Source: Promethearchaeota archaeon (GTDB taxonomy: Archaea > Asgardarchaeota > Lokiarchaeia > Sigyniarchaeales > SOKP01). From it: a DNA stretch of 64,000 bases. A program made the position numbers and the translations under genes. The stretch covers positions 1 through 64,000 of the forward strand of contig JAHLWP010000012.1 in assembly GCA_019057865.1 (NCBI GenBank), written 5' to 3'. The notes beneath the pieces are model-generated. The model had not been told where the DNA came from. It saw nothing but the letters and a program-made list of their open reading frames with translations, and did not search any database. This document shows, piece by piece, positions 1 to 64,000 of this stretch; position 1 is the stretch's first letter, and the number at the start of each line of letters is the position of its first letter.

Positions 1-81
1 GTTTACGATTCAAGAAATTGGGATGAGATTCGTAAATGGGCTAACGAGTTAGCTAAAAAGATTTATAACAACTCTATTTAG
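1..81 (+). CDS. 3' end of flavodoxin/HemG-like protein (partial)
   Basis: Frame 1 reads VYDSRNWDEIRKWANELAKKIYNNSI*. D-x-R-x-W-x-x-I-x-x-W-A is typical of the C-terminus of flavodoxin_5/HemG-like proteins. Confidence 0.5.
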   Translation, partial: VYDSRNWDEIRKWANELAKKIYNNSI

Positions 82-233
82 ATTAAAGCAACTTAAGAAC
101 ATTTTAAATTTTTTTTTAAATTTCTATTTTAAATCCATTTAAATAATATTTAATTCTAAAGTCTCATTAAATCATCCATAGTTTGAAATGATGTTTTTAA
201 TTTAATAATCAGAACTTAATGGAGTGAAATTCT

Positions 234-2414
234 ATGATTTTAGCAGAAAAGAAATATGAAATCCACGAAGTTCAGAAGGGTTATGCAAATCGAACTTTAT
301 ATATTAATCTTTCTAAAAGTGAGATTACTATAAAACCTGTTACTGATGAAATGAAAAAGAAATTCATTGGGGGAAAAGGTTTTGATTTATGGTTAATGTG
401 GAATTCTCTTCCTAAAGATAAAATAGTAAAATGGGATGATCTTGAAAATGAAATTTGTATATCTTCAGGTCCGTTAGGGGGGAGTATTTTTTATCCCGGA
501 TCCGGTAAATGTATTGTTACTTCTATCTCACCTTTAACTGGAATTATTGTAGATTCAAATGTTGGAGGGTATTTTGGCCCTTATCTTAAATTTTCTGGAT
601 TTGATGCTCTTGAAATTCAAGGAAAAGCTAAAAGAGAAGTAATAATTTATATTGATGGTATAGAAGGTTTGATTCAAATAAAAGAGATAGAAGATTCTGA
701 AGGACTTTCTGAATATTCACATGAACTTACTCAACAATTAACACAAGAATATGCGCCAGATGAAAATGAAAAACAACGTGTTTCAGTAGTTAGTTCTGGT
801 CCTGCTGCAAAAAATACTAAATGGGGAATACTCAATTTCTCATGGTTTGTTCGTGGGCGTAATTGGGCTTCAGTTAAACAAGCAGGAAGAGGTGGAATTG
901 GAACTGTATTTAAAAAAAAGAACCTCAAAGCCTTGGTATGTCTTTCTCCAAAAGTAACAGTTAAATCAAATAATCCCGCAAATTTGGAAGCAGCTAGAGA
1001 ATTAGGAAAAACTCATAGCCAAGAAATTATTAAACTTGACCCTAAACAAAATGAAATGCGGAGAGTTGGGACAGGTCATCTTCCAGATATAATGAATGTG
1101 ACTGATCTTTTACCGACTGAAAATTTTCGATTTGGAATGCATAAAGAAATAAGTGGCAAGGAAATCCCTTATAGTCGTGAAGTTATGAGAAGTATCTATT
1201 CTGGAAAAGAAGGTGCTGATGGCTGCTGGATTGGTTGTACAGTAAGCTGTTCCCACTATTCTGAAGGTCATATAGTCCTAACAGGTCCTTTTAAAGGTAA
1301 GAAAGTTATTGTAGATGGACCAGAATATGAAACTATCGCTGGTTGTGGCTCTAATTGGGGTGTTTGGGATCCAAAATGGGTTTTGGAAACCAATTTTTAT
1401 TGTGATACATATGGTTTAGACACTATATCTGTTGGTACAGGTATTGCATTTGTTATGGAATGTTATGAAGAAGGCATATTAAATAAAGAAATAACTGATG
1501 GTCTTGAACTAAATTTTGCGAATGCAAAAGCAGCTATAGAATTAATACATCAAATGGCTAAAGGAGAAGGGTTTGGAGTTATAGTAGGTCAAGGAATTAG
1601 AGAAATGAAAAAAATTTTTGCTGAGAAATATGGCGCAGATCCCCAATTTTTGCATGATATTGGTATGGAACATAAGGGTTTAGAATTTTCTGAATATGTA
1701 ACAAAAGAATCACTAGCACAACAAGGAGGATATGGATTAACAAATAAAGGCCCTCAACACGATGAAGCGTGGTTAATCTTTGAAGACGTGATTCGTAATT
1801 CTATTCCCAGTTTTGAGGATAAAGCAAGGGCTCTTCGATGGTTTCCTTTATGGCGTACTTGGTTTGGTCTTAATGGGCTTTGTAAGCTCCCCTGGAACGA
1901 TATCCAGCCAGAGTCTCAAGCTAATTACCCAATAAAAGATACAAACACAGGAGAATTAGTTAGAGCAAAAGTTCCTGACCATGTTGAATGGTATGCTAAG
2001 TATTTCTCAGCAGTTACAGGAAGACAATCCACTCCAGATGATCTTATTAATATGTCTGAAAGAGTTTACAATTTTCAGAGAATTTTTAATATTCGCTTAG
2101 GACAAGGGCTGCGGGAAGGTGATTCAAATTTGCCATACAGAGCAATGGGTCCAGTGACTGCTTTAGAATATGAAAGTCGTGCTAATAGATACGATAATCA
2201 GCTTAAAGATTTAGGATTTAACATTGAAGGAATGTTTATTGAGGAAAAAATAAAAATACTTCGAAAGCATCGAGAAGAACAATACTCCAAACTTCAAGAT
2301 GCCGTATATAAAGAGCGTGGTTGGAACCAAAAAGGTTGCCCTACTATAGAACTAGTTAAAGAGCTAGGAATTGATTATGATGATGTTATTTCTGTAATTT
2401 CTCCTCACCAATAA
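234..2414 (+). CDS. aor: Tungsten-dependent aldehyde:ferredoxin oxidoreductase family protein
   Basis: 726 aa. Motifs SPLTG, AGRGGIG, KNLKA, CxxGCxxxC, GPEYET and DTYGLDTIS. Confidence 0.9.
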   Translation: MILAEKKYEIHEVQKGYANRTLYINLSKSEITIKPVTDEMKKKFIGGKGFDLWLMWNSLPKDKIVKWDDLENEICISSGPLGGSIFYPGSGKCIVTSISPLTGIIVDSNVGGYFGPYLKFSGFDALEIQGKAKREVIIYIDGIEGLIQIKEIEDSEGLSEYSHELTQQLTQEYAPDENEKQRVSVVSSGPAAKNTKWGILNFSWFVRGRNWASVKQAGRGGIGTVFKKKNLKALVCLSPKVTVKSNNPANLEAARELGKTHSQEIIKLDPKQNEMRRVGTGHLPDIMNVTDLLPTENFRFGMHKEISGKEIPYSREVMRSIYSGKEGADGCWIGCTVSCSHYSEGHIVLTGPFKGKKVIVDGPEYETIAGCGSNWGVWDPKWVLETNFYCDTYGLDTISVGTGIAFVMECYEEGILNKEITDGLELNFANAKAAIELIHQMAKGEGFGVIVGQGIREMKKIFAEKYGADPQFLHDIGMEHKGLEFSEYVTKESLAQQGGYGLTNKGPQHDEAWLIFEDVIRNSIPSFEDKARALRWFPLWRTWFGLNGLCKLPWNDIQPESQANYPIKDTNTGELVRAKVPDHVEWYAKYFSAVTGRQSTPDDLINMSERVYNFQRIFNIRLGQGLREGDSNLPYRAMGPVTALEYESRANRYDNQLKDLGFNIEGMFIEEKIKILRKHREEQYSKLQDAVYKERGWNQKGCPTIELVKELGIDYDDVISVISPHQ

Positions 2415-2450
2415 TTAATATTACTTTTAAAAAAAAAATAAGGAATCTAA

Positions 2451-4526
2451 ATGGAAAATATAAAAGAACATCCAATTTTAGAGATACCAGAAAGAAAGAA
2501 GATAACTTTTACTTTTGACGGTAAAGAATTAATCGGGTATGAAGGGATGGTTATATCTTCAGCTCTTTTCCTTAATAAAATTAAAACTTTCGGTCATCAT
2601 GTTAAAGATGACAGCCCTCAAGGAATGTTTTGTGCCAATGGGCAGTGTTCACAATGTAATGTAATAGTTAATAGTATTCCTGTAAAAGCTTGTATGACAC
2701 CCCTTGAAAGTGGTATGATTATAGAAAGTTGTAATGGATTACCAGAATTACCAGCTATCGATAATCCTGTGAATGTAGGGGATTCGGATATACTAGATAC
2801 GGAAGTATTAGTTATTGGAGCTGGACCCGCTGGACTTTCTGCAACTAAAATCTTAGGAGAAAATAATATAAATGTTATCTTAGTAGATGATAAAAGCAAT
2901 CTTGGAGGTAAATTAGTACTTCAAACACATAAATTTTTTGGGTCACAAGAAGATGTATATGCCGGCACTCGTGGAATCGATATTGCAAAAACGCTTGGCA
3001 ACATAGTCCAGAAATTACCTACAGTTGATGTTTGGCTTAATAGTGTTTGTTTAGCTGTTTTTAGTGATGGATTAGTTGGAATTTTAAAGGATAATAATAG
3101 TTATGTTTTAATTAAACCTAATTATATTCTCGTTGCTACAGGCGCAAGAGAAAAAATGTTAGTTTTCCCGGGGAATACGCTTCCAGGAGTATATGGAGCA
3201 GGAGCTTTTCAAACTTTAGTAAATCGTGATTTAATTAAAGCAGCAGAAAATATTTTTATTGTGGGGGGAGGAAATGTAGGTTTAATTGCAGGTTATCATG
3301 CAATCCAAGCAGAATTGGAAGTTATTGGTTTGATTGAAGCTTTACCTCAATGTGGTGGATATAAAGTACATGATGATAAACTTCGAAGATTAGGGGTTCC
3401 TATTTATACCAGCCACACAATTATATCTGCGAATGGAGAAATTAATGTAAAATCCATAACAATAGGAAAAATTGATGAAAATTTTAATATCATTCCAAGT
3501 ACTGAGAAAACTTATGAATGCGATACTATTCTAATTGCTGTTGGTTTAAATCCTGTAGATGAATTTTACCATAAGGCAAAAGAATTTGGATTTAAAGTTT
3601 GGGTAGCTGGTGATGCTCAAGAAATTGCTGAAGCTTCTGCTGCAATTTTTACTGGTAGAATTGAAGCTCTAAAGATATTAGAAGAAATTGGAATTGAAGT
3701 TAGAGAAGATATTGATGAGCTTCAAAATTTTGCCGAACTAATGAAAGCAAAACCACCAAATCCAATAAAAATAGAGATGTCCTTTAAAGAAGAAGGAATC
3801 TATCCAGTATTTTATTGTAATCAAGAAATACCATGTAATCCATGTACATCAGTTTGTCCGCAGGAACAGATAGAAACTATTGATGACTTAATTACACAAC
3901 TACCCTTTTTTAAAGGCGAAGAAGAATGTTTGGGTTGTGGAAAATGTGTAGCTGTTTGTCCTGGATTAGCAGTTATTTTGATTGATTATAGAAAAGATAA
4001 AGACAACCCTTTTGTTACTTTTCCACTTGAACTTACTCATGAAAAATTAGAAAAGGGTAAAAAAGTCACTGTTGTTAGTAATGAAAAAGAATTAGGAGAA
4101 TTTGAAGTATACAGATCAAGAATATTACCTGAATTTCCTAAAACTCAATTAATTACTGTTAAATTGCCATCAGAAATAGCAAAACAAGCTGTAGCGATTA
4201 AGTTGCTAAAAAGTGTTTATAATGAGCCCATTGAGGTATACCAAACCTCTTTTACTGAAGATGATACTATAGTTTGTAGATGTGAGCGTGTATCAGTTGG
4301 AGAAATACGGAAATGGATTCGTGCTGGAGTAAGAGATTTTAATGAATTAAAAGCCTTAACTGAAGTTGGAATGGGTGCTTGTGGTGGAAAAACATGTACT
4401 CCACTCATTGAGCAAATTTTTCGTGAAGAAGGTATATCAATAGAGAGTATTACATCTGGTACAAAACGACCATTATTTATTGAAGTTCCAATGGGAATTT
4501 TTGCTAAAGTAAAGGATAAAGAATAA
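2451..4526 (+). CDS. Sarcosine oxidase/L-proline dehydrogenase alpha-like multidomain FAD/Fe-S oxidoreductase
   Basis: N-terminal 2Fe-2S (CANGQCSQC), GAGPAG FAD fold, ATGARE, 4Fe-4S dicluster (CLGCGKCVAVCP) and C-terminal BFD-like CRCE...GMGACGGKTC. Confidence 0.85.
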   Translation: MENIKEHPILEIPERKKITFTFDGKELIGYEGMVISSALFLNKIKTFGHHVKDDSPQGMFCANGQCSQCNVIVNSIPVKACMTPLESGMIIESCNGLPELPAIDNPVNVGDSDILDTEVLVIGAGPAGLSATKILGENNINVILVDDKSNLGGKLVLQTHKFFGSQEDVYAGTRGIDIAKTLGNIVQKLPTVDVWLNSVCLAVFSDGLVGILKDNNSYVLIKPNYILVATGAREKMLVFPGNTLPGVYGAGAFQTLVNRDLIKAAENIFIVGGGNVGLIAGYHAIQAELEVIGLIEALPQCGGYKVHDDKLRRLGVPIYTSHTIISANGEINVKSITIGKIDENFNIIPSTEKTYECDTILIAVGLNPVDEFYHKAKEFGFKVWVAGDAQEIAEASAAIFTGRIEALKILEEIGIEVREDIDELQNFAELMKAKPPNPIKIEMSFKEEGIYPVFYCNQEIPCNPCTSVCPQEQIETIDDLITQLPFFKGEEECLGCGKCVAVCPGLAVILIDYRKDKDNPFVTFPLELTHEKLEKGKKVTVVSNEKELGEFEVYRSRILPEFPKTQLITVKLPSEIAKQAVAIKLLKSVYNEPIEVYQTSFTEDDTIVCRCERVSVGEIRKWIRAGVRDFNELKALTEVGMGACGGKTCTPLIEQIFREEGISIESITSGTKRPLFIEVPMGIFAKVKDKE

Positions 4527-4537
4527 GGGGATTTACT

Positions 4538-5707
4538 ATGGTAGAATATGATGTTATCATTATTGGTGCTGGAAGTGTTGGGGTTCCTACTGCTTTAGCT
4601 ACAGCGAATGATGGACTTAGAACTCTCGTTATTGATTCTTTACCTTCAGTTGCTCAAGCAGACAATAAACATGCAATTGGAGGTATACGAGCCACTCATT
4701 CACATAAAGGAAAGATATGGTTATGCCAGAGATCCATTGATATTTTCTCTACATGGGAAGATAAATATGGAGATGATATTTGGTGGCATCAAGGTGGTTA
4801 CACTTTTGTTGCGTTTAATGATGAACACGAGAAACTATTAAAAGATACGGTTAAGCTCCAAAAAAGTTATGGATTGAATATTAATTATGTTGATGCTGAA
4901 AAAATAAAAGAAATCATTCCGGGTATTAATGATAATGGATTATTGGGAGGAACCTATAGTCCTGAAGATGGAAATGCTTCACCACTTTTGGCTTTACATG
5001 CCATTTATCGTCATTCGAAGAATAATGGAGCAGAATATCATTTTAATGAAACAGTTACAGATATTTTAACCAGAAAAAATAATAAAGTATTAGAAATCAA
5101 AACAACTAAAGGAAGATATAAAACTAATTATGTAATTAATGCCGCAGGAGCTCACGCAAAAGATCTCGGTAAAAAAGTTAGAATAAATATTCCATTAGAA
5201 CCTGAATCTCATGAGGCAGGAATAACAGAACCAGTAAAAAATTTCTTCTCAACAATGTTAGTAGATATTAGACCTTTTGTAGATCCTAAATTTGGAGATT
5301 CTAAAAATTACTATTTCTATCAAAATAAAGAAGGAAAGATTTTATTTTGTTTGACACCAAATCCTAATATTCCCGGAATAAATAGAAGAGAAACAAGTTC
5401 ATTTTTGCCTCAAATTTCAAAAAGAATGATTCAACTTCTGCCACGTTTGAGGAATATAAAAGTAAGACGTACATGGCGAGGTTTGTACCCAATGTCTCTA
5501 GATGGAAATCCGATCGTAGGAAAAGTTGAAGAGATTGAAGGATATATTAATGCAGTTGGAATGTGTGGACAAGGTTTCATGTTGGGACCTGGTTTAGGAG
5601 AACTTCTAAGTCGACTTGTGACAGAAAAAGAAACGTCAAGAGATGAAGAGATTTTAAAGACACTCTCTTTAACTAGGGATTTCGAAGTGGAAGAGGAATT
5701 AAAGTGA
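4538..5707 (+). CDS. FAD-dependent oxidoreductase, DAO/sarcosine oxidase beta-like subunit
   Basis: GAGSVG, VINAAGA and GMCGQGFMLGP motifs; lies 11 nt after the alpha-like gene. Confidence 0.85.
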   Translation: MVEYDVIIIGAGSVGVPTALATANDGLRTLVIDSLPSVAQADNKHAIGGIRATHSHKGKIWLCQRSIDIFSTWEDKYGDDIWWHQGGYTFVAFNDEHEKLLKDTVKLQKSYGLNINYVDAEKIKEIIPGINDNGLLGGTYSPEDGNASPLLALHAIYRHSKNNGAEYHFNETVTDILTRKNNKVLEIKTTKGRYKTNYVINAAGAHAKDLGKKVRINIPLEPESHEAGITEPVKNFFSTMLVDIRPFVDPKFGDSKNYYFYQNKEGKILFCLTPNPNIPGINRRETSSFLPQISKRMIQLLPRLRNIKVRRTWRGLYPMSLDGNPIVGKVEEIEGYINAVGMCGQGFMLGPGLGELLSRLVTEKETSRDEEILKTLSLTRDFEVEEELK

Positions 5708-6017
5708 TAAATTCTTCTTTTTGAGATATATAATAAGAGTAATTGAAATAATACTTATTATACTAACCAAATAAATTAAATTATATCCTTCGATTCTTGT
5801 TTTGGTATGAGTTGGCTCAAACTGTCTTAGAAGTTGAATTAAATGAAAACAAAATAATTGTTGTAAATGAAATTTACGTAAATGGCAATCACATAAATTC
5901 TTTCCATTTTAAGGATGATAATAAATATGGAATAGTGTAATCTTGGAATAACATCAAAGATAAATATTTATACATAGGTGAAAAATGAAATAAATCATTA
6001 AAGAAAAAAAAAATTGA

Positions 6018-6749
6018 TTAAATATTTTTTCTGATTTTAATTGAATGTCGTTTTTTAACGAATAAGACTACAATTACTATGCTAATAACGCTAGGTATAA
6101 TAAAGAAATATCCAAAAGGGATTTCTCCTCCATCACCATCAATGGGTGTTATTAATTCATATCGTACAGCCAAGGCCTCTATAAAATATCCTTCCAACGA
6201 TGTTGCAAAACCAGATGTGCTATAATAAAATACATGTTTTGTCATTCCACCATCTGAAATTATCATAAGTCTATTACCATTAATGGTATGGTTGGTATAT
6301 CTAGGACTATTACTTAAGGTTGATGCGACCAATTGTAGATTTATGGGTGTAGGAATGATTAATGCTCGAAAGTCAACTAAAAAGTACGAGCTAAACCAAA
6401 GATAATTTTGAGTTTCATTGGCAGCAAGATAAGTACCAATATGTTCGATTGTCCATAAATCTATAGTAGTATTATATAGTGTAATTGTACAGTTTACAAT
6501 TAGCGCATCTTTACTAGCATGCTGACCTTTATATATCGCATCTGTAGTAAAATTAATTTTTTGCCCAAGATATTGAGGGTTCAGAGGAGAAGCAGTGACT
6601 AACCACGTATGTGTATCACCTTCATTAGTGGGAAATGTAGTATCGTTTATAGTAGTGACACATTTAACATTAGATAAAAAAAACGGGAGAACCAAGAATA
6701 TACTAAATAAAATTATAGGGAATATTTTACATTTTTTCATACTATCCAC
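6018..6749 (-). CDS. Secreted/surface protein with C-terminal IPFG-TM-basic anchor (Loki-CTERM-like)
   Basis: N-terminal signal-like hydrophobic segment, several N-x-S/T sequons, and C-terminal GGEIPFG followed by a TM helix and KKR. Confidence 0.65.
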   Translation of the reverse strand: MDSMKKCKIFPIILFSIFLVLPFFLSNVKCVTTINDTTFPTNEGDTHTWLVTASPLNPQYLGQKINFTTDAIYKGQHASKDALIVNCTITLYNTTIDLWTIEHIGTYLAANETQNYLWFSSYFLVDFRALIIPTPINLQLVASTLSNSPRYTNHTINGNRLMIISDGGMTKHVFYYSTSGFATSLEGYFIEALAVRYELITPIDGDGGEIPFGYFFIIPSVISIVIVVLFVKKRHSIKIRKNI

Positions 6750-7027
6750 TATGGTTTTAAAATAGATTATTTTTAATTGGATTGATAATAAATTGCTAAT
6801 TTAGATTTATGAAATATAATTATTTAAATTTTTAGAATTTTTTAGTTTGAAATAAAAAAAAATTTAGAGTAAATACTTATTTTGTGTTTTATTCAATATT
6901 CCAAATCAATTGAATATTCAATCTCCTCTTTCATGATATCTGTTGTCAAAACTTGAAAGATTTTATATTAAGAATGATATTAGAAGTTAAGTAATTATCT
7001 TTGAAAATTAAAAAGAAGTAATTAAAA

Positions 7028-7960
7028 ATGGTTCGTCATCTGCTAAAAGTCTCAGATTTTTCAAAAAAGGAATGCGAAAAGGTTATTAATAAATCAATTG
7101 AGATAAAGAAGAATCCTAAAAAATATAGTTCTGCTTTAGAAGGAGAAACTCTTTTAATGCTATTTGAAAAACCTTCCTTGAGAACTCGAATTTCATTTGA
7201 AACTGGAATGCAACAATTGGGTGGACATGCGATTTTTTATTCAATAAAAGATTCTCCCTTAGGTAAAAAAGAAAATATCTCTGATACATCTAAAGTTGTA
7301 TCTAGATTTGTTAATTTAATAGCAGCTCGAGTATTTAAACGGCAAGACATTTGGGATCTCGCTAAATATTCTGATGTTCCTGTTATTAACATGCTTGATG
7401 ATTTTGCCCATCCATGCCAAATTCTTGGTGACTTTCAAACAATTAAAGAAAAAAAAAATCGGCTTGAAAACTTAAAATTATCATATTTTGGTGATGCCCA
7501 TAATAATGTAACCTATGATTTGATGCGAATGTGTGCAATATTTGGCTGGAGAATGGGTGTAGCTTGTCCAAATGCACCTAAATATTCACCTGAACAATTA
7601 GTTTTAGATGAGGTTTCACAGATCTCTAATGACACTGGCGCTGATGTAAGAGTCATTCATGAAGCAAAGGAAGCTTCTCAAGAAGCAGACGTGATTTATA
7701 CAGATAGTTGGATGAGTTATGGCATACCACAAGAACAAGAAGAAGAACGTAAAAAAGCATTCTTACCATTTCAAGTTACATCATCAATCATGGAAGCTGC
7801 AAAGTCTGATGCAGTTTTTATGAATTGCTTACCTGCTATGAGGGAATATGAACAAACTGCCGAGGTTATTGATGGACCTCAATCAATTGTATTTGACCAA
7901 GCTGAAAATAGACTACATATTCAGAAAGCGATTATGCTCTTTTTAAGTGATAAATTTTAG
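7028..7960 (+). CDS. arcB: Ornithine carbamoyltransferase (probably catabolic)
   Basis: Motifs KPSLRTR, HPCQ, YTDSWMS, NCLP and QAENRLH; lies near carbamate kinase. Confidence 0.92.
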   Translation: MVRHLLKVSDFSKKECEKVINKSIEIKKNPKKYSSALEGETLLMLFEKPSLRTRISFETGMQQLGGHAIFYSIKDSPLGKKENISDTSKVVSRFVNLIAARVFKRQDIWDLAKYSDVPVINMLDDFAHPCQILGDFQTIKEKKNRLENLKLSYFGDAHNNVTYDLMRMCAIFGWRMGVACPNAPKYSPEQLVLDEVSQISNDTGADVRVIHEAKEASQEADVIYTDSWMSYGIPQEQEEERKKAFLPFQVTSSIMEAAKSDAVFMNCLPAMREYEQTAEVIDGPQSIVFDQAENRLHIQKAIMLFLSDKF

Positions 7961-8049
7961 ACATTTATCATTTTGATATAGCTAATAATAGGTGATAATA
8001 TTATTTTATATTTAAAAAAAGAAATATGTGTTTGTATATGTGTATACAT

Positions 8050-8262
8050 ATGACCTCAAAAAATATTAGTATTACTGAGGAAGTATATAAAAAATTAATG
8101 AAAATTAAACGAGAAAATGAAAGCTTCTCTGAACTTTTCCTAAGATTATTAAAAAGCCAAAAAGATAACATGAAAAGAACCTTTGGAGCATGGAATTTAT
8201 CAGAAGAAGAAGAATCTGAGATATGGAAGGATATTTCAAATCGTACTGGTCGAAAATGTTAA
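8050..8262 (+). CDS. Archaeal VapB-type antitoxin (DUF217/VAPB_antitox-like)
   Basis: MTSKNISITEEVYKKLMKIKRENESFSELFLRLL matches the archaeal antitoxin pattern. ATG 8050 is preferred over 8026. Confidence 0.75.
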   Translation: MTSKNISITEEVYKKLMKIKRENESFSELFLRLLKSQKDNMKRTFGAWNLSEEEESEIWKDISNRTGRKC

Positions 8263-8305
8263 GAATTTTGAAATAATTGAAGGTATTGAAATTATTCAAT
8301 ATTAA
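8252..8305 (+). pseudogene. C-terminal remnant of VapC (PIN) toxin
   Basis: An overlapping frame reads ENVKNFEIIEGIEIIQY*, resembling the N-x-K-H-F-x-x-I-x-G-L VapC tail. No upstream body of the gene is present. Confidence 0.55.
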
Positions 8306-8335
8306 TATAAAGATATATTACACTATATATTAGAC

Positions 8336-9319
8336 TCAAATTTCAATTCGTAAACCATTCAAAACCTGCTCAACTTCTTGATAGAGTCTTGGATAGATTT
8401 TTGCAAACAAGCGATACCAATCCACTCCAATTATTCCACTCGAAATAATACAAAGAATAAAACCTATAAGAACAACTGTTTCATTTTTCAAGTCGAAAAT
8501 CTTTTCTGGTAAAAAAAGTGTTCCATGTATTAACATATTTACTGAAAAAATATTAAGTAAAATTCCCAGCGGATAACATAACACTTTTGGAGATTTAAAA
8601 AATTGAATAGAATCAGCAGTAATTGGATTAAAAACTGTCCATGTATCATTATTATTTAAAATCTCTCTTCGCTCGATAAATTTAAACTTAATTATATCTC
8701 TTCTATCTCTAAAAATTAGAAAACTTCCACTAAATAAGAATAAAAATAGTAAAACCATAGTTATTGCTAAGAAGATCCTTAATTCCTCCCTCATCACTTC
8801 ATATTGGATTAACAAATAACGAGTCATCAATAACAAAAAAGCGATGATAACAAAAATAATGCCTACAAAACCTTCATGAATATGATAATTCCTAAAAATC
8901 TTTCCCTTTTCATTTTGATTAGAATGATCTTTGATATATTTCATTATATACAAAGTAAAACCGGGAGATATGATACAAATGCCTAGTATTGCAGCAGAAG
9001 TTCTTATAGTGGACAAGTTCCAAAAACTAAGGTTAATCTTAAAAAAATCAAGTAAATAAAGAATAATCCATAATAGAGTTCCAGATATAATAATAAAGAT
9101 AAAAACTTGGTTATAAAATTTAAAATTAATCAAGAAAAAGAGAATGAAAAAAAATAGAACAAAGTAAGTAATAGTAATCATTCTGTTAATTCTTAAGAAA
9201 GAGGATTCCCATTCATATATTTGATCATAATAAAAAAAGTAATAAAGAACTGCAAAACTCAAAATAACAAGACTAAAAAGATTTACAAACTTAAAGATAA
9301 ATATAAATTTTTTCATCAT
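8336..9319 (-). CDS. Polytopic membrane protein, unknown function
   Basis: About 8 hydrophobic segments; YHIHEGFVG motif. Confidence 0.7.
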   Translation of the reverse strand: MMKKFIFIFKFVNLFSLVILSFAVLYYFFYYDQIYEWESSFLRINRMITITYFVLFFFILFFLINFKFYNQVFIFIIISGTLLWIILYLLDFFKINLSFWNLSTIRTSAAILGICIISPGFTLYIMKYIKDHSNQNEKGKIFRNYHIHEGFVGIIFVIIAFLLLMTRYLLIQYEVMREELRIFLAITMVLLFLFLFSGSFLIFRDRRDIIKFKFIERREILNNNDTWTVFNPITADSIQFFKSPKVLCYPLGILLNIFSVNMLIHGTLFLPEKIFDLKNETVVLIGFILCIISSGIIGVDWYRLFAKIYPRLYQEVEQVLNGLRIEI

Positions 9320-9467
9320 TCCCTTTAAAATTACTTCGATTATAGAATAATTAGTTCAATAAATATAAATAATCTAATCTGTTTTTACGAGAAAAATTTT
9401 AAATACTAAGTTAAATATTATTATTTTTTCCATTTGTGTTAATTAAATAAATACCAGAGGTTTTTCT

Positions 9468-10385
9468 TTGAAAACATTAATTATAGCATTAGGAGGAAAT
9501 GCATTAATAAAGTTTGGTGAAGAAGGTACAACAGAGGAGCAATTTCGAAATTTAAGAATTCCAATTAGCCAAATTGCAGAATTAGTAAGAGAATATAACA
9601 TAATTATTACTCATGGTAATGGTCCACAAGTAGGAAATCTCTTACTTCAACAGGAAGCAACGGAGGCAGTTTCAAAGAGACCTTTACAAATATTAGTAGC
9701 AGAAACCCAAGGACAGATTGGTTATATGATTGAGAGTACTTTGGATGAAGAGCTGATGAAAATAGGTCTGGATGAAGAAAAACTTTTCTTGACAGTTTTA
9801 ACATATGTTAAGGTTGATCCTGAGGACCCTGCATTTAAAAATCCTACAAAGCCAATTGGACCTGCATATCCCGTCCGTACTCAACCGGGACAAGTTAAAA
9901 CTGCTAAAGGTTGGCGTCGAGTTGTTCCTTCTCCTAAACCAAAAAAAATCTATCAATGGCGTGAAATAAAGAAATTAATGGAATTAGGAAGCTGGATTGT
10001 AATTGCGTGTGGGGGTGGCGGCATTCCAGTTATAAAAGAAAAGAAGAGACTATATGGCGTTGAAGCGGTTATAGATAAAGATCTTGCTAGTTCTAAATTA
10101 GCTGAACAAATTGATGCTGATATACTTCTTATTGCTACTGATGTTGAGAAAGTTGCTCTAAATTATGGAACTCCTAATCAAAGAGATCTTGAAAAACTTT
10201 CTATATCTGAAGCAAAAAAATATTTAGAAGAAGGACAATTTCCTGCTGGAAGTATGGGACCTAAAATTCAGGCGGTAATAAATTTTATGGAAGCAGGAGG
10301 AGAAAAAGCAATTATAACATCAATTGAAAAAATTAATGCAGCATTAGAAGGAGAAGCAGGAACTAATATATATTTGGATGAATAA
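9468..10385 (+). CDS. arcC: Carbamate kinase
   Basis: Motifs ALGGNA, THGNGPQVG, PTKPIG, RRVVPSP, AVIDKD and GSMGPK; TTG start. Confidence 0.95.
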   Translation: MKTLIIALGGNALIKFGEEGTTEEQFRNLRIPISQIAELVREYNIIITHGNGPQVGNLLLQQEATEAVSKRPLQILVAETQGQIGYMIESTLDEELMKIGLDEEKLFLTVLTYVKVDPEDPAFKNPTKPIGPAYPVRTQPGQVKTAKGWRRVVPSPKPKKIYQWREIKKLMELGSWIVIACGGGGIPVIKEKKRLYGVEAVIDKDLASSKLAEQIDADILLIATDVEKVALNYGTPNQRDLEKLSISEAKKYLEEGQFPAGSMGPKIQAVINFMEAGGEKAIITSIEKINAALEGEAGTNIYLDE

Positions 10386-10425
10386 TAATTTTTAAAATCC
10401 ATAAAAAAAGATAGAAAATTGAATT

Positions 10426-11688
10426 TTATTGTTTTACTAGCACTTTTTCAATAATATCCACAGCCCAATCTATTTCTTCTTTAGTTATTATCAAAGGTGG
10501 AGCAAATCGTATGATAGTTGCATGAGTATCTTTAGCTAAAATACCATTATTCTTAAGTTCTTCAACAATATGTCGAGCATTTTCTTCAAATTCGATGGCT
10601 ATCAATAATCCTTTACCTCTAACTTCTTTAACTGGAATTTTTGTTCTTTTTTCAGCAATTTCTTTAAGTCTTTTCATAAAGTAATCCCCCATTTCTTTAG
10701 CTCGTTCTGGTAAATTCTCGCGTAAATGCACATCCAAAGATTTCATTCCAACAGCTGATGCCAAAGGATTACCTCCAAAAGTACTTCCATGTGTTCCTGG
10801 TTTAATTACATCCGGACCAATAATATCACGATTCGTAACTACAGCAGAAACAGGGTAAACTCCACCTCCAAGAGCCTTTCCGAGTAACATTATATCTGGT
10901 TTCACATTTTCATGATCGCAAGCAAATAATTCTCCTGTTCTCCCAAGACCCGTCTGAATTTCATCAACCATCATTAATACATTATATTTTGAACATATTT
11001 CTCTTACTTCTTTCAAAAATCCTTCTGGAGGAACTTTTACTCCAGCTTCTCCTTGGAGAGGTTCAAATAAAAATGATGCTATTGTTTCTGGACCAATTTC
11101 AAGGATTGTATTTTCTAATTCTTCAGCATCTCCATATGGGATTGTAATAAAACCCGGAGTATAAGGTCCAAAATTACCATAATAACGAGCAGCAGAAATA
11201 TCAGTACTAAAACCAACAATAGTTATAGTTCTTCCATGAAAGTTATCTCTACATACTATTATTTTTGCTTCTCCTTTAGGAATTTTTTTCTTAATATATC
11301 CCCATGCTCTGGCAACTTTCAATCCAGTTGAAACTGCCTCCGTACCCGTATTCATAGGGAGCGCCATTATTCCTGAATTTTTAGGATCATTTATGTGTGT
11401 TCCAACAACTTCACATAATTTCTTTAGAAATGGACCCATCATATCGTTATGAAACGCTCTAGACGATAAAGTTACTTTATCCGCTTGTTCTTTTAAAGCT
11501 TTTATAATTTCAGGGTGGCAATGACCAGTATTTTGACTTGAATATGCGGATAAGCAGTCTAAATACTTTTTATCTTCTGGATCATAAACCCAAACACCTT
11601 CTGCTCTTGATATTACAACGGGGATTGGATGATAATTATGAGCACAATATTCATTATCCATTTCAATATAATCTTTTGAACTTGGCAT
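10426..11688 (-). CDS. rocD: Ornithine--oxo-acid aminotransferase (class III PLP)
   Basis: Motifs AHNYHP, LSAYS, FHGRT, DEIQTGLGRTG, LGKALGGG and HGSTFGGNP. Confidence 0.93.
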   Translation of the reverse strand: MPSSKDYIEMDNEYCAHNYHPIPVVISRAEGVWVYDPEDKKYLDCLSAYSSQNTGHCHPEIIKALKEQADKVTLSSRAFHNDMMGPFLKKLCEVVGTHINDPKNSGIMALPMNTGTEAVSTGLKVARAWGYIKKKIPKGEAKIIVCRDNFHGRTITIVGFSTDISAARYYGNFGPYTPGFITIPYGDAEELENTILEIGPETIASFLFEPLQGEAGVKVPPEGFLKEVREICSKYNVLMMVDEIQTGLGRTGELFACDHENVKPDIMLLGKALGGGVYPVSAVVTNRDIIGPDVIKPGTHGSTFGGNPLASAVGMKSLDVHLRENLPERAKEMGDYFMKRLKEIAEKRTKIPVKEVRGKGLLIAIEFEENARHIVEELKNNGILAKDTHATIIRFAPPLIITKEEIDWAVDIIEKVLVKQ

Positions 11689-11993
11689 ATTATTTCGTAT
11701 TTCTTTTTAATGATTATAATACTACTTTATTATATGAAAATTCCCATTAAAATTTTAGAGTTTTTTTATTCATGATCTAGGGAAAAACCTGGGAATTCTA
11801 CGAAAATAATTTATAAAATACTAAATAAAAGTACATAATTTTAAAAAAATTTTAGGAAGGTGCTATTTAATTAGATGTTTGACAAATTACAATCAATTAT
11901 TTCCAAAGTAGAAGCGTAAAGTAAAACCTTAAATTTTGAATTTTTTTTTCCTTTATTTAAAACTTTCAAAAATTAATTTTATAATACTTTTTC

Positions 11994-12782
11994 TTATATT
12001 TTATTTCTCTTAACTAATTCTTTAATAGCAAATGTAGCAACTAATTCAGCATAAGTATCAGGTCCAAATCCCGCATCATATCCGAGTTCTTTTGCTAGTT
12101 CATTGCTTATTCTTGGTCCACCGCATATTAGTATAACTTTATCCCTTATTCCCTCAGCTTCTAAAAGTTCTACTAGATTAGTTAAATTTTTTACATGAAT
12201 ATTTTTTTGAGTTACTGTTTGAGAAACAAGTAAAACATCAGCTTTTAATTCTATTGTTTTTTTAACAAATTCTTCATTCGATACTTGGCTTCCTAAATTA
12301 TAAGCTTCAATCATCTCATATCTCTCGAGACCAAAATGACCAGCATATCCTTTCATATTCATAATAGCGTCAATTCCTACTGTATGTGCATCTGTCCCGG
12401 TTGTGGCTCCAAGAACTACAACTTTACGCTTAAGATTTTGCTTTATAAAGTCATTAATTTCTTCCATAGGCATAGATTCTACGTCTACTGATTCTACTTC
12501 AATTTTAGTATAATCTATTGTGTGAATTAGACTCCCATAGACTATAAAAAAAGTAAAACCTTTATCTAATAGAATGTGATATACGATGGAGGGGTCTTCT
12601 AATCCCATTTTCATAGCTAGCTGTTTAGCTGCTATACTTGCTTTCTCTCCATCCTCAACAGGAAGAGTAAAACTAATTTGGACCTTACCATCATTCATTG
12701 CATCTCCATAAGGTAGAATCCTTTTCAAATCAAGAGCTTTATCTAAATCTTTCTTTTCTGTTGAATACAATCCTCCTCTCAT
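11994..12782 (-). CDS. kamE: Lysine 5,6-aminomutase beta subunit (B12-binding)
   Basis: PYGDAMNDGKVQISFTLP, and DAHTVGIDAIMNMKG (DxHxxG B12 motif plus the PLP Lys). Confidence 0.95.
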   Translation of the reverse strand: MRGGLYSTEKKDLDKALDLKRILPYGDAMNDGKVQISFTLPVEDGEKASIAAKQLAMKMGLEDPSIVYHILLDKGFTFFIVYGSLIHTIDYTKIEVESVDVESMPMEEINDFIKQNLKRKVVVLGATTGTDAHTVGIDAIMNMKGYAGHFGLERYEMIEAYNLGSQVSNEEFVKKTIELKADVLLVSQTVTQKNIHVKNLTNLVELLEAEGIRDKVILICGGPRISNELAKELGYDAGFGPDTYAELVATFAIKELVKRNKI

Positions 12783-12783
12783 A

Positions 12784-14382
12784 TTAACTCCCTCCTATAC
12801 TTAATTCTTTACTTATAATTTCTATAAATGGATTATAATAGTCTTTCTCTTTCTCAATTACCCCTTCCAATCCTTTACCACTATTAATTGGTCTTTTAAT
12901 TCCAGCAAAAATGCCTTTTTCGATGGTTCTAAATAACCCTTCTTTTTCAATTTCTTTCAATAATTTATATGCTTTATGTAATACGTCATTAGCTCTTTTT
13001 TCTATTATCCCCCCTTGTTTAAATATAATTTCTTCACTAATAGACTTCAAATTATTAAAAATGTAACGTGTATTTTCTATTGAAAGTGCTCTGTCTGACA
13101 TAAAAGGAGTATGAATCGCTTCGGTTAACATACCAAGGAGATGGATTTTTTGATTTGTCATTATTGTAATGATATTGAATAAAGCATCCTGAACATGACC
13201 TTTAAATATATTTCCTGTCATATATTTAGTGGGGGGCATATACTTAAGGGGAGCATTAGGAAAAATTTCTCGAGCCATCTGAGCTTGTGCTAGCTCATAT
13301 AAAAACCCATTTTCTAAATCAGGATTCATTTCAAAAGCATGACCTAATCCCATTTGTTCCTCTTTTAAACCAGCAAAAGATGCAAATTGTTCATTGATAA
13401 ATTGAGAAGCAAGAACAGTATGAGCAGCTTCAAATGCATCTGCTGTTGTTAAATAATTATCTTCACCAGTATTGATTATTACTCCCGCATATGCATTTAT
13501 CATTCGAGAAAAATATTGATCGACAATCGTTCTTTTCATATTTATATCTCGAAAAAGAATTCCATAAAGAGCATCGTTAAGCATCATATCAAGCCTTTCA
13601 AATGCGCCCATTGCAGCAATCTCAGGCATACATAACCCCGAACAATAATTTGTCAGTAGAATGTACCGTTTTAATTCCTCACCAACCTTATCTAATGCCT
13701 TTCTCATTAATCGAAAATTCTCTTGGGTAGCATATGTCCCTCCGAATCCCTCAGTAGTAGCACCATAAGGTACATAATCAAGTAAGCTTTGAACAGTAGA
13801 CCTTATTACCGCGATTACATCGGCTCCTTGTCTAGCTGCAGCTTGAGCCTGAATAATATCTTCATAGATATTACCTGTTGCTACAATAACATAAATGAGA
13901 GGACCTTCTTTAACACCATATTTTTTGAGCAATTCATTTCTTTTTTTCTTTTTTTCAGTGATAAGTGCCAGTTTTTCTTGAGCAATTATATTTATCGTTG
14001 CTTTTATTTCAGAAATGTCTTTTAAAGGAAGCTTGGTTAAATCTAATTCATCTTTTGCTACTTTTTCAGCAATTTCTTGAGGTGAAAGATTTGTATGTAA
14101 TACAGCGTTTCCTATATAGATTGCAGCTCCAATTCCCAAACCATTTTCTTTTTCTATTTTGTCAACTAGGATGTTTGGTAGTGGCACATCAAACTCATCT
14201 ACACCATCAATACCAAATAACCTACAGACTGTTCTTTCAATTGTGGTAGTAGTATGTTGATCTATAAATTTCTGTGTATCTAACGCAATATCCTTTGCTG
14301 CTTTTCTTGCTTTTTCTACAATCGAAAAATCTAAATTTAACTTACTTCTTTGAGTTTTTTCTATTTCTTTCACTAATCTCAC
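12784..14382 (-). CDS. kamD: Lysine 5,6-aminomutase alpha subunit
   Basis: YVIVATGNIYED, QSLLDYVPYGATTEGFGGT and NYCSGLCMPE. The start may be GTG at 14373. Confidence 0.95.
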   Translation of the reverse strand: MRLVKEIEKTQRSKLNLDFSIVEKARKAAKDIALDTQKFIDQHTTTTIERTVCRLFGIDGVDEFDVPLPNILVDKIEKENGLGIGAAIYIGNAVLHTNLSPQEIAEKVAKDELDLTKLPLKDISEIKATINIIAQEKLALITEKKKKRNELLKKYGVKEGPLIYVIVATGNIYEDIIQAQAAARQGADVIAVIRSTVQSLLDYVPYGATTEGFGGTYATQENFRLMRKALDKVGEELKRYILLTNYCSGLCMPEIAAMGAFERLDMMLNDALYGILFRDINMKRTIVDQYFSRMINAYAGVIINTGEDNYLTTADAFEAAHTVLASQFINEQFASFAGLKEEQMGLGHAFEMNPDLENGFLYELAQAQMAREIFPNAPLKYMPPTKYMTGNIFKGHVQDALFNIITIMTNQKIHLLGMLTEAIHTPFMSDRALSIENTRYIFNNLKSISEEIIFKQGGIIEKRANDVLHKAYKLLKEIEKEGLFRTIEKGIFAGIKRPINSGKGLEGVIEKEKDYYNPFIEIISKELSIGGS

Positions 14383-14417
14383 TTTTTTTCAATAAGGATT
14401 CTAAGACTATTCTAAAT

Positions 14418-15452
14418 TTAATCATTAACTCCAAGATTATAAACTGGAATTTTTAATTCTTCTTGGATTGATTTTAAAAAATTATCTTTATCAAATTCAT
14501 ATCCATAAGGAGAAGTTGGGTTTATTGTTATCGCAATTATATTTATTGGGTTTAAAACTTTTAAAATTCCTCCTTTTTTGAGAAATTTTTTTGTTGTTTT
14601 TTCACTTAAAAATAATTTTGTACCATCTTCCACTATAAAGGTAATTCCCTTATATTTTTGTGTGGATTTCATAAGATCTTCCAATAGTTTGTCTGTGACA
14701 GCCCCGTTTATTACAACATATTGAGAATTATCATCTAGATTTTCAATAATTTCTTGAGCAGCATCCAATGCTGTAGCGACTTTTAAAGAATTTACTGAAT
14801 AGGTTTTATCAATAATGCTCACTTTTGATTTTTTGAGAATACCCGTTGAGAGGTTTATTATTTCTAAGTTTTCCTCTTGTTCTAAATTTAATAACTTAAT
14901 AGTGTGAATTGTTAAGTCAATCACATTCTTCATGTTTCTTGACACAGAGGCACCCGTTGAGAGGATGGTAGCGTCCGAAATTAAAGGTGTAGCATATGCT
15001 CTTCTATCAAACGCACCATCCACCAAAATATGATCACATCCTAAGTTTCTTAAATCTGAACAGATTGTTAATAAATGTTTATTTATCGAAGGACCAGCCA
15101 ATACAACATATCCTTCACTCAAAGCCTTTAAAATCATAATTTCTCCTAAAGGAGTATTCAATCCTGTCTTTTTGATAATTTCAAATTTAATTTCACTATC
15201 TTCAAAGCATTGTTGGGCAGTTACTACATAAGTTCCCTTCTTTACAAATATTTGAGGTTTTGGTAATTCAGTAATAACATCATATTTTTCACCATCTCTC
15301 CCTATCGAAGTAAGACCTAATGTAAATCGGTCTTCAATATTTCTTATAATATAATTCAATGTAGTTGTTTTACTCACATTTTTTGCGAGTCCTATTATTG
15401 AGATAATTTTTATATTTTCAAGTTTTTTCAAAAATTCGACCATAAAATCCAT
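14418..15452 (-). CDS. kamB: KamB-like protein (putative lysine 5,6-aminomutase reactivase component)
   Basis: SIIGLAKNVSKTT, TSIGRDGE and LVDGAFDR motifs; sits between kamA and kamD as in clostridial kam clusters. Confidence 0.7.
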   Translation of the reverse strand: MDFMVEFLKKLENIKIISIIGLAKNVSKTTTLNYIIRNIEDRFTLGLTSIGRDGEKYDVITELPKPQIFVKKGTYVVTAQQCFEDSEIKFEIIKKTGLNTPLGEIMILKALSEGYVVLAGPSINKHLLTICSDLRNLGCDHILVDGAFDRRAYATPLISDATILSTGASVSRNMKNVIDLTIHTIKLLNLEQEENLEIINLSTGILKKSKVSIIDKTYSVNSLKVATALDAAQEIIENLDDNSQYVVINGAVTDKLLEDLMKSTQKYKGITFIVEDGTKLFLSEKTTKKFLKKGGILKVLNPINIIAITINPTSPYGYEFDKDNFLKSIQEELKIPVYNLGVND

Positions 15453-15544
15453 TTTCTCGCCAAAAATATTTCAATTTCTCAATAATTAAAGAAATAAATC
15501 TTGATTATGTAAGTTTTAAATTTAAAATATAATAATATTTTAAG

Positions 15545-16786
15545 CTAATGATTCAGTTTTCTCCGCGACTTTCTAAGCAGATCCTTCGGTTCAATCGTCA
15601 TTTTCTGACCACTTAACAAAGCACTCACCCCAATTTGTTTCTTACAATCTTCACAATGACAATTTGGTGTATAATCTTTTGGTTCTTCATATGTAGTTAT
15701 AACGCCCTCAAAATTTCTTAATACAACACGTGTATTTCCTTGAGAGATTGTATAATGTGGCATCACAGGAATTTTTCCACCTCCACCAGGGGCATCAACA
15801 ACAAAGGTTGGAACGCATAATCCTGAAGTATGTCCTCTCAAACCTTCAATTATTTCAATACCCTGAGCAACACTGGTTCTGAAATGTCCGAGTCCAATAG
15901 AAAGATCGCATTGGTATATGTAATATGGTCTTACTCTAATCTTTACTAAATCTTGTACCAGTTTCTTCATTATATGAATACAATCGTTTACTCCCCTTAA
16001 TAGAACTGATTGGTTACCAAGAGGTATTCCAACATCGGCTAACATTTCACATGCTTTTGTAGAATCTGCTGTGATTTCATTTGAGTGATTGAAATGTGTA
16101 TTAAACCAGATAGGATGATATTTTTTTAGTATTTCGCACAATTCAGGAGTAATTCGATAAGGATTTGTAACCGGGGCTCTAGAACCTATCCGTATTATTT
16201 CTACATGAGGTATTTCTTTCAATTTTTTTAAAATATCTTCTAATTTTTTGTCAGATATTAATAGTGCATCTCCTCCAGATAAGAGAACATCCCTTATAGA
16301 AGGGGTGTTTTTTATATATTCAATACAAGCATCAATTTGTGATTGTGGAGGTGCCATGTCGTGATGACCAGCAAATCTTCTTCTAGTACAATGTCGACAA
16401 TACATTGAGCAATTTTCAGTAACTAAAAACAATACTCTATCCGGATAACGATGGGTCAATCCTTCGACAGGAGAATCAACATCTTCACTCAGGGGGTCTT
16501 CTAGGTCACCAGTATATCTTTCTAATTCAAGATTTGTTGGAATCGCTTGTTTTCTTATTGGATCATAAGGATCATCAGGATCAATTAATGATAAGTAATA
16601 GGGTGTAATCGCCATCCTATACTCTTGTAAGATTCTAGGATCATCTTCTTCTTTAGTTAATTTGATATATTTTTTGAGTTCTTCTAAAGTTGTTATCCTG
16701 TTTTTAACTTGCCATTTCCAATCATTCCATTCTTCATCACTAATGTGTCCAAATAGTTCTTTTCGCCTATTGACTTTCATAATCAT
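15545..16786 (-). CDS. kamA: L-lysine 2,3-aminomutase (radical SAM)
   Basis: [29 protein letters not shown] and [10 protein letters not shown]. Likely ATG at 16786 or 16780; the ORF is open to 16837. Confidence 0.96.
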
Positions 16787-16895
16787 CTCAATTATTTTTC
16801 TTTGAGTTAACAATTTATTAAACGTGTTTTTCTTCAAATATTTTTTGTTTTTTGAAGATTTTCTTTATTCATCCTGATAATATAATTTAAGAAAG

Positions 16896-17138
16896 TTATT
16901 TGATGAAAAATCCGTTAGAAAATAGTATTAGAGTAGATTTATTTATTTTGTTCCGAATACAAGATGCAACTCCAGTGACATGCCCATTCGAACCCACTTG
17001 CGTTATAGCGGGAAAGAGTGAAGCACCTTTGCCAAAATAAATATCGAGTACAGTAGCTCCAGCATGTAATTGAGCTAAAATAACAAAATATTCCCCGAAA
17101 TAGTCTGAATCATTGAGTCCTTTATAAGGTTCCATCAA
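16896..17138 (-). pseudogene. Degenerate class I SAM methyltransferase fragment
   Basis: GATVLDIYFGKGASLFPAITQVGSNGHVTG resembles motif I (VLDxxCGxG), then the frame decays; only 80 aa. Confidence 0.55.
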
Positions 17139-17170
17139 TTTTAACTCATTTTTCCTACTTCTTTAACAAT

Positions 17171-18211
17171 TTATTTGACATATTTTTCTTCAAATAATTT
17201 CCTTAAAACGCTTGATTCTCGCAGTATATCCAATGCAATTTGGTCATGATTTTTTGTGTAACCATTACCTATAATCATTGATACATCTTTCCCTACTCCT
17301 TCAGCTCCTAGTGCTGCTTTTGTAAAACTAGTAGCCATAGAAAAGAAATATACAATCCCACCATCTCTTACAGGCAATATGCTTGACATTTCTGTATTTG
17401 GTATACTCAAACAATTAATAGAGATATCTACTTCTTTACCACCATTAACTTTTAACGTTTCTTCCAGTACATTTACGGGTTTAAGAACATCAGCAATAAT
17501 AACTTCATGACAGAAGTTTGTATCCTTAAGGTAATTTGCTCGTTCTTTATTCCTTGCTTGACCGATTACTTTTCCTGTTTCTCCTACCATTTTTTTAGAT
17601 ATATATGAGCACATTAGTCCAGATTTGCCAGTTGCTCCTAAGATTAAAACAGTATTTCCTGATTTAACGAGTTTTTTAACCTGAGCTGGAGCACCTGCAA
17701 CGTCTAATACTGCTAATGCTAGAGTATCTTCCATATCCTCAGGGAGCTTAGCATATATTCCACTTTCAAAAAGAATTGCTTTCCCCTTAATTTCAACGCG
17801 ATCAATTTCTGGGAAGATATTGAAAATTTTATCTATTCTGAGAGGTGTCAGGGAAAGGGAAACTAATGTTGCAACCTTATCGCCAACTTTTAAATCAACT
17901 TTACCTTTTAAAGAATCACCAATTTTTTCTATATTCCCTATGAGCATTCCCCCAGAGCCAGTTACTGGGTTTTGCATTTTACCTCTTTCATTTACAATTC
18001 CCATTATTTTTTTTTTAATTTTTTCAATATCTCCATTGGCTTCTTCCTTTAGTTGGTTAAAACTGGCTGAATCTATGTTTAAAAATTCAATATCGATTAA
18101 AATCTCATTATCATAAATGTCCATATTATTTGAAATTTTTATGGCTGGTTGTGGTAGAGCTCCTTTTGGTTCAATGACTCTATGAGCTCCATACTTGTTT
18201 CCTTTTTTCAT
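17171..18211 (-). CDS. kdd: L-erythro-3,5-diaminohexanoate dehydrogenase
   Basis: YGAHRVIEP, LNIDSASF, QNPVTGSGGMLIG and FFSMATSF; kam cluster context. Confidence 0.93.
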   Translation of the reverse strand: MKKGNKYGAHRVIEPKGALPQPAIKISNNMDIYDNEILIDIEFLNIDSASFNQLKEEANGDIEKIKKKIMGIVNERGKMQNPVTGSGGMLIGNIEKIGDSLKGKVDLKVGDKVATLVSLSLTPLRIDKIFNIFPEIDRVEIKGKAILFESGIYAKLPEDMEDTLALAVLDVAGAPAQVKKLVKSGNTVLILGATGKSGLMCSYISKKMVGETGKVIGQARNKERANYLKDTNFCHEVIIADVLKPVNVLEETLKVNGGKEVDISINCLSIPNTEMSSILPVRDGGIVYFFSMATSFTKAALGAEGVGKDVSMIIGNGYTKNHDQIALDILRESSVLRKLFEEKYVK

Positions 18212-18371
18212 GGTCCAATATCCAAATACATGTTAATTGTCTCTAATCAAAATAAACATTGAATATAATTATAATTTTTTCTAATTTTGATAGATACTAG
18301 AGATTATTATGGGAAAAGGAAGAATAAAAAGTGATTAATTACAAGAAGAGAGAGAAAAATAGAAATTAGTA

Positions 18372-18905
18372 TTAATTAAGAATATCTTGAGCGAATTTTT
18401 TAGCATTCTCTAGATCTAGCTTATTTGGATGTTTTTTAACCTCTTCTAAATATTCTACCCACTCTTCTTCATCCGTTATTATTGTTTTATGGATAAACAT
18501 TTCAATAGGAGGTGATGGTGCTCCTTGACACCTAAAACAGCCTTTAAAATTGATCTCTTTTTCTCTTTCAAGCTTTTCAAATGTTTTACTACACTCTCCT
18601 GCCCATTTCTCGAATAGGCTTTTATTTTTTTCTGGTGGATAAGTTGAGTGAGTATAAAAACCTGCTAGTTTGAAATTAGGAGATATAGGGATTTTTTTAA
18701 GAATTCTTAAAATTGGTTTAGCTAAGTTAGAATCATGACAAGCAGAACCTAAAAAGACTAAATCTGAATTAAATAAATCTTCTACTTTGACCTTATTTAC
18801 CCTTTTTAGATATGATTCATGATTTTGAGAGGCAACTTCGTGTATTGCTTTGGCAATTTTTTCAGTATTACCTGTTTCACTATAATATGCTATTAAAACT
18901 TTCAT
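18372..18905 (-). CDS. Flavodoxin-family protein
   Basis: YYSETGNTEKIA FMN-binding loop. Confidence 0.85.
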   Translation of the reverse strand: MKVLIAYYSETGNTEKIAKAIHEVASQNHESYLKRVNKVKVEDLFNSDLVFLGSACHDSNLAKPILRILKKIPISPNFKLAGFYTHSTYPPEKNKSLFEKWAGECSKTFEKLEREKEINFKGCFRCQGAPSPPIEMFIHKTIITDEEEWVEYLEEVKKHPNKLDLENAKKFAQDILN

Positions 18906-18975
18906 TGATTAAATCATCCTTTATTTTTAATTAATTAAGATTAACATACTATTTTATTGTTATGAATAAAGTATT

Positions 18976-19800
18976 CTACTTTAAACCTAAAATTTTCCTT
19001 GCCTCATCTGGATTTGCTATTTCTCTCCCTAACTCATTTGCTAATCTTACAACTTTATTAACTAATTCTCCATTAGATTTAGCCAATACTCCTTTAGAAA
19101 GGTAAATATTATCTTCAAAACCTACTCTAGCATGACCTCCCATCATTATTGATAAAGTAACCATAGGAAACTCATGTCTACCTATAGCACAGACAGAATA
19201 AGTACAATTCTTCGGGATACTATTTACAAGAAAAATTAAATCTCGAGGAGTAGCATTTATCCCTCCGACTACGCCTAATACAAAATTAAAGTGCATGGGA
19301 TCTTTTATGTACCCTTTCTCATGTAATCTCAAAGCCGTATCAACCATTCCTTTATCAAAACATTCCAGTTCATATTTTATACCACGATTATTTATCTCCT
19401 TAGCAAAATAAATTATTGCAGTTTCAGTATTTACAAAAATTTCATCACCACCAAAATTCATTGTTCCACAATCCAAAGTTGCCATCTCTGGGGGTGGTTC
19501 TAAGAATATTGGTTGTAGTCGTTCTTCATTACTCATTCCAACAGCTCCCCCTGTTGAAGGTTGGATAATGACATTTGAGCATTTTTTTTTTATTTCTTCG
19601 AAACATACTCTAAATCTTTCCTTACTTTGAGTAGGAGTTCCATCATCTTCTCGAACATGTAAATGGATAATACTAGCACCAGCTTTATAAGCAGATTCTG
19701 CTTCTTTTCCTATTTCTTCAACTGTATATGGTATATTTGGATTACTTTCTTTAGTGACTTCTGCTCCACATATCGCAGCAGTTATAATTAGTTTTTCCAT
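18976..19800 (-). CDS. kce: 3-keto-5-aminohexanoate cleavage enzyme
   Basis: MEKLIITAAICG (ATG 19800), HLHVR, STGG and RVGFEDN. Confidence 0.93.
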   Translation of the reverse strand: MEKLIITAAICGAEVTKESNPNIPYTVEEIGKEAESAYKAGASIIHLHVREDDGTPTQSKERFRVCFEEIKKKCSNVIIQPSTGGAVGMSNEERLQPIFLEPPPEMATLDCGTMNFGGDEIFVNTETAIIYFAKEINNRGIKYELECFDKGMVDTALRLHEKGYIKDPMHFNFVLGVVGGINATPRDLIFLVNSIPKNCTYSVCAIGRHEFPMVTLSIMMGGHARVGFEDNIYLSKGVLAKSNGELVNKVVRLANELGREIANPDEARKILGLK

Positions 19801-19810
19801 ACATATCCCT

Positions 19811-20194
19811 TTATTTTTTTCTCTGTTTAACTTTCGGAACAACACATGTTCCACTTGCTTTACATACAGTTATAGGTTTATCTAAAAAATCAGCGGCAGT
19901 ATCATTAATCTCTGGTCTTAACGTTATTATTTTACTTGCCTCAAAAATCATTTTCCTTGAAGTATCACCACATTCTACAATTTCACCTTTAGCCTCAATA
20001 TAATCACCTGCATAAACTGGAACTAAAAATTCTATATTATCATAAGCACGAAATAAACCTTCATCTCCATCGTTTTTAATTAATAATTCAGTAGCAACAT
20101 CACCAAATAATTCTAATATTTTAGCTCCATCAACTAATTTTCCACCATAATGAGCATCATTCAAACTCATCCTAATCCTAATTAATGACTTCAT
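19811..20194 (-). CDS. kal: 3-aminobutyryl-CoA ammonia-lyase (hotdog fold)
   Basis: [28 protein letters not shown] and DGDEGLF. Confidence 0.92.
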
Positions 20195-20487
20195 AATACC
20201 TTATCTCTTTATTTTTTTTTCAACTATAAATATAACCTAATAGATATATTGAATTCTAAAAATCAGTATTATTTTTCTTATTTATTATTTTAATACTTAA
20301 GTTTATCTTTATAATTTTATCATTTTAAAGAAAAATGGCTTATATAGTAACTATTAATTAATTGAAAATGCAATTTTAGATTTTATTTATTAATTAAATC
20401 ACAAATTTTTAAGATCTTATTTAGTATAAAAGACCTATTTTTATTTTCTTTTTTTTTTAATTTCAATGAAATAGATGTGAAAAGAGG

Positions 20488-20667
20488 ATGATAAAATTGT
20501 CAAAACTAAAGTGTAATATATGTGGATCAGAAATGGATGTACCTAAATGTTGTGATAAATCTATGATTGTTAAAAAGGGCTATCTACTATGCTGTTGCTC
20601 AGAAGATTGTGGTTATCAACCTATTCCTGAATGTTGTGGAAAAATAATGGAATATTCAGAAATGTAA
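20488..20667 (+). CDS. Small Cys-rich metal-binding protein (two desulforedoxin/Zn-ribbon-like units); not in ORF track
   Basis: MIKLSKLKCNICGSEMDVPKCCDKSMIVKKGYLLCCCSEDCGYQPIPECCGKIMEYSEM* (59 aa, 10 Cys). GAGG lies upstream; alternative start TTG 20497. Confidence 0.75.
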   Translation: MIKLSKLKCNICGSEMDVPKCCDKSMIVKKGYLLCCCSEDCGYQPIPECCGKIMEYSEM

Positions 20668-20704
20668 AATAACAATAAAAAGTTAAATATTTATATAAAA
20701 ACTT

Positions 20705-22285
20705 TTACCAAACTAAGTTGGCAATCATATTTTTAGCAGTTTCAGCATCTTTCTTATTCAAGATCTTCCTGATTCTTAAGTCATTTACAGCATCTTCAAG
20801 TCGTGTATCTAAATTTTTCATCTCCATTAAGTTATTTTTATCACCTTGAGTTTCGACAAGTTCAATCATTGCATTGTCTTTATTCATTAAATCTCTTAAT
20901 TTTTGCCTAAAACTCGCTTTAACCTTTGTTCTTACAATTTTGCCGTTGTCGATCAGAATTGGTAATACAGGAGCTCTTTCTGTTGTTCTATTTGTATTAG
21001 GATCTACAAAGTAGAAGATAAAAATTGGAATACCAACTACAACATTTTCAGTTTTAACTTCAATTGTATAATTATTAAAAAAGTTTTGAACATCTGTCAT
21101 CTCTGTATCCTTTATTGTTTCAAGATTATCTAAACATGATTGCTTTACTTGCTTTATTTGTGCAACAACATCTTCAGCAGAAGTTAGATCTTTACTTAGA
21201 CCACTATGTTTTGCATCAATCTGTTTTTGAACTTCAGATATTTTACGTTCCAATTCCCGAATTTTCAGTTGATGTGTTTTCTCAAGATCAGAGATCTCAC
21301 GTTGTACATTTTTTCTTAATTGTGCAATTTCACTCTTATATCTAGAGAGAGAATTTCCTAAATCGCGATATTTTAGATCTAAATCTTTTATACGTTCCTC
21401 AACTAGGAATAAATCTTTTTTATCAATGGCACTTTTTAGTTGATCATTACTATTTTTAATTTTATTTAGATTATTTTGAATCTCTCCAGTTTTATCGTTA
21501 ATTTTATATTTACCTGTTTTTACCAACTCTTCTGTTGATGTTTCAATTTTTCTCTCTTTTTCTTCTTGTAATTCTTTATTAAGTATCGCTAATTGCTTCT
21601 CTTCTTCACTTGTATCCACTTTAGTTACTCTGATTTTATCTACTTCTTGACCTCCCCTTTGAATCCATCTATCACATAACTTTATAATTATATCTCCATA
21701 AGTATCTAGCATTCTCACGTCTTTTTGTGAAATAAATTCATGAATTTCTTGAGCAATTTTTGCTTGATTCACACTTTTAGCAATAGGACCTCCTTCCAGT
21801 AAGAAATACGGATTATTAAAAGAACTTAAATTATATTGATTTAGGAAAAAATTCTGGAAATATCCAACTTCAGAAGAAGAAAATAACGCTTCTTGAATTA
21901 CAATACCTCTTTTAAAATTCTTACTTCTTCTTAAATAAGTATTATTATAAGATTGTAAGGAACTTAAAAATGAGTCTGGATCTGCTCCCTTAATAACATT
22001 ATCAGGTCTTGGAGGCGTCTGAGAGAATTGCCCTACGCTTAATTTTTCCTGTTTGTTGAGTAAATAACTACATACACACGCTCTAGTTTCGTTTAAAGGA
22101 ATTAAACGAACTGGCCAAAAACAGGTTGCAATTTTTGATATTTTTCCCATTTTTTTAAGGTTTTTACTATATATTCCAATGCATTCATTTAAAGCTAATG
22201 CTAATTCATTTAATAGTGTAGCTTGGGAGCGAGCGGGGATTACTTCGCCCATATTAATTAAATAAGGTATAACTCTTTGGACCAT
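20705..22285 (-). CDS. Hypothetical protein with long central coiled coil
   Basis: 526 aa; K/E/L/Q-rich heptad region at about residues 225-395. Confidence 0.75.
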   Translation of the reverse strand: MVQRVIPYLINMGEVIPARSQATLLNELALALNECIGIYSKNLKKMGKISKIATCFWPVRLIPLNETRACVCSYLLNKQEKLSVGQFSQTPPRPDNVIKGADPDSFLSSLQSYNNTYLRRSKNFKRGIVIQEALFSSSEVGYFQNFFLNQYNLSSFNNPYFLLEGGPIAKSVNQAKIAQEIHEFISQKDVRMLDTYGDIIIKLCDRWIQRGGQEVDKIRVTKVDTSEEEKQLAILNKELQEEKERKIETSTEELVKTGKYKINDKTGEIQNNLNKIKNSNDQLKSAIDKKDLFLVEERIKDLDLKYRDLGNSLSRYKSEIAQLRKNVQREISDLEKTHQLKIRELERKISEVQKQIDAKHSGLSKDLTSAEDVVAQIKQVKQSCLDNLETIKDTEMTDVQNFFNNYTIEVKTENVVVGIPIFIFYFVDPNTNRTTERAPVLPILIDNGKIVRTKVKASFRQKLRDLMNKDNAMIELVETQGDKNNLMEMKNLDTRLEDAVNDLRIRKILNKKDAETAKNMIANLVW

Positions 22286-22554
22286 ATTTGATTCACTTTA
22301 TTTTCTATAATATTTTTTAATACCAATTAAATAATTAAATTTTTGGTTTTAAGTTATTTTCATGGTTTGATAGTATTCATTACTGGGATATTGATTTTAT
22401 GTTTTCTAGCAAATATTGATAAAAGGAATAAATCTTTAGAATAAGAAGTACAATAATAATAAAAATTTTTTTTTCTCTTTTTCTTTTTCAGTTTAAAATT
22501 ATAAATATCTTGCTATCAAATTAATACGTATATAAAAGTAAAAGTGCATCAATA

Positions 22555-23367
22555 ATGGTTGAGAAATTTCTTGAGGGTAAAGGAGCTCTAATTACTGGTG
22601 GAGCTTCTGGTTTTGGAAGAGATGTAGGATTTGCATTTGCAGAAAGGGGTGCAGATTTAGTCCTAGTTGATATCAATGAAGAACTATTAGAAGAAACATG
22701 TAAGAAAATTGCACAAAAAACTGGACAAAAAGTGATACCTATTATATGTGATGTTTCAGATTCTAAATGTGTAAAGAAAATGGGAGAACAAGCATTTAAA
22801 GAACTTGATAATATATATGTTTTATTCAATAATGCCGGAGTAGCGACTGGATATGGAGTTGATATTTTACACGTTGGAGAACAAGCATGGGACAAAACCA
22901 TGAATATTAATCTTAAGGGTCAATGGTTAGTAGATAAATTTATATGTCGAAAAATGAATAGGCAAAAATTTGAACCATTGAGAGGGAAAGTTATTCATAA
23001 TTCTTCCCATTATGGGCTATGTCTTAGTCCATTTGTACCGATATATAGTATAAGTAAAACTGGTATAATAGCTCTTAATAAAATTATAGCAAAAACATTA
23101 GCTCCCTATATAACTTCAAATGCAATAGCACCAGGTTATCATACTACAGGATTTTATGGGAATAGAGAAGATATTGTGTTACAGGTTATCAGTGATTCAA
23201 ATGAGAAAACTCCTTTAAACAGAATAGGAACTATTGAAGATGTTGTTGATGTTGTATTATTTCTCGCTTCAAATAAAAGTGACTTTATTACTGGTCATTG
23301 TTTCACTATTGATGGAGGGATAGCAGAGGTGGGTGTTCACGCTCACAAATTAGATGTAAATGTATAA
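22555..23367 (+). CDS. SDR family oxidoreductase (paralog 1)
   Basis: TGGASGFG, NNAG and YSISK motifs. Confidence 0.9.
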   Translation: MVEKFLEGKGALITGGASGFGRDVGFAFAERGADLVLVDINEELLEETCKKIAQKTGQKVIPIICDVSDSKCVKKMGEQAFKELDNIYVLFNNAGVATGYGVDILHVGEQAWDKTMNINLKGQWLVDKFICRKMNRQKFEPLRGKVIHNSSHYGLCLSPFVPIYSISKTGIIALNKIIAKTLAPYITSNAIAPGYHTTGFYGNREDIVLQVISDSNEKTPLNRIGTIEDVVDVVLFLASNKSDFITGHCFTIDGGIAEVGVHAHKLDVNV

Positions 23368-23394
23368 AATAGTAAATGAAGGGAGGGAAATTTT

Positions 23395-24204
23395 ATGGTT
23401 AATAAATTTTTAGAAGGGAAAGGAGCTCTTATAACTGGTGGAGCTTCTGGTTTTGGAAGAGGTTTTGCTTTTGCATATGCACAAAGAGGGGCGAATTTAG
23501 TGTTAGTTGATATTAATGAAGAATTATTAGAAGAAACTTGTAAAAAAGTAAGAGAAGAGACTGGTCAAAAAGTAATACCTATTGTATGTGATGTAACAAA
23601 ATCAGATCAAGTAGGAGCAATGGCAAAACAAGCATTTTCTGAATTGGATAATGTGTATGTTTTGAACAATAATACTGGTGGAGGATTTGGTTTTTTTGAT
23701 TTAACTAGAGTTAAAGAAAATATTTTTGACAAAACAATAGCCCTTAATCTAAAGGGACAATGGTTAGTAGCAAAAGAAATATGTAAAAGAATGAAAAAAC
23801 AAAAATTAGAACCATTAGCAGGAAAAGTTATTCACACAGCTTCAATAGCAGGTGTAAAGGTAGATGGCGGTACTCCAGTATATTCTATATGTAAAGCGGG
23901 TGTAATCGCAATGATGCAATTACTTGCTCAAAGCCTAGCCCCAAAAATAACTGTTAATGCTATTTCACCTGGATATCATTTGACAGGAGCATATAGAAAC
24001 AGATTAGATGTAATGAAAATGACAATGGATGAAGGACATGTAAAAACTCCATTAAACAGATATGGAACTGTAGAGGACGTTGTAAATGTTTCAGTATTCC
24101 TTGCATCATCAGCCTCTAATTTTATTACTGGACATAATTTTATTGTAGATGGAGGAATTGTTGAGGTAGGTGTTCCTGCATATTTCTTTAAATCAGACAT
24201 TTAA
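23395..24204 (+). CDS. SDR family oxidoreductase (paralog 2)
   Basis: TGGASGFG, NNTG and YSICK motifs; N-terminus nearly identical to the upstream gene. Confidence 0.9.
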   Translation: MVNKFLEGKGALITGGASGFGRGFAFAYAQRGANLVLVDINEELLEETCKKVREETGQKVIPIVCDVTKSDQVGAMAKQAFSELDNVYVLNNNTGGGFGFFDLTRVKENIFDKTIALNLKGQWLVAKEICKRMKKQKLEPLAGKVIHTASIAGVKVDGGTPVYSICKAGVIAMMQLLAQSLAPKITVNAISPGYHLTGAYRNRLDVMKMTMDEGHVKTPLNRYGTVEDVVNVSVFLASSASNFITGHNFIVDGGIVEVGVPAYFFKSDI

Positions 24205-24343
24205 TAATTTTGCTAATATTTTATTCTTTTAATATTAGAAAGTAAAAAAATAAGATTGTAAAAAATTAAAGATTTATTAGGCAATTAGAATAAATAAATA
24301 TTCATTGATCTAAAGAATTAAAAATAAAAAACTAAAAATTGAG

Positions 24344-24745
24344 TTGAACATGATAAATATAATCATAGTAATTTTTCAAATTATTTTTATAGTTGGTCTT
24401 GTTGCATTTTGGATTTATTTTTTCCTGGTAGAAAATAAGAATCCAGAAAGAACAGAAGTATATCGTGTATTTGAAAAGTCTTTTGTTATAGCAGATTTAG
24501 GTTTTGCTCTACCTTGCTCAATTTTATCCATTTATGGGATTCTTACTGAACAAAAATTGGGATTCTTTTTTTCTGTCGTATTAGGTAGTGCGATAATATT
24601 TCTATTTCTGATGGATTTTTGTTATAATTTACAACAAGGAACTTACAAAAAAAGAGATTTCGATACGATATTAGAAATAGTACTAAATATTTATTGTGCA
24701 ATATTTGGTCCACTTTACATATTATTTGGTTGGTTCAACTTATAA
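24344..24745 (+). CDS. Small 4-TM membrane protein
   Basis: Four hydrophobic segments; FEKSFVIAD motif. Confidence 0.7.
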   Translation: MNMINIIIVIFQIIFIVGLVAFWIYFFLVENKNPERTEVYRVFEKSFVIADLGFALPCSILSIYGILTEQKLGFFFSVVLGSAIIFLFLMDFCYNLQQGTYKKRDFDTILEIVLNIYCAIFGPLYILFGWFNL

Positions 24746-24895
24746 ACATAAAAAAACTTTATCTCTAATTTCTTTAAACCTAAATCAATTTTTTTTTTAT
24801 TTTTAAACTTAACAAAGGTATAATTTATTAGAAGGAATATCAAAGTTAGTATCATGATTTCATTATTAAATGAATATAATTTGGAGGTTAAATAA

Positions 24896-25273
24896 ATGGT
24901 AAAAGTTAATGGAGCTCAATTAATAGTTAGGGCATTAGATAATCAAGGAGTTAATGTGATATTTACTCTTTGTGGAGATAATGATTTGATCTATAACTAT
25001 TGCTCATCCTTAAGCGATGAAACTAGATATGATAAATATGCTGAAGCTTTTAATTGTTATGGAGAATTAGTTTCAGATTCTAATGAAATACGCCCAGCAT
25101 TACAGCGGGTTTTTGATTCAAACCTACCTGCTGTAATTGATGTAAGGATTAATCCTAAAGTAAATACTGTTATGGATTACCTTGCTCGTGAAGCCTATAA
25201 TCCAGATAGCTGGAAACGAAAAGTTAAAAAGAAAACTGAGATTGTTCTTGAAGTACCAGTAACTAAAAGTTGA
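24896..25273 (+). pseudogene. Internally deleted TPP-dependent enzyme (acetolactate synthase-like)
   Basis: The TPP_enzyme_N start (NGAQLIVRALDNQGVNVIFTLCG) is fused directly to the TPP_enzyme_C end (RYDKYAEAFNCYG...PAVIDVRI). Confidence 0.7.
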
Positions 25274-25304
25274 GCCAATCGAAATTAACTTACTTAAATA
25301 TGTT

Positions 25305-25505
25305 ATGAATCAAATTCGAATCCAAGCTGTTTGGAGCTATACAAAAGAAAATTTCAAGAATGCAATAGACCTAATTGTTAAAAAAATGATTGATCCTGAA
25401 CCAATCGTAACTAAAATAATTTCTTTAGATGATATCGTTGAAGAAGGATTTGAATGCGCAATAAATCTTGAAACAACTGATATTAAAATCCTTGTAGAAC
25501 CATAA
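25305..25505 (+). pseudogene. C-terminal fragment of Zn-dependent (MDR) dehydrogenase
   Basis: FKNAIDLI...IDPEPIVTKIISLDDIVEEGF...KILVEP is an MDR C-terminus; 66 aa only. Confidence 0.65.
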
Positions 25506-25539
25506 ATATGAAACCAATATTTAGATAAATAATATTAAT

Positions 25540-26646
25540 ATGAAAAAAATAGGACTTATTGTAAATCCAATTGCTGGAATGGGTGGTAGTGTAGGGTTAA
25601 AAGGGACAGATGGAGATATATATAAAAAAGCTTTAAAATTGGGTGCCAAACCAGTAGCACCTAAAAGAGTAAGTCAATTTTTATCGAATTTAAAAAATAA
25701 AGAAGATCTCTTTTTATTTGTTGCACCTGGAAAAATGGGAGAAGATTATGTTAAAAAGAAAGGTTTTACCTATGAAGTCATTGGAGAAATTAGTAAAAAA
25801 ACCACGGCAGAAGATACAAAAAGAATTTCAAATCAAATGATTGAGAAAAGTATTGAAATACTTGTTTTTTGTGGAGGTGATGGTACTGCCAGAGATATTT
25901 ATGATGCCATTGGAATAGAAAAGCCTGTAGTTGCCATACCCTCAGGAGTAAAAATGTTTAGTTCTGTTTTTGCTCTTAATCCAAGGGCTGGTGCTGAAAT
26001 TATTGATAAATTTTTGAAGGAGACCATAGAAACATTAGATAAAGAAATTTTAGATATTAATGAAGAATCTTACCAACATGGGATTTTAGATTCGAGATTA
26101 TATGGATATTTAAAGGTTCCTAAGGTTAAAAATTTAATACAAGCTGGAAAAGATAGTTCAAACGTAGGACGAACCGCTGAAGTAAATAAATATGAAATCG
26201 CCAAACATATAATTGAAAATATGCAAAATGTTACTCTTTATTTATTAGGACCAGGAACAACTATTAAGACAATTGCTGATCATTTAAAGCTACCCAAAAC
26301 ACTACTTGGTATTGATGCTATTTATAATAATGAGCTGGTAGGAAAAGACTTGAATGAAAAAGGAATTTTAAAACTTTTGGATGAATACAAAAAAGCAAAA
26401 ATAATCTTAACGCCAATAGGTGGACAAGGATTTATATTGGGAAGAGGAAATAAGCAATTCACCCCTAAAATCCTTAAAATTATTGGAAAAAAAAATTTAA
26501 TAATTATTGCTACGGAGGAGAAAATAAAAGGGTTTAAATGTTTAAGGGTTGATACGGGTGATATTGAAGTTGACAAGATATTTACAGGACCTACTAAAGT
26601 AATTGTTGGATATAAACAAGAATTAGTTGTGGATATTTTAGTTTAA
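25540..26646 (+). CDS. ATP-NAD kinase family protein
   Basis: NPIAGMGGSVGLKGTD, GGDGTARD, GVKMFS and GRGNKQ motifs. Confidence 0.88.
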   Translation: MKKIGLIVNPIAGMGGSVGLKGTDGDIYKKALKLGAKPVAPKRVSQFLSNLKNKEDLFLFVAPGKMGEDYVKKKGFTYEVIGEISKKTTAEDTKRISNQMIEKSIEILVFCGGDGTARDIYDAIGIEKPVVAIPSGVKMFSSVFALNPRAGAEIIDKFLKETIETLDKEILDINEESYQHGILDSRLYGYLKVPKVKNLIQAGKDSSNVGRTAEVNKYEIAKHIIENMQNVTLYLLGPGTTIKTIADHLKLPKTLLGIDAIYNNELVGKDLNEKGILKLLDEYKKAKIILTPIGGQGFILGRGNKQFTPKILKIIGKKNLIIIATEEKIKGFKCLRVDTGDIEVDKIFTGPTKVIVGYKQELVVDILV

Positions 26647-26726
26647 AAATTATATAAGTTCAATTTTATAATAATAAATAAGGATTTAATTATCTTAATT
26701 TAATTAGAATTTTTAGATGAGAGCAT

Positions 26727-27539
26727 ATGGTTAGAGAAATCAATACTATTTCTGTAATTGGAGCGGGATATATGGGTAAGCAGATCATTGAGAGATCTGC
26801 CTTATGTGGTTATAATGTCCACGCTTATGATGTAAGTTTTGAAAGTTTGAATGAGTTTATTTCTGAGTTAAATAAGTCAAAAGATATAAAGGGAGAGATT
26901 ATACATCATAACAATCTCCCTGAAGCAGTAAAGAATGCTGACTTAATTATTGAAACGATTCCTGAAAATATTGAATTAAAAAGAGATGTTTTTTCACAGA
27001 TTGATGAAGTAGCTCCACCTCATGCTATTATAGCTACAAATAGTTCTTCAATTCCGATTTCAAAATTAGAGGATGTTGTTGAACGGAAAGATAAAGTTAT
27101 GAATATTCATTTTTATCATCTTATTAATTGGCCAATGGCAGACCTAATGAAAATCACTCAAACAAGTGATGAAACATTTGAGAAAGGAAAAAAATGGGTT
27201 GAAAGTATCGATATCACTCCTCTTATTGTAAAAAAAGAATGCTACGGATTTGTCTTTAATAGAATTTGGCGAGCAATTAAAAAAGATTGCTTGAAAATAT
27301 GGAGTGGTGGGCATGCAGATGTTGAAGATGTTGATAAAGCATGGAAGATATTCACTGGCTCGGATGAAGGTCCATTTGAAATGATGGATAAAATCGGATT
27401 GGATGTTATATACGACATTGAAATGTCTTATTTCAAAAAAAGTGGGGATCAAGATGATAAGCCACCTGATGCCCTTAAAGAATTGGTTGATAAAGAACAA
27501 TTAGGAAGAAAAACTGGAAAAGGTTTTTATGAATATTAA
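26727..27539 (+). CDS. 3-hydroxyacyl-CoA dehydrogenase family protein
   Basis: GAGYMG, ATNSSS, HF, GFVFNRI and GPFEMMDxIGLD motifs. Confidence 0.9.
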   Translation: MVREINTISVIGAGYMGKQIIERSALCGYNVHAYDVSFESLNEFISELNKSKDIKGEIIHHNNLPEAVKNADLIIETIPENIELKRDVFSQIDEVAPPHAIIATNSSSIPISKLEDVVERKDKVMNIHFYHLINWPMADLMKITQTSDETFEKGKKWVESIDITPLIVKKECYGFVFNRIWRAIKKDCLKIWSGGHADVEDVDKAWKIFTGSDEGPFEMMDKIGLDVIYDIEMSYFKKSGDQDDKPPDALKELVDKEQLGRKTGKGFYEY

Positions 27540-27643
27540 TAATAAATACAAATTTTAAATAAAAGGAAAATTTTTTTTAGATTTTTAATTAAAAACAATA
27601 AATTCCTATTCTAATTTTTGATTTATAAATTTTAGAGTCCCTC

Positions 27644-28360
27644 ATGCCCAATAGAAAAGAAAAAGAAATAACTAGAATACAAGAGCTTGAAAGCATAAAT
27701 TTAGCGAGAGAAGAAGATAGAGATCTTGTAGTACAAATGAAGAAAGAGGTTGAGAAAGATAATGAGCTATTAGCTTTTCAAATAAATCAAGAATTAAGAA
27801 AAAATAATATTAAATCTATTGATGTTGTGGGAGCTATTGGCGCGGGTAAAACTGCAATATTAGAAAAAATTGTTGAAATTATCGCTTCTAAATATAGAAT
27901 CTTAGTAATATGCGGAGATATTACTACAAGAGTTGATGCTGATAGAATACAATCTCATAATGCTGAAACGATTCAAATAAATACTGGTCGTGAATGTGCT
28001 TTAAATGCTTATCATATTTTTCAAATAATTAAAAATAAAGATCTTAAAGATTATGATCTAATATTTATAGAAAATGTAGGGAATTTAATTTGCCCTTCAG
28101 ATTTCATTCTAGGGACAGATAAAAGAATTACTATTGTCTCTATAACAGAAGGAGAATGGGTTATTGAAAAACACCCTATGCTATTTAAAATGTCTCAAAT
28201 TGCTATTATAAACAAAATTGACCTTGCTAAGAGATTAGGCACAAATGTAGAAAAAATGATTAATGATGCAAAAAAAATTAATCCTAACATTGAAGTTATA
28301 ACTACAAGTGCTAAAACAGGAGAAAATATAGATAAATTAATTGAAAAATTAGAATTGTAA
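27644..28360 (+). CDS. hypB: Hydrogenase nickel incorporation GTPase HypB
   Basis: GAIGAGKT, ENVGNLICP, NKID and SAKTG motifs. Confidence 0.88.
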   Translation: MPNRKEKEITRIQELESINLAREEDRDLVVQMKKEVEKDNELLAFQINQELRKNNIKSIDVVGAIGAGKTAILEKIVEIIASKYRILVICGDITTRVDADRIQSHNAETIQINTGRECALNAYHIFQIIKNKDLKDYDLIFIENVGNLICPSDFILGTDKRITIVSITEGEWVIEKHPMLFKMSQIAIINKIDLAKRLGTNVEKMINDAKKINPNIEVITTSAKTGENIDKLIEKLEL

Positions 28361-28383
28361 TAATTTATTGACGATAAAAAAAA

Positions 28384-28806
28384 ATGAATAAAGAATTAGA
28401 AGAAATAGAAGAATTAGTTAATGAAATAGAAGTAGACATTATTAAACTCCAAAATTTATTTTCTAACTTTATAAAACAACATTTAAAAGGGCTTATTATT
28501 GAAAACTATATAGGAGAATACCCTACATTCATGGAACCTGTAATTCTTGGAGAAAAAGTCGTAATTGGAGATGATGTACTTATAGGACCTTATGTTTATA
28601 TTGGAAAAAATTCTGAAATTGGTAATTATGTAGAGTTATCTAACACGATTATTTTTGATAACGTTAAAGTAGGAGACAACATCAAATTGGATAATTGTAT
28701 TATTGCAAAGGATTGTAAACTTAATTTTAATAATTCAAATATAAAAAATTGTATATTAAAAGGAATTGCCAATTCAGAGAAAGAAGTATTAAAAATTTAC
28801 TTTTAA
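28384..28806 (+). CDS. Left-handed beta-helix (hexapeptide repeat) protein
   Basis: PVILGEKVVIGDDVLIGPYVYIGKNSEIG repeats. Confidence 0.75.
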   Translation: MNKELEEIEELVNEIEVDIIKLQNLFSNFIKQHLKGLIIENYIGEYPTFMEPVILGEKVVIGDDVLIGPYVYIGKNSEIGNYVELSNTIIFDNVKVGDNIKLDNCIIAKDCKLNFNNSNIKNCILKGIANSEKEVLKIYF

Positions 28807-28828
28807 ATTTCAGCTTGATGGAATTAAC

Positions 28829-29644
28829 TTGAAGAATAAAAAATATTTTGAAACCAATTTAAAAAGATGGAACGAACTAGTAGATATAAATCTTGAATCA
28901 GAGTGGTATGATTTCAAAGGATTTTTGGAAGGCAAAGAATCCCTACTTCCGATAGAAATTAAAGAACTTGGAGATGTAAATGGAAAATCATTGCTTCATT
29001 TACAATGCCACTTTGGAATGGATACTCTTTCTTGGGCAAGGAAGGGTGCAAAAGTAACAGGAGTTGATTTTTCAGATAAAGCGATTGAATTAGCAAAACA
29101 ATTAAGTAAAGAATTAAATATACCCGCAAAATTTATTCAATCTAATGTTTATGATAAACCAAATATACTTAAAGAGAAGTTTGATATTGTTTTCACTTCT
29201 TATGGAGTCCTTTGCTGGCTACCAGATTTAGTAAAATGGGCAGATGTTATAAATTATTACCTAAAGCCTGGAGGTACTTTCTATATTATTGAAGGCCATC
29301 CTTTTGGATCGTTAATTGATGAAAAATTTAGAAAAGGTTTCCAAGTAGGTTATGATTATTTTACAGAAGGAAAACCTACTCAGTGGGACGAGGATGGAAC
29401 TTATGGTGACCCTAATGCAAAATTAAAACACATAACTAATTATCAGTGGGATCACACAATGAGCGATATCATAAACGCTTTATTGAGTGTAAATTTAGAA
29501 ATAGAATTTTTTCATGAATTTCCGTTTACATTTCATAATTTACACCCAGATTTGAAACGAAGAGATGATGGATATTGGGAGTTCCAAAACTTAGAATTTT
29601 CAGTTCCTATGATGTTTTCAATTAAAGCACAGAAGAAATTATAA
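28829..29644 (+). CDS. Class I SAM-dependent methyltransferase
   Basis: LLHLQCHFGMD, TGVDFS and LKPGG motifs. Confidence 0.9.
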   Translation: MKNKKYFETNLKRWNELVDINLESEWYDFKGFLEGKESLLPIEIKELGDVNGKSLLHLQCHFGMDTLSWARKGAKVTGVDFSDKAIELAKQLSKELNIPAKFIQSNVYDKPNILKEKFDIVFTSYGVLCWLPDLVKWADVINYYLKPGGTFYIIEGHPFGSLIDEKFRKGFQVGYDYFTEGKPTQWDEDGTYGDPNAKLKHITNYQWDHTMSDIINALLSVNLEIEFFHEFPFTFHNLHPDLKRRDDGYWEFQNLEFSVPMMFSIKAQKKL

Positions 29645-29873
29645 AATAATAACTCTATAAGAATATTATCATTAATTTCATATTATTATTCTAGATATTA
29701 TACTCCTAATTTCTTTTTTATTCTTAATGACTTTGGAGCAGAGATCTGAATTCGAGCATCTATAAATCTTAATTTAGATTTATTTTTTAGTAATAGATTA
29801 GAATCTTCGTGAAAGCACACTTTTACGAATATTCATATTATCGGTGATAATATTTATTACAATATATTAATCA

Positions 29874-30737
29874 TTACTTATTTTGAATATCTCTTCTTTT
29901 AAAGATAATGACTGAGAGTAGAATAGGCATAATCGAGAGTATCAATACAATCACTGAAAAAGAATAGATAAATGAGCCAATATTTGGGTCACTAGGAATC
30001 CCTCCTTTTACAAATATTCCTGCTTCTCCTCCTGAAATAAACCCTAGAACGATATTAACATGATGGGACAAAGAGATATTATTAAGAACGTTAGCAGTGT
30101 TTTTTGGTAGATAAATAGTTAGGAAATCGAGAATCATCCATAAAATAAGAAAGATGATTGTTCCAAGACTAGCCATAGAGGGTCTTTTACTTAAAACAGA
30201 AAAGAGTACTGCAATTGAAGTATAAACAATAGCATAAAATAATATAACAGCAAGATACCCTACTAAAATGTTTACATCAGCGATCCCAATACCAATAAGT
30301 ATGAAAGATAACACCATCACGAGGAAATTTAAAGTTAGGAGTGGTAAAAATATAACCATAAATGAGAATAATTTTCCTATTATTATTTCCCATCGGTGTA
30401 AAGGTTTTGAAATTAAAAGTGTAAGCATTCCTCTCTCTTTTTCTCCAGCTATAAAATCGCTACTATGTAATACAGCTACCAAAGCTATTGGAAAGGTTGT
30501 TATATCAATGAAGGACATCATGCAGATCGTGGGATTAATTTCGGTAAGCGGTTCTGGAAACATTGCAGTCATCTGTTCAAGGATACTTGGATCTTCATAC
30601 ATCATCCAGGAAAACCATATGTTCAGTACAACGGGTAATATTAACAAAACAAGGTATATGATAAATCTCCTTGATAATACAGTATCTCTTATCTCCCGTT
30701 TAATAATTATTTCTAATGCCATTTTAGTTCCAATCAC
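29874..30737 (-). CDS. ABC-2 type transporter permease
   Basis: Six TM segments; IAGEKERG...LISKPL...GK motif. Confidence 0.88.
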   Translation of the reverse strand: MIGTKMALEIIIKREIRDTVLSRRFIIYLVLLILPVVLNIWFSWMMYEDPSILEQMTAMFPEPLTEINPTICMMSFIDITTFPIALVAVLHSSDFIAGEKERGMLTLLISKPLHRWEIIIGKLFSFMVIFLPLLTLNFLVMVLSFILIGIGIADVNILVGYLAVILFYAIVYTSIAVLFSVLSKRPSMASLGTIIFLILWMILDFLTIYLPKNTANVLNNISLSHHVNIVLGFISGGEAGIFVKGGIPSDPNIGSFIYSFSVIVLILSIMPILLSVIIFKRRDIQNK

Positions 30738-31452
30738 CTTTGATAGTATTTTTATAGATTTCTTCTAAACTTCCTGAAATATCTTTTAAAACAACTTTCG
30801 TTATAATTTTACCTTTCTCAATAATTGCGACAATATCACTTATTTTTTCAGTTATAGGAAGCATGTGAGTTGTAATTAAAATTGTATTTCCTTTTCTAGC
30901 ATAATCAGAAATCATTTCTAAGACTTTTTCACGGGCTAGTGGATCTAAATCGGATGTAGGCTCGTCTAAAAATACAACTTCAGGATCTGCAACAAAAGCT
31001 TGAGCAATTGCTAATCGTTGCTTCATTCCTGCTGAATAAGTTTCTATTTTTGAATTACCTCTCTCTGACAACCCAACTTTCTTAATAAAAGTGCTGGCTT
31101 TCTTTTTAGCTTCAAGTTTTTCAACCCCTCCAAGTTCTGCCATATATTGCAAAAATCTAAATCCACTCATGTTTTTATAAAAACCAGAGTCTTCAGGCAG
31201 ATATCCTATCTTTTCACGTGCTTTTAGAGGGTCTTTTAGGATGTCTTTACCTAAAATCTTAGCTGATCCTGATGTTGGTTTTAAAGCACAAATTAACATT
31301 TCAATTAATGTAGTTTTTCCAGCTCCATTTGGTCCAACTAGACCACATATTTCTCCTTTCTTAACTTTTAAATTCAAATTATTAACAGCAATAAAATCAT
31401 TGAATTTTTTAGTTAAGTTGTTCGTTATTATAGCATATTCCATTTTAGACAT
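30724..31452 (-). CDS. ABC transporter ATP-binding protein
   Basis: GPNGAGKTT, YSAGMKQR, LDEPT and TTH motifs. Confidence 0.95.
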   Translation of the reverse strand: MSKMEYAIITNNLTKKFNDFIAVNNLNLKVKKGEICGLVGPNGAGKTTLIEMLICALKPTSGSAKILGKDILKDPLKAREKIGYLPEDSGFYKNMSGFRFLQYMAELGGVEKLEAKKKASTFIKKVGLSERGNSKIETYSAGMKQRLAIAQAFVADPEVVFLDEPTSDLDPLAREKVLEMISDYARKGNTILITTHMLPITEKISDIVAIIEKGKIITKVVLKDISGSLEEIYKNTIKGDWN

Positions 31453-31517
31453 TTAAATAAAATATTATACAACCCTTTTAAAATTAATTGAGATTTTAAT
31501 TAAAAATTGGAAAAGAA

Positions 31518-32387
31518 TTAATTTCTATTATGTAGATGTTTTTTCTCTTTTTCAATCTTAATTAGTAATTTTCCAGCTGTTTTATGGCTCATTAATTGTA
31601 AATATGATAATAACCACCACCATCGTGGCACAAATACTTCTCTTTTATATTTGCGTGATGCTTTCATAACACGTTCAGCAACATCCCTAGCTTCAACATA
31701 TTGATATATGAACCCTCTTTTTTGATATTTTCTTGCCCATTCCTTCATTTTTGGTGTAGAATCCCAAAATTTAGTTTTAGCAGGAGCGGAACAGATGGTT
31801 ATTACTTGAATATTATGATTTTGCATTCGATATTCTAATCGAACTGAATCTGCTAAACCTACTACAGCATGTTTACTCATGCTATATGCTGCTAAATTGG
31901 GAATACCCGTTTTTCCTGCTGAGCTTGCTGAGAAAATCAATTGACCTTCACGTCTTTCAGGATATTTTTTTGTTGGTGCTGGTCGTCCAATATAAGGAAG
32001 TGCTTCTTGAAGAACCAACCACATTCCATCAGTATTGATAGACATTATCTTGCGATACTCTTCAAAAGAGCCTTGATTTGTAATTGAACAGGTACTTCCT
32101 ATTCCTGCATTATTAAATAAAATATCGATATATTTTTCCTTATCTCCAATCTTTTTAATTCCAGATTCTATTTGTTCTTTATTAGTAACATCAAATACCA
32201 TCTTTTCGACGTATTCAGCACCTAAATTTTTAATTTCTTCTGTTAATGCATCTAATGTAGGACCAGGAAGATCTAATAAATACATTTTCATCCCTAAGGG
32301 TGCAAAAAGCCTACATACTTCACTGCCAATATCACCACTAGCCCCTGTTATTACGAATACTTTTCCTTTATACCATTTCTTTTTCAT
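31518..32387 (-). CDS. SDR family oxidoreductase
   Basis: TGASGDIG, NNAG and YSMSK motifs. Confidence 0.9.
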   Translation of the reverse strand: MKKKWYKGKVFVITGASGDIGSEVCRLFAPLGMKMYLLDLPGPTLDALTEEIKNLGAEYVEKMVFDVTNKEQIESGIKKIGDKEKYIDILFNNAGIGSTCSITNQGSFEEYRKIMSINTDGMWLVLQEALPYIGRPAPTKKYPERREGQLIFSASSAGKTGIPNLAAYSMSKHAVVGLADSVRLEYRMQNHNIQVITICSAPAKTKFWDSTPKMKEWARKYQKRGFIYQYVEARDVAERVMKASRKYKREVFVPRWWWLLSYLQLMSHKTAGKLLIKIEKEKKHLHNRN

Positions 32388-32405
32388 ATTTAGAATTCTT
32401 CCTCG

Positions 32406-32798
32406 TTAATCTCCTTTTTTTACTATACCTGAAAAAGAAGAAAATTGTTTAAAAACACTTACATCTCCTTCAATTTTAGCAAAAATATTTACTGGAGATG
32501 CTGCTTTTGGTTTATCAGATGTACTTGCTGGGGTTCTTCCAAAAAATATACAAAAACCAGTTCCACTTGGCCAATATCCAATATCTCCAATTTCACATTC
32601 AATTTGAGAGTTTTCCTCTTCAAGTTTTACTGGAATAGGACCATATAATTCTTCACCCCATCTTGCCAAATCTAATTCTAAGGGAAGACTATCCCAGATC
32701 GCTTTACATGTTTCAGGATTCTTTTCAAGTAATAATTTAGCTTTAACTTTTCCTATTTTTTCATTTTCAATGATTAAATAATCCATGAAGTAAATCAC
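32406..32798 (-). CDS. Cyclophilin-like fold protein (DUF369/TM1367-like)
   Basis: WGEELY and GDIGYWPSGTGFCIFFGRTP motifs. Confidence 0.85.
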   Translation of the reverse strand: MIYFMDYLIIENEKIGKVKAKLLLEKNPETCKAIWDSLPLELDLARWGEELYGPIPVKLEEENSQIECEIGDIGYWPSGTGFCIFFGRTPASTSDKPKAASPVNIFAKIEGDVSVFKQFSSFSGIVKKGD

Positions 32799-32908
32799 AT
32801 TTTTCTAATTGAATTATACTAACTTTTATTGATTTTAAAGATTTAATTATCAAAGATATAAAAATTTTTATTCTTATGAAAAACAAATAAGATTCTTAGC
32901 TATCATCA

Positions 32909-33739
32909 ATGATTTTAGAAAAAACTGTAGAATTAGTAAAAAAAATCTATAAATATCATAAGATTGTCCCTCCTAAAATTACAAAAGTGATTATCGGATT
33001 AGGTTATACAGGAGTAGAAACAACATCTTATTCTTATGAACCATTCTTAGGTTTAGCTTATACTTTACCAAGAGTAATTAAAAAAACTGATTGTAATAAA
33101 ATTAATTTTGCGGGATCTCTTACCGATAGATCTTTACTAGAAGTATTACAATGGTCATATGAGCCACCAAGCTTAAAAAAAATTATTGGAATAGCTACAT
33201 TGAACGCAGTGTCTCAACATATATTTCAAATTGCTAAGGATAATGATTGGGGTAATCCATATATTAGAATCAAAGAAAATCTTATAGACTATCTAAAAAT
33301 CGAAAAAAATACAAAAGTAACGTTTATTGGATTTGTAAAGCCGATGATCCAGAAGATAAGGAGAATTACACCAAATATCCTAATTATTGAAGACAATCCT
33401 TCTATCTCTACAAGTTTTAATAATTGCATTATCAAGAATGATATTAAGCAGTTAGATAAAAAGGAATTATCCACGGATATTCTATTTTGTACTGGTACAG
33501 CGTTAATAAATGATACATTTGAGGAGATCTTAGAATTATTTAAAAGAAATGTTCGTTGTATCTCAATTATTGGTCCTAGCGCTAGTATGATTCCTGATAT
33601 CTTATTTGATTATGGTATTGATATTGTAGGAGGAATGAAAATTATAGATTCAGAGGCTACTATGATGGTTATCCAAGAAGGAGGAGGAACAAAATTATTT
33701 AAGAAATTTGGAATTAAATATAACTTAATTCCAGAATAA
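32909..33739 (+). CDS. DUF364 family (Rossmann-like) protein
   Basis: IGIATLNA, TGTALINDT and IGPSASM motifs. Confidence 0.8.
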   Translation: MILEKTVELVKKIYKYHKIVPPKITKVIIGLGYTGVETTSYSYEPFLGLAYTLPRVIKKTDCNKINFAGSLTDRSLLEVLQWSYEPPSLKKIIGIATLNAVSQHIFQIAKDNDWGNPYIRIKENLIDYLKIEKNTKVTFIGFVKPMIQKIRRITPNILIIEDNPSISTSFNNCIIKNDIKQLDKKELSTDILFCTGTALINDTFEEILELFKRNVRCISIIGPSASMIPDILFDYGIDIVGGMKIIDSEATMMVIQEGGGTKLFKKFGIKYNLIPE

Positions 33740-33877
33740 TGGTTTTCTTTAAATTAAAAGAAAATTTTGCGATAGGTAAATTTTAATAATTAGATAACTG
33801 AAAACTAATTAATTTAAGAAAATTGAAATATATCAGAAAAAATAAAAAACATAGCTCATTTTATCAATTTGGTTAAA

Positions 33878-34402
33878 ATGTCTGACTTAATATACGTTTT
33901 CAAGCTCATAGTTATTGGTCCTGGTGCTGTAGGAAAAACAAGTATTATAAATAGATTTGTAAAGGATGAATTTGTTTTAAAATATAAATTAACTATTGGA
34001 ACAGATTTTATATCAAAAACCATTGAATACAAACCGAATAAAAAAGCAAAACTGCAAATTTGGGATATTGGGGGTCAAGAAAGATTTAAATTCTTGCGTA
34101 GAAGTTTTTATGATGGTGCTAACGGAGCATTTTTGGTTTTTGATCTTTCAAGAGGACATACATATAAAGAAACAAAGACATGGCTTTCTGAAATGAATCA
34201 AATTATGGAAAAGAAAATACCTTTCATATTAGTAGGAAATAAATCTGATTTAATTGAGGAAATTGGTGAATTAATCGATCGAAATGAAGTAGAAATGTTT
34301 GTTAAAGAAGAAAAAAGTATTTACATAGAAACTTCAGCAAAGACAGGAGATAATGTTGAACAGGCTTTCATTGAATTAACTCAAAGAATGATTAAAAAAT
34401 AA
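33878..34402 (+). CDS. Rab/Ras-superfamily small GTPase (eukaryotic signature protein)
   Basis: G1 GPGAVGKT, G2 TIG, G3 WDIGGQERF, G4 NKSD and G5 TSAK; no C-terminal Cys prenylation motif. Confidence 0.93.
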   Translation: MSDLIYVFKLIVIGPGAVGKTSIINRFVKDEFVLKYKLTIGTDFISKTIEYKPNKKAKLQIWDIGGQERFKFLRRSFYDGANGAFLVFDLSRGHTYKETKTWLSEMNQIMEKKIPFILVGNKSDLIEEIGELIDRNEVEMFVKEEKSIYIETSAKTGDNVEQAFIELTQRMIKK

Positions 34403-34468
34403 TACTTATCTATCTGTGATAAAGGTAATTAAAAAGATTTAAAAACGAAATTTACTGAATTTTTTAGG

Positions 34469-35845
34469 GTGAAAAAAATGGAACTTATAGAGATCTTAAA
34501 CCAAATCCCTGAATATAAAGAATTCATGACAATTGCTGAATTAGACGATTCTAGTAAAAAGTTAGCGAAATTATTTGACTATGTAGACTTGAAAGAAATT
34601 GGTAAATCAAGAGAAGGAAGAACAATAAATTGCCTAAAAATTGGAGAGGGAAAAGAAAATGTGCTTCTCTTTGCATTCCCACATCCCAATGAACCTATTG
34701 GAAGCATGAGCTTGGAGTTCTTATCATGGTTTTTAGCAGAAAATCCTGAATTTACGAAAGAAACCGGTTATACATGGTATTTAATTAAAGCAATTGATAT
34801 AGATGGAGCTTTACTGAATGAAGGATGGTTTAAAGGGGAATTTGATCCTTTTAAATATGCTAAGAATTATTACAGACCCGCAAGTAATGAACAAATTGAG
34901 TGGACTTTTCCCGTCAAGTACAAAAAGCTTGAATTTGAAACTCCACCACCCGAAACTCAAGCTTTAATTTTTTTAATGAAGAAATTAAGACCTAAGTTTG
35001 TATATAGTCTTCATAATTCGGGTTTTGGTGGTGTTTATTTTTATGTTACTCGTGGAGTTGGAAACCTATTTACTGATCTCATTGAATTTGTTAAAAAAGA
35101 AAAATTACCATTACATCTTGGAGAACCTGAAGCACCATATATTAAATCTCTATATGATGCAGTTTTCGAAATCTTTGGTATTCAAGAGATGTATGATTTT
35201 GCTGAAGCTAATGGTGTAGAGAATCCTCAAGAGATTTTACGGTGTGGGACATCCTCATTTGATTATCTTAAAAGAATCACGGGTCATAAAAGCATGACAT
35301 TAGTTTGTGAAATGCCATATTTTTACGATGAAGCTATCGATGATTTATCCCACACAGAATTTGAAAGAAGAGACCTTGTTATAAAATCAATAGATTACAT
35401 GAAAGATGTATATAATCATTCTAAGAAAGTCTTTCGATCAATTAAGAAATATTGTAAAAAGACTACAAGACTTTATAGTGCAGTGGATTATCTAATTAAG
35501 ACTGGTGGAATGATGCTTGAAGTATATATGCAAGATGCCAAAACATCGCCCATGTATGATGGAAAAGCAACAGTATCACAAGCATTTGATTCAAATATCT
35601 CAAGTAGATATTACAGCTTGCTTTCTATATCAATGCTAGCAAGATTATGTCAAGAAGCCTCTTTGAATCATCCCGAAAAGAAAGCAGAGCTTTTGAAAAT
35701 CAAAACTGACTTAGAAAAATGGATTGAAAAAAGAATATACGAGTTATTAAGCCATACAAAATTTGAAGTTATTCCAATCCAAAAACTAGTCCGAGTTCAA
35801 ATTGGAAGTGCTTTTATCACTCTAAAAAACTTATTAAAAAAATAA
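34469..35845 (+). CDS. M14 family zinc carboxypeptidase
   Basis: HPNEP (HxxE) and SLHN motifs. Confidence 0.85.
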   Translation: MKKMELIEILNQIPEYKEFMTIAELDDSSKKLAKLFDYVDLKEIGKSREGRTINCLKIGEGKENVLLFAFPHPNEPIGSMSLEFLSWFLAENPEFTKETGYTWYLIKAIDIDGALLNEGWFKGEFDPFKYAKNYYRPASNEQIEWTFPVKYKKLEFETPPPETQALIFLMKKLRPKFVYSLHNSGFGGVYFYVTRGVGNLFTDLIEFVKKEKLPLHLGEPEAPYIKSLYDAVFEIFGIQEMYDFAEANGVENPQEILRCGTSSFDYLKRITGHKSMTLVCEMPYFYDEAIDDLSHTEFERRDLVIKSIDYMKDVYNHSKKVFRSIKKYCKKTTRLYSAVDYLIKTGGMMLEVYMQDAKTSPMYDGKATVSQAFDSNISSRYYSLLSISMLARLCQEASLNHPEKKAELLKIKTDLEKWIEKRIYELLSHTKFEVIPIQKLVRVQIGSAFITLKNLLKK

Positions 35846-35910
35846 GAGCAAAAATATTTTGTTGAGGATGCTTTCATTGAGTTGGTTAACCAAATGATAA
35901 AGGATTAAGG

Positions 35911-38900
35911 TTAAGTCAATTTAATTACAGCAAATGAAAATAAATTTGTGTAGAATTTAGCTAGATTTCTTTTAATCATTTCTTGTTTGAGATCTTCAAA
36001 TTCAAAGGATAAATCATCTATTTTTTTTTCTACGTTTTGGATATCTTTTTCAATAAACATTATTTCTTCTTCCAATTTTTGAATTTTATCCAACCTTTCT
36101 TGCTTTTTAGTTTCATCAGACATTTTATTAATATTTTGGAGCTGTCTTTCTGTGGGCCTACTATTTCTTTTTCTCTCTAATCTTTGTTTTAAAGAATCTA
36201 GTTTGAAAAATAAGACATTTCTTTTATGTGCATATATTTTTTCCTTTTTACTTCTTTCTAAATCAAATATTTTGTCATTTAAAATCTTAATTTCATTTTT
36301 CCATAGAGAAGTTTTTGATTTTACAATTTTTTTAGCTGTTTTAGAAAGAGTGTAAATATCTTTATAATTTAAATCGATTTCGTGATTCAAATCGTTGAAA
36401 TTAAAGATTTTTTCAAAATTTTCAATATTTAAAATAAAATCTGTTAACTTCTCAAGCCCATTCCCATTCTGATCAACTAATACTGCAGAAATTTGATTTT
36501 CAATTATATATCCTTGAAATTTAATTGTAAAAATAAAAAGATATAACTCTTCTTTTTTAATTGATTTCAAATCATAATATTTTTCTAATATTTTCTTTTT
36601 TAGACCTAAAATGCTAAAATTACCATGAAATTCGTCGTTTATACAATAATCCAAAATTCCATTTATTAATGGATGTCCCAATGCAAAAAAATCAATTTCT
36701 TCCTTTTTCCTTGCTAGTTCTAAGCTAAAAGTGCCTAAATATTCTCTTAAAAACTTGTAATTAAGATTCTTTAATAACATATCTTTTAATTTAATTTTTG
36801 ATTGAAGTTCAAAATCATCTTTGACTTTTTCAAAATCCTCTTCGCTAACTTTTAAGTATCCATATTTATTATTATCAAGATTAAAGAAATATTTCATCAG
36901 TAGAAATAATTCATTATGACTAAGTTTAACATCGATACATGATGCTAAAGATGTAATCAGTCCCTCCATCTGAAAAGATTTTTTATCAATCATTAAATCA
37001 TCTAATTGCATTTCAATTTCCTTTGCTTTCTGAATCTCTTCATCAAGAGTTCTATAAAATTCATTTAATTTATTTCTCTTTTTCTTCTCATCCTCAATGA
37101 AAATTAATTTTTTAAAATCTTTTTCAATTTTACCTATTATTGGTTCTAAAATTCCTATTGATTCTTCAAACAAGCTAATTCTTTTCAATAAAGCGGAAAT
37201 TACATCTGTTTCGATAGTACCTTCCATAAATAAATTGTAAATATATATTTCACGAGATTCTTGCCCTATTCGATCAAGTCTCCCTATTCTCTGTTCTAGT
37301 TTCATAGGATTCCACGGTAAATCATAATTTATGAGAATTCTACAAAACTGGAAATTGCGACCTTCTCCTCCTATTTCTGTCGAAATAAGTATTGAGAGTT
37401 TTTTACTGATACGAAAGCGCTCAACTGCTGCATCTTTTTGATTTTTATCCAACCCTCCATAGAAAATTTCAACTAAATATCTTTCATTTTGTTTCTCTAT
37501 TAAATCTTTTAGATAGAAGAGAGTATCCACGAATTGAGTAAATATTAAAATTTTTTCTTTTGGATTTTGTGAATAAATCTCACTGATAATCTCAATTAAT
37601 TTATCTGCTTTTGAATCATATGGCAGATTCTTTAGCTTTTCATAAAAATCTTTTAAACTTTTTTCTTGATTAATAATATTAAATGATTCATCTGATTGTT
37701 CTTGTGTTAGTGATTCTTTAAGTCCAATAATTTCAGAATCAATGGTTTGATCTTCTAGTTCTAATTCATAATATTCAGGATCTTCTTCTTTTATCACGTC
37801 TAATTTCAGAAAAATATCCTTAAATCGATTAATTTGTTCTAATCTGCGCTCAAGACTTTTTAAAAAGGCATATTTTGAACTGGTTAATAATTTCTGTAAG
37901 GTTGTAATTACAAATCCTATTCCAGCATTTTCTTTACTTATGGAGGCGTTATAAATTTGAGCGAGATATAATCGGATTTCATTATAAAGGTCTAGTTCTT
38001 GTTTAGTTGGGTCTACCATTATTGTATTTACTAGCCTTTTACTCAAAAATTCTTTAGAAAATACATTTTTCTTACGATTTCTAATTAAAAACTTCGATAA
38101 TGTGTGATCTTTTTCAATTTTATTTATTAAGTTTAATTTGAAAGAATCATCTTTAATCTGTAGTAAAACTTGCTCATAATTTTTTCTCTTATCAATGTAT
38201 CGAAGATTTTTAAGAAGTTTTATAGTATTTTTAACTTCAAAATTATTTAGTTTTTCAATCTGGTTAAGATTTGAGACTAATAAATTGATAAATGGCATAT
38301 TTTTCCTAAAATGTTCAAAATCACTAAAATTTTCAAAAACTTCTGGGTGTATTAGCTCAATTAAAGAGTATAATTCGAAAGAATGAAGTTGTAACGGAGT
38401 TGCTGTTAATAAAAGTAAACTTTCTGCATTTTGGATTAGGTTACGAGCTAATACATAATTGAGTGTTTCTCTATAATAACCCGTCATAGCATTAAGTAAA
38501 TAACGTCTTAAATGGTGAGCCTCGTCAAAAATAATGATATCCCATGAAATTTGAGATAGTAATTCTATATATTTTCGATTTCTGGCAAATTGTATTGAAC
38601 ATATAATTAAATTATCATAATAAAAAGGATTACTTAAAAGATTAGCACTTTTATAGCTCCCTTTTTTCTTTAGTTCTTTTATCTTTTTTCCATCATAGAT
38701 TGTAAAACTGATATTAAACTTATTTTGCATTTCAAATTGCCACTGGTTTAGCAATGACGCTGGAACTATAATTAAAATCCTTTCTGCTAAATTTCTTGCC
38801 ATCATTTCCTTAATATAGATTCCCGCTTCAATCGTTTTCCCAAGACCTACTTCATCAGCTAAAATAACCCTTGGAAAGTGTTCCTCCGATAAACGATGAG

Positions 38901-39489
38901 CAACATTGATTTGGTGGGGCATTAGTGAAAGTCTTGAATTTGTTATGCATTTTATTTGATATGAAGTATAGTAAGAATGAAATAAGTTAGCCCAATATTT
39001 AATTAAGAAGTTCTGCGGGGGATCAATTCTTTTACTTTTAATTAATCCTTCTAATGGTTTTTCATATTTTGAATAAATTTCAGGCTCAAATATTTGAGTT
39101 ATTTTCCCATTTTGCATTAGAAATTCATAAGAAACTAAACCATCTTTAATTAAGAATTCTTCAGAATTGATAATCCCAGTTCCTTGTTTTGTTATAACTC
39201 TTTCATTTAGTTCAAAGATATAATGCACTAGATCAATTGGATGGATAATTTTAATAATATTATCTTTAAATACTACTTTAAATTTCGTGATAAAAAATGT
39301 ATCCTCATCATCAAGAGATTTTGATGCAGGGATTTCTATCCTTTTTACAACTCGGCCTATTCCAAATTCAGGATTTAACCTATATACAATTAAATTCCCC
39401 TTATTAAATTTCTGTCCTTGACAATATAAATTAAAGCATTTAGAAAATCTTGATTCTAATTCATTACCACAGAAATGACAATTATACAT
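35911..39489 (-). CDS. SNF2/RapA-like helicase with N-terminal Zn ribbon and C-terminal coiled coil
   Basis: LADEVGLGKT, DEAHH, TATP, GEGRNFQ and QRIGRLDRIGQ motifs; N-terminal CxxC...CxxxxC. Confidence 0.92.
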   Translation of the reverse strand: MYNCHFCGNELESRFSKCFNLYCQGQKFNKGNLIVYRLNPEFGIGRVVKRIEIPASKSLDDEDTFFITKFKVVFKDNIIKIIHPIDLVHYIFELNERVITKQGTGIINSEEFLIKDGLVSYEFLMQNGKITQIFEPEIYSKYEKPLEGLIKSKRIDPPQNFLIKYWANLFHSYYTSYQIKCITNSRLSLMPHQINVAHRLSEEHFPRVILADEVGLGKTIEAGIYIKEMMARNLAERILIIVPASLLNQWQFEMQNKFNISFTIYDGKKIKELKKKGSYKSANLLSNPFYYDNLIICSIQFARNRKYIELLSQISWDIIIFDEAHHLRRYLLNAMTGYYRETLNYVLARNLIQNAESLLLLTATPLQLHSFELYSLIELIHPEVFENFSDFEHFRKNMPFINLLVSNLNQIEKLNNFEVKNTIKLLKNLRYIDKRKNYEQVLLQIKDDSFKLNLINKIEKDHTLSKFLIRNRKKNVFSKEFLSKRLVNTIMVDPTKQELDLYNEIRLYLAQIYNASISKENAGIGFVITTLQKLLTSSKYAFLKSLERRLEQINRFKDIFLKLDVIKEEDPEYYELELEDQTIDSEIIGLKESLTQEQSDESFNIINQEKSLKDFYEKLKNLPYDSKADKLIEIISEIYSQNPKEKILIFTQFVDTLFYLKDLIEKQNERYLVEIFYGGLDKNQKDAAVERFRISKKLSILISTEIGGEGRNFQFCRILINYDLPWNPMKLEQRIGRLDRIGQESREIYIYNLFMEGTIETDVISALLKRISLFEESIGILEPIIGKIEKDFKKLIFIEDEKKKRNKLNEFYRTLDEEIQKAKEIEMQLDDLMIDKKSFQMEGLITSLASCIDVKLSHNELFLLMKYFFNLDNNKYGYLKVSEEDFEKVKDDFELQSKIKLKDMLLKNLNYKFLREYLGTFSLELARKKEEIDFFALGHPLINGILDYCINDEFHGNFSILGLKKKILEKYYDLKSIKKEELYLFIFTIKFQGYIIENQISAVLVDQNGNGLEKLTDFILNIENFEKIFNFNDLNHEIDLNYKDIYTLSKTAKKIVKSKTSLWKNEIKILNDKIFDLERSKKEKIYAHKRNVLFFKLDSLKQRLERKRNSRPTERQLQNINKMSDETKKQERLDKIQKLEEEIMFIEKDIQNVEKKIDDLSFEFEDLKQEMIKRNLAKFYTNLFSFAVIKLT

Positions 39490-39582
39490 AGAAGGATTAT
39501 TTCTAAAACAATTATCTTTATATTTTTTTTAATATAAATTAAAGTAAAAATTTTGGTATTTTAAACTAAAAATGAGATAAGC

Positions 39583-40446
39583 ATGTCAGAAGTGGGAATA
39601 AAACCTACATATGTAGGAAAAAATGAAAATTTAGTCTTTGAAATTCCTCAAGAATTATTTAATATGAGCTTAGGTTCAGCAGATGTATTTGATCGTGAAA
39701 ACGCAAAATTACTTAGTAAATATATAAGAGGTACCTTTAAAGGATTTCAAAATGCAAGAAAAACAAAGTATGGGAATGAGAATAAAACTAAAACAAAAGT
39801 TTCACCTGATTTTTGGGCAAAATTTGAAAAGAAGGCAGAAGAACTTGATATAGATTTTATAGGGTATACTCCTGTTAATGAAAATTATATTTTTAAAGGT
39901 CTAAAAGTGTATGGAAAAAATGCTTTAATTCTCGGAATGGAAATGAATTGGGATAAAATTAAAACAGCTCCTAGTGGAATATGTCAAATTGAACTTTTCC
40001 GGGTATATAAAGTATTAGGAGATATTACAATTGAATTAACAGAATACTTAAAAGAACAGGGATATAAAAGTGAGGCACACCATCCTTTTGGAGGAAAACT
40101 TTTAGACGGACCTCATGTTGTAGCAGCAAACTTAGGAGTAATGGGGCAAAATGGATTAATAATAACTCCAGAATTTGGGCCAAGACAAAGATGGAGTATG
40201 ATTTCAACTGATGCTGAGATAACTAAAACTCAAGAAAGAGATTTCGATGAATTGAAAGAATTTTGCAAAGGATGCGGAGCTTGTGTAAAAAATTGTAAAG
40301 GTGAAGCAATATATGAAGAACCAATACAAAAAGATTCCGGTGTAATTACCCATATTGATCGCTCAAAATGTATCGAGAGTTTATTAAATAATAATTATTG
40401 TAGTTATTGCCTTAAAATATGTCCTGTAGGACTTAATAAAAAATAA
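39583..40446 (+). CDS. QueG/reductive dehalogenase-like 4Fe-4S protein
   Basis: LGVMGQNGLIITPEFGPRQR, CKGCGACVKNC and CSYCLKICP motifs. Confidence 0.8.
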   Translation: MSEVGIKPTYVGKNENLVFEIPQELFNMSLGSADVFDRENAKLLSKYIRGTFKGFQNARKTKYGNENKTKTKVSPDFWAKFEKKAEELDIDFIGYTPVNENYIFKGLKVYGKNALILGMEMNWDKIKTAPSGICQIELFRVYKVLGDITIELTEYLKEQGYKSEAHHPFGGKLLDGPHVVAANLGVMGQNGLIITPEFGPRQRWSMISTDAEITKTQERDFDELKEFCKGCGACVKNCKGEAIYEEPIQKDSGVITHIDRSKCIESLLNNNYCSYCLKICPVGLNKK

Positions 40447-40500
40447 TTTTTTATTTTATAATATAGCATACCCTAAAGTCGTTCCTATAGAATAAAATTA

Positions 40501-40944
40501 CTATTTTTTTAGTTCATAAATAGTATCGCAATATGGATCTCCTGCAGCAAGAGTTTTAACAATTTTTAATTTAATTTTATCACTCACAGCTGTACGAAAA
40601 TATTCATGGTCTATTGCCATTGTTGCTTCACATAATTCTCTTGATGTGTTTTCCAAACAGAAAGGACACTTAGTTCCTTGAATTTGGAATTTTTCATCGG
40701 AAATAGAAATGATTTTAACAAATTTTGGATCAAAACTCTTTGAAAATGCCTCGCCAACAGTGGTTAATCTATTATTGGGTAATTTCTCGATAATTTTTAA
40801 CCCTAAAGCTCGCCCTTGTTTTCTACAAACATCTTTAATAATAGATAATGATGTTCTCCCGAATCTATTATAGATGGATTTAATTAATAAACCTTGAACT
40901 TCTATAGAATTTTTTGGTAATTCATCATCATTAACTTTAATCAT
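40501..40944 (-). CDS. V4R/ATC-hydrolase-like small ligand-binding protein
   Basis: CPF...LC...TLAAGDPYC pattern. Confidence 0.7.
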   Translation of the reverse strand: MIKVNDDELPKNSIEVQGLLIKSIYNRFGRTSLSIIKDVCRKQGRALGLKIIEKLPNNRLTTVGEAFSKSFDPKFVKIISISDEKFQIQGTKCPFCLENTSRELCEATMAIDHEYFRTAVSDKIKLKIVKTLAAGDPYCDTIYELKK

Positions 40945-41101
40945 GGTTTAATTTATTGAGTGTTTAATTAATTAATTTATATTCAAATACAATACTCCTT
41001 TATCAAAAAATATATTCATTAGTATTATCCAGTGTAATAAATAACCTAATAAATACTAGCATATTTATCAAAATATAAAAACATAATTTATAGTGAAAAA
41101 C

Positions 41102-43039
41102 ATGAGTAAAGCTAAAGGAAAACCTTTACCAGATGATGTTAAAGGATATTCACAAGTTAGACTCGATGTCGATCTAACAACTGGGAAAATTGAAAAAACT
41201 GAATTATCAGGAGAATTCTGTCGCGATTGGATTGGTGGATATGGCTTCGGTGCTCGCATTTTGTGGGAAGAGCTGAAACCTGGCATAGATCCACTCGGTC
41301 CGGAGAATGTTTTTGTTTATGCTCAGGGACCATTCCCAACCACCATTCTGCCAACTAGCTCAAAGTATGGCGTTTTTGCCAAATCACCTTTAACGGGAAT
41401 GTTTGGAATGGCAATATCTTCGGGAAGTGTAGGAGCTCAAGCTCGTCGTGCTGGAATTAATGTAATTGTCTTTAAAGGAAAAGCTCCTGAACTCTCTTAC
41501 TTTGTTATTGACGATGATGATGATTATTTAGTTCCATGCGAAAAAACTTTAAAGGGAAAAGGAACCTTTGAAACTGAAGATCTTTTAAGAGAGGAATTTC
41601 AGGACCAACGATTAGCAGTAATGAGTATAGGACCTGCTGGTGAACGTATGAGTAGAATGGGATGTATTACTAATGATCGAAACAGACAAGCGGGAAGAAC
41701 AGGAATGGGCGCTGTTATGGGATCCAAAAACCTTAAAGCAGTTTGTTTTAGGGGCACTAAAGGTATAAAAGTTGCACATCCAGTTGAATTTTATAAAATA
41801 GCCAAGAAACTCATAAAGGTAGCTAATGGACCTGCGACTGCTAAATATCGAGATCTTGGAACACCTGCAGGACTTACAAGCTATAACAAACTTGGGATGA
41901 TGCCTACTTTTAACCATCGCGAAGGTACCTGGGATAAGATTACTAATGGTTCCTTCACTGGTGATACACTTAATGAGGATTGGGTTGTAAAGAAAGTTGC
42001 TTGCTCACAATGCTCCATTGCTTGCGATCATCTAGCAAGAGTCCCCAAAAATCATCCTGACTGGCCAAATCTTATCGCAAGTGTTGATATTGAACTTTTG
42101 TATGGATTTGGAACTGGATGTGGTAATGCTGATTGGCCAACTGTCTTCAAGTGTATTAGTTTGTGTGATGATTTAGGAATTGATGCTATTAGTGGAGGAG
42201 TAACTGCTGCTATGGCTTGCGATCTTTATACAGACGGCTTAATAACTAAAGAGGATTTAGGATTCGAACTTCCATTTGGTTCAACAACGAATTTAGTAAA
42301 ATTTACAGAAGAAATGATCCTTGGAAAAGGATTTGCAGGAGAAATTTTTGGTCATGGAACCAGAGTTGCCGGTGAAAAATTAGAAGAGAAGGGAAAGAAG
42401 GGAGCTAGTACGTATGCAATGCAAATTAAAGGGTTAGAGATGCCTGCATTTGATATCCACGGAATGTCGTCCTTCGCCGTTGGGGAGAGCGTATCCATTA
42501 GAGGCGCTTGTCATTTGCGTAATGGATCTTATGGACTCGATGCTAAAGGCACTTTTGATCGTTTCAGTTATGATAAACCTCTAGAACGTGGAAAAGCAAT
42601 TAAGGCAGTTGAGGATGTATATGGCATCATCGATTCTTTCATCATTTGTAAATTTACACGCGGAATTTATGAGAATGATGCCGAAATGGCAAAAGTTTAC
42701 GAGTTAGTAACTGGTCTTCCAATGGATGAAGAATTAATGCTTGAAAGGGGAGATGCAATTGTTACTCTTTCAAAGTGTTTTAACATCAGAGAAGGTTGGA
42801 CCAGAGCAGATGATCATCCCCCAGAAAGATTCTTTAAAATGGCTCACACAAAGGGTCCTGCTAAAGGAGTGACCCTAAAAGAAGATGGATTTCAACAATT
42901 GTTATCGGGTTATTATGAAGCAAGAGGTTGGGATAAAGAAACAGGTATTCCTACTGATGAAACCTTGAAAAAATTAGGAATGGAGTTCGTTATTGGTAAT
43001 TTAAAACCAGCACAAACAAAAAAAGGAGGTAAAAAATAA
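41102..43039 (+). CDS. aor: Tungsten-dependent aldehyde:ferredoxin oxidoreductase family protein
   Basis: KSPLTG, IGPAGE, AGRTGMGAVMGSKNLKA, CSQCSIAC, DDLGIDAIS and RGACH motifs. Stop overlaps the next ATG (TAATG). Confidence 0.92.
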   Translation: MSKAKGKPLPDDVKGYSQVRLDVDLTTGKIEKTELSGEFCRDWIGGYGFGARILWEELKPGIDPLGPENVFVYAQGPFPTTILPTSSKYGVFAKSPLTGMFGMAISSGSVGAQARRAGINVIVFKGKAPELSYFVIDDDDDYLVPCEKTLKGKGTFETEDLLREEFQDQRLAVMSIGPAGERMSRMGCITNDRNRQAGRTGMGAVMGSKNLKAVCFRGTKGIKVAHPVEFYKIAKKLIKVANGPATAKYRDLGTPAGLTSYNKLGMMPTFNHREGTWDKITNGSFTGDTLNEDWVVKKVACSQCSIACDHLARVPKNHPDWPNLIASVDIELLYGFGTGCGNADWPTVFKCISLCDDLGIDAISGGVTAAMACDLYTDGLITKEDLGFELPFGSTTNLVKFTEEMILGKGFAGEIFGHGTRVAGEKLEEKGKKGASTYAMQIKGLEMPAFDIHGMSSFAVGESVSIRGACHLRNGSYGLDAKGTFDRFSYDKPLERGKAIKAVEDVYGIIDSFIICKFTRGIYENDAEMAKVYELVTGLPMDEELMLERGDAIVTLSKCFNIREGWTRADDHPPERFFKMAHTKGPAKGVTLKEDGFQQLLSGYYEARGWDKETGIPTDETLKKLGMEFVIGNLKPAQTKKGGKK

Positions 43040-43658
43040 TGTCAAAAGCTGCAACTAAAAAAAGAGGAGGAAAGATGCATCAATTCATCATCGTGGATCC
43101 AAATTTATGTACGGGATGCGAAACTTGGACCAGGTCTCCTGGAAAGCACAAAACCTGTGAATCCGTATGTAGTTTTGTACATGATGGTGAATTCAATCCA
43201 ATAAATACAAGAATTCATAGAGTTCGAATTGAACCTGTTTTTAATATCGCTTTAGCGTGTCAGAAGTGTGAAGACTCACCCTGCGTGAGAGCGTGTCCTG
43301 AGAAAGCGCTAAGTCAAGACCCAGAAACGGGTTCAATTATGGTAGATGACGATAAATGTAATGGCTGCGCCTTCTGTATGAATTAAGAGAATTTCTCTCT
43401 AATATGCGGAAAAGGGCGTGCGATTTCGGAGTTCTGAGTCTACATATTGAATCTCAGAAAGCACTTATCTGTGATCTTTGTGAAAATATGAAGGAAGATT
43501 ATATTGATGAAGAATCCGGAATTAAGGAACCCCAATGCATATTGGTTTGTCCTAAAGAGGCGATTTCTCTTAAAAATGTGGAACAGATTGGAGAAGAAAC
43601 CCGTATTGAAGCCGTTAAAAGACTTTTTTCATCAATACTAGAAGAGTATGAAGGTTAA
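43039..43658 (+). CDS. 4x[4Fe-4S] electron-transfer subunit of AOR (DmsB/AorA-like); predicted spliced CDS join(43039..43122,43153..43379,43412..43658), 185 aa
   Basis: The ORF track splits it into 115 aa and 84 aa pieces. Removing the 30-nt and 32-nt inserts gives 558 nt in frame, with 16 Cys in four groups: CTGCETCESVC, CQKCEDSPCVRAC, CNGCAFCIRAC and CDLC...CILVC. Confidence 0.85.
43123..43152 (+). other. Candidate BHB-type mRNA intron 1 (30 nt)
   Basis: Central helix UGCG(43117-20)/CACA(43147-50) with one C-A mismatch. 3-nt bulges AAA(43121-23) and AAA(43151-53). Inner stem CUU/AAG plus a CCAGG-UCU-CCUGG hairpin. Outer exon-exon stem UACGGG/CCUGUG. Excision gives TGC GAA ACC TGT. Confidence 0.72.
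43380..43411 (+). other. Candidate BHB-type mRNA intron 2 (32 nt)
   Basis: Outer stem GCGCCUU/AGGGCGU (7 bp). Central 4-bp helix CUGU(43374-77)/GCGG(43406-09). Bulges AUG(43378-80) and AAA(43410-12). Inner hairpin AUUA-AGAGA-auu-UCUCU-c-UAAU. Cutting after the 2nd bulge nt gives TGT ATA AGG GCG TGC and removes the stop and frameshift. Confidence 0.8.
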
Positions 43659-43675
43659 ATAATATTTTTATATAT

Positions 43676-43710
43676 TTATTTCTTTTTTTTATTCTATCTT
43701 TTATTTTTTT
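43676..43710 (+). terminator. Oligo-T archaeal terminator candidate after the aor operon
   Basis: Several T5-T8 runs immediately downstream of the stop at 43658. Confidence 0.4.
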
Positions 43711-43904
43711 AATAAGTATTATCATTAAAGTTTTAAATTTTATGATTTATTTGTAGGATAGATAATTGAAATTACATAATAATTGGATTTTAATAATATA
43801 GACTATTTACAATATCATAAATATTTTTTTGATTAGCAATTCTTGATATAGGTAAGTAGAAAAGAAGAAACTTATGGAGGAAAGAATTAAACAAGGTGTA
43901 TAAC

Positions 43905-45881
43905 TTGTCTGAAAAACAGACCAAGGATAATAATGAACCAGAATTGCCAATTGTTGGCGTTTTCGTGTGTCGCTGAGGAATAAACATCGCTGGTATCTTA
44001 GATGTCCCTAGAATCGTGGAAGAACTTAATAGATTAGAAGGTGTAAAAGCTTTTGAATATCTTAGTATGTGTACTGAAGGAGGATCTTCTTATATAAAGG
44101 AACAACTTGAAGAAAGTAAAATTGAGAGAATTGTTGTAGCTGCTTGTACTCCTAGAACTCATCAACCAGTTTTTCACGCTATACTCGCTGAAGCTGGTTT
44201 ACCTCCTAGATATTTGGAATTTGTTAATATAAGAGAACATTGTAGCTTCGTTCATCAAGCTCCAGAAGTACGTGAAAAAGCAATTCAGAAGGCAATTGAA
44301 CTCACAAAAGCAGGAATAGCACGTGCTAGATTATTAGAAGATGTTCCAATAAAAGTAGTACCTGTTGAACCAGTGGCTCTAGTTGTAGGAGGAGGTATTG
44401 CTGGATTATCTGCTGCTGTTGATTTAGGGGATGCTGGATTTAAAGTTTACCTCGTTGAAAAGAATACTACAATTGGAGGTAGGATGAGCCAATTAGACCG
44501 AACATTCCCAACGGACGATTGTTCAATATGAATTCTCGGTCCTAAAATGTTAGAAGCAAATCGTCATCCAAACATTGAGATTCTATCATATAGTGAAGTC
44601 ATTGAAGTTGATGGATATATTGGAAATTTCAAGGTTAAAGTTAAAAGAAAGTCACGGTTCGTAGATGAAATTAAATGTACTGGTTGTGGAGCATGTCCAG
44701 AAGTATGCCCTATTTATGTACCTAATTATTTTGATGAAAATCTTTCGGCGAGAAAATGCATTGATATCGCTTTTGCTCAAGCTGTTCCTGCAATTTTTGA
44801 TATTGCAAGAGAATCTTGTGTAGAATGTTTTGCTTGTGTTGATTCATGTGAAGAAGATGCTATTGATTTTAGTATTCAAGATAAAGAAATTGAACTTAAA
44901 GTTGGTACTATAATTGTTGCTACAGGGTGGGATCTCTATCAAGGACCAGATTATGGATATGGTACTTTCGATAATGTTGTAAATCAAATCGAGTTGGAGA
45001 GGATTCTTGCGCCTAATGGTCCTACTTATGGACATTTAAAACGACCTTCTGATGGAAAACGTCCTACTAAAGTATTATTCATCAATTGTGTTGGATCGAG
45101 AGACATAAATAAAAATGCTCACTGCAGCGTTATTTGCTGTAATTTATCTCTTAAAAACTCAAAACTCATCAAATTAGAATATCCTGATTCTCAAATAGTT
45201 TGTTGTTATATAGATATGAGATGTGCAGGAAAAGATTATGAAGAGTACTATAGACGTTCACGAGAAGCAGGAATTATCTTTCTAAAAGGATTAGTTGGTA
45301 AAATTGAAGAAGATCCATTAACTAAAAATCTAAAAGTACAGTTTGAACCTGTTGGCACAGATACAATTGTCGAGATGGAGTTTCATATGGTTGTATTATC
45401 ACCAGCATCACTCCCATCTAAAGGTACTGTGGAGATAGCGAGAGTTTTAAATATGGAAAAAAGCCCAGATGGATTCCTAAAAGAATTTCATGCTCGACTT
45501 GATCCAATCAGTACAAAGGTTCCTGGAATATATATATGCGGTTCAGCTCAAGGACAAAAAGAGATTGATAAAGCAGTCAGCCAAGCAAAGGGTGCTGCTT
45601 CTACAGCAGGTATACCAATGGGCAAAAAAGAATACGTCATGGAGTTAATTCGGGCTACACCTTTAGATGAACGTTGTGCCAAATGTTACAAATGTATAGA
45701 GTCATGTCCATATAGTGCGATTTCAGTAAATGAGAAAGGAATTCTAGTAGTGAATATTATTCTATGCAGAGGATGTGGTACTTGTGAAGCCGTTTGTCCT
45801 TCTAAAGCAATTGAATTAACATACTTTAGAGATGATCAATATATGGCATTAATTGATGAATTACTTCCTATTGCGGATTAA
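43905..45881 (+). CDS. hdrA: Heterodisulfide reductase subunit A-like flavoprotein; selenoprotein with two Sec (UGA 43974-76, 44529-31), about 658 aa
   Basis: One frame from TTG 43905 (AAGGTG upstream): VGVFVCR-U-GINIAG ... FPTDDCSI-U-ILGPKM ... Joins ORFs 44016..44531 and 44547..45881. Both TGAs sit at positions that are Cys in HdrA. Confidence 0.9.
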
Positions 45882-45894
45882 AGAGGTGGATAAT

Positions 45895-46350
45895 ATGGCA
45901 GAAAAAGAAGATATTAAAATTATAGCATTTTTATGTTGGAAATGAGGATATGGATCAGCAGATATGGCAGGAACTATTCGAGCTCAATATCCATCATCTA
46001 TTAGAACAGTTTTAGTTCCTTGTACGGGAAGAATTGGATCAGATTTAGTGATGCGTGCGTTTGGAAGAGGTGCCGATGGCGTAATGATTATTGGATGATA
46101 CCTTAAAGAATGTGATTATGAGACGGGAAACTATTTTGCATATCGTCTAGTTGAATACTTAAAAGAAGTTTTAAAAGCTATAGGGATTAATGAAAAGCGG
46201 TTATATAACGGATATTGTACTGCGGCTGAAGGTCAAAAATTTCAAATCGAAGCAACAGATTTCGACAAAATAATACGTGATCTAGGTCCAAGTCCTTTAC
46301 GTACTAAAGGCGGCGCACCAGAAAAAGCTAAAGCGAAAGCGAAAACTTAA
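45895..46350 (+). CDS. mvhD: MvhD/VhuD [2Fe-2S] subunit; selenoprotein with two Sec (UGA 45943-45, 46096-98), 151 aa; absent from ORF track
   Basis: MAEKEDIKIIAFLCWK-U-GYGSADMAG...VPCTGRI...GADGVMIIG-U-YLKECDYETGN; GAGGTG SD upstream. Confidence 0.92.
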
Positions 46351-46356
46351 AAATTA

Positions 46357-46428
46357 ATGTGTTAACTAATGATACTGAGTTAAAAAAATGAGAACTCAGT
46401 TGAAGAAATGGGTGCACCATTAACACAT
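46357..46428 (+). promoter_or_regulatory. Eukaryote-like SECIS element (3' of mvhD)
   Basis: Helix I AUGUGUUAA/UUAACACAU. Core AUGAU(46369-73)/UGAA(46401-04). Helix II ACUGAGUU/AACUCAGU. A-rich apical loop AAAAAAAUGAG. Confidence 0.88.
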
Positions 46429-46539
46429 AAAATTGTAAATATAAAATTAAAAGAAAAAAATATATATTGGAAAAATTTAAAAGAATTTTTTTAAGAAAAA
46501 TTCAGTTTAATAATTTTGAGTTGGAAATACATGGATGCA

Positions 46540-47670
46540 ATGGCAGAATATCTAATAAAAATTGAAAATTTTCCCAAGATTTTAGAAACATTGTTAAAAG
46601 AAAAAGTAGTAGATAAGATAATTGGAGCCCAAACTAGAATAGATAAAAAAACTGAAAAAGAAGATAGATTTACTGTACAACCCAAACTATATGAAAAACC
46701 TGAAGATATTAAAGGTTTCCCATTAACAAATCTAATTACTTATGGATATGCCAGAACTGACTCTGCTTCAAAATATTTACATAAATCAGTAGAAGGAGCA
46801 ATGAAAGAAAAAGTAGCGCTCATTGCTCGACCTTGCGATACAAGAGCTTTAATCGAATTAGCTAAGATAAAGCAAGTTAATTTAGAAAATCTATTTATCA
46901 TTGCTTTTGAAGATAGAGGAATGGTGATTAATGTATCACGACAAATGAGAAATTATAAAGACATCGATCCCACAAAAGTAGTGAAAGAAAAAATTGGAGA
47001 TAAAGGATTAATCCTTCAAATTGATGATGGAAAAACCAAAGAAATTGATTTAAATATCGCAGAAAATTGTACAAGGTGTACAAGAAAAATTCCTGTGGTA
47101 GCAGATTTAGGAATTAGTGATTTAGGAATTCCAATAGATTCAGATGAAATTATTTTAAAAGTGTATTCTGATAAAGGAAATGAAATATTAGAAAAGTCAA
47201 AAATAGATAAAAAACCCATTCCGGATGACGTTAAAAAGGCCCATACAGATAAGATAAAGGAAATTAAAGAGAATGCAATAACTAAAAGAGCAAAAGATTT
47301 AGAAGAATGGGATAAACTCTCTCAAACCGAAAAAATTGCCAAGCTTCAAGCATGTACAATGTGTGGAAATTGTATTAGAGGCTGTCCCGTGTGTTATTGC
47401 GTTGATTGTATACTTCAAAAGAAGCGAAAAGAAAAAATAATTAATAAAGAGACATATCAATTAACTCGTATAGCTCATGTCGCAGACCGCTGTGTTGAAT
47501 GTGGAAATTGTGATAATAATTGTCCTGTCCATTTACCATTATCTTTATACTTCCAATCGCTAAGTGAGGTGTTTAAAGAGAAATTTGGCTACGACGCAGG
47601 CATGTCTCTTGAAGATATTCCATTTAGATCAGGAAAAGCTATCTTACAAATGGAATTGGAGAAGACCTAA
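46540..47670 (+). CDS. FdhB/FrhB-like (F420-dehydrogenase beta) subunit with C-terminal 4Fe-4S dicluster
   Basis: VALIARPCDTRALIELAK, ENCTRC, CTMCGNCIRGCPVCYC and CVECGNCDNNCP motifs; start uncertain (46516/46531/46540). Confidence 0.82.
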   Translation: MAEYLIKIENFPKILETLLKEKVVDKIIGAQTRIDKKTEKEDRFTVQPKLYEKPEDIKGFPLTNLITYGYARTDSASKYLHKSVEGAMKEKVALIARPCDTRALIELAKIKQVNLENLFIIAFEDRGMVINVSRQMRNYKDIDPTKVVKEKIGDKGLILQIDDGKTKEIDLNIAENCTRCTRKIPVVADLGISDLGIPIDSDEIILKVYSDKGNEILEKSKIDKKPIPDDVKKAHTDKIKEIKENAITKRAKDLEEWDKLSQTEKIAKLQACTMCGNCIRGCPVCYCVDCILQKKRKEKIINKETYQLTRIAHVADRCVECGNCDNNCPVHLPLSLYFQSLSEVFKEKFGYDAGMSLEDIPFRSGKAILQMELEKT

Positions 47671-47805
47671 ATCTAATTTTTTCAAATTTTATTATTTTAT
47701 TATTATATAGTACAATTATTTTGATCAAATATAGTATAAGAAAGAAATTAAATACAATTATTTTTATTTTTAGTATTTTATTACTCTTTTTTGGATTAGA
47801 GTTTT

Positions 47806-49392
47806 CTATTGCCCATTAGCAATTTCTGCAGTTTTTCTTGATTTTAGAGATATTTTAACATTCTCTGTTTTCTCTTCAGGTTTTTTAGTCTTATTTTTAT
47901 TTAAGATTTCTTCTATGTTTCCCTGTGACATAATATCATTTAATTCTTCTGAAATTATTGAGCTAGTCATTCCCATATTATGAAGCATTTCTAACCCATT
48001 CATGACTACTGTTTTAAGGAATCTAGGAAGATTTTTAGCCATCCATCCAAATTTTCCAAATGGGTTCATATATCTTTTTGCTTGAAATTTAAGCCACCCT
48101 GTAAGATAGTAAGCAGAATACGCTTCAGCTACTAATCGGTACATATCCTTCGCTGTAAGCTGTTCAGTTCGCATCATTGGATGGAACAAGTCATAGTGTT
48201 TATAATTATAGCTAGTAATCATACCTTTTTCTTTCATTTCATCATAGAACGTAGTTCCTGGAAACGCAGTTATTGGCGTAAATTGAATGCAAGATAAATT
48301 AAGCGACTTTGCAAATTGGATGGTTTGTCGAACCATTGTTTTAGTTTCCCCAGGATATCCTATTATTACTCCTCCAAAAATTGAGATTCCACGATCCTGT
48401 AACATAGTAACAACTTTTCTCACCATCTCAGGAGTAGTATTTTTTTTATTCATGGCATCAAGACTTTGTTGATGAACAGATTCAATTCCAAGGAATACTT
48501 GCTTCATCCCTGCCTTATGCATAAGATCAATTAACCATTGGTTTTGATATAAAGTATCTACTCGAGATTGACAAGAGATATATATTTTATTAGGAACACC
48601 TGATTTAATCAAGGTTTCGAGAATTTTTTTCGTTCTCTTGACTTTAATTGAGAAATTATCTTCACAAAAGAAGATAAAATCATTTTTCCAATCAATGTCA
48701 TAAATTTCCTGCATTACTCGATTCACACTCTTGGTCCTATAGCTTATATGGTTATAAGGATCCTTCCACATTTTAGTGATACAACAAAACTTGCATGAAT
48801 GCGGACAACCACGTGAAGTTTCCATTTGTACTACTCTTGCTCCTAAATAAATATATTTTTTATCTTGGAGAAGATCTCTACGCGGCAATGGAAAATTATC
48901 CAAATTTGGTTCTAATCTACGATCCTTGTTATGATTTATTTTACCTTCTTCATTTTTATAAGAAACTCCATCTATATCCTTTAAGGAAATTCGTTTTCCA
49001 TTTCCATCAATAAAATCTATTAATTCTTTAAATGTATGTTCTCCTTCTCCTCGTATTGTATAATCTACAGATGGTTGTTTAGCCACATATTCGGGAACTA
49101 ATGTTGGATGATAACCTCCAAGAATCGTGGTACATCCCTGTTTTTTAGCCATTTCAGCTATTTCAATGGCGTGAGATATTTGAGGAGTCATTGATGTTAT
49201 GGCTACCACATCGCTTTTATTTAGCTCCCTAAGAAATTGATGTTCACGATATTTATGAACCTTAAAATCAAATAATTTTGCATCATGGTCAGGAACCATT
49301 GCAGCTATTGAAATTAGACTTAAAGGAGCTCCCTTAATAACAGCATCCAATCCAGATTGTAGACGCGCAGAATTAACATACAGAATTTTCAT
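47806..49392 (-). CDS. B12-binding domain radical SAM protein
   Basis: LGGYHPT, RGEGE, TSRGCPHSCKFC, GIES and TAFPGT motifs. Confidence 0.9.
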   Translation of the reverse strand: MKILYVNSARLQSGLDAVIKGAPLSLISIAAMVPDHDAKLFDFKVHKYREHQFLRELNKSDVVAITSMTPQISHAIEIAEMAKKQGCTTILGGYHPTLVPEYVAKQPSVDYTIRGEGEHTFKELIDFIDGNGKRISLKDIDGVSYKNEEGKINHNKDRRLEPNLDNFPLPRRDLLQDKKYIYLGARVVQMETSRGCPHSCKFCCITKMWKDPYNHISYRTKSVNRVMQEIYDIDWKNDFIFFCEDNFSIKVKRTKKILETLIKSGVPNKIYISCQSRVDTLYQNQWLIDLMHKAGMKQVFLGIESVHQQSLDAMNKKNTTPEMVRKVVTMLQDRGISIFGGVIIGYPGETKTMVRQTIQFAKSLNLSCIQFTPITAFPGTTFYDEMKEKGMITSYNYKHYDLFHPMMRTEQLTAKDMYRLVAEAYSAYYLTGWLKFQAKRYMNPFGKFGWMAKNLPRFLKTVVMNGLEMLHNMGMTSSIISEELNDIMSQGNIEEILNKNKTKKPEEKTENVKISLKSRKTAEIANGQ

Positions 49393-49709
49393 GATTATTT
49401 TTCATCTATTTTCTCCTCAGATTTATGCCTAATTAGAACCATCATCAAAGAATTATTTTACTAATTTTACGAAACAGTTTTATAGCATAAATTTAAGGGT
49501 TTTGATATTTATTAATATATAAATCTAAATTATTTAAAGTTATTGTTGGATCAATATAGTAAAAGAGGGCTTGAACTATCAAGATTTAATAATCTGACAA
49601 GGAGGATGAAATATAGACTTAAAAAGCAATTTAAGTGCTTTATAAAATAAAAAAATAATGAAATATTAAATTTAATCTAACAAAAAATAAATTAAAAGTA
49701 AGTAGTCAT

Positions 49710-50408
49710 TTGATGACCAGTTATTACAAAGAGAAACTCTCAGCGTTAAGATTGAAAAAATGTTACGATATTGCTCCACCCCGAGTTCAAAAATATTTAC
49801 AAGCAGAATTAGATCATGTTTTACAAAAAATTACATCAAATGATATTGTTTTAGAATTAGGATGTGGGTATGGACGTGTTCTCTCTCAAATTGCCACTAA
49901 AGCAGCTATGGTAATAGGGATTGATAATGCATATTCTAATTTGATTTTAGCAAAAAAAGTGCTTAAACGCTATTCAAATTGTTGTTTATTAACGATGGAT
50001 GCGATAAACTTAACATTTCGCAGTCATATGTTTGATTTTGTTATCTGTATTCAAAATGGAATATCTGCTTTTCATGTTGATAAAATTAAGTTATTAGCAG
50101 AAAGCATTCGGGTTACTAAAGCTAATGGATATGTTATTTTTTCTAGTTATTCCGATAAATTTTGGGAAGATAGATTGGAATGGTTCCAATTGCAATATAA
50201 ATTTGGTTTAATTGGAGAAATTAATTATGAAAAAACTCAGAATGGGATTATTTCATGTAAAGATGGTTTCACAGCAACCACTATAGGTCCAGAAGAATTT
50301 TTATCACTAACTTCTAATTTTCATATTGAGCCTAAAATAGTAGAAGTTGATAATTCAATCCTGTTTTGTGAAATTAAAATCCCTAAAAAAGACTTTGATC
50401 AAAGTTAG
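49710..50408 (+). CDS. Class I SAM-dependent methyltransferase
   Basis: VLELGCGYGR motif. Confidence 0.88.
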   Translation: MMTSYYKEKLSALRLKKCYDIAPPRVQKYLQAELDHVLQKITSNDIVLELGCGYGRVLSQIATKAAMVIGIDNAYSNLILAKKVLKRYSNCCLLTMDAINLTFRSHMFDFVICIQNGISAFHVDKIKLLAESIRVTKANGYVIFSSYSDKFWEDRLEWFQLQYKFGLIGEINYEKTQNGIISCKDGFTATTIGPEEFLSLTSNFHIEPKIVEVDNSILFCEIKIPKKDFDQS

Positions 50409-50446
50409 CTCAAAAAGTTTATATTTTAAGAGAGTAGATTTTACGT

Positions 50447-51640
50447 ATGGTATTAGAAGAATTTGGTAAAAATTATTTACTTCTTGGTCTCCGAATAGGG
50501 AAATTAATAGATGGGTATATTGATGCTTATTTTGGACCACCAGAACTCAAAGATACTGTTGAGAAAGAGAAACCAAACTCCTCCAAAGATTTACTTGATA
50601 AATGTAAAGTTCTTCAAAAAGAATTACCTAATCAAGGTTTTATTGAAGAACGTATCAGATTCATAGGAAAAATGCTTGGAGCCATGGAAACTTCATTGGA
50701 GATACTTAATGGACATGAATTTCCATATTTAGAGAAAGTTAATAGATTATACGATATTAAACCAGAGTTAATTGATGATTCTGTATTTTATAAAGTAGCT
50801 AAAGAGTTAGATAGTATATATGAGGGATCTGGTAGTCTAGCTGAACGTATGGATACAATTCAGAAACAACGGGCTGTACTTGAAAATAAAATTGAAGGAA
50901 CTTTTAGAAAAGCTTGTGAAATTGTGCGTGAACGTACACAAGAATTATTTCCTGGCTTATTACCTAATGAAGAAGAATTTACCATCAAAATAGTCAAAAA
51001 TGAACCTTGGGGGGCATATAACTGGTATTTAGGTAACTTTAAATCTAGAATAGATGTAAATACAGATATTCCCAATGCTTGGACTAGAGTTTTATTAACT
51101 GCTGCTCATGAAGGATACCCTGGTCATCATACTGAGCATGTTATTAAAGAAAAATTACTTTATATTGAAGAACAACGGTTTGAACATAGTATATTTTTGA
51201 TCCAAACACCTGAATGTGTAATTGCAGAAGGTATTGGAAACACAGGACTCGATGTATTGTATACTCCACAGGAACAAGTAAAAATAGGTCTTGAAGAATT
51301 ATGTCCAGATCCCAAAAAGGAATTTTCTTTAGATGCATTGGTAGCTGAAAACGAGGCTACGAAGAATTTCATGGCTTTAATAAATAATTTGGCAATTCAC
51401 GCTCATGTAGATGGTTGGTCTGATGATCAATTAATAAAATATGGATTAGAATTCGGTTTCGTTATAGAAGAGCGTCTTAGACAAAACTTACTGTTTATTC
51501 GCAATCCTCTATGGTCAACCTATGTCTTTAATTATTTCATAGGTGAAATGTTGATTAAAAAGAAATTTGGAGAACGACCTTCTCCTGCTGATTTTAAAAA
51601 ACTCTTGACAAAGCCAGTATTACCATCAGATCTTGTTTAA
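50447..51640 (+). CDS. DUF885-like zinc metallopeptidase-fold protein
   Basis: AHEGYPGHH followed by AEG. Confidence 0.75.
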   Translation: MVLEEFGKNYLLLGLRIGKLIDGYIDAYFGPPELKDTVEKEKPNSSKDLLDKCKVLQKELPNQGFIEERIRFIGKMLGAMETSLEILNGHEFPYLEKVNRLYDIKPELIDDSVFYKVAKELDSIYEGSGSLAERMDTIQKQRAVLENKIEGTFRKACEIVRERTQELFPGLLPNEEEFTIKIVKNEPWGAYNWYLGNFKSRIDVNTDIPNAWTRVLLTAAHEGYPGHHTEHVIKEKLLYIEEQRFEHSIFLIQTPECVIAEGIGNTGLDVLYTPQEQVKIGLEELCPDPKKEFSLDALVAENEATKNFMALINNLAIHAHVDGWSDDQLIKYGLEFGFVIEERLRQNLLFIRNPLWSTYVFNYFIGEMLIKKKFGERPSPADFKKLLTKPVLPSDLV

Positions 51641-51698
51641 ACATTGAAAATTAGCTTATAATTTTAGTATAAAATTAATATTTTAATTCAAAATTATT

Positions 51699-52529
51699 TT
51701 AAAAAAAATTCCTTACAAATTCTAAGCTCTCAGGTAAATCTTCTACTTTATGTAGTTCCATAACTAATGCTCCTTTATAACCATATTGATTTGCTAATTC
51801 GAAAATCTTATTGAAATCTACTTTACCCTTACCTAATATTGGATGAATATCTAAAGCATTTTCAAAATGTTCTACTAAATGAATATTTTTTATTCGGGCA
51901 TGAAGCTTCTCCCATAACAAATCTATATGATCATTGCAGAAATATGTATGACCAGTATCCCAAGCAAAATAAACATCATTTCTATTAATTTCTGTAAAAA
52001 ATTTGCCTATCTCTTTATGGTTTAGGAAAAATCCTGCCATTTGTGGCATATTTTCTAAACATGTAATTAAGTCCAAATCTTTAATTTTTCCCAATAAAAC
52101 GTTAACTGAATCTATTAAACGATTTTTTAAGCCATTATATGAATGATGAAGAAATTTTGCGTTTCCAGGATGAATTGTATAGACTTGAGCTCCAATTTCC
52201 TTACAAATTTCAGCAGAATTAATATAACACTCTATTGTGGCATCTAAAATCCAAGGATTATGGGCACATAAGCTTAAATAAGCATAAGGCGCATGAAATT
52301 GCTTTTTAATTGAAGGATAAGACTTGCATAATTTAATGAACTTTTGTCGTTCTTCGTGAATTAATATTTCGGGAGGATCTAATATTAGTTCACAAACTCT
52401 AATATCATATTTTTCAGCAAAATCAAACGTTCTTTCAATTGAATGAAGTAGTAATTCAATTGAATTGTGAAAACCTCCATTGTTTATTGAATCGTAAATA
52501 AACGCTATAGATCCTAAACCTAATTCCAT
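51699..52529 (-). CDS. Sugar phosphate isomerase/epimerase (xylose isomerase-like TIM barrel)
   Basis: HPG, LENM, DTGH, IHL and MEL metal ligands. Confidence 0.85.
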   Translation of the reverse strand: MELGLGSIAFIYDSINNGGFHNSIELLLHSIERTFDFAEKYDIRVCELILDPPEILIHEERQKFIKLCKSYPSIKKQFHAPYAYLSLCAHNPWILDATIECYINSAEICKEIGAQVYTIHPGNAKFLHHSYNGLKNRLIDSVNVLLGKIKDLDLITCLENMPQMAGFFLNHKEIGKFFTEINRNDVYFAWDTGHTYFCNDHIDLLWEKLHARIKNIHLVEHFENALDIHPILGKGKVDFNKIFELANQYGYKGALVMELHKVEDLPESLEFVRNFF

Positions 52530-52731
52530 TTATTATCAGAATTTATATAAATAATTTATTAAAAAAATTAATAATTATAATCGAAGAAAATAATAAATGA
52601 TTAATAAAGTATATGTTTATAAAAAGTCAGTTATTTAACGTTCTTAAGATAATAGAAAGAGAACTAAAACCTTTATTATTCTTTTTAAATTATAAATTAT
52701 TAATTACTAAATTTCAAAAAATTGAAGAAAT

Positions 52732-53502
52732 ATGTCGCTACCGGCTAAAAAAGCAATTGAAATTGATGAGAATATCACTCATTATGTTCATAAAATGTTA
52801 AACATGGAAATGATTCTTAAATATGACGAGTCTAAATGTATAGAGTGCGGGTTTTGTCACCGAGTTTGCCCGGTAACTGTATCTATATACGATGAACCTC
52901 TCAAAAGAACAGCTATCGGTACTCCAGAAGAAATGGGAGTTGAATCCGAGAAAAAGATTGTAGTTGATACTGAGAAATGTATTTGGTGTGGTAGTTGCTC
53001 ATGGATATGTCCAGGATATACACTAGAACTTTTAATCAATGGAGAGAATAAGATTTTATTGGTAGAAAATGGCTCTCTTGCTGAATTTGAGGAAGAAGTT
53101 CGAACTTTGGAGAATGGAAATAAAGTTCGAAAGGTGGTTGAAGGGAGCATAACGATTAAGTGTAATGAAGGGGATACAAAAGTCATAGATCAATTTGCAG
53201 ATGAGTGTTCTGTTGGAGCTATGACCCGAAAAGACAAAGATATCGAAGTAGACAGAGATAAATGTATTTTATGCTTTAAATGTACAGAAGCGTCAAAAAA
53301 TTATGAAAATATAAGTGTTGAAGTACATCGAGATCGATTTAAACAAGTTAAAGGAGAACCTTCTTCAGTATGGAATGGTATTATGCTACGTGTTCTAGGG
53401 AAAGAGGGAAAAATAAAAGGTATTATGAGTCGTAGCCAGAATAAACTTGCTGATGCAGTAATGCGATTAATGGGAAAAGAAGAAACTGAAGAAGAAGGTT
53501 AA
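52732..53502 (+). CDS. 4Fe-4S dicluster (polyferredoxin-like) protein
   Basis: CIECGFCHRVCP, CIWCGSCSWICP and a degenerate CILCFKC. Confidence 0.85.
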   Translation: MSLPAKKAIEIDENITHYVHKMLNMEMILKYDESKCIECGFCHRVCPVTVSIYDEPLKRTAIGTPEEMGVESEKKIVVDTEKCIWCGSCSWICPGYTLELLINGENKILLVENGSLAEFEEEVRTLENGNKVRKVVEGSITIKCNEGDTKVIDQFADECSVGAMTRKDKDIEVDRDKCILCFKCTEASKNYENISVEVHRDRFKQVKGEPSSVWNGIMLRVLGKEGKIKGIMSRSQNKLADAVMRLMGKEETEEEG

Positions 53503-53564
53503 TCTAATTAACTATTATTTTTCACATATTAATAAAAAAAGATTTTATTTATAATCCTCTCTAT

Positions 53565-54356
53565 TCAAGGGTATTTTTGATGTAAGTTCTTTATAAAATC
53601 ATCTAGCTCCTTCATGGATTTTTTTTCGGTAGCATAAGCAGCCTTCCCACATTCGTCTTCTAAATCGAGGCATGATTTAATATATGCTTTATTCATAATG
53701 GTTAACATGGATTTTGTAAAGAAGATAAATTCTGTTTGATATTTAACTATTTGTTTAGCAAAATTAAGAGTTTCAGCATTAAGTTGATCGAGTGGAAAAA
53801 CTCTTGTTGGGAAATTGATGTTCTTTAACTCTTCCACACCAACTTTATCTGCAGTAAAAAGTAGTTGTTTTGCATATGATAATCCGAAGCTCAACAATGG
53901 TAAAAGGGTTGCCCCTGTCTGTGGAAAGGCAGAAATTGCGAGTTCTGGTAATTGTATATATAACTCATCCTTAGATCTATCCGCAAAGATCCTTAAATCA
54001 GAAGCAAGTATCAGTAAAACGCCAAATCCAACAGCAATGCCTTGAACTTGAGTTATTACTGGTTTCTTCATGAGAAGAATAGTCTCATTGACTTTTCTAC
54101 CCCACTCTGTTATTTTAACTGCTTTTTCAGGAGATCCTTGTATTTCTTTAAGATCATAACCTGCAGAAAAGAATCTCTGTTCAACACTTTTAATTATAAT
54201 ACATTTAACTTTTTCATGTTTATCTGCTTCAACTAGCTTCTCATGTATTGATTTTAACATCGAAATATTACAGGCATTTGCCTTATCAGGTCTGTTTATT
54301 GTAATTATAGCAATACGTCCTCTTACTTCATATAAAATTAATTCTTGATTACTCAT
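53565..54356 (-). CDS. Enoyl-CoA hydratase/isomerase family protein
   Basis: INRPDKANA, FSAGYDL and KPVITQVQGIAVG motifs. Confidence 0.88.
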   Translation of the reverse strand: MSNQELILYEVRGRIAIITINRPDKANACNISMLKSIHEKLVEADKHEKVKCIIIKSVEQRFFSAGYDLKEIQGSPEKAVKITEWGRKVNETILLMKKPVITQVQGIAVGFGVLLILASDLRIFADRSKDELYIQLPELAISAFPQTGATLLPLLSFGLSYAKQLLFTADKVGVEELKNINFPTRVFPLDQLNAETLNFAKQIVKYQTEFIFFTKSMLTIMNKAYIKSCLDLEDECGKAAYATEKKSMKELDDFIKNLHQKYP

Positions 54357-54421
54357 AAGATCTTTAACTTAAATTATAATTTAAAGTATATTGAACCTAA
54401 TGTTATCTCTATAAATTATGA

Positions 54422-54535
54422 ATAAAAGATTTTTTAGATGTTGAGGCTAATAATGAAAAGGCATTCACATTGTATAAGAAATTTGGTTTTAATGAAGAAG
54501 AATCACGAACAGTAATGGTCTATAAAACTAAATAA
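54422..54535 (+). pseudogene. C-terminal remnant of GNAT acetyltransferase
   Basis: FLDVEANNEKAFTLYKKFGF matches GNAT motif B (N-x-x-A-x-x-L-Y-x-K-x-G-F); no in-frame start. Confidence 0.6.
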
Positions 54536-54720
54536 CATATCCCCTATATCATCACTCTTTTTAAGAATCATTTCTCCTTTTTTCTCCATAAAATTATAAC
54601 TATTATATTCTTTAATGTTGAAAAATATAAAACTAAAAAATTAAAAAACTATCTACCACATATTTAGATTGTCATTTCTAATATAAAGAATTAAATAAAA
54701 AAAAAATAAAGTGATAAAAA

Positions 54721-55728
54721 GTGGCTAAAAGAATATCGATCAATGGATTCGGAAGGATTGGGCGCAATTTTTTTCGCGCGTTATCGGAAAAATATCCCAA
54801 TGATATCGAAGTTGTTTCCATTAATGATTTGTTTGAACCAAAATATCTAGCTTATGTCTTAAAATACGATTCAATATTTGGAAGATTTCAGGGTACTGTC
54901 GAGTCTAAAGAAAATGCGTTAGTTGTGAATGGGAAAGAAATTCCAATTACAGCTGAGAGAGATCCAGCAAATTTACCACATGCTAGTAATAATATTGATG
55001 TAGCAGTAGAATGTACTGGATTCTTTACTAAAAGAGAAGGTGCCGCAAAGCATTTAGAAGCAGGGGCTAAACGAGTGCTTATCAGTGCACCTGCCGTTAA
55101 TCCAGACTTTACTGTTGTTATCGGGTGTAATGATGATAAATTAACTAATGAACATAAAATTATCAGTATGGCGAGCTGTACTACTAATTGTTTAGGTCCT
55201 ATAGTAAAAGTGTTAAATGACAATTATAAAATACAAAGCGGTATTATGACCACAATTCACTCATACACCGGTGATCAGAGAACTGTGGATACCGCACGAG
55301 CAGGAGATCCTGTAAAGATGATTCGAGGAAGAGGCGCCGCTGCAAATATTTTACCAACAAGTACTGGAGCGGCAAAAGCAATTGGTGTAGTCTTTCCAGA
55401 GTTGAACGGTAAGCTAGACGGTATAGCAATGCGTGTCCCAACACCAGATGGATCAGTAGTAGATTTAAAATGTAATGTAGAAAAAAGTGCGACAGCAACA
55501 GATATTAATAATAAAATGAAAGAATATGCAAATGGACAATTAAAAGGAATTTTAGAATATACTGACGATGCGATTGTAAGTAGCGATATAATAGGAAATC
55601 CAGCGAGTTCTATTTTCTCTTCACTATGGACAAAAGTTATAGGGAGTATGGTTGGCGTAGTTAGCTGGTATGATAATGAGTGGGGATTTTCAAACCGCAT
55701 GGCTGATTTGATCGTTCAAAAATTATAG
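54721..55728 (+). CDS. gap: Type I (bacterial/eukaryotic-type) glyceraldehyde-3-phosphate dehydrogenase
   Basis: INGFGRIGR, ASCTTNCL, STGAAKA, RVPT and WYDNEWG motifs. Confidence 0.95.
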   Translation: MAKRISINGFGRIGRNFFRALSEKYPNDIEVVSINDLFEPKYLAYVLKYDSIFGRFQGTVESKENALVVNGKEIPITAERDPANLPHASNNIDVAVECTGFFTKREGAAKHLEAGAKRVLISAPAVNPDFTVVIGCNDDKLTNEHKIISMASCTTNCLGPIVKVLNDNYKIQSGIMTTIHSYTGDQRTVDTARAGDPVKMIRGRGAAANILPTSTGAAKAIGVVFPELNGKLDGIAMRVPTPDGSVVDLKCNVEKSATATDINNKMKEYANGQLKGILEYTDDAIVSSDIIGNPASSIFSSLWTKVIGSMVGVVSWYDNEWGFSNRMADLIVQKL

Positions 55729-55765
55729 ATCATTGATTACTAAATTCTCTTATTTTTTTATTTTT

Positions 55766-56431
55766 TTATCGTTTAATTTTCTTTCTAAAATTCAATTGAT
55801 AAATAAACCAATTTCCAAATTCTTCATCTAATTCAAAGCCGGCTTCTTCTGCCCATTTTTTTTCTGTTTTTCGTCTAGGATAATCAGGATCAGGAAGCAT
55901 TTCACTTAAGGATATCAGCCCATTAGGTTTTAACACTCTTTTAAATTCTTTAAGAGCTCTTATTGGTTCTGGAATTTCAGGAAGACATGCAATCATTAGA
56001 ATACGGTCAACACACTCATCTTCAAATGAAAGATTATACACATCATCTATTTTGGGAATTATGTTTGTGATATTTTCTTTTTCAATTTTTTTCTTTAAAT
56101 AGTTTATTACAGAGTCTTGGATATCTATAGCATATACTTTTCCCTCTGGCAAGACGCTTTTGGCAATTGCTTTCGTATAACTCCCCTTTCCTGGTCCAAT
56201 TTCAATAATTATCATACCAGGTTCGAGCTTCATCCATTCAGCAATCTTTTCAGGTTTTTGTATGAACTTCCTTCTAATAGGATTGTCAATTAAACGTGTT
56301 AAAAAACCGGGAATAGGAAATTTATGACATCATCGGATAATTCTTAGTATTACAAATACAATAAAAAAGAATATTCCCAAAACTATTAGAAATATCAGAA
56401 ATATGGTTCTTAAAATTAACCAAGGATCCAT
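55766..56431 (-). CDS. Membrane-anchored class I methyltransferase with in-frame TGA at codon 34 (possible pseudogene)
   Basis: The frame extends upstream from ORF 56233 to ATG 56431: MDPWLIL(TM)...RIIR-*-CHKFPIP...IDNPIRRK...EIGPGKG. TGA at 56330-56332. Confidence 0.65.
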
Positions 56432-56522
56432 TCCTATTATACTCTTGAAATTCTATAGATATGATTTAATTAATTGAATAAAAGAATAATCCTTTTAAAG
56501 ATCTATAAATAATAAATTAACC

Positions 56523-57452
56523 ATGGATCTTAGCACTGGTAAAACTATTGAAATAACAGATAAAAAACTTTTTGATGAGTATTTCCAAAAATATCCACCA
56601 GAAATTTCTGAATTTACATTTACAAACCTCTTCATGTGGAGGAATTATTATAATTTCTTATTCATGGAGTTTAAGGAGCACCTAATCTTATTTTCTAATG
56701 ATTATCTGAAAAATAGGAAAAAACCAATTAATGCAGGCTCTATTGATTATATTTACTTCTTTCCTCCAATCGGTCCACATCCAGATGAAATCATTATTAA
56801 ATTATTTGAGAATATTAATAATATAGAAATTCATAGAATTCCAGAAGAAATATGCGAAAAAGTAACTCAAAATGAGAAATATAATAAATTAAATCTAGAT
56901 TGTCTTGAAGATCGGAATAATTGGGATTATATTTATAACAAAAAAGAGATTCTTAATTTAGCAGGAAATAAGTTCAGACAAAATAGAAGATGGCTACAAA
57001 AATTCCTTAACAATTATGATTATGATTTCCAATTGATAACAGGAAATATTGTTGCGAAATGTAAAGAGCTCCAATTGGAATGGTGTGTAATGAGAGCTTG
57101 TACTGAAGATGAAAGTTTAGAAGCAGAACAAGAAGCAATATATGAAGCGCTAAACAATTTTAATACGTTAGGTTATAGTGGAGGAATAATTTGTGTGGAA
57201 GATAAATGTGCTGCTTATACATTTGGTGAAATGTTAAATAAAAGAACTTTAGTGATTCATATTGAGAAAGCTCATATGGAATATGAGGGCTCTTATCAAG
57301 CAATCACTAATTTATTTTTAAAAAATTGCTGTGTAGATACGCTTTATGTTAATAGAGAACAAGATTTGGGAATAGAAGGGTTAAGAAGAGCAAAAGAATC
57401 TTATAAACCTACTTATATGGTAAAAAAAAGCATAATTTACCGAAAAGACTAA
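56523..57452 (+). CDS. DUF2156 / aminoacyl-tRNA-dependent transferase-like protein
   Basis: SEFTFTNLFMW, DYIY, HIEKA and NREQDLGIEGLRRAKESY motifs. Confidence 0.85.
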   Translation: MDLSTGKTIEITDKKLFDEYFQKYPPEISEFTFTNLFMWRNYYNFLFMEFKEHLILFSNDYLKNRKKPINAGSIDYIYFFPPIGPHPDEIIIKLFENINNIEIHRIPEEICEKVTQNEKYNKLNLDCLEDRNNWDYIYNKKEILNLAGNKFRQNRRWLQKFLNNYDYDFQLITGNIVAKCKELQLEWCVMRACTEDESLEAEQEAIYEALNNFNTLGYSGGIICVEDKCAAYTFGEMLNKRTLVIHIEKAHMEYEGSYQAITNLFLKNCCVDTLYVNREQDLGIEGLRRAKESYKPTYMVKKSIIYRKD

Positions 57453-57555
57453 ACAAAATCAGATTATAATTTCTCAAAAAGAAGAAAAATCGCTTAGATT
57501 TATATTCTTAAAATTTCTAAGATCATTATAACCTATATTAATTTATGTGGTATTA

Positions 57556-59214
57556 ATGGCCGAAGAAAGTACACAAGAAGAAAAACCTGTAGGTAGATTA
57601 ACTGGAAAAACAACAACTCATACCGTTACAGTGGTATTTGAAGGTCCTTCAGTTGAAAGGAATAACTATTTAGTGGTTTATGGTGAAAAAGATAAAGAAG
57701 GGAAAAAACAATATTTTGTAATGTACATTACAGACATGTGGACTGATGAGAAGGGACGTATGGCAAAATTGGGAGTATTAGGAGAAAGACCAACAAAACC
57801 TTTTGAAATTGGCTCAGATGTCTTCATGGCTAAGGAAGAACAAATTTCAAAGATTTTAGGAATCTTCAACCCACCAGGAGAATCTCTCTCTTTGGGAAAG
57901 CTTATTGGTTATCCTTATGAAGTCTACTTATTAATAAAGAATTTTGGCAGAATTTTTATTACAGGAAAGTCAGGTTCAGGAAAATCCTACACTATGGGCG
58001 TGCTATGTGAAGAGTTTCTTAAGAAGGGAATTCCTGTTGTAATATTAGATAGACATGGAGAATATGGTAGCTTAAAGGTTGTTGCTGAAGATACTGGAGA
58101 AGGTGAAAGCGAATTTGTAGATAGCATAATTGAATTTTCTGATTTAAAGAAAAATAAAGGTGGAGATATTGATATAGAGTACTTATTTTCATTAAAACCC
58201 TCAGATATTATTGCGCCTAATCTTTGTACTGTAGTTAATTTGAATGGTTTAGCTTTAGAAGTTCAAGAGTCTATAGCAGGTAAACTTTTAAAAAAGTTAT
58301 ATGAAGCAAGTACAACAAGAAGTATTCCTCCTTTCTACTTGTTTTTGGATGAAGCTCACTTATTTGCTGGAAAAAAGCAGACTGAAACCTGTGAAGTTGT
58401 TAAATTATTTGCTCAAGAGGGAAGAAAATTTGGAGCTAATATTATTATAGGAACACAACGTCCACAATTATTAGACACTACAATAAGAGCTCAAGCCGGA
58501 ACTTGGGTTGTTCACAATCTTTCTGATATAAGAGACATTGGAATTACTATCTCAAGTGCTGAAGATTTAAGTAATGATAATAAATCAGATATTTCCGGTT
58601 TGGATAAAGGACAAGCCATAATCTGCGGGGAAGCAGTTAAAGGTATCCCCCTCTTTGTTAAGATAAGAAAAAGACGTACAAGACATGGAGGTGTAAGCTT
58701 TAATCCTCTAGACTTCCTTTCAGGTCAAACTGTAGAGGAATTGCAGAAAAGAAAGCAGAGACTTTTAGGAGGAAAGTCAGCAGATGAATTAGAAACAGGA
58801 AAATCAATTTATCAAGAAATGATGGAACCAAAAACTTCAGGAGATTATTTAGAAGAGATTGCTGAATTAAAAGTTAGAATAAGAGAATTAGAGGATGAAG
58901 TATCTAGATTAAAACAAAAGGTAGCTGATGTAAAAGAAGGAAAGGAACTACCACTCGAAGCAACCGATGATGTAATACAAGAATTACAAACAGAAATAGA
59001 TGTATGGAAAGAGAAATATAAATACCTAAAGGAAATGGCAGAGAAAGGAGAAGGAGAAATTGTTCAATTAACAGAAGATAGTGGAGCAATGTTAGATTTA
59101 AATAATAAGATCATTGAATTAGAAGCCCAAGTTAAAAAATTTAAATCACGATACGACGATGCTTTAATCTTGGCAGAGAAATCAATAGCAGAATTGAAAA
59201 AGAGAAAAAAATAA
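57556..59214 (+). CDS. HerA/FtsK-like (DUF87) ATPase with C-terminal coiled coil
   Basis: GKSGSGKS, DRHGEY, LDEAH, EGRKFG and TQRP motifs; E/K-rich helical tail. Confidence 0.85.
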   Translation: MAEESTQEEKPVGRLTGKTTTHTVTVVFEGPSVERNNYLVVYGEKDKEGKKQYFVMYITDMWTDEKGRMAKLGVLGERPTKPFEIGSDVFMAKEEQISKILGIFNPPGESLSLGKLIGYPYEVYLLIKNFGRIFITGKSGSGKSYTMGVLCEEFLKKGIPVVILDRHGEYGSLKVVAEDTGEGESEFVDSIIEFSDLKKNKGGDIDIEYLFSLKPSDIIAPNLCTVVNLNGLALEVQESIAGKLLKKLYEASTTRSIPPFYLFLDEAHLFAGKKQTETCEVVKLFAQEGRKFGANIIIGTQRPQLLDTTIRAQAGTWVVHNLSDIRDIGITISSAEDLSNDNKSDISGLDKGQAIICGEAVKGIPLFVKIRKRRTRHGGVSFNPLDFLSGQTVEELQKRKQRLLGGKSADELETGKSIYQEMMEPKTSGDYLEEIAELKVRIRELEDEVSRLKQKVADVKEGKELPLEATDDVIQELQTEIDVWKEKYKYLKEMAEKGEGEIVQLTEDSGAMLDLNNKIIELEAQVKKFKSRYDDALILAEKSIAELKKRKK

Positions 59215-59342
59215 ATAGTAATTGAGAAGATCCTTATAATTTAATTTTTTTCAAAATTTTTTACCTATTTCTAAAATTAGATTAATTAGTTTTAATTATC
59301 TCAAATTATTTAAGTTCTTAATAAACTCAATTTCTTTTAATC

Positions 59343-60425
59343 ATGAAGAGTGAAATATTAAATATTGAAAATATTAAAGCCTTACAGCGAAAATTATCCT
59401 CCTTATTTGGTGTTTCGGGATTTGAAGAAGATGTAAGTAGCTTTATCCTTAGTGAAATTGAGAGTAAAGGATTAGCGGATAAAGCTTGGATTGATCCATT
59501 AGGGAATGTTCTTGCTGTAAAAAAAGGAAATGATGGTCAGAAAAGAATCTTGTTAGATGCTCATACTGATGAAATAGGGTTCATGATTTCTCATATTGAA
59601 AAGACGGGTTTCCTAAGATTTGTTCCAATCGGTAGCTGGGATACTAGAATATTATTAGGACAAACAGTTATCATAAGATCTGAATCTGGTGAAGTTATTC
59701 ACGGAATCATTGGTTCTAAACCTCCACATCTTACTTCAGTAAATGAACGAAAAAAGATTGTAGAAATTAATAATTTGTATATTGATATAGGAATGGGCTC
59801 CAAAGATGAGGTATTAAATGGTAACATTAATATTGGTACTGTAGGTACCCTTTATTCTCCCTTTGAAGAATTTCCAAATAATATGGTTCGAGGAAAAGCA
59901 TTTGACGATAGAACGGGGTGTAATGTACTTCTACATATAATGATGCTATTAAAAGAGAAATCTGAAATTAAAGATACTACATTATTTAATTTTGCTGTAC
60001 AAGAAGAAAGAGGAAGAGTTGGAGCTATAACAGGCGCTTTTAATCTTAATCCAACCATGGGACTTGCGATTGAAAATACTACGGCTGCAGATGTGCCTGG
60101 TATCAAAGAATCTGAAATCCCTGTATACATCGGAAAAGGTCCAGCCATTACAGTTGCTGATAAATCAATTATCTCAAGTCCTAAGGTAAATAGAAGGCTT
60201 ATTAAAAATGCTGAGCATGAAAAAATTCCATTCCAAATAAAAAAACCGATGTATGGTTATACTGACGCTGGAAGAATTCAAGTTACTCGGGAAGGTGTAC
60301 CAAGTTCAGTAGTTTCTGTACCTTGTCGATATATTCATTCATCTACTTCCTTATTAAAGCTTGAAGATATATATGAAACAATTCGGTTGATTGATGTATT
60401 TATAAGAAACCCAGTGAATTTTTAA
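59343..60425 (+). CDS. M42 family (TET-like) aminopeptidase
   Basis: DAHTDEIG, KAFDDRTG, VQEE and RYIHS motifs. Confidence 0.92.
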   Translation: MKSEILNIENIKALQRKLSSLFGVSGFEEDVSSFILSEIESKGLADKAWIDPLGNVLAVKKGNDGQKRILLDAHTDEIGFMISHIEKTGFLRFVPIGSWDTRILLGQTVIIRSESGEVIHGIIGSKPPHLTSVNERKKIVEINNLYIDIGMGSKDEVLNGNINIGTVGTLYSPFEEFPNNMVRGKAFDDRTGCNVLLHIMMLLKEKSEIKDTTLFNFAVQEERGRVGAITGAFNLNPTMGLAIENTTAADVPGIKESEIPVYIGKGPAITVADKSIISSPKVNRRLIKNAEHEKIPFQIKKPMYGYTDAGRIQVTREGVPSSVVSVPCRYIHSSTSLLKLEDIYETIRLIDVFIRNPVNF

Positions 60426-60483
60426 CTATTAAAAAAGGTTTAAGAGAAATAAATAAATAAAATGCAATTTCATTCTTCAAATT

Positions 60484-61719
60484 TTACTTGTAGAGATCTT
60501 TTTCTAAAGAATAAGTTATTAAGATGAACATTCCTGAAATTCCAAATAATACAACTGAAGTTAATATTAGAAATTCCATTACTACAAAAGAATAGAATAA
60601 ATAGCTCATTGGAACAAATATGATTTTAGCCAAAGAGGTATAGGTCTGAAGAAATTGAAATTTATATGTTTTATACTTCTCATTTTTAGAAATATCAGTA
60701 ATAAAAGAAGTATATGAGAAAATAGCCAAGCTTGCTGTAAAAGAAAGCCCAAAATTTATAATTAAAATCAACACGAAATTTGAAACTGTTAAGGAGCCCA
60801 TCAATAGCATATATGAAATTATACCAATAAACATCAATTTTCTCTTATCATACTCCTTTCCATTATTGCCTTTTTTAAGATCTAATTTATAGGCAATAAT
60901 ATTGCCTAAAAGTGCCCCTATTGGAAAAATTAATAATAAAAAACTATATACTCTAAAAGATGATTCTCCAAATTTATTTAAAACCCATGAACTAAATAGA
61001 TAAAGGAATAATAAATCGGAACTTCCAAGAAAAAATGCAATATATATAATTAACATAATAGGATTTTTATTATTCAGAGAATTAATTTTACTAGATTCTT
61101 TTATACTATAAGTAGGGGAGAGTAGTTGTATTTTACTATTTAAAGCAACACTTATTATAATAAAGATAATCATTACTGAAAAACAAAGAAAAAAGAAAAT
61201 ATGCCATAACGTCAACAATGATATTTTAACTATAATAACTTGAAAAAGTATTGATGTCGTTAGATAAGCTATAATTGTAGTGATTCTGAGAATTAAAATA
61301 ATAGTTTGTTTAACAGAGGGAAATTCTTGAGAAATTCGTAAATAAAGATTACTCATTACTGTTCTGATTAAGAAAATTGAAAAAAGTGAAAGAAAAGTAA
61401 ATAATCCGAATAAATATAGTGATTCCTTATAAAAAATAAATATTAAAATACTTCCACTCAAAATTAGACAACAAATATAGAATAAAAGTTTACTTTGAAC
61501 TTCTTTTTTAAAATATCTATCATAAAAATAGCCAAATAAAGGAGACATGAATAAGGGTAAGTATGGGAATATTTGTACTAAAGCTAATTCTTTAGGATCT
61601 ACTTTTAAAACATCTAAATAAAATAAAGGGATAAAATAGAGAAAAATTACTTGATACATGGTAATAACGAAATATATCAGAAAGAAGCTGAGATAAACTT
61701 TGTTTTTATGTAAATTCAT
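60484..61719 (-). CDS. MFS-like transporter
   Basis: About 12 hydrophobic segments; FGYFYDRY (motif A-like). Confidence 0.75.
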   Translation of the reverse strand: MNLHKNKVYLSFFLIYFVITMYQVIFLYFIPLFYLDVLKVDPKELALVQIFPYLPLFMSPLFGYFYDRYFKKEVQSKLLFYICCLILSGSILIFIFYKESLYLFGLFTFLSLFSIFLIRTVMSNLYLRISQEFPSVKQTIILILRITTIIAYLTTSILFQVIIVKISLLTLWHIFFFLCFSVMIIFIIISVALNSKIQLLSPTYSIKESSKINSLNNKNPIMLIIYIAFFLGSSDLLFLYLFSSWVLNKFGESSFRVYSFLLLIFPIGALLGNIIAYKLDLKKGNNGKEYDKRKLMFIGIISYMLLMGSLTVSNFVLILIINFGLSFTASLAIFSYTSFITDISKNEKYKTYKFQFLQTYTSLAKIIFVPMSYLFYSFVVMEFLILTSVVLFGISGMFILITYSLEKDLYK

Positions 61720-62144
61720 TCCTCTTCTCTTCCCATTATCATTATTTTTAATTTTTAAATACTCTTTTTAAACTCCAATTTTTGTTTATAATTGAATATA
61801 GCTTTATATTATCGAGAATTTCCTTAGCAGGATAATTATACTCACATTGTTAAAAAAATATAGGATGTAAAATTCGAAACCGAATTTTACAATCATCAAT
61901 AACAACTTCCATAATATATTTTACACTTTATGGAATTGTTTCTCCACCAAATATTGAGGACATGAGTAATATACCCCTTTCTTGTTATCCAACGTGTAGG
62001 TAAAATTATCTACGAATATTTATTCTATAGTTTATATAAAAAGTGAACGAAAAAAAGGAAAAGTATCCAGAGAAGAGGAGTTTTAGACTAATGTATTTCA
62101 ATATAAATGCAAAAAATAGAAAAAAGGAATGAACTTATGTTTAA

Positions 62145-63437
62145 CTATATACTTTTATTTTTAGGGGGTTTAATAAGAAATGCTAAAATTGCTGCGCCAA
62201 TAGACATAATTCCCATGACAATAAAAAGGATCAAATAACTTCCGAATACTGATACAAACGCATTCACCATAGTTGCCCCTATAAATCCTGCAATTCCATA
62301 GGCAGTAAATACTATTCCATAGTTAGGTCCTAAATTTTTAGTACCAAATAAATCAGCAGTCGCCGTTGGAAACAAAGAAAAGTTACCTCCGAAGCAAAAA
62401 TAAATAGCACATGTCATTATTAGAAAATAAACGACATTCTCGTTTGTTGTAAAATATAGAAACATCAAAATCGCTTGAGTTGTAAACAATAATAGCATTG
62501 CTTTCTTATAAGTGATTAAATCAGCTAATTGTCCCCAAATAATTCTTCCAGCTCCGTTAAATAATGCTGCTAAACTTCCAATTAACACAAAATCAGCAGT
62601 TCCAATAACATAAATAAGATCACCTATATCATTTTCTGATTTAGCAAAAGCAGCATAGGATCCAATAACCAGTAAACCTGATATTGCGCTTAATACGAAT
62701 GTTGCCCAAAGCATCCAAAATTGGGGCAATTTAACTGTTTTGCTCCTTTCAAATTCAATTCCAGAAATTCCACTTTCTTCTGAAGGTGGTGGAGGACTCC
62801 ATCCCTCAGGTTTCCAATCTTCTGGGGGGTTGCTTAAAGTCATTGCTCCTCCAATAATTAAAACTATGTAAATTAATCCTAATACAACAAACATAAGTGG
62901 AATATTTTTTGAGATTTCTGATACAAAATTTAGATCATCAGTCTCTAAATTCTTTGGGTTTGCTAAAGCTTTTATTACGTAATTAAAGATAAATGAACCA
63001 GCTCCAAATCCCGCAACAGCAATCCCATTAATTAATCCTTTTTTATCTGGAAACCATTTATTTGCTGATGCAATAGGACAAACATATCCAAATCCTATAC
63101 CTGCTCCAAAGATAATACCATAAGTAATAAACAATCCAATAAATGTAGTCATTGCTGCTGATGTTATAACACCAATTCCAATTAAGATACCTCCAAGGAT
63201 TGCTATTTTTTTGGGACCATATTTCTGTTGTAACTGTCCAGCAAAAATCATAGTAATCGCAAAAGATAATAAACCGATTCCGAAAACAAAGACAGTTAAT
63301 TCCCTTGCTTCATCTAGGTAAGGGCTAACAAATATCGTTAGAGTACCCCATGAATAGATCGTTCCAAGAGCCAATTGGATGAGTATAGCACCTATTACAA
63401 TAATCCATCGATTCCTAACTTTCTTTTCTGTAACCAT
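62145..63437 (-). CDS. OFA-family (oxalate:formate antiporter-like) MFS transporter
   Basis: NRWIIVIGA, GTIYSWG, KWFPDKKGL and FGTKNLGPNYG motifs. Confidence 0.9.
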   Translation of the reverse strand: MVTEKKVRNRWIIVIGAILIQLALGTIYSWGTLTIFVSPYLDEARELTVFVFGIGLLSFAITMIFAGQLQQKYGPKKIAILGGILIGIGVITSAAMTTFIGLFITYGIIFGAGIGFGYVCPIASANKWFPDKKGLINGIAVAGFGAGSFIFNYVIKALANPKNLETDDLNFVSEISKNIPLMFVVLGLIYIVLIIGGAMTLSNPPEDWKPEGWSPPPPSEESGISGIEFERSKTVKLPQFWMLWATFVLSAISGLLVIGSYAAFAKSENDIGDLIYVIGTADFVLIGSLAALFNGAGRIIWGQLADLITYKKAMLLLFTTQAILMFLYFTTNENVVYFLIMTCAIYFCFGGNFSLFPTATADLFGTKNLGPNYGIVFTAYGIAGFIGATMVNAFVSVFGSYLILFIVMGIMSIGAAILAFLIKPPKNKSI

Positions 63438-63658
63438 TGTTTTAAACCTAAATAATTTACTGTGTGTGAAAATTCTTAGAAGATTAAAAATTTTGTATTA
63501 ATATTTTATTAATAATAATGCTAAAACTTTTTCGAAAATAAATGAAATCACTATTTACTTTTTTGTATGATTAATCCGAAAAAAATTAACATTAATTAAT
63601 GGTAAAATCTAATAATATAACTACCAATTTTTCAAAAACTATTGTTTATGGAACTAAA

Positions 63659-64000
63659 ATGAATCGCATTGAAATTTCGAAAAAACATTTAGTTTTGATT
63701 TTCCTTTTTTTATTAATTTTCATTGTAGGAACAATACTAATCTTTATAACTCCGACAAGTATAAAAATTATTTATGGGCGAAGTGTCAAAACATCCGATG
63801 GTGAAACAATTTCATTTAATGTACTTGAGCCAAAAAGAGGAGGATCTAATAAAAAGGCAGTAATTATAGGGCATGGTATCATGTCAAATAAAGAAATGAT
63901 GAAAGGTTATGCAATAGAATTAGCTGCTGCAGGATTTGTGGCTATACCTTTCGATTTCAGAGGGCATGGGCAAAGTTCAGGTGAACTTGATAGGGATAGA
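63659..64000 (+). CDS. Alpha/beta hydrolase with N-terminal TM (partial, runs off the window)
   Basis: MNRIEISKKHLVLIF...IIGHG...GFVAIPFDFRGHGQS. Confidence 0.8.
   Translation, partial: MNRIEISKKHLVLIFLFLLIFIVGTILIFITPTSIKIIYGRSVKTSDGETISFNVLEPKRGGSNKKAVIIGHGIMSNKEMMKGYAIELAAAGFVAIPFDFRGHGQSSGELDRDR

What the first reader, a model, noticed from the sequence alone, without database searches (positions are those of the whole stretch)
43039..43658. Two tRNA-type (BHB) introns in an Asgard protein-coding gene: candidate endonuclease-spliced mRNA system
Seen: the Fe-S gene translationally coupled to aor has two short foreign segments inside CxxCxxCxxxC motifs. Each folds with its flanking exons into bulge-helix-bulge geometry: a 4-bp central helix, two 3-nt bulges on opposite strands, an inner intron hairpin and an outer exon-exon stem. 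Cutting after the second nucleotide of each bulge removes 43123-43152 and 43380-43411. The product is a clean 185-aa 4x[4Fe-4S] protein with all 16 Cys correctly spaced. Known: the archaeal splicing endonuclease EndA cuts BHB motifs at these positions and RtcB ligates the exons. BHB introns are typical of tRNA/rRNA, and the crenarchaeal cbf5 intron is the classic mRNA exception. Inference: this lineage splices metabolic mRNAs, with several introns per gene. Annotation pipelines would call such genes pseudogenes. This bears on the origin of eukaryotic non-spliceosomal mRNA splicing (Ire1/HAC1-XBP1 uses tRNA-ligase chemistry).
Basis: partly seen in the sequence, partly recalled or inferred. Interest (0 to 1): 0.97.

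Follow-up and report, generated by a model that had tools for sequence, protein, structure and literature searches.

The report
Two tRNA-type mini-introns in Asgard ferredoxin gene
A four-cluster iron-sulfur protein gene next to aor in an Asgard (Promethearchaeota) archaeon is interrupted by a 30-base and a 32-base insert that have the shape, conservation and evolutionary behaviour of tRNA-type (bulge-helix-bulge) introns, so its mRNA is very probably cut and rejoined, a process published for essentially one archaeal protein gene (cbf5).

Summary
Removing 43123-43152 (30 nt) and 43380-43411 (32 nt) gives a 185-aa protein with 16 Cys in four ferredoxin motifs.

- **Orthologs:** 36 of 40 in the genus are uninterrupted.
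- **Other carriers:** three further genomes and several metagenome contigs carry inserts at the same two sites. They are always 30 and 32 nt, with diverged sequence but conserved pairing.
  - I2: 93% of cells paired, against 33-56% when the partners are slid.
  - I1: 89%, against 17-58%.
- **Selection:** the exon downstream of the frameshifting insert stays under strong purifying selection. I1 shows no codon periodicity.
- **Not an assembly error:** DNA contigs from two other studies contain both inserts.
- **Machinery:** the genome has two EndA paralogues (one lacks the catalytic His) and RtcB.
- **Same genome:** its only ribosomal uS12 gene, an acetyl-CoA synthetase, an epimerase and dnaG carry similar inserts. 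The BHB cut sites restore contiguous domains or motifs.

Caveats: I found no spliced RNA for this gene. In this genome I1's central helix has a C·A mismatch and its outer stem is offset by one base. I2's BHB fold here lies 4.2 kcal/mol above the MFE.

This scan had already noted similar introns on other DNA. I found no paper describing them in Asgard mRNAs.

The parts
41093..43039 (+). aor (aldehyde:ferredoxin oxidoreductase), the upstream gene; its stop overlaps the Fe-S start (TAATG)
   Evidence: Pfam AFOR_N 3.8e-63 and AFOR_C 8.5e-97; ORF list
43039..43122 (+). Fe-S gene exon 1 (Met1 to Glu28; ends ...TGCGAA)
   Evidence: aligned with uninterrupted orthologs
43123..43152 (+). Intron I1: 30 nt, in frame, no stop. 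The boundary can slide by up to 2 nt to the left or 1 nt to the right without changing the product
   Evidence: absent from 38 of 40 genus orthologs; 30-nt inserts at the same site in L021, L023, L025, L026; no codon periodicity
43117..43153 (+). I1 BHB core. Central helix 43117-43120/43147-43150 (U-A, G-C, C.A, G-C). Bulges 43121-43123 and 43151-43153. Intron helix h' 43124-43126/43144-43146. Inner hairpin 43130-43134/43138-43142
   Evidence: the central helix is a full 4 bp in the four other alleles
43110..43159 (+). I1 outer exon-exon stem 43110-43115/43154-43159, offset by the unpaired A43116. An alternative longer stem is 43105-43114/43163-43172
43153..43379 (+). Fe-S gene exon 2 (ends with the first two bases, AT, of the Ile104 codon)
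   Evidence: Pfam Fer4_11 5.6e-8
43380..43411 (+). Intron I2: 32 nt, shifts the frame, in-frame TAA at 43384-43386
   Evidence: absent from 36 of 40 genus orthologs; 32-nt inserts at the same site in 9 other distinct alleles
43367..43419 (+). I2 hBHBh' motif. h 43367-43373/43413-43419. H 43374-43377/43406-43409. Bulges 43378-43380 and 43410-43412. h' within 43381-43405
   Evidence: the count of structure pairs gives 92.9% paired against 33-56% slid, with 4 compensatory pairs; the MFE is exactly this motif in L026, L028 and L030
43412..43658 (+). Fe-S gene exon 3 (A of the Ile104 codon, then Arg105 to Gly185 and the stop)
   Evidence: dN far below dS between intron-bearing alleles; 94% identical to the nearest ortholog

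Best explanation
Both inserts are archaeal bulge-helix-bulge (BHB) introns in the pre-mRNA of a 4x[4Fe-4S] electron-transfer subunit that is co-transcribed with aor.

Proposed mechanism:
1. The transcript folds so that each intron end sits in a 3-nt bulge on either side of a 4-bp helix. Half of that helix is exon sequence.
2. The host splicing endonuclease cuts after the second bulge base on each strand. The enzyme is probably an (alpha-beta)2 heterotetramer built from the two EndA paralogues.
3. RtcB joins the exons.
4. Only the spliced mRNA encodes the 185-aa protein with all 16 cluster-binding cysteines.

Shown here: the anatomy, the conservation of structure across alleles, selection on the exons, presence of the inserts in DNA, presence of the enzymes, and further cases in the same genome.

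Inferred, not shown: cleavage, ligation, and which enzyme does it.
For: 1. Removal restores CETC and CIRAC and a 185-aa, 16-Cys product.
2. 36 of 40 genus orthologs and 75 of 80 species-representative loci are uninterrupted at exactly these points.
3. I2 occurs as a 32-nt insert at the same site in 10 distinct alleles. I1 occurs as a 30-nt insert in 5. Removal gives an open, stop-free frame in every one (184-186 aa in the full-length alleles).
4. Structure is conserved.
   - I2: 92.9% of cells paired against 33-56% slid, with 4 pairs changed on both sides.
   - I1: 89.2% against 17-58%.
   - The unconstrained MFE is a textbook hBHBh' in three I2 alleles.
5. Exon 3, downstream of the frameshift, has dN 0.03-0.27 with dS 0.2 to saturated between intron bearers. 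The gene has therefore stayed functional with the insert.
6. I1 differences show no codon periodicity. For L023-L025, third positions differ at 0 of 10 sites, against 49% in the exons.
7. The exon-exon helix is 6-7 of 7 pairs in type-A bearers, against a mean of 4.9 in 96 intron-less alleles.
8. DNA contigs from two other studies span both inserts with no deletion.
9. EndA is present twice (200 aa with Tyr/His/Lys; 207 aa without the His), and RtcB is present.
10. The same genome has BHB-shaped inserts of 30-40 nt in other genes. The cut sites join the two halves of a Pfam domain in three of them: the only uS12 gene (profile 2-54 | 56-108), acetyl-CoA synthetase and an epimerase. In dnaG they restore a conserved motif (GAIFGQ|TEGLL).
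Against: - I saw no spliced RNA for this gene. The single RNA run had only low-depth contigs over aor and showed none across the inserts.
- In this genome I1 is a relaxed motif: a C.A in the central helix and an outer stem offset by one base. It is never the MFE in any of the five alleles.
- I1 is in frame and stop-free in all five alleles, so an unspliced message could still give a full-length protein.
- I2 in this genome has a competing fold 4.2 kcal/mol better than the BHB.
- The L016/L021 form of I2 has only 3 bp plus a purine-purine mismatch in the central helix.
- My genome-wide scan showed only a weak overall excess of correct over mirror-image geometry. The support comes from individual verified cases, not from a census.
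Confidence: 0.8

Rival explanations
1. Only I2 is an intron. I1 is a translated 10-residue loop between the second and third cysteine of the first cluster motif, that is, a protein-level indel.
For: I1 is in frame and has no stop in all five alleles. Motif 4 of the same protein tolerates an 18-residue spacer between its second and third Cys. I1's BHB is relaxed and is not the MFE.
Against: Substitutions in I1 have no codon periodicity. In the closest pair, silent sites are more conserved than in the exons (0 of 10 against 49%). The central helix and h' are kept through compensatory changes. The length is fixed at 30 nt, and the distribution on the gene tree is as patchy as that of I2. A 30-nt insert of the same build carries a TAA in the sole uS12 gene.
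Confidence: 0.1
2. The gene is a pseudogene, or a gene split into two separately translated ORFs (115 aa and 84 aa).
For: Annotation reads it as two ORFs. In this genome an in-frame ATG (43404) lies inside I2, just upstream of exon 3.
Against: Exon 3 is under strong purifying selection among alleles that have diverged to synonymous saturation. In L006, L016 and L021 the exon-3 frame has a stop inside the insert, and its first start codon lies 12-21 nt after the essential Cys codon. A split would divide one CxxCxxCxxxC motif between two chains. Removal of the insert gives an open, stop-free frame in every allele (184-186 aa in the full-length ones).
Confidence: 0.03
3. The ribosome bypasses the inserts (programmed hopping, as in phage T4 gene 60), or some other non-EndA process removes them.
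For: Short structured gaps of similar size are bypassed in T4 gene 60 (my own knowledge). I2 has a stop two codons after the junction in five alleles.
Against: No matching take-off and landing codons are conserved across alleles. In this genome, hopping from ATG to ATG would give C-x5-C instead of C-x3-C. The conserved features are the two bulges and the 4-bp helix, not a take-off hairpin.
Confidence: 0.03
4. Assembly or sequencing artefact, or a repeat-derived (MITE-like) insertion.
For: The inserts are short palindromic segments, and the genome is a metagenome-assembled genome of 87 contigs.
Against: Contigs of two other studies (X3, X4) carry both inserts. Ten other assemblies carry homologous inserts. 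There are no other copies of either insert in the genome.
Confidence: 0.01

Closest known systems
BHB intron in the cbf5 (pseudouridine synthase) pre-mRNA of Crenarchaeota (Watanabe 2002; Yoshinari 2006; Yokobori 2009, PMC2738675)
   Same: A short intron inside a protein-coding gene, with BHB architecture, presumably cut by the tRNA-splicing endonuclease. It is found in hosts with a heteromeric EndA. It is patchily present among relatives, implying gain and loss.
   Different: A different phylum (Asgard/Promethearchaeota) and a metabolic Fe-S gene rather than an RNA-modification gene. There are two introns in one gene, and several other genes of the same genome are affected, including uS12. 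Splicing of cbf5 was shown experimentally; splicing here was not.
Non-canonical BHB introns of archaeal tRNA genes, including the heavily interrupted tRNA genes of Asgard archaea (Marck and Grosjean 2003; bioRxiv 10.64898/2026.10.13.758758)
   Same: The same motif (h-B-H-B-h'), the same requirement that half of the motif be exon sequence, relaxed variants, multiple introns per gene, and repeated gains and losses.
   Different: Here the host RNA is an mRNA. The exon half of the motif is made of codons (Cys/Ala/Arg codons of ferredoxin motifs), so it is shaped by synonymous codon choice.
Ire1-dependent HAC1/XBP1 mRNA splicing in eukaryotes
   Same: Non-spliceosomal endonuclease cuts in an mRNA, with the exons rejoined by a tRNA ligase (RtcB in animals, Trl1 in yeast). 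Removal of a short intron changes the reading frame.
   Different: The endonuclease is different (Ire1 rather than EndA/TSEN), and so is the recognition structure (two stem-loops). It is a regulated stress response. No homology or descent was tested here.
Fer4_11-type four-cluster ferredoxin-like subunits partnered with tungsten or molybdenum oxidoreductases
   Same: The spliced product has the four Cys motifs, Pfam Fer4_11 and related hits, and a position directly downstream of aor.
   Different: Nothing unusual in the protein itself. The novelty lies in the interruptions of its gene.

Membership tests
Archaeal BHB (EndA-dependent) intron | [quoted passage not shown] | tested here: met
   I2: 43378-43380 and 43410-43412 flank 43374-43377/43406-43409 (4 bp, two of them G-U). 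This is kept in 7 type-A alleles (92.9% of H cells paired). I1: 4 bp in four alleles, and 3 bp plus C.A in this genome.
Archaeal BHB (EndA-dependent) intron | Flanking helices h (exon-exon) and h' (intron) directly adjoining the bulges | tested here: inconclusive
   I2: h is 7 bp; h' is perfect (8-10 bp) in L006, L023, L026 and L028, but has two single-base bulges in this genome. I1: h' is 3 bp and adjacent; h is offset by one unpaired base, so this is a relaxed motif.
Archaeal BHB (EndA-dependent) intron | Cuts after the second base of each bulge give a functional joined RNA | tested here: met
   In silico only. The cuts restore the frame, the two Cys motifs and a 185-aa protein collinear with its uninterrupted orthologs (93.5% identity to the nearest). 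The same rule joins Pfam half-domains in uS12, ACS and an epimerase.
Archaeal BHB (EndA-dependent) intron | Host encodes the splicing endonuclease and an RtcB-type ligase | tested here: met
   PF01974 twice (104.6 and 70.5 bits) and PF01139 once (561 bits).
Archaeal BHB (EndA-dependent) intron | Intron absent from the mature RNA; ligated exons or a circular intron observed | tested here: inconclusive
   One metatranscriptome run was laid. Its contigs cover parts of aor, none was shown across the inserts, and no joints were reported. No spliced junction was found in JGI contigs.
Archaeal BHB (EndA-dependent) intron | Structure rather than sequence conserved among homologous introns | tested here: met
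   Compensatory changes occur in h, h' and the inner hairpins. For I1, compare CCAGG/CCUGG with UUUGG/CCAAA.
Programmed translational bypass element (T4 gene 60 type) | Matching take-off and landing codons flanking the gap | tested here: not met
   No conserved matching codon pair across alleles. The only match in this genome (ATG/ATG) would give a wrong Cys spacing.
Group I / group II self-splicing intron | A ribozyme core of hundreds of nucleotides | tested here: not met
   The inserts are 30 and 32 nt. No Rfam family reaches its gathering score anywhere in the window.
MITE or other repeated mobile insertion | Multiple similar copies in the genome, with terminal repeats and a target-site duplication | tested here: not met
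   blastn-short of both inserts against the 4.26-Mb genome finds only chance matches of 11-18 nt.
Fer4_11 four-cluster ferredoxin-like protein (host gene) | Four Cys motifs of the CxxCxxCxxxC type, and Pfam 4Fe-4S dicluster hits | tested here: met
   16 Cys in four motifs after removal; Fer4_11 7.4e-8 on the first ORF.

The most novel reading that the evidence does not exclude
Promethearchaeota carry a dynamic population of 30-40-nt BHB mini-introns in many mRNAs, including the only gene for ribosomal protein uS12. EndA/RtcB splicing of messenger RNA would then be obligatory for making ribosomes and central metabolic enzymes in the closest archaeal relatives of eukaryotes. These introns would be gained or precisely lost repeatedly at identical sites, and might spread between lineages.
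Probability: 0.55. Interest if true: 0.88.

Novelty: new member of a known kind. Interest (0 to 1): 0.72.

Why it matters
- **Literature:** protein-coding BHB introns rest in print almost entirely on cbf5 of Crenarchaeota. A 2025 review-level paper cites nothing else.
- **What this adds:** the comparative evidence here indicates that an Asgard archaeon uses the same machinery on a metabolic operon, twice within one small gene, and on other genes, including its sole uS12.
- **Annotation:** such genes are currently called as truncated ORFs or pseudogenes. Examples are the 105-, 108-, 120- and 132-aa database entries. Asgard metabolic reconstructions and completeness estimates are affected by this.
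- **Evolution:** mRNA splicing by tRNA-splicing enzymes would have been available in the lineage that gave rise to eukaryotes. The patchy, same-site presence and absence offers a tractable system for studying intron gain and loss.

Tried and rejected
- **RNA evidence.** The look-up of sequencing runs gave one RNA run (X20, 5% of words). Laid at 85% likeness, it showed low-depth contigs over parts of aor, no listed contig across either insert, and no joints. This says nothing either way.
- **Spliced junction in JGI metagenome contigs.**
  - The I2 junction pattern (degenerate for five alleles) found nothing.
  - An I1 junction pattern hit one contig (L037), which is an ordinary intron-less DNA allele of another clade.
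- **Protein database.** It holds no protein identical to the spliced product. The best 185-aa hits (P0002, P0003) are intron-less relatives.
- **Genome-wide census by strict or scored BHB geometry, against a mirror-image control.**
  - Raw counts are equal (53,858 against 53,608).
  - ORF-joining hits are not enriched (230 against 262), because ordinary gene boundaries pass the test.
  - Scored versions give only a small excess at the top (55 against 32; 40 against 32).
  - I therefore make no claim about the total number of introns. Individual top hits were verified instead.
- **Aragorn tRNA-intron calls as a positive control for the cut rule.** The calls were too unreliable to use.
- **hdrA.** The apparent break in the neighbouring hdrA gene (44529-44531) is an in-frame TGA, not an intron.
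Full report
**Anatomy**

The window is contig C14:1-64000 of a 4.26-Mb, 87-contig genome with 29% G+C. aor (41093-43039; AFOR_N and AFOR_C) is followed by an Fe-S gene. Its ATG (43039) overlaps the aor stop.

As written, the gene gives a 115-aa ORF ending CNGCAFCMN* and an 84-aa ORF starting inside the second insert. Deleting 43123-43152 (30 nt, in frame, no stop) and 43380-43411 (32 nt, in-frame TAA, frameshift) yields 185 aa. The product has 16 Cys and four ferredoxin motifs, with CTGCETCESVC and CNGCAFCIRAC restored.

**Geometry**

In the true BHB, each strand reads 5'-helix, 4-nt H, 3-nt bulge, helix-3'. Exon 1 therefore ends with H plus two bulge bases, and the intron ends with the other H strand plus two bulge bases. 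This follows from established knowledge of the canonical 37/38 tRNA intron. It is borne out here: only this handedness recovers conserved protein motifs in my scan.

I2 fits the motif:
- h 43367-43373/43413-43419;
- H 43374-43377/43406-43409;
- bulges AUG and AAA;
- h' with two single-base bulges.

In this genome a competing extension of H pairs the 5' bulge, so the BHB fold is 4.2 kcal/mol above the MFE.

I1 is relaxed:
- H is UGCG/CACA, with one C.A;
- h' is 3 bp;
- the outer stem is shifted by the unpaired A43116;
- the BHB fold is 4.8 kcal/mol above the MFE.

**Relatives**

Of 54 genomes in the genus, 40 have the ortholog. It is interrupted only in G000, G016, G018 and G062. In the GTDB species set, 75 of 80 loci give one uninterrupted match, and the three interrupted ones are those same genomes. 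The record titles name Promethearchaeota/Promethearchaeia MAGs, so the Asgard assignment holds.

G016 and G018 carry a 32-nt insert at the I2 site. G062 carries both a 30-nt and a 32-nt insert.

The protein database holds truncated products of 98-132 aa. Their contigs (L023-L032) carry I2, and three lineages also carry I1. In every case the lengths are exactly 30 and 32 nt. Removal gives an open, stop-free frame in every allele, 184-186 aa in the full-length ones.

**Structure conservation**

For seven type-A I2 alleles, the hBHBh' model pairs 92.9% of cells, against 33-56% with partners slid by 1-3 columns. Four pairs change on both sides. In L026, L028 and L030 the unconstrained MFE is exactly the motif.

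The L016/L021 form has a quite different intron sequence. It fits one base to the right, with an 8-bp outer helix, a 7-position h' (fully paired in L016, one C·A mismatch in L021) and an H of 3 bp plus a purine-purine mismatch.

For five I1 alleles, the model pairs 89.2% of cells against 17-58% slid. H is perfect in four alleles. h' changes C-G to U-A. The inner hairpins are unrelated in sequence.

The exon-exon helix of I2 has 6-7 of 7 pairs in bearers, against a mean of 4.9 in 96 intron-less alleles. Two things follow. The ferredoxin-motif codons are inherently self-complementary, which may explain why introns sit there. Bearers also use synonymous codons (AGG/CGG GCG, GCC) that complete the helix.

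**Function retained**

Between intron-bearing alleles, exon 3 has dN 0.03-0.27, while dS runs from 0.2 to saturation. Exon substitutions are strongly periodic by codon position (about 0.15, 0.08 and 0.5). I1 substitutions are not. In the closest pair (L023, L025), I1 differs at 1, 3 and 0 of 10 first, second and third positions, while 49% of exon third positions differ. I1 therefore does not evolve as coding sequence.

A two-ORF reading fails in L006, L016 and L021. There, the first start codon in the exon-3 frame lies after the essential Cys codon.

**History**

On a gene tree built from the exons, I2 needs at least 5-6 changes and I1 needs 5. Well-supported sister pairs differ in intron presence. 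This implies either repeated precise loss or repeated acquisition at the same site. I cannot tell which.

**Not an artefact, not a repeat**

Contigs from two other studies (X3 record 21, 42949-43674; X4 record 29, 42949-43800) run through both inserts. No deletion or joint is seen there. Neither insert has another copy in the genome.

**Machinery**

There are two EndA paralogues. One (200 aa) has the Tyr/His/Lys catalytic residues. The other (207 aa) lacks the His at that position, as expected of a structural subunit of a heterotetramer. That reading is my inference from the sequences. There is one RtcB.

**Other genes of the same genome**

I took adjacent same-strand open frames of at least 60 codons. 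For each pair I scored every frame-restoring cut for BHB geometry. For the present gene, the best-scoring cut is exactly 43380-43411.

| Gene | Place (contig, strand) | Insert | What the cut restores |
|---|---|---|---|
| Ribosomal uS12 | C27 (-) 25030-25059 | 30 nt | Pfam profile 2-54 \| 56-108 |
| Acetyl-CoA synthetase | C82 (-) 548-579 | 32 nt | CTA\|DIGWITGHSY; AMP-binding profile 6-211 \| 215-321 |
| NAD-dependent epimerase | C75 (+) 2684-2714 | 31 nt | GDP_Man_Dehyd profile 1-139 \| 146-332 |

These three were confirmed with Pfam. The uS12 gene is the only one in a genome rated 99.7% complete, and its insert carries a TAA.

dnaG on C79 has a 40-nt insert between GAIFGQ and TEGLL, with a 4-bp H and an adjacent h'.

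The overall excess of correct over mirror-image geometry is small. I therefore claim verified cases, not a count.

**What is missing**

I have no spliced RNA for this gene.

**Literature and the scan**

Full-text searches found no report of BHB introns in Asgard mRNAs. A 2026 preprint treats Asgard tRNA introns only. A 2025 paper on archaeal splicing endonucleases cites only the cbf5 work for mRNA.

Earlier notes of this scan report similar inserts in this genome and in many others, some with RNA support. I re-found dnaG and the cooS candidate independently. I did not check their RNA claims.

Noticed in passing
window 44016-45881 (TGA at 44529-44531): The hdrA-like gene downstream is called as two ORFs, but it is one frame with a single in-frame TGA at the position of a conserved Cys (...TDDCSI[TGA]ILGPKMLEANRHPNI...). 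This is probably a selenocysteine codon. No SECIS element was looked for.
   Followed up: partly
L118:631-660 (G000 contig C27:25030-25059, minus strand): The only ribosomal protein uS12 gene of the genome carries a 30-nt in-frame insert with a TAA. It has a clean BHB (H CUGG/CUAG, 9-bp h'). The two halves match Pfam Ribosom_S12_S23 positions 2-54 and 56-108.
   Followed up: yes
L119:548-579 (G000 contig C82, minus strand): The acetyl-CoA synthetase gene is split by a 32-nt BHB-shaped insert inside the conserved CTADIGWITGHSY motif. The halves match AMP-binding profile positions 6-211 and 215-321.
   Followed up: yes
L120:685-715 (G000 contig C75:2684-2714, plus strand): An NAD-dependent epimerase/dehydratase (UDP-xylose-synthase-like, GHV|NPVGPRSCYDE) is split by a 31-nt BHB-shaped insert. 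The Pfam halves are contiguous.
   Followed up: yes
G000 contig C79, about 33012-33051, plus strand: dnaG is interrupted between GAIFGQ and TEGLL by a 40-nt insert with stops. It has a 4-bp H (GGCC/GGCU), an adjacent 3-bp h', and an outer helix offset by two bases.
   Followed up: partly
G000 contig C41:42255-42286, plus strand: A 32-nt insert joins a 558-codon frame to a 75-codon frame (...VAVAPEY|MEQKATIDA...). This is probably the cooS case noted earlier in the scan. It was not checked against Pfam here.
   Followed up: no
L033:75-638 (ENA contig, ortholog of the Fe-S gene): This allele follows the gene up to ...CIRACD and then diverges completely. It could be another, longer insertion or a chimeric contig.
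   Followed up: no
L029:957-1253: This allele has TAG where all others have the Lys codon AAG (CQ*CE) in the second Cys motif. It could be a sequencing error or a nonsense allele. The tool flagged it as translating only with TAG=Q.
   Followed up: no
gene tree of the Fe-S orthologs (loci L001-L032): Intron-bearing and intron-less alleles are sister pairs in several well-supported places (L001/L002, L006/L009, L023/L015). I1 of L023 and L025 is far more alike than their exons' silent sites. This hints at transfer of introns between lineages, or at strong RNA-level constraint.
   Followed up: partly

What the first reader, a model, noticed from the sequence alone, without database searches (positions are those of the whole stretch)
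43367..43419. Intron 2: near-canonical BHB whose retention truncates the protein
Seen: GCGCCUU-CUGU-[AUG]-intron hairpin-GCGG-[AAA]-AGGGCGU. The insert is 32 nt (not a multiple of 3) and carries an in-frame TAA at 43384-86, so splicing is required for a full-length protein. The cut sites predicted from structure alone give exactly the length needed to restore the frame (CAFC-I-R-AC). The flanking codons are unusually G/C-ending for this AT-rich genome (TGC GCC TTC / AGG GCG TGC), as expected if exon-exon pairing is under selection. An ATG inside the intron (43404) is in frame with exon 3.
Basis: partly seen in the sequence, partly recalled or inferred. Interest (0 to 1): 0.9.

Follow-up and report, generated by a model that had tools for sequence, protein, structure and literature searches.

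The report
tRNA-type mini-intron splits ferredoxin gene
A 32-base insert shaped like an archaeal tRNA intron breaks the iron-sulfur subunit gene next to an aldehyde oxidoreductase gene in an Asgard (Lokiarchaeota-type) archaeon, and comparison with over 100 related genes indicates that it is cut out of the mRNA, a kind of splicing that papers confirm for only one archaeal protein gene (cbf5).

Summary
Window 43380-43411 is a 32-nt insert in a four-cluster Fe-S subunit gene (43039-43658) that follows aor. It carries an in-frame TAA. [quoted passage not shown]

About 100 orthologs in 154 genomes of the same order have no insert and read C-(I/V)-R-A-C at that point. A 32-nt insert at this codon occurs in three other genomes and five metagenome contigs. 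These inserts fall into two unrelated sequence types whose cuts lie 1 nt apart, and base changes between them keep the helices paired.

Two insert-bearing species differ at saturated synonymous sites (dS about 1), yet dN/dS is 0.04, and 0.065 downstream of the insert. One carrier has stops in both frames, which rules out frameshifting or a separately translated second half.

The genome encodes a catalytic and a non-catalytic EndA paralog and RtcB. Independent DNA assemblies carry the insert.

No RNA data cover the gene, so splicing is inferred, not shown.

This scan has noted similar mini-introns before, in this genome and in many other Asgard genomes. I re-checked two of them here (cooS and a LeuRS-like gene).

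The parts
41093..43039 (+). aor, tungsten-type aldehyde:ferredoxin oxidoreductase. It is intact (648 aa), and its stop overlaps the start of the Fe-S gene.
   Evidence: Pfam AFOR_N and AFOR_C, E 1e-63 and 1e-97; ORF listing.
43039..43122 (+). Exon 1 of the Fe-S subunit gene. It holds the first two Cys and the following Glu codon of cluster motif 1.
   Evidence: Alignment with insert-less orthologs.
43123..43152 (+). Intron 1: 30 nt, in frame, relaxed BHB. The boundaries follow the bulge rule; the alignment alone allows a 3-nt shift.
   Evidence: Present only in G000, G094 and contigs L071 and L100. It differs from the G094 copy at 15 of 30 positions but keeps the hairpin. Removing it restores CxxCxxCxxxC.
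43153..43379 (+). Exon 2. It ends two bases into the Ile codon of cluster motif 3.
43380..43411 (+). Intron 2, the finding itself: 32 nt, type A, with the TAA at 43384-86.
   Evidence: Exact gap against about 100 orthologs; BHB cut sites; present in independent DNA assemblies.
43367..43373 (+). 5' strand of the outer exon-exon helix. It pairs with 43413-43419.
   Evidence: 7 of 7 pairs; 89% of cells paired across four type-A sequences.
43374..43377 (+). 5' strand of the central 4-bp helix (CUGU). It pairs with GCGG at 43406-43409.
   Evidence: 100% of cells paired in four sequences, with U-G/U-A exchanges at two pairs.
43378..43380 (+). 5' bulge AUG. The predicted cut is after 43379.
   Evidence: Rule of cutting between the 2nd and 3rd bulge base (PMC2738675), applied.
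43381..43405 (+). Inner intron hairpin (25 nt).
43410..43412 (+). 3' bulge AAA. The predicted cut is after 43411.
43412..43658 (+). Exon 3. It holds the last Cys of cluster 3 and the remaining cluster ligands, up to the stop.

Best explanation
Window 43380-43411 is a 32-nt archaeal bulge-helix-bulge (BHB) intron inside the coding sequence of the Fe-S (polyferredoxin-type) subunit gene of a tungsten aldehyde oxidoreductase, in a Lokiarchaeota/Promethearchaeota-type Asgard archaeon. In the aor/Fe-S transcript, the last 13 bases of exon 2 pair with the intron's 3' end and with the first bases of exon 3. This makes a 4-bp helix flanked by two 3-nt bulges. The heterotetrameric (alpha-beta)2 tRNA-splicing endonuclease cuts after the second base of each bulge (after 43379 and after 43411). 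RtcB joins the exons, and the intron is released, probably as a small circle. The joined mRNA encodes a 185-aa protein with four complete Cys motifs. Unspliced mRNA gives a 115-aa stub that lacks the fourth ligand of cluster 3 and everything after it. Shown here: the insert and its exact boundaries, the conserved fold, selection on the gene, and the enzyme genes. Inferred: the cleavage and ligation themselves.
For: (1) The insert fills an exact 32-nt gap against insert-less orthologs in about 100 of 154 genomes of the order. All of these read C-(I/V)-R-A-C at the point.
(2) BHB-rule cuts remove exactly 32 nt and restore that motif in the window, G016, G094 and G018.
(3) More carriers were found: contigs L071, L093/L094, L096, L098 and L100.
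(4) Across four type-A sequences, 92% of cells pair, against 35-54% when partners are slid. The central helix is 100% paired, and three pairs change on both sides.
(5) Type B has an unrelated sequence but the same length and the same geometry, 1 nt downstream. Only that register gives Ile in G094.
(6) G094 and G018 both carry the insert. Between them dS is about 1.0, dN/dS is 0.043 for the whole gene and 0.065 downstream of the insert. The intron differs at only 3 of 32 positions.
(7) G016 has TAA in the upstream frame inside the insert and TAA in the downstream frame at the junction. Three of the four carrier genomes have no start codon for a second polypeptide.
(8) Each carrier genome has only this one copy of the gene.
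(9) Six of seven flank codons end in G or C in all four carrier genomes, against a mean of 2.1 in 65 insert-less orthologs.
(10) The genome has two EndA paralogs. One has the catalytic Tyr/His/Lys and the other lacks the His. RtcB is also present. Asgard (alpha-beta)2 EndA carries the loop linked to broad substrate range (PMC5829648).
(11) DNA contigs from two other studies and a JGI contig span the insert without an indel.
(12) The same genome has a 32-nt insert in cooS and a 28-nt insert in a LeuRS-like gene. In both, the same cut rule restores conserved motifs.
Against: There is no RNA-level evidence. In this genome the minimum-energy fold pairs the 5' bulge, and the strict BHB fold is 4.2 kcal/mol less stable. 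The inner helix beside the 5' bulge is mismatched in the window copy. Type B has one non-pairing position in its central helix. Archaeal transcription and translation are coupled, and it is unexplained how splicing outruns ribosomes.
Confidence: 0.85

Rival explanations
1. The insert is a disabling mutation and the gene is a decaying pseudogene.
For: Retaining the insert truncates the protein. One contig (L098) holds a shortened copy without aor.
Against: dN/dS is 0.043 for the whole gene and 0.065 downstream of the insert, between two carriers separated by dS of about 1. All Cys ligands are intact after excision. The insert keeps its length and fold in several lineages. No second copy of the gene exists in carriers.
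Confidence: 0.04
2. The ribosome deals with the insert itself, by programmed frameshifting or by hopping over it as in phage T4 gene 60 or yeast mitochondrial byp elements.
For: There is a stop soon after the 5' boundary and a hairpin in the gap. In the window, G094 and G018 the two frames overlap.
Against: In G016 both frames are closed within the insert, so a frameshift cannot join them. A frameshift would add about 10 residues between the third and fourth Cys of the cluster. No matching take-off and landing codons exist that would give the conserved CxxxC spacing in any carrier (reading). The geometry that is conserved is that of a BHB.
Confidence: 0.03
3. The gene is truly split. Two polypeptides, the second starting at ATG 43404, assemble into one Fe-S protein.
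For: ATG 43404 is in frame with exon 3.
Against: The ATG is absent in G016, G094 and G018 and in contigs L096 and L098. G016 has a stop directly before exon 3. Cluster 3 would have to take three Cys from one chain and one from the other.
Confidence: 0.03
4. The insert is an assembly or sequencing artefact, or the footprint of a small mobile DNA element.
For: None beyond its small size.
Against: Contigs from runs of two other studies and a JGI contig carry it unchanged. No other copy of either intron type exists in this genome, or at other loci in the 54 genomes of the genus. It has no target-site duplication and no terminal repeats. No Rfam family matches.
Confidence: 0.01

Closest known systems
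BHB intron in the cbf5 pre-mRNA of Crenarchaeota (Watanabe 2002; Yoshinari 2006; Yokobori 2009, PMC2738675)
   Same: A short BHB intron inside a coding sequence, often with a relaxed motif. Cuts fall between the 2nd and 3rd bulge base. The host has a hetero-oligomeric EndA. The intron is patchily present among relatives, implying gain and loss.
   Different: A different phylum (Asgard) and a different gene (a metabolic Fe-S subunit). The gene holds two introns, and both lie inside Cys cluster motifs. Two unrelated intron sequences occupy sites 1 nt apart. Splicing is not shown experimentally here.
BHB introns of Asgard tRNA genes (preprint 10.64898/2026.10.13.758758; Valentin-Alvarado 2024 as cited there)
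   Same: The same motif, similar sizes, the same presumed enzymes, and repeated gains at sites where the exon can supply half of the motif.
   Different: The host RNA is an mRNA, so excision must also restore a reading frame and must compete with translation.
BHB intron in the 5' UTR of Haloferax volcanii HVO_1309 (PMC7714728)
   Same: An EndA substrate in an mRNA, supported there by circular RNA sequencing and in vitro cleavage.
   Different: That intron lies in the untranslated leader and does not interrupt a coding sequence.
Unconventional XBP1/HAC1 mRNA splicing in eukaryotes
   Same: It works alike. A tiny intron of a length not divisible by three (26 nt in XBP1) is cut by a protein endonuclease at paired stem-loops, the ends are joined by RtcB in animals, and the reading frame changes.
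   Different: The endonuclease is IRE1, not EndA/TSEN. The recognition motif differs. That splicing is a regulated stress response.

Membership tests
Archaeal BHB (EndA/RtcB-spliced) intron | [quoted passage not shown] | tested here: met
   Window: central helix CUGU/GCGG, bulges AUG and AAA, 7-bp outer helix, inner hairpin. G016 is fully canonical. 92% of cells pair in four type-A sequences. Caveat: the window's minimum-energy fold pairs the 5' bulge.
Archaeal BHB (EndA/RtcB-spliced) intron | Cutting after the 2nd base of each bulge yields a functional joined RNA | tested here: met
   The cuts remove 32 nt and restore C-I-R-A-C, identical to insert-less orthologs, in all four genomes.
Archaeal BHB (EndA/RtcB-spliced) intron | The host encodes a splicing endonuclease able to cut relaxed motifs, and an RNA ligase | tested here: met
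   Two EndA paralogs, one of which lacks the catalytic His, and RtcB. The broad substrate range is inferred from PMC5829648 and was not assayed.
Archaeal BHB (EndA/RtcB-spliced) intron | The spliced junction or the excised (circular) intron is seen in RNA | tested here: inconclusive
   The only RNA run found has no cover of 43010-43817. The spliced junction is absent from JGI contigs. No protein in the database matches the spliced product.
Archaeal BHB (EndA/RtcB-spliced) intron | Cleavage by purified EndA in vitro | not testable with these tools
   This needs a bench assay.
Programmed ribosomal frameshift | The two frames overlap, so that a shift can join them in all carriers | tested here: not met
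   G016 has stops in both frames within the insert.
Translational bypass (T4 gene 60 / byp elements) | Matching take-off and landing codons flanking the gap | tested here: not met
   No matching codon pair gives the conserved spacing in any carrier (sequences).
Group I / group II self-splicing intron | A ribozyme core of hundreds of nucleotides | tested here: not met
   The insert is 32 nt, and there is no Rfam match at E up to 1.
Miniature transposable element | Multiple copies, terminal repeats and a target-site duplication | tested here: not met
   It is single-copy in the genome and is found only at this locus across the genus.

The most novel reading that the evidence does not exclude
These mini-introns are gained and lost actively, and they settle at 'proto-splice sites' where the coding sequence is already self-complementary. 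This one codon has been occupied by two unrelated 32-nt introns whose cut sites lie 1 nt apart. Type A is scattered over at least four separate lineages whose nearest relatives lack it, always with the same G/C-ending flank codons. That pattern suggests spread by recombination together with the flanks (homing-like) or repeated precise loss. If so, the closest archaeal relatives of eukaryotes run a live intron gain and loss process in protein-coding genes, using the tRNA-splicing machinery.
Probability: 0.35. Interest if true: 0.85.

Novelty: new member of a known kind. Interest (0 to 1): 0.68.

Why it matters
In the papers I could search, endonuclease-type splicing of an archaeal coding sequence is confirmed only for cbf5 in Crenarchaeota (PMC2738675, PMC7714728). 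I found no paper describing it in Asgard archaea.

- **Annotation.** A frame-breaking BHB intron in an ordinary metabolic gene means that standard annotation miscalls such genes as fragments or hypothetical proteins. One allele is filed publicly as a 70-aa hypothetical protein.
- **Physiology.** mRNA maturation in these organisms would depend on EndA and RtcB.
- **Evolution.** The patchy distribution, the two intron types and the pre-formed exon helix make this locus a compact natural experiment on how such introns arrive and persist, in the lineage closest to eukaryotes.

Tried and rejected
- **RNA evidence.** One metatranscriptome run (X20) shared a few words with the 3-kb stretch. When laid on it, the run had no cover on the Fe-S gene, so it says nothing.
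- **Spliced junction.** An exact search of JGI metagenome contigs for the type-A spliced junction found nothing.
- **Spliced product.** A protein-database search for a full-length product of this organism found at best a 94%-identical, insert-less relative.
- **Genome-wide scan.** I scanned the genome for strict BHB motifs whose excision joins two long open frames. It gave 203 hits, against 219 for a decoy geometry, so it had no discriminating power. The real examples I checked by hand are often relaxed and would fail its filters.
- **Other intron copies.** Searches in the own genome and the genus found only chance or low-complexity matches.
- **Joint alignment of types A and B.** MAFFT aligned them by codon, not by structure, so covariation was counted within type A only.
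- **Apparently truncated matches.** The matches in G102 and G106 stop at contig ends; they are not further introns.
- I redid that step with coordinates.

Full report
**What is there.**

The window is AT-rich (26-35% G+C). At 41093-43039 it encodes an intact aldehyde:ferredoxin oxidoreductase (Pfam AFOR_N and AFOR_C). The stop of aor overlaps the start of a Fe-S gene at 43039. The ORF finder breaks that gene into a 115-aa piece ending at TAA 43384-86 and an 84-aa piece starting at ATG 43404 in another frame.

The intact ortholog of a sister species is a 185-aa protein with four Cys motifs. Its nearest solved relatives are the Fe-S subunits of Pyrococcus WOR5 and of Aromatoleum AOR. Sources name the homologs as Promethearchaeota or Lokiarchaeota proteins, so the host is an Asgard archaeon.

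**Checking the observation.**

The insert is 43380-43411.

- The segment 43360-43425 folds at -23.6 kcal/mol, z = -3.55 against shuffles.
- The minimum-energy fold pairs the 5' bulge. The strict BHB fold costs 4.2 kcal/mol more.
- The inner helix next to that bulge has mismatches in this genome.
- Shuffling the intron in its exon context gives an equally good central helix plus hairpin in 0.12% of trials.

**Comparison with relatives.**

I searched the whole order, 154 genomes, and 119 have the gene. In all but four genomes the gene is continuous and reads C-(I/V)-R-A-C exactly where the window has its insert.

The four carriers are G000 (the window's genome), G016, G094 and G018. All have 32 nt at this codon. 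A gapped pattern search and a search for short C-terminal gene products then found more carriers in metagenomes:

- L071 is a strain of the window's species with both introns identical.
- L093 and L094 are type-B carriers.
- L096 and L098 are type-A carriers.
- L100 is a G094-like strain.

The inserts fall into two sequence types.

- **Type A** (G000, G016, L096, L098). The central helix is CUGU paired with GCGG, GCAG or ACAG. The inner stem is AU-rich.
- **Type B** (G094, G018, L093). The sequence is unrelated to type A. The outer helix has 8 bp, and the central helix has three pairs and one mismatch. Its bulges lie 1 nt further downstream, so the cut falls after the Ile/Val codon rather than inside it. 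Only this register gives Ile in G094.

On the four type-A sequences, 92% of cells pair, against 35-54% when partners are slid by 1-3 columns. The central helix is fully paired, and three pairs change on both sides.

**Is the gene alive?**

G094 and G018 both carry type B. They differ at dS of about 1.0, yet dN/dS is 0.043 overall and 0.065 for the part downstream of the insert. Over the same divergence the intron differs at 3 of 32 positions, far fewer than the 56% seen at synonymous sites. After excision, all four carriers give 185-aa proteins with every Cys ligand. No carrier genome has a second copy of the gene.

**Rivals.**

- **Split gene.** The ATG at 43404 exists only in the window's species.
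- **Frameshift.** G016 has TAA in the upstream frame inside the insert, and another TAA in the downstream frame right at the junction. Neither a second start nor a frameshift can make the protein there.
- **Bypass.** No matching take-off and landing codons would give the conserved spacing.
- **Artefact.** DNA contigs from two other studies and a JGI contig span the insert without an indel.
- **Mobile element.** Neither intron type occurs elsewhere in this genome, or at other loci in the genus.
- **Known RNA family.** No Rfam family matches.

**Machinery and genomic setting.**

The genome has two EndA paralogs that are 29% identical. One has the Tyr/His/Lys catalytic residues and the other has Ala in place of the His. 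This is the (alpha-beta)2 arrangement reported for Asgard archaea, together with the loop linked to broad specificity (PMC5829648). RtcB is present.

ARAGORN finds only 18 tRNA genes in this 99.7%-complete genome, 12 of them with introns. That fits the heavy interruption of Asgard tRNA genes described in preprint 10.64898/2026.10.13.758758.

Earlier notes of this scan list many similar inserts in this genome and in at least 119 others. I treated them as leads and re-checked two.

- In cooS, a 32-nt insert on contig C41 at 42255-42286 restores P-E-Y|M-E-Q-K under the same cut rule.
- A LeuRS-like gene on contig C49 lies in four frames. Removing its first 28-nt insert restores P-A-E|N-A-A, with a 4-bp central helix.

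**Flanks and history.**

Six of the seven codons around the insert end in G or C in all four carrier genomes. The mean in 65 insert-less orthologs is 2.1, and only two reach six; both are from another family.

In insert-less genes the would-be exon-exon helix already has 5.3 of 7 pairs on average, against 2.8 at an average position in the gene. The site is therefore a natural proto-splice site.

On the gene tree:

- G000 groups with the insert-less G012 and G087.
- G016 is 99% identical in protein to the insert-less G014.
- L096 and L098 are nearest to other insert-less genomes.

Presence of the intron needs at least three changes on the tree of 64 orthologs from the order's genomes, and more once the metagenome contigs are counted. 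The data cannot yet tell repeated gain from spread by recombination together with the flanks, or from many precise losses.

**Limits.**

No RNA data cover the gene. Splicing is a strong inference, not an observation. My own genome-wide motif scan was uninformative.

**Verdict.**

This is a real feature. It is very probably an EndA/RtcB-spliced mRNA intron (confidence 0.85). It is a new member of the kind so far documented in print only for cbf5.

Noticed in passing
window 43123-43152: A second insert in the same gene: 30 nt, in frame, between the 2nd and 3rd Cys of cluster motif 1. It is shared only with G094 and contigs L071 and L100. It differs from the G094 copy at 15 of 30 positions but keeps a hairpin and a 4-bp central helix. 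The proximal exon helix is weak (relaxed BHB).
   Followed up: partly
window 43974-43976 and 44529-44531: The downstream HdrA-like gene reads V-C-R-TGA-G-I-N-I-A-G, with an in-frame TGA where relatives have Cys, and its frame is broken again by a stop at 44529-31. First-stage notes read both as selenocysteine codons. I did not test this.
   Followed up: no
own genome, contig C41 42255-42286: A 32-nt frame-breaking insert in cooS (CO dehydrogenase). It has a 6-bp exon helix and a central helix with one mismatch. The BHB-rule cuts restore the conserved motif.
   Followed up: yes
own genome, contig C49 4996-7941: A class I aminoacyl-tRNA synthetase gene (LeuRS-like) lies in four successive frames. 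The first break is a 28-nt insert with a 4-bp central helix (GCAG/CUGU). I did not analyse the other breaks.
   Followed up: partly
L098 740-1113 (JGI Ga0073583_1148411; also filed at NCBI as hypothetical protein LCGC14_1870810): A shortened copy of the gene without aor upstream. It lacks about 24 codons between cluster motifs 2 and 3 but still carries a type-A intron with an intact central helix. It may be a decaying copy or a smaller ferredoxin.
   Followed up: partly
G004:C103 3021-3245; L095 829-1122; L099 907-1128: Isolated 3' fragments of this gene (the last 74-98 codons) lie away from any aor gene in several genomes and contigs.
   Followed up: no
window 43623-43634: Compared with the strain contigs (runs X3 and X4, and L071), the window has a paired 1-nt deletion and insertion that recodes a few residues near the C-terminus. 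This could be strain variation or a local assembly error.
   Followed up: no
own genome, whole: ARAGORN calls only 18 tRNA genes (12 with an intron) in a genome that is 99.7% complete. Most tRNA genes are probably too interrupted to be recognised.
   Followed up: no

What the first reader, a model, noticed from the sequence alone, without database searches (positions are those of the whole stretch)
43110..43159. Intron 1: in-frame 30-nt relaxed BHB hidden inside an open ORF
Seen: the insert keeps the frame but puts 10 extra residues between Cys2 and Cys3 of the first cluster (CTGCETWTRSPGKHKTCESVC), which should break [4Fe-4S] ligation. It has two AAA bulges, a central helix with one C-A mismatch and a GC-rich CCAGG/CCUGG hairpin. 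Inference: in-frame introns like this are invisible to ORF callers and may be undercounted. The imperfect helix suggests an EndA with relaxed specificity. An AAAC direct repeat at both ends leaves the DNA-level boundary ambiguous and could alternatively be an insertion-site duplication.
Basis: partly seen in the sequence, partly recalled or inferred. Interest (0 to 1): 0.8.

Follow-up and report, generated by a model that had tools for sequence, protein, structure and literature searches.

The report
In-frame tRNA-type mini-intron in ferredoxin gene
A 30-base stretch inside an iron-sulfur protein gene of an Asgard (Promethearchaeota) archaeon reads as ordinary coding sequence, but it is shaped and evolves like the small introns archaea cut out of tRNAs, so it is most likely spliced from the mRNA, which papers document inside the coding region of only one archaeal gene (cbf5).

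Summary
Window 43123..43152 is a 30-nt, phase-0, stop-free insert between Cys2 and Cys3 of the first CxxCxxCxxxC motif. The gene is the polyferredoxin coupled to aor.

- I found the same-site, same-length insert in six distinct lineages. About 40 other orthologues lack it exactly.
- RNAalifold, run without constraints, returns a BHB: a 6-bp exon-exon helix, a 4-bp central helix (exon UGCG with intron CRYA), two 3-nt A-rich bulges and an inner hairpin.
- Cutting between bulge nucleotides 2 and 3 removes exactly 30 nt and restores the C-E-T-C of intron-less orthologues.
- The hairpin is kept by compensatory changes.
- The insert shows no codon periodicity. In one clade 1 of 10 "third positions" vary, against 121 of 184 in the exons.
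- The genome has an (alpha-beta)2 EndA with the broad-specificity loop lysine, and an RtcB ligase.
- A second, frame-breaking 32-nt BHB intron lies 227 nt downstream. The exon after it is under strong purifying selection.

- The C-A mismatch is specific to this species.
- The AAAC "repeat" is the two bulges, not a target-site duplication.
- A 10-residue loop need not destroy cluster binding.

No transcript data exist. Earlier notes of this scan report similar mRNA mini-introns in other Asgard genomes, and one covers intron 2 of this gene.

The parts
43039..43122 (+). Exon 1 of the AOR-linked polyferredoxin gene. Its start overlaps the aor stop. It ends with Cys2-Glu (UGC GAA).
   Evidence: ORF list, Pfam Fer4 hits, alignment with intron-less orthologues.
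43110..43115 (+). Outer (exon-exon) helix, 5' strand UACGGG. It pairs with 43154-59. A43116 follows unpaired.
   Evidence: RNAalifold consensus. 5-6 of 6 pairs in carriers, against a mean of about 4.6 in intron-less alleles.
43117..43120 (+). Central 4-bp helix, exon strand UGCG.
   Evidence: Pairs with CRYA of the intron; 23 of 24 cells paired across six carriers. TGCG in 6 of 6 distinct carriers against 6 of 19 intron-less alleles.
43121..43123 (+). 5' bulge AAA. Predicted cut between 43122 and 43123.
   Evidence: Geometry. Cleavage rule (between 2nd and 3rd bulge nucleotide) from PMC2738675.
43123..43152 (+). Intron 1: 30 nt, phase 0, no stop codon.
   Evidence: Absent exactly at this site from about 40 orthologues. 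Present at the same site and length in six distinct lineages.
43124..43146 (+). Inner helix and hairpin: C24-G46, U25-A45, U26-A44, internal loop, CCAGG/CCUGG stem (43130-34 with 43138-42), loop UCU.
   Evidence: 44 of 54 cells paired. 8 of 9 pairs show changes on both sides across carriers, on a hand-fitted register. 3 of 4 base pairs covary in the unbiased alignment.
43147..43150 (+). Central helix, intron strand CACA. A43148 gives the C.A mismatch; the other carriers have CGCA or CGUA.
43151..43153 (+). 3' bulge AAA. Predicted cut between 43152 and 43153.
   Evidence: PMC2738675 for the rule.
43153..43379 (+). Exon 2. It starts ACC UGU (Thr-Cys3) and includes the outer-helix 3' strand at 43154-59.
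43380..43411 (+). Intron 2: 32 nt, breaks the frame with a TAA, near-canonical BHB in Cys motif 3.
   Evidence: Same site and length in 8 distinct sequences. Recovered by my BHB and ORF-fusion scan. The exon after it has pN/pS 0.04-0.24.
43412..43658 (+). Exon 3, holding the rest of motif 3, motif 4 and the C-terminus.

Best explanation
Window 43123..43152 is a tRNA-type (bulge-helix-bulge) mini-intron inside the coding sequence of the iron-sulfur subunit gene that follows aor.

Proposed mechanism:
1. In the pre-mRNA, the exon sequence UGCG (Cys2 codon plus the first base of Glu) pairs with the intron's CACA to form the central helix.
2. An exon-exon helix (43110-15 with 43154-59) and an intron hairpin flank two AAA bulges.
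3. The (alpha-beta)2 splicing endonuclease cuts between the 2nd and 3rd nucleotide of each bulge (43122|43123 and 43152|43153).
4. RtcB joins the exons, and the 30-nt intron is released.
5. The product has the canonical C-T-G-C-E-T-C-E-S-V-C motif found in all intron-less orthologues.

What is shown:
- the anatomy;
- its conservation with compensatory changes in six lineages;
- the non-coding mode of evolution of the insert;
- the exact agreement between the predicted cuts and the orthologue junction;
- the presence of the enzymes;
- the need for splicing of the neighbouring intron 2.

What is inferred:
- that cleavage and ligation really happen on this mRNA;
- how efficiently they happen in this species, whose central helix has a C.A mismatch.
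For: 1. Distribution. The 30-nt insert is missing, to the base, from 17 of 18 same-genus orthologues first aligned and from 39 of 41 genus genomes with the gene. It is present at the same site and with the same length in G062, in P0001, P0004 and P0015, and in L044 and L046.

2. Structure. The unconstrained RNAalifold consensus of the six distinct sequences is helix(6)-1 nt-helix(4)-bulge(3)-helix ... helix(4)-bulge(3)-helix(6). In it 89.3% of cells pair, against 20-56% for slid partners, and the covariation score is reached by 1 of 500 shuffles. For L040 and L044 the plain RNAfold MFE is this BHB (-12.3 and -18.5 kcal/mol).

3. Compensatory changes. Pair (43124,46) is C-G in three sequences and U-A in three. 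Pair (25,45) switches between U-A and C-G. Pair (26,44) is U-A in L040 and C-G in its close relative L044. The apex pairs also switch.

4. Cleavage. The rule 'between 2nd and 3rd bulge residue' (PMC2738675) removes exactly 30 nt and gives GAA|ACN = Glu-Thr in all six. This matches the intron-less genes.

5. Not coding-like.
   - Type-B trio: variable sites by codon position are 24, 9 and 121 of 184 in the exons, but 3, 3 and 1 of 10 in the insert (Fisher p = 0.0007 for position 3).
   - Type-A trio: 6, 5 and 6 of 10 in the insert.
   - Exon pN/pS is 0.04-0.19. In type-B pairs all 3-7 insert differences are 'nonsynonymous' and none 'synonymous', although exon pS is 0.5-0.9.
   - Only 4 of 10 inserted residues are shared between own and G062.

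6. Inheritance. The two intron sequence types follow the exon tree (clades with support 0.995 and 0.909). Intron-less alleles are interspersed, and single-intron alleles exist: L044 has intron 1 only, L005 and L018 have intron 2 only. This is the pattern of an old intron with repeated exact loss.

7. Machinery. The EndA alpha subunit matches the A. pernix alpha subunit 3P1Z_B at 3e-35, and its NKPR lysine aligns with the specific-loop K44. The beta-like subunit has the catalytic His replaced by Asp. RtcB scores 1.7e-168. PMC5829648 reports the same EndA type with the L1 loop for Asgard archaea.

8. Intron 2 breaks the frame in the same mRNA. The exon after it is under purifying selection in carriers (pN/pS 0.04-0.24). 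This transcript therefore has to be spliced.
Against: - There is no RNA or protein evidence of any kind.
- The insert is a multiple of three and free of stops in all six variants. For a non-coding stretch that is mildly unexpected (my estimate is about 0.5 per independent lineage). It would let an unspliced mRNA still give a full-length protein.
- The C-terminal part of the translated insert is basic and fairly constant ([KR][RH]K-T). This is equally explained by the need to pair with UGCG and by the A-rich bulge.
- The motif is relaxed. One unpaired nucleotide (43116) faces the 3' bulge in all carriers. In this species the central helix has a C.A mismatch, and the single-sequence fold is not better than shuffles.
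- The protein family tolerates a long spacer at the equivalent place in motif 4.
- My genome-wide BHB scans show no excess over a mirror-topology control (82-84 against 100-104 hits). mRNA introns are thus not demonstrably common in this genome.
- The six sequences fall into two clades, so the effective sample is small. The apex register was fitted by hand.
Confidence: 0.72

Rival explanations
1. The 30 nt are translated. The protein simply has a 10-residue loop between Cys2 and Cys3 of cluster 1, and the RNA hairpin is incidental or serves another purpose such as pausing or stability.
For: - The insert is in frame and stop-free in all six variants.
- L044 has a complete uninterrupted ORF with the insert and no intron 2.
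- The basic K/R-R/H-K tail is fairly constant.
- Motif 4 of the same protein has a long natural spacer at the equivalent position. From general knowledge, Alvin-type ferredoxins carry an insertion between the second and third Cys of one motif.
Against: - There is no codon periodicity, and 'synonymous' sites are frozen while 'nonsynonymous' ones change.
- Changes are compensatory at the RNA level but radical at the protein level: F to L together with R to G in L040 against L044.
- The BHB geometry has cut sites that reproduce the orthologue junction exactly.
- Repeated base-exact absence in close relatives is hard to get by ordinary deletions. Outside this species the flanks share only 1-2 nt of microhomology.
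Confidence: 0.13
2. Facultative splicing. The intron is removed from only part of the transcripts, perhaps less in this species because of the C.A mismatch. Two protein isoforms, with and without the 10-residue loop, would then coexist, or the intron is on its way to becoming exon.
For: - An open frame of length 3n is kept in all carriers.
- The central helix is weakened only in own and L046, where it is fixed in two samples that differ by 2.9% in the exons.
- In the own sequence the BHB conformer competes with an alternative fold of equal energy.
Against: - Nothing shows retention.
- The insert shows no sign of selection on its peptide.
- The constant length is equally seen in intron 2 (32 nt, not a multiple of 3). 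Length constancy therefore does not argue for frame keeping.
Confidence: 0.1
3. A DNA-level insertion. This could be a miniature mobile element with an AAAC target-site duplication, or a slippage or palindrome artefact. The gene could also be a decaying pseudogene.
For: - An AAAC repeat sits at both ends in this genome, and the core is palindromic (CCAGG...CCTGG).
- The gene also carries a frame-breaking insert downstream.
Against: - The insert is single-copy in the 4.26-Mb genome; no match is longer than 14 nt.
- The AAAC repeat is absent in the other carriers.
- The insert is old and vertically inherited.
- Exons on both sides of both inserts are under strong purifying selection (pN/pS 0.04-0.27), so the gene is not a pseudogene.
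Confidence: 0.05

Closest known systems
BHB intron in the cbf5 (pseudouridine synthase) pre-mRNA of Crenarchaeota (Desulfurococcales, Sulfolobales; Watanabe 2002, Yokobori 2009 = PMC2738675)
   Same: - A small intron lies inside a protein-coding sequence.
- It has an unconventional (relaxed) BHB.
- The predicted cuts fall between the 2nd and 3rd bulge residues.
- The host has a hetero-oligomeric EndA.
- It is patchily gained and lost among close relatives.
   Different: - A different phylum (Asgard/Promethearchaeota) and a different gene (the Fe-S subunit next to aor).
- Two introns in one gene.
- This intron is in frame and stop-free, so it leaves no ORF signature.
- Splicing of cbf5 has been shown by cDNA and in vitro. 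Here it is inferred.
BHB intron in the 5' UTR of the Haloferax volcanii HVO_1309 mRNA (PMC7714728)
   Same: An mRNA is a substrate of the tRNA splicing endonuclease.
   Different: That intron is in the untranslated leader, and EndA cleavage at its BHB sites was confirmed in vitro. That paper states that cbf5 is the only other additional BHB intron reported in archaea.
Non-canonical and relaxed tRNA introns (HBh', hBH, BHL) cleaved by (alpha-beta)2 and epsilon2 EndA with a specific loop (PMC5829648)
   Same: - A 4-bp central helix.
- One canonical bulge closed by an inner helix (the 5' site here).
- A second site in a slightly irregular context.
- An enzyme type with the L1/CSL lysine is present in this genome.
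   Different: The substrate is an mRNA with no tRNA body. The 3' bulge faces one unpaired nucleotide instead of being lost.
HAC1/XBP1 unconventional mRNA splicing in eukaryotes (IRE1 endonuclease plus tRNA ligase/RtcB; general knowledge)
   Same: A very short intron (26 nt in XBP1) is removed from a coding sequence without a spliceosome. Structure-specific endonuclease cuts are followed by tRNA-ligase-type joining.
   Different: The nuclease and the RNA motif differ (twin stem-loops, IRE1). That splicing is regulated and shifts the frame. No homology is implied.

Membership tests
Archaeal BHB intron (EndA substrate) | 4-bp central helix flanked by two 3-nt bulges on opposite strands | tested here: met
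   UGCG pairs with CRYA, with bulges 43121-23 and 43151-53, in the unconstrained consensus. 23 of 24 central-helix cells are paired. The own copy has 3 bp plus C.A.
Archaeal BHB intron (EndA substrate) | Cuts between bulge nucleotides 2 and 3 give the functional exon junction | tested here: met
   Cuts at 43122|43123 and 43152|43153 remove 30 nt. This gives GAA|ACN (Glu-Thr), as in all intron-less orthologues.
Archaeal BHB intron (EndA substrate) | Outer helix contiguous with the central helix (strict hBHBh') | tested here: not met
   One unpaired nucleotide (43116, the third base of the Gly codon) separates them in all six carriers. The motif is therefore relaxed, not strict.
Archaeal BHB intron (EndA substrate) | Inner helix closing the 5' bulge, maintained by covariation | tested here: met
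   Pairs (24,46), (25,45) and (26,44) have changes on both sides. The apex hairpin is kept in all carriers.
Archaeal BHB intron (EndA substrate) | Host encodes a splicing endonuclease able to cut relaxed motifs, and an RtcB ligase | tested here: met
   Two PF01974 genes. The alpha subunit has the specific-loop lysine, and the beta-like subunit lacks the catalytic His. RtcB is present.
Archaeal BHB intron (EndA substrate) | Excision observed in RNA (spliced junction, circular intron) or in vitro | not testable with these tools
   No transcript data were available. The closest intron-less sequences (P0002, L049-L053) are genomic DNA of another species with 12% nt divergence and a different downstream context.
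Translated loop insertion in a CxxCx(n)CxxxC motif | Evolves as coding sequence (third-position bias, pN/pS well below 1) | tested here: not met
   In the type-B trio the insert has 3, 3 and 1 of 10 variable sites by codon position, against 24, 9 and 121 of 184 in the exons. There are no 'synonymous' changes where exon pS is 0.5-0.9.
Miniature mobile element with target-site duplication | Multiple copies, with a duplicated target at each copy | tested here: not met
   The insert is single-copy in the genome. The AAAC repeat is not present in other carriers.

The most novel reading that the evidence does not exclude
The intron is spliced only in part, or is being turned into exon in this species, where the central helix carries a C.A mismatch. 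One archaeal gene would then give two Fe-S subunit isoforms that differ by a 10-residue loop at cluster 1. That would be a first case of alternative, endonuclease-based mRNA splicing with a protein-level outcome in Archaea. More broadly, in-frame, stop-free BHB introns would be a hidden class that inflates Asgard proteins with spurious insertions.
Probability: 0.12. Interest if true: 0.85.

Novelty: new member of a known kind. Interest (0 to 1): 0.62.

Why it matters
The papers I found document tRNA-type splicing inside the coding region of only one archaeal gene family (cbf5), plus one 5' UTR. Here an Asgard archaeon, from the group closest to eukaryotes, has a metabolic Fe-S gene with two such introns.

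One of the two is invisible to gene callers because it keeps the frame. Public databases already hold proteins with the intron translated into them (P0001, P0004, P0015).

The case also gives a practical test for such hidden introns:
- same-site, fixed-length inserts;
- loss of codon periodicity;
- compensatory pairing;
- a BHB whose cut sites reproduce the orthologue junction.

The prediction can be tested directly with a 63-nt substrate or with junction reads.

Tried and rejected
- Single-sequence folding. It is not significant (z about -0.7), so I did not use it as evidence.
- Alternative register. Central helix AUGC (43116-19) with GCAC (43146-49) and a 4-nt 3' bulge works for own and G062 but fails in L039, L040 and L044.
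- Repeat or mobile element. blastn-short of both inserts against the genome gave nothing longer than 14-17 nt.
- Genome-wide strict and relaxed BHB scans combined with an ORF-fusion test, compared with a mirror-topology control. The counts were 82 against 104 and 84 against 100. There is no enrichment, although intron 2 was recovered. The four most promising other hits were adjacent genes or chance hits inside intact ORFs.
- Paralogous polyferredoxins flagged with 'stops inside'. They have no inserts; the stops lie upstream of the start.
- Search for spliced transcripts. The nearest intron-less alleles (P0002, P0003) are genomic contigs of a different species.
- ARAGORN tRNA-intron calls were taken only as context (predicted introns of 11-61 nt). 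I did not analyse them for BHB.
- I did not run structure prediction or complex prediction. Neither can tell spliced from unspliced.

Full report
**Locus.** The window is contig C14 of a 4.26-Mb, 87-contig genome. Related records are named Promethearchaeota, that is Asgard/Loki-type archaea. An aldehyde:ferredoxin oxidoreductase gene lies at 41093..43039 (Pfam AFOR_N and AFOR_C). Its stop overlaps the start of a small Fe-S gene. ORF callers split that gene into 43039..43386 (115 aa) and 43404..43658 (84 aa). Intact orthologues are single ORFs of 184-188 aa with four Cys motifs.

**The observation.**
- ten extra residues between Cys2 and Cys3 of motif 1;
- AAA at 43121-23 and at 43151-53;
- UGCG (43117-20) opposite CACA (43147-50), with one C.A mismatch;
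- the CCAGG/UCU/CCUGG hairpin;
- an exon-exon helix, 43110-15 with 43154-59;
- AAAC at both ends.

A43116 is unpaired between the outer and central helices. On this one sequence the fold is no better than shuffles (z -0.7). The BHB conformer is 0.2 kcal/mol above the MFE. The case therefore rests on comparison with other sequences.

**Distribution.**
- In a MAFFT alignment of 18 same-genus orthologues, only the own genome had the 30 nt. All others lacked exactly these bases.
- Among 54 genus genomes, 41 had the gene. Only one more, G062 (a Promethearchaeota MAG), had a full-length match. It carries a 30-nt insert at the identical site.
- A protein search found three truncated database proteins with a 10-residue insert at this spot: P0001, P0004 and P0015.
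- A degenerate DNA pattern found two further metagenome contigs. L044 has insert 1 but no intron 2. L046 is nearly the own species.
- This gives six distinct sequences: own, G062, L041, L039, L040 and L044. All are 30 nt long and sit at the same site.
- The nearest relative found, P0002 (12% nt divergence, genomic contigs), has neither insert.

**Structure.** RNAalifold on the six 63-nt stretches, with no constraint, returns a 6-bp outer helix, one free nucleotide, a 4-bp central helix, a 3-nt bulge, an inner helix, the 3' strand of the central helix, a 3-nt bulge and the outer helix.
- With this structure 89.3% of cells pair, against 20-56% when the 3' partners are slid by 1-3 columns. One of 500 column shuffles reaches the observed covariation.
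- The central helix is perfect (UGCG with CGCA or CGUA) in five carriers. Only the own species has C.A.
- For L040 and L044 the plain MFE is the BHB.
- The three basal inner pairs change on both sides. Pair (26,44) switches from U-A to C-G between the close relatives L040 and L044.
- With the apex register fitted per intron type, 44 of 54 inner cells pair and 8 of 9 pairs covary. No shuffle out of 5000 reaches this pairing. The fitting by hand biases this figure upward.
- All six distinct carriers have TGCG on the exon strand of the central helix, against 6 of 19 intron-less alleles (p = 0.005, not corrected for relatedness).

**Cut sites.** PMC2738675 states that EndA cleaves between the second and third bulge residues. 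Applied here, the cuts fall at 43122|43123 and 43152|43153. They remove 30 nt at a codon boundary and join GAA to ACN. This restores C-x-G-C-E-T-C-E-S-V-C in all six carriers, as in every intron-less gene. The 5-position boundary ambiguity that the AAAC repeat creates in this genome is resolved by the other carriers, which lack the repeat.

**Mode of evolution.** The exons are under strong purifying selection (pN/pS 0.04-0.19), with synonymous sites near saturation in many pairs. The insert behaves differently:
- In the L039/L040/L044 clade, variable sites by codon position are 24, 9 and 121 of 184 in the exons, but 3, 3 and 1 of 10 in the insert.
- In the own/G062/L041 clade the insert has 6, 5 and 6 of 10 (Fisher tests).
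- All differences within the first clade would be amino-acid changes and none silent.
- Own and G062 share 16 of 30 bases and 4 of 10 residues, while their exons are 76% identical.

The fairly constant basic tail of the translated insert is encoded by the 3' strand of the central helix and the A-rich bulge, so it needs no protein-level explanation.

**History.** In an exon-only tree, the own/G062/L041 intron type lies in one clade (support 0.995) and the L039/L040/L047/L044 type in another (0.909). Intron-less alleles are interspersed. Some alleles keep only intron 1 (L044) or only intron 2 (L005, L018). The simplest reading is an old intron inherited vertically and lost exactly many times, as described for cbf5. 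The insert is single-copy, so a mobile element with a target duplication is not supported.

**Machinery and neighbour.**
- The genome has two PF01974 genes.
- One is most like the A. pernix catalytic alpha subunit (3e-35). It keeps the lysine of the specific loop, which PMC5829648 links to cleavage of relaxed motifs.
- The other has Asp in place of the catalytic His, as expected of a structural beta subunit.
- PMC5829648 reports this (alpha-beta)2 type with the L1 loop for Asgard archaea.
- RtcB is present.
- Intron 2 (43380..43411, 32 nt) breaks the frame, yet the exon after it has pN/pS 0.04-0.24 among carriers. The mRNA must therefore be repaired at the RNA level. Intron 2 has a near-canonical BHB.

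**What remains open.**
- There is no transcript or peptide evidence.
- The open frame in all six variants, the natural long spacer in motif 4, the free nucleotide 43116 and the species-specific mismatch leave room for partial splicing or for a tolerated unspliced isoform.
- My genome-wide BHB scans show no excess over a mirror-topology control.
- A targeted screen of C-x2-C-x(8-16)-C-x3-C matches found only this locus. I therefore cannot say that such introns are common in this genome.

**Known work and earlier notes.** PMC7714728 says the cbf5 mRNA is the only earlier reported BHB intron outside tRNA and rRNA, and it adds a 5' UTR case. My searches found no paper on Asgard mRNA introns. Earlier notes of this scan report similar mini-introns in Fe-S and oxidoreductase genes of other Asgard genomes, and one covers intron 2 of this gene. 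I used them as leads only.

**Verdict.** This is a real feature, most likely a BHB mini-intron (confidence 0.72). It is a new member of the cbf5 kind, and it stands out for being in frame and stop-free.

Noticed in passing
window 43380-43411; L005, L018, L023, L039, L040, L041, L047: Intron 2 is exactly 32 nt in all 8 distinct carriers, but it comes in very different sequence families. In the L018/G062 type the BHB is shifted by one base: an 8-bp outer helix, a central helix UGCG/AGCA with a G.A, and a 7-bp inner helix. It still removes 32 nt and gives C-V-R-A-C.
   Followed up: partly
L044:7114-7176 (LAZR01001364.1); L005; L018: Some alleles carry only one of the two introns: L044 has intron 1 only, with a complete 195-aa ORF, and L005 and L018 have intron 2 only. 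The two introns are therefore lost independently.
   Followed up: partly
proteins P0001, P0004, P0008, P0015, P0024, P0039, P0048: Public database proteins of 98-141 aa are truncated calls of this gene. They run into intron 2, and in three cases they carry intron 1 translated as 10 residues. These are annotation artefacts caused by the introns.
   Followed up: partly
window 43117-43120 and orthologues: The Cys2 codon is TGC in every intron-1 carrier but mostly TGT in intron-less alleles (13 of 19). This fits selection on a synonymous site to keep a G-C pair in the central helix.
   Followed up: yes
window 44016-45881: The ORFs 44016..44531 and 44547..45881 are in the same frame. They look like one HdrA-type gene interrupted by an in-frame stop. 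Earlier notes of the scan read it as selenocysteine. I did not examine it.
   Followed up: no
own genome: ARAGORN finds only 18 tRNAs, 12 of them with predicted introns (11-61 nt, plus two of 876 and 1582 nt), several at odd positions. The tRNA set is probably heavily disrupted and under-predicted.
   Followed up: no
L049-L052 (P0002 contigs): The closest intron-less relative has the same aor-ferredoxin pair (88% nt identity) but a different downstream neighbourhood: a YdjM-family gene on the other strand and a CdhD-family gene, instead of the hdrA-like module.
   Followed up: no
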